Source: Desulfobacteraceae bacterium (GTDB taxonomy: Bacteria; Desulfobacterota; Desulfobacteria; Desulfobacterales; Desulfobacteraceae). From it: a DNA stretch of 24,000 nucleotides. The notes under the pieces are model-generated. The model saw only the letters and a list, made by a program, of their open reading frames with translations, did no database searches and was not told where the DNA came from. The stretch covers positions 972,972-996,971 of the forward strand of contig OZ245369.1 of NCBI GenBank assembly GCA_965226635.1, written 5' to 3'. Positions 1 through 24,000 of the stretch are shown here, piece by piece (positions within the stretch are counted from its first letter, which is position 1; every line of letters starts with the position of its first letter). A program made the position numbers and the translations under genes.

Positions 1-204
1 GAACACCTTTTATCCGGTAAGGTGACGGCCATGCACCTCATTCAGAAAACCGGCCACATCCGCACCACCGTTGAGCTGAAGCTGCCCTCGGGACCCTTTC
101 CCCTCACCCTGGATCTGGACAGGAAATTGGCCCAAACACGGGGCCTGGTCCCGGGCTCCCCCCTTTCCATGTGTATCCCCACCAAAAGTATTAGTTTCGG
201 ATAA
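1..204 (+). CDS. 3' fragment of a TOBE (Mop-type OB-fold) domain protein, ModE/ModC-like; the 5' end lies outside the window
   Basis: Frame 1 is open from base 1 to TAA at 202-204. The translation ..LSGKVTAMHLIQKTGHIRTTVELKLPSGPFPLTLDLDRKLAQTRGLVPGSPLSMCIPTKSI has the G-K-V..V-x-L..L-x-L..G..V-x-x-x-I layout of TOBE domains. Moco genes lie nearby. Confidence 0.45.
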   Translation, partial: EHLLSGKVTAMHLIQKTGHIRTTVELKLPSGPFPLTLDLDRKLAQTRGLVPGSPLSMCIPTKSISFG

Positions 205-336
205 CTTTTTTCTCACTTCTTGACTTTTTACCATTTTCCACGGTATGGATATCCTAGCCCGGATGGTCCGGATATTTCACCAAATCCCCGGAATTCCGGG
301 CCAGCCCCCGAAACACCCGAGAGAAAGGAGACCCCC

Positions 337-882
337 ATGACCCCCAAAATTTCTGCCTACATCGCCACCAGCCTGGATGGCTATATTGCCCGGAACGACG
401 GAGACATCGACTGGCTGGAACAGGCCAATGCCCGCCTTCCCAAGGGGGAGGACTGTGGGTTTCATCAATTCATGGACTCCGTGGACACCCTCATCGTGGG
501 ACGCAAAACCTTTGAAAAAATCCTGACCTTCAGCGAATGGATATACGGTACCACCCCGGTCATTGTGCTTTCCCGTACCCCCATCACCCTGCCCGATGGG
601 ATTCCGGAAACCGTGACCTCCTCATCTGAAACCCCTTCGGAACTGGTTAAACGCCTGAAATCCCAGGGCGTCCGCCACATCTACGTGGACGGCGGCCTTA
701 CCATCCAGGGATTTTTAGCCGAACACCAGGTGGATGAGATCACCATCACCACGGTACCGGTCCTCCTGGGGGAAGGCATTCCCCTGTTCGGCCCCCTTGA
801 AAAGGATATCCGCCTGGGCCACATGGACACCCGCTCCTATGACTGCGGTTTTGTCCAGTCCCGGTATGCCGTTTTAAGATAA
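337..882 (+). CDS. Dihydrofolate reductase family protein (RibD C-terminal domain type)
   Basis: ATG at 337 follows GAAAGGAG (323-330). MTPKISAYIATSLDGYIARNDGDIDWL..LIVGRKTFE..IYVDGG is typical of the RibD_C/DHFR-like family. The upstream ATG at 220 adds a Pro-rich extension with no RBS. Confidence 0.8.
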   Translation: MTPKISAYIATSLDGYIARNDGDIDWLEQANARLPKGEDCGFHQFMDSVDTLIVGRKTFEKILTFSEWIYGTTPVIVLSRTPITLPDGIPETVTSSSETPSELVKRLKSQGVRHIYVDGGLTIQGFLAEHQVDEITITTVPVLLGEGIPLFGPLEKDIRLGHMDTRSYDCGFVQSRYAVLR

Positions 883-899
883 AGCCCAAACCATAAAAA

Positions 900-930
900 G
901 GGCCCTGCTTCCCCTTGGGGAGCAGGGCCC
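900..930. terminator. Bidirectional hairpin terminator between convergent genes
   Basis: GGGCCCTGCT (900-909) pairs with AGCAGGGCCC (921-930) around an 11-nt loop. An A-run lies before the hairpin on the + strand, which reads as a T-run after it on the - strand. TTGGTATTGG follows on the + strand. Confidence 0.6.
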
Positions 931-997
931 TTGGTATTGGATAATGCGGTTCACCAGAAATTTGGAATAGGCAAATCTTAAGCGTGGCTATTTCGTC

Positions 998-1288
998 CTA
1001 ATCCCGGGGATCGGATGCCTCCCCTCCCAGCTCCTGGTTGATGTTGTCCAGTTCGGCCTTGAGGGCATCGGCACGGTTCCTCAGCACCTCTTCCCGGTTC
1101 AACGGGGTCGAATACCCCCCGTTACCGCCAAAACATCTCCTGCCCAGGCCCTGGCCCCGACCCATACCGCACCGGCCCCGGCCGCCAAATCCTGCGCCGT
1201 TGGCCATGGCATTTCCCGTGCAAGCGCCCTGGCCCCGTCCTGTCATGGGCCCCTGGTTCATGGGGCCTCTCTGGTTCATTCCCGGCAT
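998..1288 (-). CDS. DUF5320-type protein (Gly/Arg-rich N-half, C-terminal coiled helix)
   Basis: ATG at 1288 is preceded by AGGAGAG (reverse complement of 1294-1300). The product is MPGMNQRGPMNQGPMTGRGQG..LNREEVLRNRADALKAELDNINQEL. It sits immediately downstream of a DUF134 gene, which is the usual pairing. Confidence 0.7.
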   Translation of the reverse strand: MPGMNQRGPMNQGPMTGRGQGACTGNAMANGAGFGGRGRCGMGRGQGLGRRCFGGNGGYSTPLNREEVLRNRADALKAELDNINQELGGEASDPRD

Positions 1289-1299
1289 GATAACTCTCC

Positions 1300-1689
1300 T
1301 TATTTTGATAATGATGATGGTCCGGCATCGGATCTGCGGCCCCTGCCGCAACCCCTGCCCTGCCCCCTACCCCGCCGGCGGAATTGCCGCCCCTGTCCGG
1401 GGGTTCTGATCTCATAGCATCCACCGCCCACCTGGAGGCGTTTTCCCGCCACCAGGGCCTCGGCCAGTGCCTGCCGCGCCTCCCTGAGAATCCGGCCAAA
1501 GGTCTGCCTGGAGACCTGCATCTTTTCAGCGGCCTCGGCCTGGCCCAGCCCCTCATAATCGATGAGGCGGATGGCTTCAAAGCCCTCCAGGGCCATGGAG
1601 ACCTCTCCCTGGGGCCCCATGCCCTCGGGTGCAAAGCCTCTGAATTTCGGTCTTCCGGCAATCTGTCTTCTCAATTTATGCCTCGGCAT
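1300..1689 (-). CDS. DUF134 (UPF0251) predicted DNA-binding protein
   Basis: MPRHKLRRQIAGRPKFRGFAPEG..EGFEAIRLIDYEGLGQAEAAEKMQVSRQTFGRILREAR shows the DUF134 signature with a sigma-70 region-4-like HTH. It has an Arg/Gly-rich tail. Confidence 0.85.
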   Translation of the reverse strand: MPRHKLRRQIAGRPKFRGFAPEGMGPQGEVSMALEGFEAIRLIDYEGLGQAEAAEKMQVSRQTFGRILREARQALAEALVAGKRLQVGGGCYEIRTPGQGRQFRRRGRGQGRGCGRGRRSDAGPSSLSK

Positions 1690-1720
1690 CTCTCTCCTCC
1701 GGGGTTGGCGTTTTGATCAT

Positions 1721-1748
1721 TTGACTACAACACTAACTATGGTAGAAT
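1721..1748 (+). promoter_or_regulatory. Putative sigma-70 promoter for the DUF89 gene
   Basis: TTGACT (1721-1726), 16-nt spacer, TAGAAT (1743-1748), about 50 nt upstream of the ATG at 1800. A divergent TTGACA-N17-TAGTGT on the minus strand (1758 down to 1730) overlaps it. Confidence 0.4.
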
Positions 1749-1767
1749 GACCTGTCAAGGAAAATAA

Positions 1768-1781
1768 TGGTCAAATGACCA
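1768..1781. promoter_or_regulatory. Candidate operator palindrome TGGTCA-AA-TGACCA
   Basis: Perfect 6+6 inverted repeat with a 2-nt centre. It lies between the -10 element and the RBS of the DUF89 gene, in the region shared with the divergent DUF134 gene. Confidence 0.3.
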
Positions 1782-1799
1782 AAAAAATAAGGAAGCCCC

Positions 1800-2663
1800 A
1801 TGGAAATCCATCCCCACTGCCTGCCCTGCCTGGCAGGTCTGGCCCACAAAGGCGTCGCAGCCGCCACCGACGCCCCCTCCCTCCAGATCAACACCCTCCA
1901 AAAGGCCCTGGCCGCACTGGCTGCCCACAACCCACAGCACCCGGCCCCCCTGGCTGCAGCCGCCATCCAGAAGATCATCACCCGGGAAACCGGTTGTAAG
2001 GATCCCTATAAAGCGGCCAAGGAGGAGAGCACCCGCCTGGCCCTGGCATTGCTCCCCGGGCTGCGCAAGCAGGTGGAGGACTCCGACGCTCCCATGGACA
2101 CGGCCCTCCGCCTGGCCATTGCCGGCAACATCATCGACTTTGCCACCCTGGGCCGCCTGGATGAAAGCGAGCTTACCCGTCACATGGACAGCGCCGCCCA
2201 CCATGGGGTAACCGGGGATATGGAGGCTCTGATCCAACGCCTGGACCAGGCAGAGAACATCCTCTGGATAACGGACAATGCCGGAGAAATCGTCTTTGAC
2301 CGCCTGGTTCTGGAACAGCTTCCCCACCATAAACTCACCCTGGCCGTCCGGGGCGGTGCTGCCCTTAACGACGCCACCCTCACCGATGCCCGTGCCTCCG
2401 ACATCCCCGATACCATCCGGATCATGGACACGGGCCTTGCCCTGCCCGGCACCTGGGTGACGGCCTCCTCCCCCCGGTTCCAAAAGACCTTCCAAGGGGC
2501 CGACCTCATCATCGCCAAGGGCCAGGGCAACTTTGAAACCCTGGATCATACCGACCCCAGAATCCTCTTCCTCTTCCAGGTCAAATGCCCGGTGATCGCC
2601 CAAAACGCAGGCCACCCAGTGGGCAGCCGCATGGTCTTTTCGCCGGTCGCCCAGGGGGCCTGA
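1800..2663 (+). CDS. DUF89 family protein (ARMT1-like damage-control phosphatase)
   Basis: N-terminal HCLPC, then ITDNAGEIVFD and IIAKGQGNFETL motifs characteristic of DUF89. GGAAG RBS at 1791-1795. Confidence 0.85.
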   Translation: MEIHPHCLPCLAGLAHKGVAAATDAPSLQINTLQKALAALAAHNPQHPAPLAAAAIQKIITRETGCKDPYKAAKEESTRLALALLPGLRKQVEDSDAPMDTALRLAIAGNIIDFATLGRLDESELTRHMDSAAHHGVTGDMEALIQRLDQAENILWITDNAGEIVFDRLVLEQLPHHKLTLAVRGGAALNDATLTDARASDIPDTIRIMDTGLALPGTWVTASSPRFQKTFQGADLIIAKGQGNFETLDHTDPRILFLFQVKCPVIAQNAGHPVGSRMVFSPVAQGA

Positions 2664-2877
2664 ACCGAATTTTCAAATGAAGACGGCACCATGATGCACC
2701 GGCGCCCCTGTGGACCTGCCTGTGGAAGAACCGTCCCCGGCACCGCCCCTTGGAGCATCACAGGCGCTGGATGAGATAGATAAGGTCTGCACTGGTGTTT
2801 GGACCCCAAATAGGGAAGCCGGAATCCGGCGGCAATGGCCATTGCCCGGCTCTGTGTCTCAAATGGGGATGGGCCTG

Positions 2878-4116
2878 CTAGGGTTTCAACACCAGGAAGT
2901 AGAGGCTGCCCCGGACATTGAGGTGCCCGGCCGTGAATTCGGCCCACTCCCCGTTGCCGCAGAAGACATCCACCCGGCCGGCCCCCTTGATGGCCCCGCC
3001 CGTATCCTGATTCATGACAAAGAGGGAGACCCGGGGCCAGTCCTTACGCCCCGGCCCGGTCCAGCCCTTTTTGTCTTCTTTGCGGACCATGTCCGTGGCA
3101 TCGGGCAATGCCGTTCGCACAAAGGCCAAGGCCCCCCTGGGGAAGACCTTGGAATCCGTGGCAATGGAGCGCACCGGGGTCACGGCGGTTCCCAGGCAGC
3201 CAAAGGGTCCGCCCTCTTCGGTCTTGAAAAAGACAAAGCTGGGATTGTGGAAGAGGATCTCATCCATGCGTTGGGGGTTGGCCTCCAGCCATTGACGGAT
3301 GGCCTGCATGGACATTTTTTCCCTGGGGATTTCCCCCTTTTCAATGAGGTAACGGCCAATGGAGCGGTATGCCTGTCCGTTGGAACCGGCATAGTGGACC
3401 CTGAGGGTTTCGCCTTCAGGTGTTTCCACCCGGCCGCTGCCCTGGATCTCCAGGAAAAACCGGTCCACCCGGTTCTCCAGCCAGAGCACGGGCTCCCCCT
3501 GGAATCCGGGATCGGTGTTGATCTCCTCCCGGGAATAATAAGGGATGACCTGGTTCTTTTCCACCCGGGCCTTGAGCTTGCCCAGGCCCTTGTACTTTTC
3601 CCCGAACCGGGACAGATCGATCTGCAAGATGTCCGAAGGCATGCCGTAGAGGGGATAGGCAAAACGCTGGTCCGGGGTGCGGCTGCCCCCATAGGTGGGT
3701 TCGTAATACCCGGTGAAGAGCACCCCGGGATCGGAATTAAAGGTCGAGGCATAGACCTGGTACTGGCCCTTGATAAAGGTGTTCAAGGCCCGGGTGGAGG
3801 GGCGGGTCTTTAAAAAGGTTTTCAGCACCTCCAGGGAGCGGATCATCTGATCGGCGGTAAAGACATCCCCCCCAAAATCATACCGCCGTTTGGGCGGCAC
3901 CCTGCGATAGTAGACCAGGCTCTGGTCAATGGACTGGTCCAGCCCTTGGAAATCCAGGCTGTCCATGAAGGCAGGGTATTCCTCGGGTTCCAGGGCCACC
4001 AGGGCCGTGTCGGGACGTTCCCCGGGGGGCCGCCCCCGGTGGGGGTCACACCCCCATAGGCAGAGCAACCCCATCACCACAACACAGATACGGAATTCAA
4101 GACGCCTTGGTCCCAT
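2878..4116 (-). CDS. mltA: Murein transglycosylase A (MltA-type lytic transglycosylase), lipoprotein
   Basis: Signal/lipobox-like MGLLCLWGC. MltA-domain features are YYEPTYGGSR, LENRVDRFFLEIQGSGRV and RSIATDSKVFPRGALAF (3D domain). Confidence 0.85.
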   Translation of the reverse strand: MGPRRLEFRICVVVMGLLCLWGCDPHRGRPPGERPDTALVALEPEEYPAFMDSLDFQGLDQSIDQSLVYYRRVPPKRRYDFGGDVFTADQMIRSLEVLKTFLKTRPSTRALNTFIKGQYQVYASTFNSDPGVLFTGYYEPTYGGSRTPDQRFAYPLYGMPSDILQIDLSRFGEKYKGLGKLKARVEKNQVIPYYSREEINTDPGFQGEPVLWLENRVDRFFLEIQGSGRVETPEGETLRVHYAGSNGQAYRSIGRYLIEKGEIPREKMSMQAIRQWLEANPQRMDEILFHNPSFVFFKTEEGGPFGCLGTAVTPVRSIATDSKVFPRGALAFVRTALPDATDMVRKEDKKGWTGPGRKDWPRVSLFVMNQDTGGAIKGAGRVDVFCGNGEWAEFTAGHLNVRGSLYFLVLKP

Positions 4117-5293
4117 GGCCCTCTCCTTTTTTCAGGGTACGTACCGTGGTCTGCTCCGGCTCCAGGCAGGCGATCTCGCCCATCTCCCTGGCCGACACCC
4201 CCAGCTCGGTGAGCTTCCGGGCCGGCACCATAACCCGGCTCTCCAGGGTGGACACGGTCTTGTTATAGCTTGCGGCACAGCGTTCGATGTCCCGGCCCAG
4301 ACGGCCCAGGTGATCCCCCATGGAGGAAAGGCGCTGGTAGAGCTGGGCCCCCAGGTCCCGGATTTCCCGGGCATTGTCGTGGGAGCGCTGCTGCTGCCAG
4401 GCATAGGCCACGGTCTTCAACAGGGCGATGAGGGTGGTGGGCGTGGCCAGGATCACCCCCTTTTCAACCCCCATGTCAATGAGGTCGGGCCGGTGCTTCA
4501 AGGCGGCGGAGAAAAAATTCTCCCCAGGCACAAAGAGCACCACAAAGGCCGGGGTGGGGGTAAATGCCTGGGTATACTTTTTAGAGGAGAGCTGACGGAT
4601 GTGGGTGGCCACCTGGCGGGCATGGTCTTCCATGCAGGCCTTTTGGGTGGCCTCATCCTTGGCCTCCAGGGCATCCAGGTAGGCCAGAAGGGGCACCTTG
4701 GAATCCACGATGATCTTCCGCTTCCCGGGCAGGGTGATGACCATGTCAGGCCGCAGGCTGCCCTTGCCGGTTTTGCCGTCGGTCATCTGCTCCACAAAAT
4801 CACATTGGTCCACCATGCCCGACAGCTCGGCGGCCCGTTTCAGGGTGATCTCTCCCCAGCGGCCCCGCACATGGGGCACCCGCAAGGCCTTGACCAAATT
4901 CCCGGTCTCCATGTGAAGGAGCTGCTGGGTTTGTCCCATCTGCTTCAACACCTGGGCAATGGCCCCGTTGGCCCGCTGGCGTTCCGCCTCCATGGCCTGG
5001 AGCCGGTCTTCATAGCGGTGCATGGACTGTTTCACCGGGTCCATGGTCTGGCGAATCTGGTCCCCCTTGAGGTCAAACTCCCTGCGGGCCTGGTCCAGGT
5101 AGCAGGAAAAATGGGACTGGGCCATGTCCATGAACCGGGCGGCCTGGTCGTTGAGGGCCTGCTGGGACAAATCCTCCAGCCGGTTGGAAAAAAACAAAAC
5201 ACCGGTGCGGGCCAGGATAAAACTGACCAGAACCCCCAGAAGGAATCCCACCCCCAAAAGGGAAAGGGCCTGGGGTGTGATCAGATCACCCAT
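4097..5293 (-). CDS. rmuC: DNA recombination protein RmuC
   Basis: N-terminal TM helix, long coiled coil, then LRVPHVRGRWGEITLKRAAELSGM..DFVEQ and LPGKRKIIVDSKVPL, all typical of RmuC. I chose the ATG at 5293 (8-nt overlap with the moaC stop). The ORF-track start at 5338 would overlap moaC by 53 nt. Confidence 0.85.
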   Translation of the reverse strand: MGDLITPQALSLLGVGFLLGVLVSFILARTGVLFFSNRLEDLSQQALNDQAARFMDMAQSHFSCYLDQARREFDLKGDQIRQTMDPVKQSMHRYEDRLQAMEAERQRANGAIAQVLKQMGQTQQLLHMETGNLVKALRVPHVRGRWGEITLKRAAELSGMVDQCDFVEQMTDGKTGKGSLRPDMVITLPGKRKIIVDSKVPLLAYLDALEAKDEATQKACMEDHARQVATHIRQLSSKKYTQAFTPTPAFVVLFVPGENFFSAALKHRPDLIDMGVEKGVILATPTTLIALLKTVAYAWQQQRSHDNAREIRDLGAQLYQRLSSMGDHLGRLGRDIERCAASYNKTVSTLESRVMVPARKLTELGVSAREMGEIACLEPEQTTVRTLKKGEGHGTKAS

Positions 5294-5786
5294 TCTCCCC
5301 CTGGTACCGGGGGGCGATAAAGGTACCGCTTTTTCCACCGGTCTTGGATTTCAAATGGATATCGGAAATCTCCATGGCCTTGTCATAGGACTTGCACATG
5401 TCGTAGATGGTCAGGGCGGCCACGGAAACCGCCGTCAGGGCCTCCATCTCCACCCCGGTTTTGCCGGCCAGGGAGACCTCCCCCTCGATGATGATGGAAT
5501 CCGTCTCCGGTTCCGGGGTGAAATCCACCCGGGCATGGGTGATGTTCAAGGGATGGCACATGGGAATGAGATCGGCGGTTTTTTTGGCGGCCATGATGCC
5601 GGCGATTCGGGCCGCCTCCATGACATTGCCCTTTTTCACGGTTTCGTCCATGATCTTCTCCAGGGTGGAGGGCGTCATGGAAATCCGGCCGCAGGCCACG
5701 GCGGTGCGAACGGTGTCTGCCTTAGCCCCCACATCCACCATGCGGACCTTTCCGTCGGCGTCCAGGTGGGTAAACTCTTGGGTCAT
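5286..5786 (-). CDS. moaC: Cyclic pyranopterin monophosphate synthase MoaC
   Basis: FTHLDADGKVRMVDVGAK..T.R.A.A, KKGNVMEAARIAGIMAAKKTADLIPMCHPL and GVEMEALTAVSVAALTIYDMCK are canonical MoaC. Confidence 0.95.
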   Translation of the reverse strand: MTQEFTHLDADGKVRMVDVGAKADTVRTAVACGRISMTPSTLEKIMDETVKKGNVMEAARIAGIMAAKKTADLIPMCHPLNITHARVDFTPEPETDSIIIEGEVSLAGKTGVEMEALTAVSVAALTIYDMCKSYDKAMEISDIHLKSKTGGKSGTFIAPRYQGENG

Positions 5787-5804
5787 TTTACATATCCTCC
5801 AGCA

Positions 5805-6179
5805 TCAATGGGATGGGCTGTCAACGTAGAACTGGGTCTTTTTCGTGACCTCGGCCTTGATGAGGTTCAGGGTGTCGGTGAGGCATTCCAGGACATTCTC
5901 CCGGATATCACCGGCCACCACCAGGTACATGACATCCTCTCCCACATCCAGGGGTTTGTCCTCTTCAATGTGGACCAGGATCTCAATGATCCCGGGGCGG
6001 GCCTTCTGCCGGGCCAGGATCTCGGCCAGGCGGCCATGGTCAACGGTGAGGGAAAGCCCTGTCACGGCCTCGCCTTCCCGGGTGTTTTCACGGACAACAC
6101 CGTTGTGGGCCAGGATCATGCCGGCCTTGGGGTAATCGGGATGGGCCTTGATCCGATCCACCAGGGTTTGAAGATTCAT
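5805..6179 (-). CDS. MoaE-like molybdopterin synthase subunit family protein (short form)
   Basis: ATG at 6179 with AGGAGA RBS (reverse complement of 6186-6193). GMILAHNGVVRENTREG..ILVHIEEDKPLDVGEDVMYLVVAGDIRENVLECLTDTLNLIKAEVTKK follows the MoaE pattern G..F.G.VR / V.HR.G.L..GE..V.V.V...R..AF. It sits between mobA and moaC. Confidence 0.55.
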   Translation of the reverse strand: MNLQTLVDRIKAHPDYPKAGMILAHNGVVRENTREGEAVTGLSLTVDHGRLAEILARQKARPGIIEILVHIEEDKPLDVGEDVMYLVVAGDIRENVLECLTDTLNLIKAEVTKKTQFYVDSPSH

Positions 6180-6183
6180 GGGA

Positions 6184-6810
6184 TTATTTCTCCTTGGGTA
6201 TGGTGTTTGGCGGTTTTGCGGCCATGGTATCTGCGGTCTCCAGATCGGCCGGGGTATTGACATTAAACATGAACTGCATCCTAGGATCCAGCTCTTTCAA
6301 CTTTTCCGGCGGAATTTCCCTCACCCTTTTGAGCTTGAAAAACCGCTTGACCATATAGATCCGTTTCTCCAGGTTTTCCTCGATCAAGGGGATGCAGTCC
6401 CTGGAATAAACAGCGGAAAGGGGCTCCAACCCATCCGGGGTCCGGGGAATCACCACATGGGTGCCGGGTTTGGCCAGGCCCACGGCATGGCGGATCACGG
6501 CCTCGCTGGCAAAGGGCACATCACAGGCCGATACATAGGCAAAGGGATGGGAGGCATAGAAAAGGCCGGCATGGAGCCCAGCCAGGGCGCAGCGAAGGGG
6601 GCTGATGTCCGTCACCACCTCAATGTCCCAATCGGCAAAATCCCCGGGGTCGTTGACCACGATGAGGGTCTCGTCAAAGAGCCGGTTAAACAATTGGTAC
6701 AGCCGCTGGAACATGGACGCTCCCCCCACCTGGTGAAAGGTCTTTTTCTTACCTGGGAGCCGGCTGTTGGTCCCACCGGCCAAAATCACACCGGTACACT
6801 GAAATTTCAT
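6184..6810 (-). CDS. mobA: Molybdenum cofactor guanylyltransferase MobA
   Basis: N-terminal TGVILAGGTNSRLPG-KK nucleotidyltransferase motif, about 200 aa, in Moco gene context. Confidence 0.8.
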   Translation of the reverse strand: MKFQCTGVILAGGTNSRLPGKKKTFHQVGGASMFQRLYQLFNRLFDETLIVVNDPGDFADWDIEVVTDISPLRCALAGLHAGLFYASHPFAYVSACDVPFASEAVIRHAVGLAKPGTHVVIPRTPDGLEPLSAVYSRDCIPLIEENLEKRIYMVKRFFKLKRVREIPPEKLKELDPRMQFMFNVNTPADLETADTMAAKPPNTIPKEK

Positions 6811-6873
6811 GGATAAATCCTGGATAAAAAAGTCTGTATTACCCCCCTTGATTATAGGAAGCAGCGTGGAAAA

Positions 6874-6918
6874 TCAAGAGGTGTTGCCCAGGGTAAAAAA
6901 AGATGATACACCTCTTGA
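6874..6918 (+). promoter_or_regulatory. Leader hairpin upstream of pyrR
   Basis: TCAAGAGGTGT (6874-6884) is the exact reverse complement of ACACCTCTTGA (6908-6918), with a 23-nt A-rich loop. It ends 35 nt before the pyrR ATG. Confidence 0.3.
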
Positions 6919-6952
6919 ATGATCCATCTAATACGATCCTGAAAGGCATAAA

Positions 6953-7486
6953 ATGAAACAGAATAAAATCCTTCTCAACGACCAGGACATCCGCCGCATC
7001 ATCACCCGGATCGCCTATGAAATCGTTGAAACCCATAAAGGCACCCAGAACCTGGCCCTGGTAGGCATCCAGACCCGGGGAGATTATCTGGCCAAACGCC
7101 TGGCCGATCAGATCCGGGCCATTGAAGGCCCAAAGCTCCCCGTGGGCAGCATGGACATCAACATGTACCGGGACGACTGGACCCAGATTTCCCACCAGCC
7201 CATTGTCCGCCCCTCCAAGATCCCCTTTTCCGTGGACGAAATGAAGATCATCCTGGTGGACGACGTCCTCTTCACCGGCCGGACCATCCGGGCCGCCATG
7301 GAAGCCCTCATGGACTTTGGCCGCCCCGGCAGAATCGAGCTGGCCGTTCTGGTGGACAGGGGCCACAGGGAACTGCCCATCCAGGCCGATTACAAGGGCA
7401 TCTGCGTGGACACCGACCGCCAGGAAACCATCCAGGTCCACGTCACCGAACACGACGGACAGGACCAGGTCTTTAAGGAAGTCTAA
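6953..7486 (+). CDS. pyrR: Bifunctional pyrimidine operon regulator / uracil phosphoribosyltransferase PyrR
   Basis: ILLNDQDIRRIITRIAYEIVE.., LVGIQTRG and the PRPP motif IILVDDVLFTGRTIRAAMEAL are canonical PyrR. Confidence 0.9.
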   Translation: MKQNKILLNDQDIRRIITRIAYEIVETHKGTQNLALVGIQTRGDYLAKRLADQIRAIEGPKLPVGSMDINMYRDDWTQISHQPIVRPSKIPFSVDEMKIILVDDVLFTGRTIRAAMEALMDFGRPGRIELAVLVDRGHRELPIQADYKGICVDTDRQETIQVHVTEHDGQDQVFKEV

Positions 7487-7488
7487 CC

Positions 7489-7992
7489 ATGGGAACCCTT
7501 TTGCATAAAAAAGACACCCCAAAAGACATCCGGGTTGCCGTGATCTCGGTCTCCACCACCCGGAAATTGTCCGACGACAAAAGTGGGCACTGGATCAAAA
7601 AACAGGCCAAAAAGGAAGGATGCGAGGTGGTCATCCACCAGGTGGTCACCGACGATGTCGCCGCCATCCGGGATATCCTGGAACATGTGACCGGAAAAAT
7701 CGCCCCCAATGCCATCATCTTCACCGGCGGCACCGGGGTCAGCCCCAAGGATGTCACCATCGAGGCAGTCCAGCCCTATTTTGACAAGGCCCTGTCCGCC
7801 TTCGGCCCCCTCTTTGCCCAACTCAGTTTCGAAGAAATCGATTCCGCCGCCATCATGTCCAGGGCAACGGCGGGCATCGTAAACAACTGCCTGGTCTTCT
7901 GCATCCCAGGCAGTATCAAGGCCTGCAAACTGGCCTGCAACGCCCTGATTTTCCCAGAACTCGGCCATCTGCTGAAACATATGAAGGAATGA
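7489..7992 (+). CDS. moaB: MoaB/MogA-family molybdenum cofactor biosynthesis protein
   Basis: IRVAVISVSTTR..D.SG and IIFTGGTGVSPKDVT motifs. It starts 2 nt after the pyrR stop. Confidence 0.85.
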   Translation: MGTLLHKKDTPKDIRVAVISVSTTRKLSDDKSGHWIKKQAKKEGCEVVIHQVVTDDVAAIRDILEHVTGKIAPNAIIFTGGTGVSPKDVTIEAVQPYFDKALSAFGPLFAQLSFEEIDSAAIMSRATAGIVNNCLVFCIPGSIKACKLACNALIFPELGHLLKHMKE

Positions 7993-7996
7993 TACC

Positions 7997-8404
7997 ATGA
8001 ATTCTGAACTGGATACCCTGCTGGACCAATGGAAGGACAATGATTCCAAGACCAAAATGGCCTTTACCGAACTGTTAGAACACCTGAAAAGCCTTGAGTG
8101 CGTTGAGCTGGACTTTGATGCCCGCCCCGGGGTGACCTACAGCCTCCGCCCCCGCCACACCGGCCAGAAAAGCCGGAAGCTCTTCGGCATGGTGGACGTC
8201 ATCGACGACGACCCCGAAGATCGCTGGCTCTCGGTCTGCTTTTACAAGGAGTTCATCACCGACCCCCAAGAAGCCGGGGACTCGGTACCCGAAGGGCTCA
8301 TGGGCGAGGATGCCCATTGTTTTGATCTCTACGAATACGACGCCGACGAGGTGGCCTACATCAAGGCCCGCCTGGCCGAAGCCGCAGGCAACGCCCCCGA
8401 ATAA
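7997..8404 (+). CDS. Hypothetical acidic protein, translationally coupled to moaB
   Basis: 135-aa ORF starting 4 nt after the moaB stop, with high-GC codon usage like its neighbours. I recognise no family. Confidence 0.55.
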   Translation: MNSELDTLLDQWKDNDSKTKMAFTELLEHLKSLECVELDFDARPGVTYSLRPRHTGQKSRKLFGMVDVIDDDPEDRWLSVCFYKEFITDPQEAGDSVPEGLMGEDAHCFDLYEYDADEVAYIKARLAEAAGNAPE

Positions 8405-8424
8405 GCCCTTCCCCCAAACCCATT

Positions 8425-8448
8425 GCGCCCCCTGTTTCCAGGGGGCGC
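8425..8448 (+). terminator. Stem-loop terminating the pyrR-moaB operon
   Basis: GCGCCCCCTG / TTTC / CAGGGGGCGC forms a perfect 10-bp GC-rich stem 20 nt after the stop codon. There is no clear U-tract. Confidence 0.5.
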
Positions 8449-8567
8449 TATCGTTCAGCCCAATCCAATGCATATATTCAATCCATTCAACGCCCGATTA
8501 TACAGCCCCTGCCTACTGCCCCCAAAAACCTCATTACTACTCTCACCGTAATAATAGATACTTTGAC

Positions 8568-8596
8568 TCAGTAGTGTCCGGTTAGATTGTTGCAGT
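8568..8596 (+). repeat. Left terminal inverted repeat of the IS4-like element
   Basis: TCAGTAGTGTCCGGTTAGATTGTTGCAGT matches the reverse complement of 9561-9589 (TCAGTAATGTCCGGTTAGGTTTTTGCTGT). Confidence 0.75.
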
Positions 8597-8695
8597 TAAG
8601 AACTCATTAAATTTATTAAAATTTTTTAGTTTTTCTATTGACAAATGTACGCAAAAATTTTGCGCGCCTTGAAAATCTTATTTCAAGGAGGCACA

Positions 8696-9030
8696 ATGGC
8701 GCGCATTATAGTCCCAAAACAACAATTAAAGTCCCTGAACTTTGACAATTTCAAATTCCCTTTGGTAGAGTTGCATCCAATGGCACCAGAATTAAAATCA
8801 CGAGGTGATCGACCTTTGAAAATGACCTTTGAGGACCAGCTAAATGCGTTGATTTATTTTCATCTCCAGGAGCATAAATCAGCCCGTCACTTGGTTCAGG
8901 ATCTCAAAGAAAATGTTTTTGCCAAAGAGCACATCGCTCCAGATGGAGGTATTAGCCGTAGCAGTTTTTCTGAAGCGATAAATAGCCGAGGTCTTGATCA
9001 GCTCCAGTTCTATTTTGAAAAAAGCCGCTT
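8696..9030 (+). pseudogene. Truncated IS4-family (DUF4372-type N-terminus) transposase
   Basis: ATG at 8696 after CAAGGAGG. MARIIVPKQQLKSLNFDNFKF..PLKMTFEDQLNALIYFHLQEHKSARHLVQDLKEN..SRSSFSEAINSRG resembles the N-terminal DUF4372 region of IS4-family transposases. The catalytic DDE part is absent, and the reading frame runs into unrelated sequence near 9030. Confidence 0.6.
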
Positions 9031-9032
9031 AA

Positions 9033-9194
9033 AAAACTGTCCAGTTTTACTTGACCACGTCACTGAATTTTGGAGAATGGTCAAAGGTGTTTGGTGACAA
9101 GAAAATGACAACCGCTCTTCTGGATCGTCTCACCCATCATTGTGAGATAGTTGAGACCGGAAACGAGAGCTGGAGATTGAAGAGCAGGCAGTGA
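9033..9194 (+). pseudogene. istB: C-terminal remnant of IS21-family IstB helper ATPase
   Basis: The frame translates ..[48 protein letters not shown], the conserved IstB C-terminus (F.EW..VFGD...A.A.LDRL.HH..I....G.SYRLK). A 45-bp tail follows and ends ..GATTGACA at 9239, which is a TGT.. terminus read outward. Confidence 0.75.
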
Positions 9195-9239
9195 TTCTTT
9201 TTTAGCTCCAGGGGGGTCAAAATTGGACGCCGATTGACA

Positions 9240-9401
9240 CTCCAGAAGTTCTATACGCTTCTGTCTACATAAATCTTTTAAAATTTCACCAACTCGACGT
9301 CTAAATTTCCCGTACAACTTCTTTTTCCGGTATTTTGGCACAAATACCACATGATATTTGCAATCCCATCTCACATGAGATAGGCTTTCCCAATCGTGCA
9401 T
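9240..9401 (-). pseudogene. tnpA: N-terminal 54 codons of an IS200/IS605-family Y1 transposase TnpA, interrupted
   Basis: MHDWESLSHVRWDCKYHVVFVPKYRKKKLYGKFRRRVGEILKDLCRQKRIELLE is the conserved IS200 TnpA N-terminus. The HUH/catalytic Tyr part is missing, and homology stops exactly at the IS21 end (9239/9240). Confidence 0.8.
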
Positions 9402-9505
9402 AGGTTCATCCTCTCTGGCCCTTTGGGGCTTTCCATGGGGATGAACCTATATCATTTCTCACTGTATCGGTTGAACCTCTTAGGGTCCTCCACCATAGGT
9501 GGAGG
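9402..9505 (-). promoter_or_regulatory. IS200-type 5' leader structures: an RBS-occluding hairpin and an upstream perfect hairpin
   Basis: AGGTTCATCC (9402-9411) pairs with GGATGAACCT (9439-9448) and covers the tnpA Shine-Dalgarno. CCTCCACC-ATA-GGTGGAGG (9487-9505) is a perfect 8-bp stem. Both are known architectural features of the IS200 left end. Confidence 0.6.
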
Positions 9506-9560
9506 ATTACGTCACGGATTTAGACAGGGACAATATTGTCAAAGATCAAAAAATTTTAAC

Positions 9561-9589
9561 ACAGCAAAAACCTAACCGGACATTACTGA
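9561..9589 (-). repeat. Right terminal inverted repeat of the IS4-like element
   Basis: See the left inverted repeat; 25/29 identity in inverted orientation. Confidence 0.75.
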
Positions 9590-9690
9590 AAAGAAGGGGA
9601 AGTTTTACACCCCCTTTAGTCCAACGGAATTCAGCCCAGGGGAAAAGACTGAGACACAAGGATATCGTTATGCTGTCCAAAGACATCAGT

Positions 9691-9722
9691 TTATTGTTAA
9701 ATCTGATTATTGTTAAATCTGA
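9691..9722 (+). repeat. Perfect tandem duplication, 2 x 16 bp (TTATTGTTAAATCTGA)
   Basis: Read directly: 9691-9706 is identical to 9707-9722. Confidence 0.95.
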
Positions 9723-9827
9723 ATTTATGACCGACTGGAGAATGTTTGCGACAAAAATCCGTTTTTGGACAACAGTGACAGCACATGAAAAACTGCGCTT
9801 ACCCTAAAGGATAGGGCAGGGACAATA

Positions 9828-10241
9828 TCACACCTCACTGATAATCCGTCCGGTGTTCCGCTCCACCTGGATGCACCGATCGTCATACAGGGTCTGCATG
9901 CCGTAATCCTTGACATTGGTCACTTCCAGGTGGGGAAGCCCGTTGAGTTTGAGCCACTTTTCCACCAGGGCCACCTGGCGGGGATCAGCGGCACGGGCTG
10001 TGAAAATCTTCACCCGGATTCCGTTGTTCACCATACGGTTCACAAATTCCACCATGCCCGGCACGGGTTTGCCGATGCGTCTCAGGGTGGAGGAATCGTC
10101 CCAGATGGCCAGGGTGCCGTCCAGGTCCACTCCCACCCAGGGTTCAAAGGGGGCGGGCGCAGACTTCACCTTGACCAGCGCCGCTTTTTTTGGCGCCGGC
10201 TCAGGTTTTTCGTTAAAGAATCCTTTTATTGCATTCCACAT
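9828..10241 (-). CDS. HAD-superfamily phosphatase-like protein (small, capless)
   Basis: Motif I GVDLDGTL (DxDxT), then IFTAR (motif II-like). 137 aa with a Lys/Pro-rich N-terminus. Confidence 0.6.
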   Translation of the reverse strand: MWNAIKGFFNEKPEPAPKKAALVKVKSAPAPFEPWVGVDLDGTLAIWDDSSTLRRIGKPVPGMVEFVNRMVNNGIRVKIFTARAADPRQVALVEKWLKLNGLPHLEVTNVKDYGMQTLYDDRCIQVERNTGRIISEV

Positions 10242-10262
10242 GGAGTGTCCTTTGTACCAGCG

Positions 10263-11333
10263 TTAAACCGAGAAACGAATATTTAGGATATCACCGTCCT
10301 GGACCAGGTATTCTTTGCCTTCCACGTTGAATTTTCCCGCCTTTTTCAACTCGGCTTCGGACCCCAGCTCAATGAGGTCGGCATGGGAAAAGACCTCGGC
10401 ACGGATGAAGCCCCGCTCCAGATCCGAGTGGATCACGCCTGCGGCCTGGGGGGCGGTGGCATCCTTTCTCACCAGCCATTGCCGGACCTCGTCGGTTCCC
10501 ACGGTGAAAAAGGAGATCAGGTTGAGGGATTTCAGGCAGAGGCCGGTGAGGACTTCCAGGGCCGTGGCCGTGATTCCCAGGTCATCCAGGAACTCTTTCT
10601 TTTCCTCTTCTGTGTCCAGAAGGGCGATCTCAGCTTCCATCTGGGCGCAGACCAGCATGGCTTCGATTTCCTGGTCCTCGCATTTTTCCCCAAAGGAGGC
10701 CAGAAGCTCTGCATTGTCCACATCCCCTTCCCCCACGTTCACGGCAATGACCATTTTCTTACGGGTGATAAAGGGGTAGGAGGAAATCATTTTCATCTCG
10801 TCTTCACTGAGGTCCAAAAGGCGCAGGGGCCTTTCCGCTTCCAGGTGATCCTTGAGCCGGACCATGAGGGCCAGTTCTTTTTTCTTGTCCTCGTCCTTGA
10901 TCTTTTTGACCTCGGCCTCCAGGCGTTCCAGCCGCTTTTCCACAAAGATCTGATCGTGCATGAGCAGCTCGGAATTGACCATGTCAAAGTCCCGCATGGC
11001 GTCCACGGAGCCGTCGGCATGGTAGACGGCATCGTCTTCAAAGGCACGGATGACGTGGCAGACCGCGTCCATGTCCGCAATGTCGCGGAAGATGGTCCCC
11101 TTGGAAATGGTTTCGGACTCCATCTTGGGAAGCAGGACCAGGTCCAGCCGGGCCCGGGCCTCCTTTTTGGGATCATACATCTCCACCAGGGTATTGAATC
11201 GGGAATCGAGTATATCAGCGGCTCCGGGCACGGGCTTCATGGCCTTGGAGGGATCGGAGATCTCATGTCCCGTTAAAATCTGAAATAGGGTTTTTTTGCC
11301 TGTCTGGGGCAGGCCGATGATTCCAACCTTCAT
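10263..11333 (-). CDS. ychF: Redox-regulated ATPase YchF (OLA1 family GTPase-like)
   Basis: MKVGIIGLPQTGKKTLF P-loop, coiled-coil insert, C-terminal FFT.G..EVR.W, IHSDLERGFIRAEV and a TGS-like end. ATG at 11333; the longer ORF-track start at 11393 has no support. Confidence 0.9.
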   Translation of the reverse strand: MKVGIIGLPQTGKKTLFQILTGHEISDPSKAMKPVPGAADILDSRFNTLVEMYDPKKEARARLDLVLLPKMESETISKGTIFRDIADMDAVCHVIRAFEDDAVYHADGSVDAMRDFDMVNSELLMHDQIFVEKRLERLEAEVKKIKDEDKKKELALMVRLKDHLEAERPLRLLDLSEDEMKMISSYPFITRKKMVIAVNVGEGDVDNAELLASFGEKCEDQEIEAMLVCAQMEAEIALLDTEEEKKEFLDDLGITATALEVLTGLCLKSLNLISFFTVGTDEVRQWLVRKDATAPQAAGVIHSDLERGFIRAEVFSHADLIELGSEAELKKAGKFNVEGKEYLVQDGDILNIRFSV

Positions 11334-11448
11334 GGTCGTTTTACGTCCTTTTACATTTTTGAATTTTACTTGATTTGGAAAATCATATATCAAATTTAGA
11401 ACATTTTAGACAGAATAAAAAATCCTGCTGCACAAGGAGAAACGCCCC

Positions 11449-12399
11449 GTGATTCCATCCATATACACCCCGCCCTTGGGCTTTGGCAACGGCCATGTCC
11501 AGACCGTTTTTCCCTCTTTATTCAGAACGGTTCCCCAGGTGACCTACACCCGGGAGCGCATTGACACCCCGGATCAGGACTTCCTCGACCTGGACTGGTC
11601 CCGCATTGGGGCCCGGCGTCTGGTGGTGATTTCCCACGGACTGGAGGGGGATTCCCACAGGGCCTATGTCAAGGGGATGGTCCGGGCGGTGAACCAGGAG
11701 GGGTGGGATGCCCTGGCCTGGAATTACAGGGGATGCAGCCAGGAACCCAACCGCAGCCTGCGCTTCTATCACAACGGGGCCACCGACGATCTGAACCGGG
11801 TCATCACCCATGCCGCGGAAACCGGAAAATACAGGGAAATCGCCCTGGTGGGCTTCAGCCTGGGAGGCAACCTCACCCTGGTCCACCTGGGGCGGGATGA
11901 AGTCCATCCCCTGGTGAGCCGGGCCGTGGTCTTTTCCGTGCCCTGTGATCTGACTGCGGCCTCCCGCCAGCTCACCCTGCCGGCCAACCGCATCTACATG
12001 AAACGTTTCCTGGTCCTCCTCCATGGAAAGATCAAGGCCAAGGCGGCCCAATTCCCGGACCGCATCGACGATGCCGGCTATGGGGCCATAAAGACCTTTA
12101 GGGAATTCGACGATCGCTACACCGCCCCCATCCACGGGTTCAAGGATGCACAAGACTATTGGGACCAATGCGCCAGCCTCCAATACATCCCCACCATCCA
12201 CCACCCCTGCCTTGTGGTCAACGCCCTGAACGACCCCTTTCTACCCCGGGAATGCTATCCCGTGGAAGCGGCAAAAAAGAATGGGTGTGTCACCCTGGCC
12301 ACGCCCCGGTCCGGGGGCCATGTGGGATTTATGGCCTTCAACGGCCGGGGCCGTTATTGGAGCGAAGAGGTGGCCGTGGACTTTCTCTCCCAGGACTGA
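11449..12399 (+). CDS. Alpha/beta hydrolase, YheT/ABHD-type
   Basis: GTG start 8 nt after AAGGAGA (11434-11440). GHVQT..P, VVISHGLEG.S...Y, the nucleophile elbow GFSLGGN and C-terminal GGHVGF are typical of the YheT family. Confidence 0.85.
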   Translation: MIPSIYTPPLGFGNGHVQTVFPSLFRTVPQVTYTRERIDTPDQDFLDLDWSRIGARRLVVISHGLEGDSHRAYVKGMVRAVNQEGWDALAWNYRGCSQEPNRSLRFYHNGATDDLNRVITHAAETGKYREIALVGFSLGGNLTLVHLGRDEVHPLVSRAVVFSVPCDLTAASRQLTLPANRIYMKRFLVLLHGKIKAKAAQFPDRIDDAGYGAIKTFREFDDRYTAPIHGFKDAQDYWDQCASLQYIPTIHHPCLVVNALNDPFLPRECYPVEAAKKNGCVTLATPRSGGHVGFMAFNGRGRYWSEEVAVDFLSQD

Positions 12400-12451
12400 T
12401 CAAGGGGTAGATCCTGCCCCAAGGGAAGCTGGTGTTATTCCAGGTCCGGAA

Positions 12452-13375
12452 TCAGAATTCCAGATCCAGGCATGCCTGGGCATCCCTTGGGACGGGGCGC
12501 TTTTTTTTAGGATCCATGGCCAACCGGGAGGCACTGAATTGGGCGTCGTGGGGATAGACCAGCCAGGCATCCTTTTCCAGGGCCCGGGCCAGCATTTCGG
12601 CCTTTTCATTGACCAGGGCCTCGGGGTACCGGTCATAACCCATGGTAATGGGCAGGTTCACCCAGGGGGTTCCCGGCACCAAATCTCCGGTAAAAATCAG
12701 GAGCTGATCCCCAATGGTGATAAAGGAAACCAACATGCCCGGGGTGTGGCCCCGGCTTTCGAAAAAGGAGATGTGAACCGGTCCCATCTCCAGGTGATCC
12801 CCCTGGGAAACAAGGTCCAGGCGACCCGTCTCCCTTAGAAGGTCGGAAAGCCCGGGGATAAAAGAGGCCCGGTCCCGCATTTCCGGGGAACAGCTGCGCT
12901 CAAACTGGGCCTTGCCCGTGATATACCGGGCATTGGGAAAGACCAGGCCGGGCGCCTTATCGGGATCGTGGGCCGTGAGCAGCCCCCCGCTGTGGTCAAA
13001 GTGGAGGTGGGAAAGGACCACATGGGTGATATCCTCCGGGGCCAGGCCCTCTGCGGCAAGGGAGGCCAATAGGTCATGGCGGTTGGAAACCACGCCGAAG
13101 CGGTTCTTCATTTCCGGGGAGAGATAGGCCCCGGGTCCGGTTTCAAAGAGGAGGACATGGTCCTGGGTGCGGATGAGCAGGCAATTGGCCCCAATGTCGA
13201 TGCGATTTTCATCGTCACAGGGGACCCAGCGCCGCCACAGGGCCTTGGGGGCATTGCCGAACATGGCGCCCCCGTCCAGTTTCATGGGGTTTCCTTTTAT
13301 GGTTTTCACAGCAGCAATCATGGCAGCATCCTTGGGAGGGGGGCAGGGGAACTCGGGTACCCTGCCCGTTTTCAA
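12452..13375 (-). CDS. MBL-fold metallo-hydrolase
   Basis: HVVLSHLHFDHSGG zinc motif and MKLDGGAMFGNAPK.LW N-terminal region. The start is uncertain: ATG at 13375, 13321 or 13285. Confidence 0.8.
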   Translation of the reverse strand: MKTGRVPEFPCPPPKDAAMIAAVKTIKGNPMKLDGGAMFGNAPKALWRRWVPCDDENRIDIGANCLLIRTQDHVLLFETGPGAYLSPEMKNRFGVVSNRHDLLASLAAEGLAPEDITHVVLSHLHFDHSGGLLTAHDPDKAPGLVFPNARYITGKAQFERSCSPEMRDRASFIPGLSDLLRETGRLDLVSQGDHLEMGPVHISFFESRGHTPGMLVSFITIGDQLLIFTGDLVPGTPWVNLPITMGYDRYPEALVNEKAEMLARALEKDAWLVYPHDAQFSASRLAMDPKKKRPVPRDAQACLDLEF

Positions 13376-13377
13376 TA

Positions 13378-13683
13378 TCAGGGCAGGGTGATTTTCCGTT
13401 TATCCGGATTGTTGTGGCGACGGTAAAGGATGGCCACATGACCGATCATCCCCACCAGCTCCGACTGGGTCTGCCGGGTGATCTCTTCGGTTAATGCGGT
13501 CTTGCTTTCCTTGTCCTTGTATTCAATGAACTTGAGTTTGATCAGTTCGCTGGCATCCAGGGCCAGTTCAACTTCATCCATCAGGCCCTGGACCAATCCC
13601 TTCTGGCCCACATAGGCACTGGGGTTCAAATGATGTGCAAGCCCCCTGAGGTATTTACGCTGGGCGCCTTTAAGTGCGGTCAC
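13378..13683 (-). CDS. yhbY: Ribosome assembly RNA-binding protein YhbY (CRM domain)
   Basis: L.G.QRKYLRGLAHHL.P...VGQKGL......E...AL...ELIK.K is a canonical YhbY/CRS1 domain; 101 aa. Confidence 0.85.
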   Translation of the reverse strand: MTALKGAQRKYLRGLAHHLNPSAYVGQKGLVQGLMDEVELALDASELIKLKFIEYKDKESKTALTEEITRQTQSELVGMIGHVAILYRRHNNPDKRKITLP

Positions 13684-13717
13684 AATCGTTTCCTTCGTTT
13701 AGGTTTCAAAACGGTTA

Positions 13718-14281
13718 TCATATCACAGGTTTGCCCTGGAGGACAGCGTATAATGCAGCTTCCATCTCCCTTCTATGGGATTGAAGGCGCTGGATCATCC
13801 CCTGGATGGTCCCCTTTTCATCCAGGGCCTTCATGGGGGCACACAGATACCAGGTGCAGACAAAGGGACGCCGGGGCCGGGGCAGACGGCATCCTACCGG
13901 GGTGAGGCAGGCACAGACCGGTCCCTGGGACGAGACCTGCTTTCGGATCTGTGCAGGCGGCAGTTTGCCTTCCATCAGTTGGAGGAAGAGCAGGTCCAAA
14001 AAATCATACCCAATGACGGCCCGGACACAGCAATTGTCCCGGCAATCCGGACAGACGCGGGTGGAAAGGGCTTCCATTTTCCAATCCAACTCCAGGTAGA
14101 GGTCCTGGATCTGCCGGGCCCATTTCTCCACCCGGGAAACATCATGGCCGGCCTTTTCGGAAAAAAGATGGTTAAAATGCCGTCCCACCTGATCCCATTG
14201 ATCCGGATCCTGCCAGGAGACCGTATGTCCGTTTCCTGCTGCCATGGGCAATGGCATAGTCCGGAATTGACAAAGATGCAA
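13718..14281 (-). CDS. YkgJ-type cysteine-cluster protein (putative Zn/Fe-chelating domain)
   Basis: CPDCRDNCC cluster plus downstream CACL..GC and FVCTWYLC cysteines resemble the CxxCxxCC family. The start is uncertain (14281 or 14257). Confidence 0.55.
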   Translation of the reverse strand: MHLCQFRTMPLPMAAGNGHTVSWQDPDQWDQVGRHFNHLFSEKAGHDVSRVEKWARQIQDLYLELDWKMEALSTRVCPDCRDNCCVRAVIGYDFLDLLFLQLMEGKLPPAQIRKQVSSQGPVCACLTPVGCRLPRPRRPFVCTWYLCAPMKALDEKGTIQGMIQRLQSHRREMEAALYAVLQGKPVI

Positions 14282-14354
14282 CAGGGAATATGTTTAGACG
14301 ACCCGGACTTCCCTGGGAACTTCCAAATATCACAGACCAAAGGAGTAAAAGACC

Positions 14355-14561
14355 ATGAGCCAATTTACCCTAAATGTTGAAAACATGAACTGCGGCCATT
14401 GCACCGGCATGGTGGAAAAAACCCTGGCCGGGATCCAGGGCCTCACCGAGATCCAGGTGGACCTGGAAGGCAAGCAGGCCCGGTTCCGGGCAGAGGATCA
14501 GGCCCTGGCCCAGGAAGCGGCCCGGGCCGTGACAGAGGCGGGATACCCGGCCAGTCTGTAA
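14355..14561 (+). CDS. copZ: Heavy-metal-associated (HMA) domain metallochaperone, CopZ-like
   Basis: 68 aa with an MNCGHC (MxCxxC) metal-binding loop and a ferredoxin-like pattern. AAAGGAG RBS at 14339-14345. Confidence 0.8.
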   Translation: MSQFTLNVENMNCGHCTGMVEKTLAGIQGLTEIQVDLEGKQARFRAEDQALAQEAARAVTEAGYPASL

Positions 14562-14611
14562 CCCTTCGTTCCTAAAGCTCCGCCCCCCTATCCCTGATCC
14601 GTCGGTCCCTT

Positions 14612-15838
14612 TTACAAAAGGCCGGAAAGGTCAAACCGATCGGAGCGGTTCATGGTCCGGATGAACCGGCGGAGCAATTCCGTATCAAAGCAGTGGGCCA
14701 TGCCCTTGTCCCGCAGCTTCATCCGGGCTTTTACCCGTTTCCGGGCCTCTTCCTCCAGCATTTCCTTTTCCCGCAGCCGCTTCAACTTGGCCTCGTAGTC
14801 GTCCCTGACCACGGTCACCACCGGGGCCTTGCGGTTCTCCTTGGCTTCGGCTTCAAACTTGTGCAGCACCTCCACATAGGGATTCTCCCCGGACATGATC
14901 CGGAGGGCCTCAAAGGGGGTCTTTGCTATCTTATACGCCCGTTTGGAAGTTAATGCATCAAAGACATCCACGATGTGACAGACCCGGGACAGCAACGGGA
15001 TCTCATCGCCGCTAAGACCGCAGGGGTAGCCGGATCCATCCTGGTTTTCATGGTGGTAAAGCACAATTTCCAGGCAGCGCCTGGACAGCTGGGTCTTAAA
15101 AAGAAGCCCCATGGAATAGGCCGCATGGGACTGGATCAACACATATTCAAGGTTGTTCAGCTTTCCCGGCTTGTTGATCACATTTTTAGGAATCTTGATC
15201 TTGCCGATGTCGTGGAAGAATCCGGCGGCCGTGGCCTGGATCATCAGGGTGCGCAGCTCGGCCTCGGACAGACCGGGAAACAGATCCCGATTGGTGTTGA
15301 TGAACAGTGCCAGAAGCCATCCCACCTTGATGGAGTGAATATGGGTGTCGTAATCATGGCCCACCAGCCGGGCCAGACCTTCCAGGGAACGGATATCCGA
15401 GATAAACTCAATCACCGTGGTGATGAGCCGGGTGATATTCACCATCATCCGATCGGTTTCCGTCTTGGAGGCAAAGTCCGCCTTAAAGGCCTCCTGGATC
15501 ACGTCCGCAGAAGAGGCCACCAGGGAGGCGCTCTTCTGACCGGGGCCGATCTGATCATGGTTCAAAATATAGGTCAGGTTTTCCCGGATATAGGTTCGAT
15601 ACAATGCCCTCTGCTCCTGGTGGATATAAACCAGCTCCCAGGCATTGAGCATCCGGATCAGACGCTCCCTGGGAACGGAACAGGCGTCCTTGAGAAGACA
15701 ACGGAATCGAAAAAGGTCATCGGTGTAGCGACGGCGTTCATATAAAGCAAATCCGGCCAGATGGTCCGGATCAATGGATTTGGGATCAATGGCAAAAAAA
15801 AGACGGCCATCATTGACATACTCTGCTGCCAGAGTCAT
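14612..15838 (-). CDS. HD-GYP domain protein (putative c-di-GMP phosphodiesterase)
   Basis: FFHDIGKIKIP and HHENQDGSGYPCGL motifs. The N-terminal domain of about 180 aa is unrecognised. AAGGAG RBS. Confidence 0.9.
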   Translation of the reverse strand: MTLAAEYVNDGRLFFAIDPKSIDPDHLAGFALYERRRYTDDLFRFRCLLKDACSVPRERLIRMLNAWELVYIHQEQRALYRTYIRENLTYILNHDQIGPGQKSASLVASSADVIQEAFKADFASKTETDRMMVNITRLITTVIEFISDIRSLEGLARLVGHDYDTHIHSIKVGWLLALFINTNRDLFPGLSEAELRTLMIQATAAGFFHDIGKIKIPKNVINKPGKLNNLEYVLIQSHAAYSMGLLFKTQLSRRCLEIVLYHHENQDGSGYPCGLSGDEIPLLSRVCHIVDVFDALTSKRAYKIAKTPFEALRIMSGENPYVEVLHKFEAEAKENRKAPVVTVVRDDYEAKLKRLREKEMLEEEARKRVKARMKLRDKGMAHCFDTELLRRFIRTMNRSDRFDLSGLL

Positions 15839-16022
15839 GAAACGTACTCCTTAACCTGAACATGGAACTCGAAATGGTTCACATGGAATATAATGAATAT
15901 TTGAGGATTTTTTTACCGCTTTTTACCAAAAAACACTCTCTGTGTAAAGAAGAGTTCGGATCATGTATGCCCGGCCCAATAGCGCGATCCAAGTCCGTCA
16001 TCCCTGAAACCGGGATTTTTTC

Positions 16023-16051
16023 TTGACGCCACAGCTCCTGTTGTTTATCGT
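16023..16051 (+). promoter_or_regulatory. Putative sigma-70 promoter of the arsR-hgcAB operon
   Basis: TTGACG (16023-16028), 17-nt spacer, TATCGT (16046-16051), 36 nt upstream of the arsR ATG. Confidence 0.4.
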
Positions 16052-16086
16052 TCAAAATCAGGAACAAAGACAGGAACAGGGAAGAG

Positions 16087-16383
16087 ATGAACTTTGTAAA
16101 CCCCGTGCAACGCCCCCTCTCCGATGAAGAAGCAGCCCGTCTGTTCAAAGCCTTGGGCCACCCGACACGCCTTCAGATTCTGAAGTTTTTACTGGCCTCG
16201 GGCCAGGGGTTCTGTGGTGAGATCGTTAAGCAATTCCCCTTTTCCCAGTCCACCATCAGTCAACACCTGAAACTCCTCCGCCAATCCGGCCTCATACAGC
16301 GCCAGGGGGTGGGGGCCAAATCCCGTTTTTCGGTGAATCCACAGATGCTGGACCGACTGAAAGCAACCCTAAAACACATATAA
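16087..16383 (+). CDS. arsR: ArsR/SmtB-family metalloregulator
   Basis: LFKALGHPTRLQILKFL.., FCGEIV and SQSTISQHLKLLRQSGLI winged-HTH signature. A single Cys (Cys43) sits at the alpha-3 sensing position. Confidence 0.9.
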   Translation: MNFVNPVQRPLSDEEAARLFKALGHPTRLQILKFLLASGQGFCGEIVKQFPFSQSTISQHLKLLRQSGLIQRQGVGAKSRFSVNPQMLDRLKATLKHI

Positions 16384-16397
16384 ATCAAAGGAGATCA

Positions 16398-17582
16398 ATG
16401 ACCTTTCCCATGGCCCCAAGAGGCAGCGACAAACAGGGCAAGGGCCTATCCTCCAGTGGTGTGCAGATCCTGCCGGACATGGCTGCCCTGCCCTGCTGTG
16501 ACACCGGCGCCCCCCAGGACGACCCCGCCCCTTTTCAACGCCCCGGCTACACCCTCATGCCCTGGGTTAAGACATTTTTCACCACCCCGGTCGGACCGGT
16601 TCCCCAGGTCCATGACCGGCGCAGTCCTAAAGAAAAATGGACCACGGCCCTGGCCCGGTGCGGCATCAACCGCTACGGGTTCACCGTATCCCCCGGACTC
16701 TACGCCGTTGGGGAACCGGACCCGGAAAGTCCGGTGCTGGTCACGGCCAACTTTAAACTCACCTTTGACCAGGTCCGGGAGGCCATGGCCGGCCGGAATG
16801 CCTGGATACTGGTCCTGGATACCCGGGGCATCAATGTCTGGTGCGCCGCAGGCAAGGGCACCTTTGCCACCCATGAAGTGGTGAGGCAGATCCAGGCCTG
16901 CCAATTGGCCCAGGTGGTCTCCCACAGGCGACTGATCCTTCCCCAGCTTGGTGCCACCGGCGTTTCCGCCGGCGAGGTAAAAAGACAATCCGGATTCCGG
17001 GTGATCTACGGCCCCATCCGGTGTACGGACATCCCCGCCTTTCTGGACAACAAATCCAAGGCAACCCCTGAAATGCGCCAGGTCACCTTTACCCTGGGTG
17101 AACGCCTCATCCTCACCCCGGTGGAGGTGCAGATCACCCTGAAGCCCGCCCTGATCACAGCACTCCTCCTCATCCTCCTTTCCGGCATCGGACCCGGGAT
17201 CTTCTCCATTTCCGCAGCCATTGAGCGGGGTGGCATGGCCATGGCCGCCATGGTGGCCGGCATCCTTTCCGGTGCAGTGGCCACCCCGGCCCTTCTGCCC
17301 CATATTCCCGTGCGGGAATTTGCCCTCAAGGGCATCATCACCGGGGCGGTGGCCGCCCTGATTCTCATCCCCATGATGCCTTTGGGCACCCTGGGATTTG
17401 CCGGCGGCAACGCCCTGTTCTGGTTCACCATTGCCATCTCTTCCTTCCTGGCCATGAACTTCACCGGCACCACCCCCTTTACCTCCCCCTCCGGGGTGGA
17501 AAAGGAAATGAAACGCTATATGCCCTTTCAGCTGGCCGGCCTGGTTCTGGCAGCTGGATCGTGGATATATGCCGCCTTTTAA
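16398..17582 (+). CDS. hgcA: Mercury methylation corrinoid protein HgcA
   Basis: Diagnostic cap-helix motif GINVWCAAGKGTF (Cys149 codon at 16842-16844). Also PGY..MPWV, SPVLVTANFKLTFD, LILPQLGATGVSAGEV, a C-terminal block of about 5 TM helices and TPFTSPSGVEKEM. RBS AAAGGAGA. Confidence 0.92.
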   Translation: MTFPMAPRGSDKQGKGLSSSGVQILPDMAALPCCDTGAPQDDPAPFQRPGYTLMPWVKTFFTTPVGPVPQVHDRRSPKEKWTTALARCGINRYGFTVSPGLYAVGEPDPESPVLVTANFKLTFDQVREAMAGRNAWILVLDTRGINVWCAAGKGTFATHEVVRQIQACQLAQVVSHRRLILPQLGATGVSAGEVKRQSGFRVIYGPIRCTDIPAFLDNKSKATPEMRQVTFTLGERLILTPVEVQITLKPALITALLLILLSGIGPGIFSISAAIERGGMAMAAMVAGILSGAVATPALLPHIPVREFALKGIITGAVAALILIPMMPLGTLGFAGGNALFWFTIAISSFLAMNFTGTTPFTSPSGVEKEMKRYMPFQLAGLVLAAGSWIYAAF

Positions 17583-17594
17583 AACGGAGGACCC

Positions 17595-17885
17595 ATGAAA
17601 GACTTTCGACACCTGGAAGACGTGGCCACCCTGGCCCTTGACCGGGACAAATGCATCGGCTGCACCCTGTGCACCCTGGTCTGCCCCCACCAGGTCATTG
17701 AAATGCAGGAAAAAAAGGCCGCCATTGTGGATTTCAACGCCTGTATGGAATGCGGGGCCTGTGTCAATAACTGCCCCACCCAGGCCATTTCCGTAAGCCC
17801 GGGGGTGGGCTGAGCCTCCTATATTATCCAGGTCTGGATAAAGGGAGAGGAAAATGCATCCTGCGGCAGCGGCGGCTGTTGTTGA
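17595..17885 (+). CDS. hgcB: Mercury methylation ferredoxin HgcB, read through an in-frame TGA (17811-17813) as probable selenocysteine (U73); 96 aa
   Basis: MKDFRHL start, with two CxxCxxCxxxCP motifs (CIGCTLCTLVCP, CMECGACVNNCP). The ORF-track stop falls after GVG, where HgcB proteins carry a conserved Cys. The continued frame gives ASYIIQVWIKGEENASCGSGGCC*, ending in the family-typical CC tail. A SECIS-like hairpin follows the TGA. Confidence 0.75.
17815..17850 (+). promoter_or_regulatory. Bacterial SECIS-like stem-loop (recoding signal)
   Basis: The upper stem UUAUCCA (17824-17830) pairs with UGGAUAA (17835-17841) and is closed by a GGUC tetraloop (17831-17834). The loop G lies 21 nt from the U of UGA. 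A lower stem CCUC (17815-17818) pairs with GAGG (17847-17850). From memory, the E. coli fdhF SECIS apex is UGCA-GGUC-UGCA at nearly the same distance. Confidence 0.6.
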
Positions 17886-17951
17886 AAATCCACAACAATT
17901 GATAAAGAACAGATCATTTAAAAAAGGGCCCGTGAACAGGGCCCACATAAC

Positions 17952-17989
17952 AAAAGCGCCGGGAGACGAGTCACCGGCGCTTTTGTTTT
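17952..17989. terminator. Bidirectional rho-independent terminator shared by hgcB and the convergent permease gene
   Basis: AGCGCCGG (17955-17962) pairs with CCGGCGCT (17974-17981) around an 11-nt loop. It is flanked by AAAA upstream and TTTTGTTTT downstream. Confidence 0.75.
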
Positions 17990-18068
17990 ATGCTGTCACA
18001 CCGGGCCTTGGGGCCCGGCAAATATGTCTTGGAAAAAATCCAGGGCCGCCTGGATCTCCCCGCCGGGG

Positions 18069-19526
18069 TTAGCCGATGAGGGCGGGAATCCCCGGAATCA
18101 TGCCCACAATGGCCATGGCACCGGTGCTCACCACAAAGGCGGCCCCGGGAATGACCAGGCGGTCCATGTGGGTGAGGATCTTGGAGCGTTCCCCGTCCCC
18201 GATGAGGCTGTTGTTGTCCAGGAACATGGTCAATGCCCAGCCGAACACGGGGTTAACAAAGGCAGAAGAAAAAATGCAGATTCCTGCGGTCTGGCAGTCC
18301 TTGGTCTCTTTAACCATGGCCATACCCGCCTCCAGAAGCGGGAGATAAACCCCCACCAGCAGGGCGATGCTGAGCACGGGGCGCCACACGGCAATGTCCA
18401 TGGGATAGCCCAGAACCAGGACCACAATACAGATGATGCCGGTGAGGATGGCCCCGCCCGGAATGGGGCGTTTGGCAATGGCCGCCGGAATCATATAGGT
18501 GCCCCAGGAAGAGGTGATGCAGCCGGAACCGAAGATGGCGCAGACCACCTGCCGCAGGGAACAGCCGATCATGGTGTCGTCCACTTCCATGACCACCTCA
18601 TTGGCCTCTTCCGGATAGTTCATCTCCTGGAAGATCCGATGGCCCAGGAAATCCGGCGGCCACATGGCCACGGCCAGGATGGCAAAGGGAAGGGAGGCAA
18701 TGAAGTGGGACACACTGGGAAGACCGATTTTCCAACCGGTATCGGCCCCCCACCAATAAAAGGGGTTCAGGTTGGGCAACCCCGGTGAGGTGGTGAATTC
18801 AAAGGGCGCTCCCAGGCCCAGGGCCACCAGGGCGGCGGTGAGGGAACAGATGGGAATGGCCAGCCAGCGTTTCTTGATCCGGGCCAGGTAGGCGTAAAGG
18901 ATCAGGTTCACAAACAGGACAAAAAAGCCGATATATCCCATGTTGATCCCGTGGGCCCAGTCCATCATGGCCGATGCCTGGCCCAGGGTGCCCTTGGCGC
19001 CCAGGAAGACCAGCAGGCCCCCGGCCACCCCGGCACTGGTGGCATTGATCAGCCGGGATCCCCCCTTGGTGATACTGAGAATCACCCCAAACAGTGCAAT
19101 GAGAATCCCCAGGGCAAGGGGATGGGTTCCCGAAGCCGCCATGAGGGGAATCAAGGGCATCATGGGGCCGTGGATACCGGGCAGGTTGGCCCGGGGATTA
19201 AAGGTCCCTGAAAACAAAATTACAAACAACAACGAGACCACCAGCATGTCCACTCTTACGTTTTCAACGATAAAGGCGGTGTCCAGTCCGTACACGTCTG
19301 CAAAGGCCCGGGTCAGTGCGGAACACATGACCACCAGGCCGATGGTACCGGCAATGGCAGGAATAAAGTCCTCCAGCTCAATCCGATAATCACGGAACGG
19401 CAGGTTCAGTCCCCAGCGCCTGGGCTTCATAATGGACAGCTCATGGTCCAGGTAATCTGACCGCGTTTCAAACTCACTGCAGGACTTATGCAGGGTCCGG
19501 TAACGCGACGAATCCGTCTCTTTCAT
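18069..19526 (-). CDS. Polytopic inner-membrane protein, putative permease of unidentified family
   Basis: ATG at 19526 lies 6 nt after AAGGAGG (reverse complement of 19533-19539). The product is about 485 aa with at least 10 hydrophobic segments (e.g. IAGTIGLVVMCSAL, LVVSLLFVILFSG, LALGILIALFGVILSI) and a soluble N-terminal region of about 40 aa. I could not confidently match it to a family. Confidence 0.7.
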   Translation of the reverse strand: MKETDSSRYRTLHKSCSEFETRSDYLDHELSIMKPRRWGLNLPFRDYRIELEDFIPAIAGTIGLVVMCSALTRAFADVYGLDTAFIVENVRVDMLVVSLLFVILFSGTFNPRANLPGIHGPMMPLIPLMAASGTHPLALGILIALFGVILSITKGGSRLINATSAGVAGGLLVFLGAKGTLGQASAMMDWAHGINMGYIGFFVLFVNLILYAYLARIKKRWLAIPICSLTAALVALGLGAPFEFTTSPGLPNLNPFYWWGADTGWKIGLPSVSHFIASLPFAILAVAMWPPDFLGHRIFQEMNYPEEANEVVMEVDDTMIGCSLRQVVCAIFGSGCITSSWGTYMIPAAIAKRPIPGGAILTGIICIVVLVLGYPMDIAVWRPVLSIALLVGVYLPLLEAGMAMVKETKDCQTAGICIFSSAFVNPVFGWALTMFLDNNSLIGDGERSKILTHMDRLVIPGAAFVVSTGAMAIVGMIPGIPALIG

Positions 19527-19589
19527 CCGAATCCTCCTTAAGGTAGGGCTATGAAATAAAGGGTGTTTATTTAGTGAACAGCATTCGGC

Positions 19590-19619
19590 CTTATAGGTTA
19601 ACCCATTGCTTTCTGTCAA
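19590..19619 (-). promoter_or_regulatory. Putative sigma-70 promoter of the permease gene
   Basis: On the minus strand: TTGACA (19619-19614), 18-nt spacer, TATAAG (19595-19590). Confidence 0.35.
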
Positions 19620-19864
19620 GAAAAGATCATATTTTGCAAAAAATAGAAATTTTTATCTGGATTTCGCAATATATCTAATCAAACCCCAAACCCCGGATTG
19701 ACAGGTCCCTGGGATACGATAACACTTTCGTCCCTTGGAAAAATTCCAATTCCGAAAATTCAGTACCACAGGGTGCCACAAAAAAGAACCCCACCCTTTT
19801 TGGTTAAACGCTGTACCAAAAATTCAAAACCCCCTTCTTCACCGGGAATTGGCACCCGCTTCCT

Positions 19865-19963
19865 CCCGGGGGAAGGCCATGGCTCTTTTTCACCATTCCA
19901 GGGTTCCGGGAGCTACCCTTTTCCGCCATCTGAATCCAAACCTCCCTGCCCCGGGGGAAGGCC
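19865..19963 (+). repeat. Pair of 14-bp direct repeats CCCGGGGGAAGGCC, 85 bp apart, in a C-rich non-coding spacer
   Basis: Exact copies at 19865-19878 and 19950-19963. Confidence 0.9.
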
Positions 19964-20001
19964 CCAATCCCCCGCCCCTTGAAAAGAGATGCAAAAAGTG
20001 C

Positions 20002-20032
20002 TTGACACGGCCCCGCCGCATATGTTCCTATA
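20002..20032 (+). promoter_or_regulatory. Possible promoter for the aromatic leader / DAHP synthase transcript
   Basis: A perfect TTGACA (20002-20007) is followed at 18-19 nt by TCCTAT/CCTATA. The -10 element is weak, so this is tentative. Confidence 0.3.
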
Positions 20033-20063
20033 CGTAGATACAAACAAGGAAAATATAACCCAT

Positions 20064-20144
20064 ATGAAATTCACCACCGCAGACAACACTCGTTTTTATT
20101 ACTGGTATTTTAGATACCTGGGGTTGCCTGTGCGCGAAGATTAA
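20064..20144 (+). CDS. Aromatic-amino-acid-rich leader peptide (26 aa): MKFTTADNTRFYYWYFRYLGLPVRED
   Basis: ATG at 20064, TAA at 20142-20144. Seven of eight consecutive codons (20094-20117) encode Phe/Tyr/Trp. A strong terminator lies directly upstream of the DAHP synthase gene, 25 nt after the leader stop. Confidence 0.65.
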   Translation: MKFTTADNTRFYYWYFRYLGLPVRED

Positions 20145-20168
20145 TGGGATAAAAACATAATCTTAAAA

Positions 20169-20205
20169 GGCCGCAGGCGATACCGCCAGCGGCCTTTTTG
20201 GGTTT
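20169..20205 (+). terminator. Attenuator: rho-independent terminator in the DAHP synthase leader
   Basis: GGCCGC-A-GGCG / ATAC / CGCC-A-GCGGCC (20169-20194) is followed by TTTTTGGGTTT. It sits 42 nt before the aro gene ATG, so it must be bypassed for expression. Confidence 0.75.
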
Positions 20206-20246
20206 CAACGGCGGTCTCCCCAAGGTAAAAAAAAAGGAACACTGCC

Positions 20247-21311
20247 ATGAAACAGACCTATGACATCCGCGTCAAAACATTCAAACCCCTCACCTCTCCG
20301 GCGCAGATGAAGACCCAGCTCCCGGTATCCGATACCGTGGCCGACGTGGTCCTTGAGGGCCGCAGGGAAGTGGAAGACATCCTCTCCGGCAAGGACAAAC
20401 GGCTCCTGGTCATCTCCGGCCCCTGCTCCATCCACGACACAGAGGCCGCCATGGACTATGCCAAACGGCTGGCCGCCCTTCGGGAAGAGGTCAAGGAGGA
20501 CATCTGTCTGGTCATGCGGGTCTACTTTGAAAAACCCCGGACCACCGTGGGCTGGAAGGGGCTGATCAACGACCCCTTCCTGGATTCCTCCTATAATGTG
20601 GAACAGGGACTGCGCACGGCACGGCAACTCCTCATCGACATCAACGGCCTGGGCCTTCCCACGGCCACGGAGATCCTGGATCCCATCACCCCCCAATACA
20701 TTGCCGGTCTGCTCACCTGGGTGGCCGTGGGTGCCCGGACAACGGAATCCCAGATCCACAGGGAAATGGCCTCGGGCCTTTCCATGCCCGTGGGCTTTAA
20801 AAACGGCACCGACGGAAGCCTGGGTGCGGCGGTCAACGCCATGCAGGCGGCCAAGGCCCCCCAGCACTTCCTGGGGGTGGATCCCGAAGGTTTCTCCGCC
20901 GTGGTGGCCACCACGGGCAACCCCTATGGGCACATGGTCCTCAGGGGCGGTGTCCAGCCCAACTACGATCCCATCTCCGTGGGCCGGGCCCAGGACCGCC
21001 TCCGGGAAAAGGATCTTCTGGACGGCATTGTGGTGGACTGTTCCCATGACAACTCCGGTCAAAAATGCTCGGGCCAGGCATTTGTCTTCAAATCCGTTGT
21101 GGACCAGCGCCTGGACGGCAACGACCGCATTGTGGGCCTCATGCTGGAGAGCAACCTGAAGGCGGGAAACCAGAAATGCGTGGGCGACGGCAGTTCCCTT
21201 GAATACGGGGTCTCCATCACCGACGAGTGCATCTGCTGGGACAACACCGTGGGCCTGATCCGATGCGCCCATAAAAAACTGGTCGCAGCCCAGTCCAAGG
21301 CCGGTAAATAA
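20247..21311 (+). CDS. aroF: 3-deoxy-7-phosphoheptulonate (DAHP) synthase, class I alpha (AroF/AroG type)
   Basis: LLVISGPCSIHD, VMRVYFEKPRTTVGWKGLINDP, GARTTESQIHREMASGLSMPVGFKNGTDGSL, VVDCSHDNS and YGVSITDECICW. From memory these motifs are nearest to E. coli AroF, but the isozyme and feedback specificity cannot be assigned. Confidence 0.93.
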   Translation: MKQTYDIRVKTFKPLTSPAQMKTQLPVSDTVADVVLEGRREVEDILSGKDKRLLVISGPCSIHDTEAAMDYAKRLAALREEVKEDICLVMRVYFEKPRTTVGWKGLINDPFLDSSYNVEQGLRTARQLLIDINGLGLPTATEILDPITPQYIAGLLTWVAVGARTTESQIHREMASGLSMPVGFKNGTDGSLGAAVNAMQAAKAPQHFLGVDPEGFSAVVATTGNPYGHMVLRGGVQPNYDPISVGRAQDRLREKDLLDGIVVDCSHDNSGQKCSGQAFVFKSVVDQRLDGNDRIVGLMLESNLKAGNQKCVGDGSSLEYGVSITDECICWDNTVGLIRCAHKKLVAAQSKAGK

Positions 21312-21394
21312 CCCGTCTCCATCCCCCTGCCCTGCCGCCCCCGGTCGCGGGTCGCACCCCCTCTGCCCCCCGTGGGGACAGGGCGATACCATAA

Positions 21395-21410
21395 GTCGCA
21401 TTTCTGCGAC
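21395..21410. promoter_or_regulatory. Palindrome GTCGCA-N4-TGCGAC, candidate enhancer (UAS) for the downstream sigma-54 promoter
   Basis: Perfect 6+6 inverted repeat about 110-125 bp upstream of the -24 element. A further GGTCGC-G-GGTCGCA lies at 21343-21356. Alternatively it is part of the aroF 3' structure. Confidence 0.3.
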
Positions 21411-21425
21411 CCACCCTACCCACCC

Positions 21426-21450
21426 GGCAGGCTCCCGCCAAGGGCCTGCC
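21426..21450 (+). terminator. Possible aroF terminator hairpin
   Basis: GGCAGGC (21426-21432) pairs with GCCTGCC (21444-21450) around an 11-nt loop. An A/T-rich tract follows, but there is no clean U-run. Confidence 0.35.
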
Positions 21451-21518
21451 GAACCAAAAATAAATTTTGCACTAATTTTTCAAATAGTTATACTTTTAAA
21501 TTCTTTTTTCCTCCCCCA

Positions 21519-21534
21519 TGGCACACCCATTGCT
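21519..21534 (+). promoter_or_regulatory. Sigma-54 (RpoN) -24/-12 promoter
   Basis: TGGCAC-ACCCA-TTGCT is an exact match to the TGGCAC-N5-TTGCW consensus with correct GG/GC spacing, 77 nt upstream of the ATG at 21611. An IHF-like TTTCAAATAGTTA lies at 21478-21490 in an AT-rich tract. Confidence 0.7.
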
Positions 21535-21610
21535 TTATGGATTTGCGTGGTTGCGGGGCAATACAGCCCCTCACCCCGGGTTAGACCGATAATTTTTGGA
21601 GAAAGATAAA

Positions 21611-21997
21611 ATGATACAGGCAATATTCGTGGGCAGTGACAGAGACCTCTTTGCGGAACTTGAACACGTCTTGAATCAGCAATCCCTGGAATCCCTCTGG
21701 ACCGACACTGGAAAATCTGCCCTGGCCCTGCTCACGAATTTGCCTTCCAACGATAAACGGACCGGGGTCCTTGTCATCACCGATGAAACCCTGGACGACA
21801 TGAGTGGAAGGGAACTTATTGAGCAGACCATTACCCAGAGTCCCATGACCAACTGTGCTGCAATAAGTTCCCTTCCCTCTAAGGAATTCCACGAGGTGTA
21901 TGAAGGCCTCGGCATTCTCATGGCCCTGCCCCAACGGCCCACAGCCGATGACGGTCAGGCATTGGTGGCGCATCTTCAACGGATTGCCGCCCTGTAA
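21611..21997 (+). CDS. Hypothetical protein with a CheY-like (pseudo-receiver) pattern
   Basis: ATG at 21611 after GGAGAAAG. MIQAIFVGSD.., VLVITDETLDDMSGRELIE and AAISSL resemble the receiver beta1/beta3/beta4 layout, but the conserved Lys and acidic pair are not evident. The ORF-track TTG start at 21596 is less likely. Confidence 0.55.
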   Translation: MIQAIFVGSDRDLFAELEHVLNQQSLESLWTDTGKSALALLTNLPSNDKRTGVLVITDETLDDMSGRELIEQTITQSPMTNCAAISSLPSKEFHEVYEGLGILMALPQRPTADDGQALVAHLQRIAAL

Positions 21998-22005
21998 GGC
22001 AGGCC

Positions 22006-22908
22006 ATGGAACAAGGACGCAACATGATTATCAGCATTGCAAGCGGCAAAGGCGGCACCGGTAAGACCACAGTGGCCGCCAACCTCATCACCGCCCTCCA
22101 GGGAAACGTCACCCTGCTGGACTGCGATGTGGAAGAGCCCAATGCCCATCTCTTTTTAAATCCGAACCTGACCGGAACGGAAAAGGTCATTGCCCCGGTG
22201 CCCGAGATTGACCAGGACAAGTGCAACCATTGCAAAAAATGCATGGACCTGTGCCAGTTCAACGCCATCGCCGTCATGGGCAAGACCGTTGTCACCTTTC
22301 CCGAACTCTGCCATTCCTGCGGGGGATGCAAGGTCATCTGCCCCGAAGACGCCATTACCGAAAAGGAACGGGTTCTGGGGCACATTGAAACCGGCACGGT
22401 GGACGCCGCCAAACTGGGAGCCCCGGACCAGGGCGAGATCAAATTCGCCCACGGCAGGCTCGACATCGGACAGGTCATGGTACCGCCCATTATCAAACAG
22501 GTAAAAACCCATGCCGACCCGGATGGGCTCACCCTCATTGATGCGCCTCCGGGCACCTCATGCCCTGTGATCGCCGCCATGAAGGACACGGATTTTGTCC
22601 TTTTGGTCACCGAGCCCACGCCCTTTGGCCTCCACGATCTGACCCTGGCCGTGGAAGCCGTGCGTCTCATGGGACTGCCCCACGGCCTTGTCATCAATAG
22701 GGCCGGCATGGGCAACGACGATGTCAAAACCTATGCACGGTCAAACAAGGTTCCCATTCTCATGGAAATCCCCTTTGACAAACGCATTGCCCAGGCATAC
22801 TCACGGGGGGAACTCATTGTTTCCTGCCTGCCCGAGTACCGGGAAAAGTTTGTCAGGCTCCATGCCGATATACAGCAGCTTGTTGAAGAGGGGAGGAACG
22901 CCCAATGA
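22006..22908 (+). CDS. MinD/Mrp-like P-loop ATPase with an inserted 2x[4Fe-4S] ferredoxin module
   Basis: Deviant Walker A SGKGGTGKTT. CNHCKKCMDLCQ and CHSCGGCKVICP clusters are inserted after the P-loop. Then IDAPPGTSCPV and LVTEPT. An alternative start is the ATG at 22024. Confidence 0.85.
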   Translation: MEQGRNMIISIASGKGGTGKTTVAANLITALQGNVTLLDCDVEEPNAHLFLNPNLTGTEKVIAPVPEIDQDKCNHCKKCMDLCQFNAIAVMGKTVVTFPELCHSCGGCKVICPEDAITEKERVLGHIETGTVDAAKLGAPDQGEIKFAHGRLDIGQVMVPPIIKQVKTHADPDGLTLIDAPPGTSCPVIAAMKDTDFVLLVTEPTPFGLHDLTLAVEAVRLMGLPHGLVINRAGMGNDDVKTYARSNKVPILMEIPFDKRIAQAYSRGELIVSCLPEYREKFVRLHADIQQLVEEGRNAQ

Positions 22909-23807
22909 AAGAACTTGTTATCCTCAGCGGAAAGGGCGGAACCGGTAAAACCAGCATCACAGCCTCCTTTGCCACCATGGCCAAAAACGCCATTCTCTGT
23001 GATGCCGATGTGGACGCCTCGGACCTCCACCTGGTCACGGCGCCGGACATTCAGGAAACCCATGATTTTAAAGGCGGCAACGAGGCCCGGATTGATCCCG
23101 ACCTCTGCATGGCCTGCGGCCTCTGCCAGAGCCTGTGCCGGTTCAACGGCATCAAGGATCCGGAAACCCAGGACGGCCCCTATTCCATCGACGGCCTCAA
23201 CTGCGAAGGCTGCGGGGTCTGTGTGACCCTCTGCCCGGTCCAGGCCATTGAATTTCCCCAGAAGGTCTGCGGCCAGTGGTTCTCCTCACAGACCCGGTTC
23301 GGACCCATGGTCCATGCCCGGTTGGGCATTGCCGAAGAAAACTCCGGTCGCCTGGTTACCCTGGTGCGGGAACAGGCCAAAAAACGGGCCCGGGATCAAT
23401 ACAAGGAGCTCATCCTCACCGACGGCCCTCCCGGCATCGGTTGCCCAGTCATCGCCAGCATCGGCCAGGCCAACGCCATCCTCATCGTGGCCGAACCCAC
23501 GGTATCGGGCATCCATGACATGGAACGGGTGGCCAAACTGGCAGCCCATTTCAAGATCCCGGCCATGGTCTGCATCAATAAACACGATCTGAACCCGGAA
23601 CAGAGCACCACCATTGAAGGGCTGGCCCGGACCCACCAGATTGAGTTCATGGGCAAGGTTCCCTTTGATCCGGAATTTACCCAGGCCATGATCCAGGGCA
23701 AATCCGTGATGGAGACCGCCCCGGACAGCCAGGCCGCAGCAGCGGTGAAACAGATATGGGACCGGGTGATGGCCCATCCGGCCATGACCGTTGAGCGGAT
23801 CATGTAG
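22905..23807 (+). CDS. MinD/Mrp-like P-loop ATPase with an inserted 2x[4Fe-4S] ferredoxin module (paralogue)
   Basis: ATGA start/stop overlap with the preceding gene. SGKGGTGKTS, CMACGLCQSLCR, CEGCGVCVTLCP, TDGPPGIGCPV and IVAEPT. Both proteins are 300 aa. Confidence 0.85.
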   Translation: MKELVILSGKGGTGKTSITASFATMAKNAILCDADVDASDLHLVTAPDIQETHDFKGGNEARIDPDLCMACGLCQSLCRFNGIKDPETQDGPYSIDGLNCEGCGVCVTLCPVQAIEFPQKVCGQWFSSQTRFGPMVHARLGIAEENSGRLVTLVREQAKKRARDQYKELILTDGPPGIGCPVIASIGQANAILIVAEPTVSGIHDMERVAKLAAHFKIPAMVCINKHDLNPEQSTTIEGLARTHQIEFMGKVPFDPEFTQAMIQGKSVMETAPDSQAAAAVKQIWDRVMAHPAMTVERIM

Positions 23808-23877
23808 GGTCCGTAACCCAGCAAGATAAAACATAATTTAAAGACAGTATTTAATTTCAATACAAGGAGCAGACCCC

Positions 23878-24000
23878 ATGCAAAACGGAAGAATCGCAGT
23901 CCCCTCCAATGGAGAAGGCGGACTGGAAGGTACCCGGTCCGGCCATTTCGGACATTGTGACGTATTCACCTTTGTGGACGTAAAAGACGGCAAGATCGAA
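23878..24000 (+). CDS. NifX/NifB-C-terminal-like (dinitrogenase FeMo-cofactor-binding fold) small protein; the 3' end lies outside the window
   Basis: ATG at 23878 after AAGGAG (23864-23869). MQNGRIAVPSNGEGGLEGTRSGHFGHCDVFTFVDVKDGKI matches the typical N-terminus (..A.P......L.....HFG....F.....) of this family. Confidence 0.75.
   Translation, partial: MQNGRIAVPSNGEGGLEGTRSGHFGHCDVFTFVDVKDGKIE

Follow-up and report, generated by a model that had tools for sequence, protein, structure and literature searches.

The window analysed here, a 24-kb stretch of DNA (24,000 nucleotides) from a Desulfobacteraceae bacterium, carries an hgcAB locus on its forward strand. The hgcA gene (16398..17582, + strand) encodes a 394-residue mercury-methylation corrinoid protein that scores 427 bits against the model NF040863 (HgcA_corrinoid, cut-off 275). 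Its N-terminal motif has the Cys-Cys form (LPCCDTG) rather than the form with cysteine and selenocysteine (Cys-Sec), and the hgcA ORF contains no in-frame TGA. Directly upstream lies a gene for an ArsR/SmtB-family metalloregulator (16087..16383, + strand; Pfam HTH_5; NCBIfam NF033788, 73.8 bits), which occupies the same position in three related loci (L001-L003). Immediately downstream, starting 13 nt past the end of hgcA, is hgcB. The operon probably ends at an intrinsic terminator that we read from the sequence at 17956..17989 (+ strand), consisting of GCGCCGG, an 11-nt loop and CCGGCGC, followed by TTTTGTTTT. A consensus terminator scan did not list this element, presumably because the 11-nt loop exceeds the 8-nt limit of the scan.

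The hgcB gene is unusual in where it appears to stop. Its ATG at 17595 opens an ORF of 72 codons that ends ..SPGVG and is closed by a TGA at 17811-17813. Past this TGA the same frame reads ASYIIQVWIKGEENASCGSGGCC and runs to a second TGA at 17883-17885. The conceptual product, as an earlier note on this DNA had claimed and as translation bears out, is a protein of 96 amino acids with the first TGA as residue 73. After that codon come 23 sense codons, ending Cys-Cys-stop. The full coding region with read-through is accordingly annotated at 17595..17885 (+ strand; 96 codons and the final stop) on the basis of translation, the family profile NF040864 and alignment. Within it, the UGA of codon 73 (17811..17813, + strand), which we read as a probable selenocysteine codon, aligns with the invariant Cys73 of the Cys-type HgcB proteins. 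The codon for Cys90 (17862..17864, + strand), in the conserved tail motif ENASCG, is TGC or TGT and specifies Cys in 37 of 37 sequences. The codons for Cys95 and Cys96 together with the true stop occupy 17877..17885 (+ strand), as placed by translation and alignment, and the similarity to relatives ends right after this stop. The probable terminator of the operon likewise follows the end of the extended ORF instead of the codon-73 TGA.

Both the short and the long product are recognizable as HgcB. The curated HgcB equivalog model NF040864 has a cut-off of 99 bits. The 72-residue product scores 101.4 bits, still above that threshold, and matches model positions 1-68 only. With the TGA read as Cys, the 96-residue product scores 124.2 bits and matches positions 1-93 of 93; the read-through tail adds 23 bits and completes the profile. 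The protein has two CxxCxxCxxxCP [4Fe-4S] motifs, CIGCTLCTLVCP and CMECGACVNNCP, with matches to Pfam Fer4 and Fer4_7. In the HgcB family a Cys (Cys73) is strictly conserved some 12 residues beyond the second cluster motif, and one or more Cys stand at the C-terminus (PMC7305189). An explicit alignment with Cys-type HgcBs places residue 73 of the window protein on the invariant Cys, and C95 and C96 on the terminal Cys-Cys. Together with the profile match, it upholds the proposal that U73 falls on the conserved Cys and the tail on the CC terminus. For the window protein to have this Cys position and C-terminus, its TGA must be read as Sec or Cys.

The best-characterized HgcB for comparison is that of Pseudodesulfovibrio mercurii ND132. 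In that protein no methylation remains after the C73A substitution, and about 95% of activity depends on the C-terminal pair (PMC7305189). The importance of residues 73 and 94/95 has been shown by mutagenesis (PMC7305189; PMC11588087), and what the earlier note had said of ND132, that Cys73 is required and that the protein ends in a Cys pair, agrees with the published record, in which Cys94/95 form the tail (PMC7305189). The window protein resembles ND132 HgcB in its two CxxCxxCxxxCP motifs, the position of residue 73 after GVG, the helical extension and the C-terminal Cys-Cys. It differs in that ND132 has Cys, not Sec, at residue 73, and in the tail itself (..YLISVWLHKLTG.. in ND132).

We searched 5.8 billion proteins for relatives. 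Cys-type HgcBs almost uniformly carry GVG-C-A[SA]YIIQ[VS]W[IL]KGxENASCG..GCC, and past its TGA the window encodes this same string; among the matches listed, GVGC-A[SA]YIIQxW..GxENASCG..CC is found in about 110 of 120 Cys-type homologues. Five protein clusters in the same search are 72-residue truncations: the window's own (P0003) and four others (P0015, P0077, P0090 and P0116). At the DNA level, codon 73 is TGA in all four of the others, and a tail follows in frame as far as the CC-stop. Most differences between the tails of TGA-type relatives are synonymous, and directly past the CC-stop the similarity disappears. The TGA, the tail and the hairpin described below recur in 36 other distinct sequences from Desulfobacteraceae-type genomes and metagenome contigs, making 37 with the window. 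Across codons 83-92 of these 37, the variation is mostly synonymous and the amino acids are fixed. The comparison of orthologous loci proposed in the earlier note thus comes out in favour of its reading: the TGA is retained, and the tail is conserved beyond it as far as the CC-stop.

Scanning GTDB with one genome for each species gave 80 loci, with TGA at codon 73 in 31 and TGC or TGT in 46. The 31 TGA species are labelled Desulfobacter, Desulfobacula, Desulfotignum, Desulfamplus, Desulfobacterium or Desulfobacteraceae, or more broadly Desulfobacterales or Deltaproteobacteria. Several metagenome assemblies, independent of one another and from different studies, contain the same TGA. In a neighbour-joining tree of HgcA (no bootstrap), the 28 TGA-type loci with a complete hgcA form one clade of substantial divergence. 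In L009, a metagenome relative, codon 73 reads TTA (Leu) next to an intact hairpin, so position 73 is open to change, at least at the level of an assembly. A second odd locus, L028, shows another in-frame TGA after ENASC. On this comparison of genomes, the predicted Sec form of HgcB is not sporadic but the fixed state of an entire Desulfobacteraceae-type clade.

A putative selenocysteine insertion element (SECIS) follows the TGA at 17818..17845 (+ strand). The sequence that defines it, ATTATCCAGGTNTGGATA, lies 10 nt after the TGA, and the assignment of the element draws on the fold of the single sequence, an RNAalifold consensus and the freezing of synonymous sites. The element comprises a lower 3-bp helix, CCU/RGG (17818-17820 / 17843-17845), an upper 7-bp stem (17824-17830 / 17835-17841) and an apical GGUC loop (17831-17834). 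Counting the U of the UGA as 1, the first G of the loop is nucleotide 21, and 17 nt separate the UGA from the loop. The upper hairpin is just as the earlier note had drawn it; it forms part of the lowest-energy structure of the 53-nt segment (-15.1 kcal/mol) and is kept in relatives. The same cannot be said of the CCUC/GAGG lower stem that had been proposed at 17815-17818 / 17847-17850: this forms in the fold of the window sequence and is not conserved in relatives, in which CCU/RGG is conserved instead.

The published model of a bacterial SECIS specifies a loop of 3-9 nt with G in the first two loop positions, an upper stem of 4-16 bp, a spacing of 16-37 nt between UGA and loop, and a minimum free energy of -7.5 kcal/mol or lower (PMC13188914). 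With its 4-nt loop, leading GG, 7-bp stem, 17-nt spacing and -15.1 kcal/mol, the hgcB hairpin fits each of these constraints. Folding energy is less telling: with a z-score of only -1.2 relative to shuffled sequences, energy alone does not set the hairpin beyond chance. Because the energy of a single sequence proves nothing alone, the case for a SECIS rests on comparison with relatives. Rfam at gathering thresholds placed no SECIS family on the hgcB region; with E-values up to 10, positions 17700-17960 gave only chance lncRNA and miRNA matches and no SECIS family.

That comparison is informative. We examined codon usage column by column in the 37 distinct TGA-type sequences. Among 58 degenerate codons with a conserved amino acid, 54 vary synonymously and four never do. 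The four frozen codons, 77 (ATT), 78 (ATC), 79 (CAG) and 82 (ATA), are exactly the degenerate codons of the 7-bp stem. Their neighbours vary: codon 76 is TAT or TAC, codon 83 is AAA or AAG, and codon 80, which supplies the fourth base of the loop, is GTC, GTG, GTA or GTT. The GGU of the loop is conserved and only its fourth base is variable. At the same residues the Cys-type genes use ATC, ATT and ATA, and CAA and CAG, freely. The 24-nt hairpin segment has a mean folding energy of -6.3 kcal/mol in TGA-type genes versus -2.3 kcal/mol in Cys-type genes. An RNAalifold consensus of 36 sequences (-8.79 kcal/mol) contains an invariant upper stem, a GGUN loop and the 3-bp lower helix CCU/RGG, which is kept through changes from U-A to U-G only. 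The 36 sequences hold no compensatory base changes in the upper stem; since this stem is invariant there is no covariation, and the RNA structure is supported by conservation, in the form of the frozen synonymous sites. Taken at the nucleotide level, the pattern points to selection on the hairpin in TGA-type genes only.

The element can also be set beside the SECIS of E. coli fdhF, whose sequence was confirmed against 5,419 E. coli genomes. Both are in-ORF hairpins directly 3' of the UGA, and both have a GGUC loop and the octamer CAGGUCUG. The likeness in loop and spacing noted earlier holds: the fdhF loop, which begins at nucleotide 22, sits a single nucleotide farther from its UGA than the hgcB loop, which begins at nucleotide 21. 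In E. coli the bulged U of the fdhF upper stem (U17 of the element) contributes to SelB binding. By contrast, the A/U-rich stem of hgcB pairs perfectly over its 7 bp, without a bulged U, and the lower helix has only 3 bp. By analogy, we infer that the hgcB SECIS would work like that of fdhF without being a copy of it.

Taking reading frame, alignment and hairpin together, we consider it very probable that UGA 73 of hgcB is decoded as Sec through this SECIS, giving a selenoprotein of 96 residues. A ribosome arriving at UGA 73 would meet SelB carrying Sec-tRNA(Sec) and bound to the hairpin that starts 11 nt downstream. Sec would be inserted at residue 73 instead of termination, and translation would go on through ASYIIQVWIKGEENASCGSGGCC to the real stop. 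The predicted product is a 96-residue dicluster ferredoxin with U73, C90 and C95-C96. In a structural model of HgcAB, the flexible C-terminal Cys-Cys tail shuttles Hg(II) or CH3Hg+ between the corrinoid of HgcA and residue 73 (PMC7305189). By analogy with Cys73 of ND132, its counterpart, a selenol at residue 73 may be a stronger and more nucleophilic mercury ligand at this relay point. A biochemical paper from 2024 remarks only of homologues that they 'may be selenoproteins' (PMC11588087).

Other readings of the TGA have to be weighed against Sec. It might be a true stop, in which case HgcB would be a 72-residue protein lacking Cys73 and the Cys-Cys tail, and the 72 nt downstream would be untranslated. 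Gene callers do give a product of this length, both here and in the relatives that make up the other truncated clusters (P0003, P0015, P0077, P0090 and P0116), and the truncated protein does pass the NF040864 cut-off, with 101.4 against 99 bits. However, the 23 downstream codons stay in frame in 37 sequences, with conserved amino acids, synonymous variation and the Cys-Cys terminus of the family, and a protein that stopped at residue 72 would be without the residue whose mutation abolishes methylation and without the C-terminal pair (PMC7305189). We regard a true stop as extremely unlikely. Almost no credence is due to an error of sequencing or assembly, or to a mutation that very recently turned TGC or TGT into TGA and left a pseudogene. 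TGA is a single substitution away from either Cys codon, and the TTA of L009 illustrates that single-base differences at codon 73 occur. Nevertheless, the same TGA is shared by 31 genomes that each represent a species and by several metagenome assemblies made independently, and the 28 loci with a complete hgcA constitute a single clade of the HgcA tree with substantial divergence. Moreover, a pseudogene would keep neither the tail nor the frozen codons of the hairpin. The recurrence of the TGA with an in-frame tail in many genomes thus argues at once against sequencing error, recent pseudogene and true stop.

The remaining alternative grants read-through and disputes the amino acid. A near-cognate Trp or Cys tRNA might read UGA 73, or tRNA(Sec) might deliver Cys at low selenium, with the hairpin acting as a general stimulator of read-through. 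In favour of this reading, the window contains no Sec machinery, and under selenium limitation the Sec pathway can insert Cys at UGA. Against this stand the features of a SelB-binding element in the hairpin, with a GGU loop at the canonical distance and conservation of precisely that GGU while the fourth base varies. The placement of a UGA on a conserved Cys is the classic signature of a Sec/Cys pair, and Thermodesulfobacteriota (formerly Deltaproteobacteria) are among the most selenoprotein-rich bacterial groups (PMC13188914). We judge insertion of a residue other than Sec very unlikely. As to the rest of the 24-kb window, selA, selB, selD and tRNA genes, including that for tRNA-Sec, are absent from it, and 20 further ORFs of the window, annotated with Pfam, include no Sec machinery and no other selenoprotein candidates. 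A possible second selenoprotein gene on the minus strand, with an in-frame TGA at 5805-5807, was rejected: that TGA serves as a normal stop codon, with moaE-like and moaC-like genes on its two sides, and is followed by GGAGGA and an ATG.

Selenocysteine at residue 73 of HgcB has been described before. The earlier note was aware of no Sec-HgcB; one had been published by Haft & Gwadz (bioRxiv 10.1101/2022.07.06.499078; J Bacteriol 2023, 205:e00259-22), who describe Sec73-HgcB with the motif GVGU under NCBIfam NF040864, and a 2026 review lists HgcB in its table as a GVGU-motif selenoprotein under the Haft & Gwadz model. Their preprint calls Sec-HgcB 'occasional' (17/266). Its Supplemental Figure 8 contains a clade with GVGU-A[SA]YIIQVWIK (WP_250697400.1, WP_250697390.1, -391 and -393) and a second clade with GVGU-AYAILKG. 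The window protein belongs to the same family and shares with the former the signature GVGU-A[SA]YIIQVWIK, Sec at residue 73 (ninth among the invariant Cys positions) and the Cys-Cys terminus; it differs in being another ortholog, present in the protein collection as the 72-residue truncation. The window hgcB thus adds an ortholog to a selenoprotein that is already known, and the concept of Sec-HgcB is not novel, because Haft & Gwadz published it, this clade included. The main text of the preprint gives no SECIS for hgcB, and for that reason an explicit hgcB SECIS with its synonymous-site signature is a modest addition, and possibly a new side result. The fixation of the Sec form in one Desulfobacteraceae-type clade is a further modest addition.

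Selenocysteine is also found in the partner protein. Most HgcA proteins have Sec in an N-terminal PCUGP motif (Haft & Gwadz, bioRxiv 10.1101/2022.07.06.499078). Sec-HgcA resembles Sec-HgcB in belonging to the same operon, in the mercury chemistry that it presumably serves and in a UGA followed by a G+C-rich hairpin, which we find in 18 Cys-HgcB loci and in Alkaliphilus. It is nonetheless a different protein with Sec at a different site, and the HgcA of the window has Cys-Cys. We compared the HgcA motif between the two types of HgcB. Among 43 distinct loci with Cys-HgcB, HgcA has Cys-Sec in 18, Cys-Cys in 23 and no vicinal pair in two. The 27 distinct loci of the Desulfobacteraceae clade with Sec-HgcB divide into none with Cys-Sec, eight with Cys-Cys (the window included) and 19 with no vicinal pair. 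Loss of the vicinal pair is associated with the type of HgcB (Fisher's exact p = 5e-9, a value not corrected for shared ancestry). In the HgcA neighbour-joining tree (no bootstrap) the Sec-HgcB loci form one clade with the Cys-Cys state scattered within it, a pattern that implies no fewer than six independent losses of the HgcA vicinal pair.

We considered whether selenocysteine in one of the two proteins excludes it from the other. Such a rule holds in the proteobacterial sample and is rejected as a general one, being broken by both species of Alkaliphilus: A. peptidifermentans and A. hydrothermalis each have C-TGA in hgcA and GVG-TGA in hgcB, with a separate hairpin after each. Any compensation between HgcA and HgcB is consequently lineage-specific, because Alkaliphilus has Sec at both sites. 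As a tentative idea, which we think has less than an even chance of being right and indeed is rather unlikely, the Cys-Cys or Cys-Sec motif of HgcA may have become dispensable in Desulfobacteraceae after Sec replaced Cys73 in HgcB, and may have decayed repeatedly since. If true, residue 73 of HgcB and the N-terminal motif of HgcA would lie on the same path of Hg(II) hand-off, and either site could be replaced by a selenol at the other. The repeated loss of the HgcA N-terminal Cys-Cys inside the Sec-HgcB clade is itself possibly a new side result.

The value of the present analysis lies in the confirmation of Sec-HgcB, in a defined SECIS and in the decay of the HgcA Cys pair within the clade. 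There is a practical consequence for annotation. The hgcB genes of this clade are systematically cut to 72 residues in automated and metagenome gene calls, and surveys that require Cys73, the Cys-Cys features or a full-length HgcB would miss or mis-score these organisms. HgcAB makes methylmercury, a bioaccumulating neurotoxin, and residue 73 of HgcB is essential for the reaction. A selenol at this residue would tie mercury methylation to selenium supply in Desulfobacter, Desulfobacula, Desulfotignum and related sulfate reducers.

Among the loci read, the type of HgcB encoded is associated with the state of the vicinal cysteine pair in the N-terminal motif of its partner HgcA. The Cys-Sec form of this motif is absent from all 27 distinct loci of the Sec-HgcB clade (TGA at hgcB codon 73, aligned to Cys73 of Cys-type HgcB) in which the HgcA N-terminus was read (loci L001-L054), and in 19 of these 27 the pair is wholly gone. 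By contrast, the pair survives, as Cys-Cys or Cys-Sec, at 41 of 43 Cys-HgcB loci. The window's own HgcA has the Cys-Cys form (LPCCDTG; N-terminus read at 16398-16600). Branching in the neighbour-joining HgcA tree, calculated without bootstrap, suggests that the pair was lost at least six times independently within the Sec-HgcB clade.

The genes about hgcAB stand in a conserved order in the window (14612-19619) and in the nearest relatives (L001 and L004). The neighbourhood includes a divergent HD-GYP-type (HD/HD_5) gene and, after hgcA and hgcB, a convergent gene for a 516-residue DUF3360 membrane protein (776 bits); an arsR-like regulator is present in L001-L003, with no call in L004. Between hgcB and the DUF3360 gene lie two back-to-back terminator hairpins, one on the minus strand (17926-17944) and one on the plus strand (17956-17989). 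The extended hgcB stop lies upstream of both, in agreement with the longer reading frame.

Two single relatives carry odd codons. The Desulfotignum-like hgcB of L009 (JGI metagenome 3300040796) has TTA (Leu) at codon 73 (471-473), neither TGA nor TGC, and the hairpin and tail 3' of this codon are identical to those of TGA-type Desulfotignum genes; the TTA reflects either an error in the reads or the assembly, or a genuine loss of the essential residue. In the Desulfobacteraceae MAG Glo_11 (L028, 3217-3291) a second in-frame TGA directly follows the conserved tail motif ENASC, at the position of Gly in relatives, and the frame continues as DSGCC-TGA. In this single example the tail may carry a Cys-Sec pair, or the TGA may be an error.

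Elsewhere in the window, a TGA at 5805-5807 (minus strand), between moaE-like and moaC-like ORFs in the same frame, was rejected as a Sec candidate; it is an ordinary stop, with GGAGGA and then an ATG start after it. Molybdenum-cofactor genes (moaE-like, moaC-like, mobA-like and MoCF_biosynth) adjoin a low-GC island at about 8500-9800 (GC 0.39-0.45, against 0.57 for the whole window), which is possibly acquired DNA. It holds three short ORFs; the one scanned, 8645-9097, had no Pfam match.

The hgcAB operons of Alkaliphilus peptidifermentans and A. hydrothermalis (L090, ~3000-4290; L091/L092, ~2800-4270) have hgcB hairpins unlike that of the Desulfobacteraceae. In both species a conserved TCTAGTTTAGAGGAA hairpin lies 3' of the in-frame C-TGA of hgcA, and hgcB has an in-frame TGA within GVG-TGA-AYAI[IL]KGWLTGSRPC... 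With TGA codons in frame in both genes, this Firmicutes operon appears to encode two selenoproteins.

Follow-up and report, generated by a model that had tools for sequence, protein, structure and literature searches.

We identified, directly upstream of the class I-alpha DAHP synthase gene of a Desulfobacteraceae bacterium, an element that is very probably a classical ribosome-mediated (leader-peptide) transcription attenuator of this gene. It lies in a window of 24 kb, namely the whole stretch of DNA that was analysed, whose numbering is used throughout. We document its sequence features, their conservation, the covariation of two alternative helices and the geometry of the arrangement. A preliminary description of the region had proposed that a ribosome stalled on aromatic codons frees an antiterminator, which a ribosome reaching the stop codon masks. 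This core reading is supported by conservation, by the covariation of antiterminator and terminator and by folding calculations with ribosome masks. Of the architecture first described, the antiterminator/terminator switch stands, whereas a further strand, segment 1 (20059-20092), had been missed. In the free RNA, segments 1 and 2 pair with each other, and the element would thus constitute a full four-segment attenuator of the trp type.

The gene presumed to be regulated (20247-21311, + strand) is a member of the aroF/G/H family according to the NCBIfam signatures TIGR00034 (aroFGH; 470 bits vs a cut-off of 173) and NF009395, both above cut-offs. It is preceded by a Shine-Dalgarno site, AAGGAA (20234-20239, + strand), that is kept in close relatives. 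The closest solved structure is that of the Tyr-sensitive AroF of E. coli (396 bits, vs 368 for the Phe-sensitive AroG), and Gly210 aligns with a Gly of AroF and with Ser211 of AroG. In the window, a Tyr-rich leader is found together with an enzyme harbouring the Gly of the Tyr-sensitive AroF.

An exact TTGACA (20002-20007, + strand) probably represents the -35 box of the promoter. Of 13 family members, 12 have a TTGACA/TTGACT box 40-100 nt 5' of the leader start, and one is also present in the close relatives L161 and L163. The -10 hexamer is weak or ambiguous, and a consensus promoter scan detected no promoter. A possible extended -10 (TG-n-TCCTAT, 20023-20031, + strand, 18-nt spacer) might complete it; its TG aligns with one in L161 and with one in L163. 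Transcription is predicted to start near 20038-20040.

The leader ORF (20064-20144, + strand), located as in the preliminary description, consists of 26 codons coding for MKFTTADNTRFYYWYFRYLGLPVRED and a UAA stop (20142-20144). The regulatory run, F-Y-Y-W-Y-F-R-Y, corresponds to codons 11-18 (20094-20117, + strand), seven of these eight codons being aromatic as initially reported. A Shine-Dalgarno site, AAGGA (20046-20050, + strand), precedes the ATG with a rather long spacing of 13 nt. The element thus comprises a short ORF with a ribosome-binding site, on the same strand as and directly 5' of an amino acid biosynthetic gene. Its cluster of end-product codons exceeds chance. Aromatic codons represent 31% of the leader vs 6% of the ordinary genes in the 24 kb window. 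In the six frames of the window, the run is the sole stop-free stretch of eight codons with at least seven aromatic ones, and a mean of 0.005 such stretches is expected from block shuffles of the window. Shuffling of the ORF's own bases yields P = 5e-5 for the run. Two other aromatic-rich stretches of the window were rejected as chance occurrences, one at 9313 (+ strand), which is antisense to an IS200-like transposase fragment, and one at 190 (- strand), which follows a stop codon and lacks an ORF context. Annotation pipelines now leave the leader unannotated or label it as a hypothetical small gene. The leader of the related locus L162 is annotated as a 33-residue gene.

An intrinsic terminator is found between the leader and the structural gene. 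Its hairpin, GGCCGCaGGCGauacCGCCaGCGGCC (20169-20194, + strand), is composed of segments 3 (20169-20182) and 4, has a predicted energy of -19.9 kcal/mol and is followed by a U-run, UUUUU (20195-20199, + strand), which bears out the terminator as first described. A simple terminator scan did not detect this hairpin because an A.A mismatch interrupts its stem. The hairpin starts 24 nt after the leader stop, which itself is located 102 nt upstream of the DAHP synthase ATG. The region from 20040 to 20250 folds with z = -3.9 relative to dinucleotide shuffles.

Two additional helices, which share one strand, were revealed by duplex and fold calculations. Segment 2 (20119-20148, + strand; core GUUGCCUGUGCGC, 20123-20135) spans leader codons 19-26 and the stop. 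In the minimum-free-energy fold it is paired with segment 1 (20059-20092, + strand), the 5' strand of the 1:2 hairpin or anti-antiterminator, to form a duplex of -23.7 kcal/mol that is matched by one of 300 shuffles. The alternative 2:3 duplex, the antiterminator, involves 20123-20135 and 20170-20181 (-19.9 kcal/mol; 1/300 shuffles as good); it makes use of the 5' arm of the terminator, and the two structures are mutually exclusive. The pairing of GCCUGUG (20126-20132) with CGCAGGC (20172-20178) put forward in the preliminary description is real, but it represents only the core of a helix of approximately 12 bp rather than one of 7 bp. The 1:2 hairpin would sequester segment 2 as long as no ribosome translates through the leader; its support from the alignment is weaker than that of the other helices (see below).

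We infer that the leader ORF is translated and that the element responds to aminoacyl-tRNA levels, in the following manner. Transcription would start slightly 3' of the conserved TTGACA box, and the 1:2 hairpin (20059-20092 with 20119-20148) would form first in the nascent leader RNA, after which a ribosome would translate the 26-codon ORF. If the aromatic supply is ample, the Tyr-, Phe- and Trp-tRNAs would be charged and the ribosome would reach the UAA codon at 20142-20144, where its footprint would cover segment 2. Segment 3 would then pair with segment 4 to form the terminator (20169-20194, with its U5 tract), and transcription would stop before aroG. If any one aromatic aminoacyl-tRNA runs short, the ribosome would stall early in F-Y-Y-W-Y-F-R-Y, keeping segment 1 apart and leaving segment 2 exposed. 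Segment 2 (20123-20135) would pair with segment 3 (20170-20181) once the latter is made, and this pairing would block the terminator and let RNA polymerase enter the DAHP synthase gene.

Folding with constraints that mimic ribosome positions, as had been proposed initially, is consistent with these roles. With a 31-nt mask and nascent RNA up to 20183, the antiterminator has a probability of ~1 for A-site codons F11 to W14, and of 0 for Y18 or the stop codon. The stop codon is therefore placed so as to mask segment 2, and the stall codons so as to leave it free. In 9 of 13 members, 14 nt separate the UGCC core of segment 2 from the leader stop. Stalling at Y15-Y18 would itself start masking segment 2, and perhaps only part of the run is effective as a result. 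In the full-length equilibrium fold the terminator has P = 1.0 under every ribosome mask, so that read-through would depend on co-transcriptional kinetics. In nascent untranslated RNA, the 2:3 helix is thermodynamically favoured over the 1:2 helix, and default termination would therefore also need the 1:2 hairpin to form first.

To characterize the family we collected 19 related loci in which this layout is found directly 5' of a class I-alpha DAHP synthase gene, including those of Desulfobacter hydrogenophilus, Desulfospira joergensenii and Desulfobacula sp. It is whole in 18 of them, which all harbour homologous leader ORFs; the remaining one, L085, ends at a contig end and retains only segment 2 and the terminator. 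The common layout consists of a TTGACA box, a Shine-Dalgarno site, an ORF of 18-27 codons with 7-9 Tyr, Phe or Trp codons and an intrinsic terminator. Of the seven genome loci that are closest, the six delta-proteobacterial ones (L001-L005 and L007) all have an aromatic small ORF and a terminator, and the leader is absent from L006, which belongs to an Opitutae MAG. Six metagenome loci also have an aromatic-rich small ORF followed by a terminator 5' of the orthologous gene. The gap between the ORF and the terminator is 16-32 nt in these delta-proteobacterial and metagenome loci. The comparison of upstream regions suggested in the preliminary description thus showed that the ORF, the aromatic run and the covarying helices are kept in relatives across the Desulfobacteraceae. 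A covariance model, R1, built from 13 loci matched all six loci that were fetched independently through protein look-ups and had no part in building it (62-104 bits, E <= 2e-11), each of which harbours a leader ORF; those of D. hydrogenophilus, D. joergensenii and Desulfobacula sp. are among these six. In 1.7 Mb of locus sequence, stop-free windows with at least six aromatic codons out of eight are 16-fold commoner in the 400 nt 5' of aroG than elsewhere.

The leader peptides contain 7-9 aromatic codons in each of 13 members, totalling 61 Tyr, 37 Phe and 9 Trp codons. Tyr and Phe codons are found in all leaders of the family, and a Trp codon is missing from 6 of the 19 complete leaders, namely five of the 13 and that of L165. 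Codon usage points to Tyr as the main signal, followed by Phe, with Trp as a minor and non-universal input. The initial proposal that the element integrates all three end products hence holds for Tyr and Phe, which are universal, but not as well for Trp, which is represented by a single codon in the window. Among close relatives, whose DAHP synthases are 86-92% identical, variation in the run is confined to a synonymous TAC/TAT site and the one non-aromatic codon (AGA/AAA/ACA).

These features bear on the possibility that the hairpin is a constitutive or otherwise regulated terminator, or part of another RNA element (riboswitch, T-box or protein-dependent, TRAP-like attenuator), with an untranslated ORF whose aromatic codons merely reflect a U/A-rich loop. 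The interval between segments 1 and 2 is indeed U/A-rich in all members, leader translation is deduced from sequence and the Shine-Dalgarno spacing is long in the window. However, in 13 of 13 members the aromatic codons fall in the frame that the Shine-Dalgarno site, start and stop define, which is also the frame richest in such codons, only synonymous sites of the aromatic codons vary among close relatives, and the spacing from the UGCC core to the stop is fixed, at 14 nt in most members. Moreover, no Rfam family matches, T-box included, even at E <= 10, and both the GGUGGNACC T-box core and a (G/U)AG repeat array are missing, with one (G/U)AG triplet between 20040 and 20246 vs arrays of 9-11 triplets, 2-3 nt apart, for TRAP-dependent attenuation. 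T-box and TRAP control were rejected on these grounds. Besides the alternative helices, there is no conserved structured aptamer. We consider an explanation of this kind very unlikely.

It appears extremely improbable that the small ORF, lacking any regulatory role and adjoining aroG by chance, codes for a functional micro-protein rich in aromatic residues and has a terminator of its own. All complete members have an ATG, GTG or TTG start codon, usually with a Shine-Dalgarno-like site, as might be expected for a genuine small gene; an A/G-rich site of the AAGGA/AGGGA type precedes the start codon in 11 of 13 members and in L161-L166, and no clear Shine-Dalgarno site was found in L004 (TTTAGAGTAAAATT) and L081 (CAGAAAGTTGTTTCAGC). 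The strong terminator on the 3' side would similarly suit a stand-alone gene. Nevertheless, the peptide is poorly conserved save for its aromatic content and an RNA-constrained G-L-P tail, its length varies between 18 and 27 codons, its tail is in another reading frame in L164, and scans of four leader peptides against Pfam and NCBIfam found no matching family. Furthermore, the ORF is always immediately 5' of aroG even though the upstream neighbours differ (DUF3360 in the window, GntR in L161 and L163, and others elsewhere), and a micro-protein would leave the covarying 2:3 helix unexplained.

Conservation of the RNA strands argues for the attenuator. Segment 2, with the family consensus GGUCUGCCUG, overlaps the last leader codons and is read as G-L-P, yet the constraint on it acts at the RNA level: its third codon positions are kept, L164 reads it in another frame, and the change to CCC in L002 has its counterpart in segment 3. 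All 13 of 13 members have a segment 2 whose sequence is complementary to both segment 1 and the 5' arm of the terminator. In most members, less than 1% of shuffles reach the observed energies of the alternative pairings. As for the 1:2 duplex, at most 3 of 300 shuffles are as good in 10 of 13 members, and significance is not reached in L002 and L004.

When the sequences are simply aligned with MAFFT, pairing in the 2:3 helix amounts to 89%, and compensatory changes affect 6 of its 12 pairs. In an alignment of 20 sequences fitted only to the rival 1:2 and 3:4 structure, it remains 88.5% paired with 6/12 compensatory pairs, vs 28-46% paired for slid controls, and none of 500 shuffles reach its score. 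The terminator helix is 97.8% paired across the 20 sequences, and in three of its pairs both partners have changed. The 1:2 helix is 70% paired across the same sequences with four pairs changed on both sides, and its covariation is less convincing. Both MAFFT and Infernal set L005 and L086 one codon out of register in segment 1, which lowers the alignment score of this helix, and we therefore used per-sequence duplex energies instead. RNAalifold on the raw alignment recovered the terminator only.

The terminator is followed by a run of five to nine T residues in all members except L164, and a canonical stem with a U-run is found in 19 of 20 members. This near-universality speaks against translation of the leader acting mainly at the translational level or through Rho (by coupling, reinitiation or Rho protection) rather than through a terminator switch. 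Leader genes have been proposed to boost downstream translation, in the part of the literature represented by PMC4833913, and the lack of a U-run after the L164 stem suggests that intrinsic termination may not be universal. However, the leader stop is separated from the aroG ATG by a distance well beyond the ~10 nt range discussed for reinitiation, with a strong terminator between them. In addition, eight members harbour a second, tandem terminator, which argues that transcription termination is the controlled step. Control mainly by translation or Rho thus has little chance of being the correct explanation, and we retain attenuation by a terminator switch.

Aromatic small ORFs followed by terminators are also found 5' of class I-alpha DAHP synthase genes in Dehalococcoidia/Chloroflexi, where the leaders fall into at least three subtypes, and in other metagenomic lineages. 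Several of these leaders have a segment 2 that is significantly complementary to the terminator, and R1 did not match the leaders of the Chloroflexi type. We tentatively suggest that the window element may be one of a large uncatalogued set of Tyr/Phe-rich attenuators controlling entry into the shikimate pathway across several phyla. If so, translation-coupled, multivalent sensing of Tyr and Phe, and sometimes Trp, would be common in anaerobes, rather than repressors of the TyrR/TrpR type, and the codon mix of the leader might track the feedback specificity of the enzyme that it controls. We know of no description of TyrR- or TrpR-type control of DAHP synthase genes in Desulfobacteraceae sulfate reducers, and the element shows the probable means by which these bacteria regulate the flow of carbon into the shikimate pathway. 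With it comes a well-supported family of regulatory RNAs, together with a covariance model and natural compensatory variants for experiments, and it would be of use as an engineering part for aromatic amino acid sensing. It leaves the understanding of attenuation itself unchanged.

The element family is absent from Rfam, Pfam and NCBIfam. Searches of the whole 24 kb window at Rfam gathering thresholds yielded no match to Phe_leader, Trp_leader or other leader families, and only terminator-driven chance matches were obtained for the region 19620-20260 at E <= 10. No delta-proteobacterial aroG leader was found in a search of openly readable literature.

In other bacteria, two related systems have been reported. 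In Corynebacterium glutamicum, the aroR-aroF leader, with its F-Y-F codons, is an experimentally supported attenuator of DAHP synthase (Neshat et al. 2014, J Biotechnol 190:55, as cited in PMC11802643 and PMC4046766), described in PMC11802643 as responding to limitation for Phe and not for Tyr. The likeness is one of functional analogy: both would place a short leader with Phe and Tyr codons 5' of the gene for the same metabolic step, and in both, as proposed for the Desulfobacteraceae element, ribosome stalling would raise downstream transcription. The C. glutamicum system differs by its actinobacterial host and by its three regulatory codons vs 7-9 in the Desulfobacteraceae family, and it is Phe-responsive, whereas the Desulfobacteraceae leaders are dominated by Tyr codons and often include Trp. 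The uORFC-13-1 motif of Acholeplasma (Brewer et al. 2021, RNA Biol; PMC8632094), a predicted uORF with an intrinsic terminator 5' of aroF, is likewise located upstream of a 3-deoxy-7-phosphoheptulonate synthase gene and proposed to sense the supply of aromatic aminoacyl-tRNA. This prediction is known only from 24 examples in Acholeplasma and environmental sequences, and its signal is a U-run coding for at least one Phe, in contrast with the Tyr/Phe/Trp run of Desulfobacteraceae. Given these precedents, one experimental and one predicted, the initial view overstated how unusual it is to find a DAHP synthase gene under a leader-peptide attenuator. The concept is not new, DAHP synthase being known to be controlled in this way in other bacteria.

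The DAHP synthase genes of E. coli are under the control of the TyrR and TrpR repressors. Its trpL, pheL (pheA) and pheM (pheST) leaders follow the same four-segment logic as that proposed here, with 1:2, 2:3 and 3:4 helices, regulatory codons 5' of segment 2 and a stop codon that lets the terminating ribosome mask segment 2. They show no sequence or structure homology with the Desulfobacteraceae element by Rfam, even at E <= 10, and they regulate other genes, whereas the codons of the Desulfobacteraceae leaders mix three amino acids. In this latter respect the element resembles the multivalent attenuators of ilvGMEDA (Leu/Val/Ile) and thr (Thr/Ile), in which one leader codes for several end products of a branched pathway and a shortage of any of them relieves termination. 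Those leaders serve other amino acids and pathways, and they control a shared enzyme set, whereas the Desulfobacteraceae attenuator would act on the common first step.

The DAHP synthase gene of the window (class I-alpha, hereafter aroG; + strand, start at 20247) matches NCBIfam TIGR00034 (aroFGH; 470 bits vs a cut-off of 173) and NF009395 (496 vs a cut-off of 343). Upstream of it, a leader ORF (20064-20144, + strand) encodes MKFTTADNTRFYYWYFRYLGLPVRED, in which codons 11-18 (20094-20117, + strand), as read from the sequence, form the regulatory run F-Y-Y-W-Y-F-R-Y. This is the only stop-free 8-codon stretch with at least 7 aromatic codons in the six frames of the 24-kb window, block shuffles of which contain a mean of 0.005 such stretches. 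Shuffling the bases of the leader ORF itself gave P = 5e-5 for the run, and the ordinary genes of the window have 6% aromatic codons. The aromatic run is thus no product of chance. The leader ORF, the run, the hairpin that follows and the aroG start all lie where the preliminary description had placed them. Another aromatic-rich frame, at about 9313, is spurious and explained by an IS200/TnpA-like ORF on the opposite strand (9081-9401, - strand); with an IstB-like C-terminal fragment (9051-9194, + strand), this ORF belongs to insertion-sequence debris at 8645-9400.

Scanning for the DAHP synthase protein, with one genome per species, returned 80 loci. The seven closest of these share 57-73% protein identity; all six delta-proteobacterial loci in this group have an aromatic-rich small ORF upstream (e.g. 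MNTRKTGKFYFYYRYYFYTRLPVLR in L001), and no such ORF was found upstream in the seventh, L006 from an Opitutae MAG (59% identity). A metagenome scan yielded six further complete examples and a truncated one. In all 13 complete members, window included, an intrinsic terminator lies 16-32 nt past the leader stop, and the aromatic-richest frame is the one set by the Shine-Dalgarno site, start and stop (7-9 vs 1-7 aromatic codons). Across the three closest relatives, changes in the run are confined to a synonymous TAC/TAT site and the sole non-aromatic codon (AGA/AAA/ACA), and the spacers on either side diverge freely. The run therefore behaves as coding sequence, and its translation is predicted.

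In the window, the terminator hairpin GGCCGCaGGCGauacCGCCaGCGGCC (20169-20194, + strand) is G+C-rich (-19.9 kcal/mol); it starts 24 nt past the leader stop, and U5 follows. The fold of the leader region is more stable than those of dinucleotide shuffles (z = -3.9). In the free RNA, the minimum-free-energy fold has two elements, the terminator (segments 3 and 4) and a long 1:2 hairpin that pairs the leader start (segment 1, 20059-20092) with the leader end (segment 2, 20119-20148), leaving the aromatic codons in the loop. Alternatively, 20123-20135 of segment 2 can pair with 20170-20181 (the terminator 5' arm and loop), forming an antiterminator. At -19.9 kcal/mol this 2:3 duplex equals the terminator, a value matched by 1 of 300 shuffles; its core is the 7-bp pairing of 20126-20132 with 20172-20178 proposed earlier. 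Segment 1 (CCGCAGAC) resembles segment 3 (CCGCAGGC), as expected since both pair with segment 2. The preliminary description had recognised segments 2, 3 and 4 but overlooked segment 1, with which the layout is the four-segment one of the trp attenuator.

Segment 2 is complementary to both segment 1 and segment 3 in every complete member, with pairing energies far below those of shuffled controls in most. A plain MAFFT alignment of the 13 sequences shows 89% pairing in the antiterminator helix, 6 of whose 12 pairs have changed on both sides. An alignment of 20 sequences, fitted not to 2:3 but to the competing 1:2 plus 3:4 structure, gave 88.5% pairing with 6 of 12 pairs compensatory; sliding the partner by 1-3 columns in this alignment left 28-46% paired. 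None of 500 shuffles reached the observed covariation score. In L002, for example, segment 2 reads GCCCAUGG instead of GCCUGUG and segment 3 reads CCGUGGGU instead of CGCAGGC. Pairing reaches 97.8% in the terminator helix, where both sides have changed at three pairs, and 70% in the 1:2 helix, a value lowered by two sequences whose alignment is off by one codon.

We folded the RNA under a 31-nt ribosome mask in two states, nascent up to 20183 (before segment 4) and full-length. In the nascent RNA, the antiterminator probability is ~1 with the A site on F11 to W14 and 0 with the A site on Y18 or the stop codon. In the full-length RNA at equilibrium, the terminator wins under every mask. Kinetics must hence decide the switch, as they do in classical attenuators. 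A ribosome stalled in the aromatic run would free segment 2 for 2:3 pairing, and one at the stop codon would mask segment 2 and let the terminator form. The masked folds agree with this mechanism, already proposed in the preliminary description. Judging from sequence, the leader is very probably a conserved, classical leader-peptide attenuator of aroG that works in this way.

A protein search found the enzyme to be common among Desulfobacteraceae, with Desulfobacter, Desulfobacula, Desulfotignum and Desulfospira among the genera that carry it. As an independent test set, we fetched six loci by exact-protein look-up: three close relatives (86-92% identity), Desulfospira joergensenii, Desulfobacter hydrogenophilus and a Desulfobacula MAG. 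The leader is present in all six, and R1, a covariance model of the element built from the 13 loci without the test set, finds each of them (62-104 bits); in the window, its only match apart from the leader is the reverse complement of the terminator. The leader defines an uncatalogued family in Desulfobacteraceae. Its 'G-L-P-V' peptide tail corresponds to the RNA strand GGUCUGCCUG, whose third codon positions are conserved, and D. joergensenii reads the tail RNA in a different frame (...TRSACIALI), arguing that the tail is constrained as RNA rather than as peptide. At that locus (L164, 1024-1140), the RNA segment UCUGCCUGU is preserved despite the frame change, and what follows the terminator stem is GCUUAAACUCUUC instead of a U-run. 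Here the attenuator may be in decay, or its mode of action may differ.

Only one terminator is present in the window and in each of its closest relatives. In eight members, a second strong intrinsic terminator stands in tandem before aroG, 13-17 nt past the T-run of the first (L003 2941-2971, L004 1815-1844, L005 2864-2892, L007 2925-2948, L081 1918-1945, L083 937-967, L084 1942-1970 and L086 1868-1896).

Upstream of the leader, a putative -35 box (TTGACA, 20002-20007, + strand) is conserved in nearly all members. The -10 element is weak; we infer a candidate extended -10 made of TG (20023-20024), conserved in close relatives, and TCCTAT (20026-20031, + strand). A consensus scan found no promoter here. 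Between the leader and a DUF3360 membrane-protein gene (18069-19619, - strand) lies a C-rich divergent intergenic stretch of unusual length (445 nt). It contains an exact 14-nt direct repeat, CCCGGGGGAAGGCC (19865-19878 and 19950-19963), each copy inside a small hairpin, and a terminator-like site flagged by the scan (19960-19941, - strand). Unlike the window, the closest relatives have a GntR/FCD-family regulator gene directly upstream of the leader (L161 594-1256, L163 228-893); the leader thus travels with aroG, not with the upstream context. Downstream, aroG is followed by genes for a receiver-domain-like small protein (about 125-133 aa) and a ParA/MinD-type ATPase with 4Fe-4S ferredoxin inserts, an order kept in several Desulfobacteraceae (window 21596-23807; L161, L164 and L165). 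Two such ATPase genes stand in tandem in the window; of these, the visible sequence of the relatives' loci includes only the first. No terminator was found between aroG and the receiver and ATPase genes in the window.

Tyr dominates the 13 leaders, with 61 Tyr, 37 Phe and 9 Trp codons. Trp codons are missing from five of them and from L165 of the test set, and one is kept in the window and its three nearest relatives. U-ending codons prevail (TAT 51 vs TAC 10, TTT 32 vs TTC 5), whereas the ordinary genes of the window use both forms about evenly (TAT 17 vs TAC 15, TTT 42 vs TTC 31). Possible reasons for this bias are selection in favour of wobble codons that are decoded slowly and, more simply, an A/U-rich loop. 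The solved structure nearest to the window enzyme is that of Tyr-sensitive E. coli AroF, with whose Gly its Gly210 (20874-20876) aligns, the counterpart in Phe-sensitive AroG being Ser211. In yeast, Hartmann et al. in 2003 reportedly found this Gly/Ser position to separate Tyr- from Phe-regulated isoenzymes. Gly210 hints at feedback inhibition by Tyr, which would fit the Tyr-dominated leader, and a correlated pairing of Tyr-sensitive enzyme and Tyr-rich leader is plausible.

Neither Rfam, for the leader region, nor Pfam or NCBIfam, for its peptide, has a matching family, and the region lacks the signatures of T-box and TRAP control. Other Tyr/Phe-rich small ORFs with terminators (e.g. MKVTRGGCGYCYYFFTGCLPAGGGLVC), non-alignable with this leader, precede class I-alpha DAHP synthase genes in Dehalococcoidia/Chloroflexi MAGs (L025, L040, L054, L047, L070, L071, L074, L032 and L141) and metagenomes (L091, L123 and L125). 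Complementarity between the post-run segment and the terminator 5' arm is significant in L047, L091, L123 and L125 and weak in others. That such leaders also occur on this gene in Dehalococcoidia and further lineages suggests that the aromatic-leader strategy may be widespread. Multivalent leaders are a known concept, as in the ilv and thr leaders. The searchable literature yielded nothing on such a leader in Desulfobacterota. Leader attenuation of DAHP synthase, presented as unusual in the preliminary description, is not a new idea. In Corynebacterium glutamicum, an aroR leader (F-Y-F) lies upstream of aroF, and Phe limitation raises read-through, a result of Neshat et al. (2014) summarised in PMC11802643; this attenuator had been predicted earlier (PMC4046766). 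Brewer et al. (2021, PMC8632094) describe a motif, uORFC-13-1, that precedes aroF in Acholeplasma, and mention that attenuation had been hypothesised earlier for E. coli aroF.
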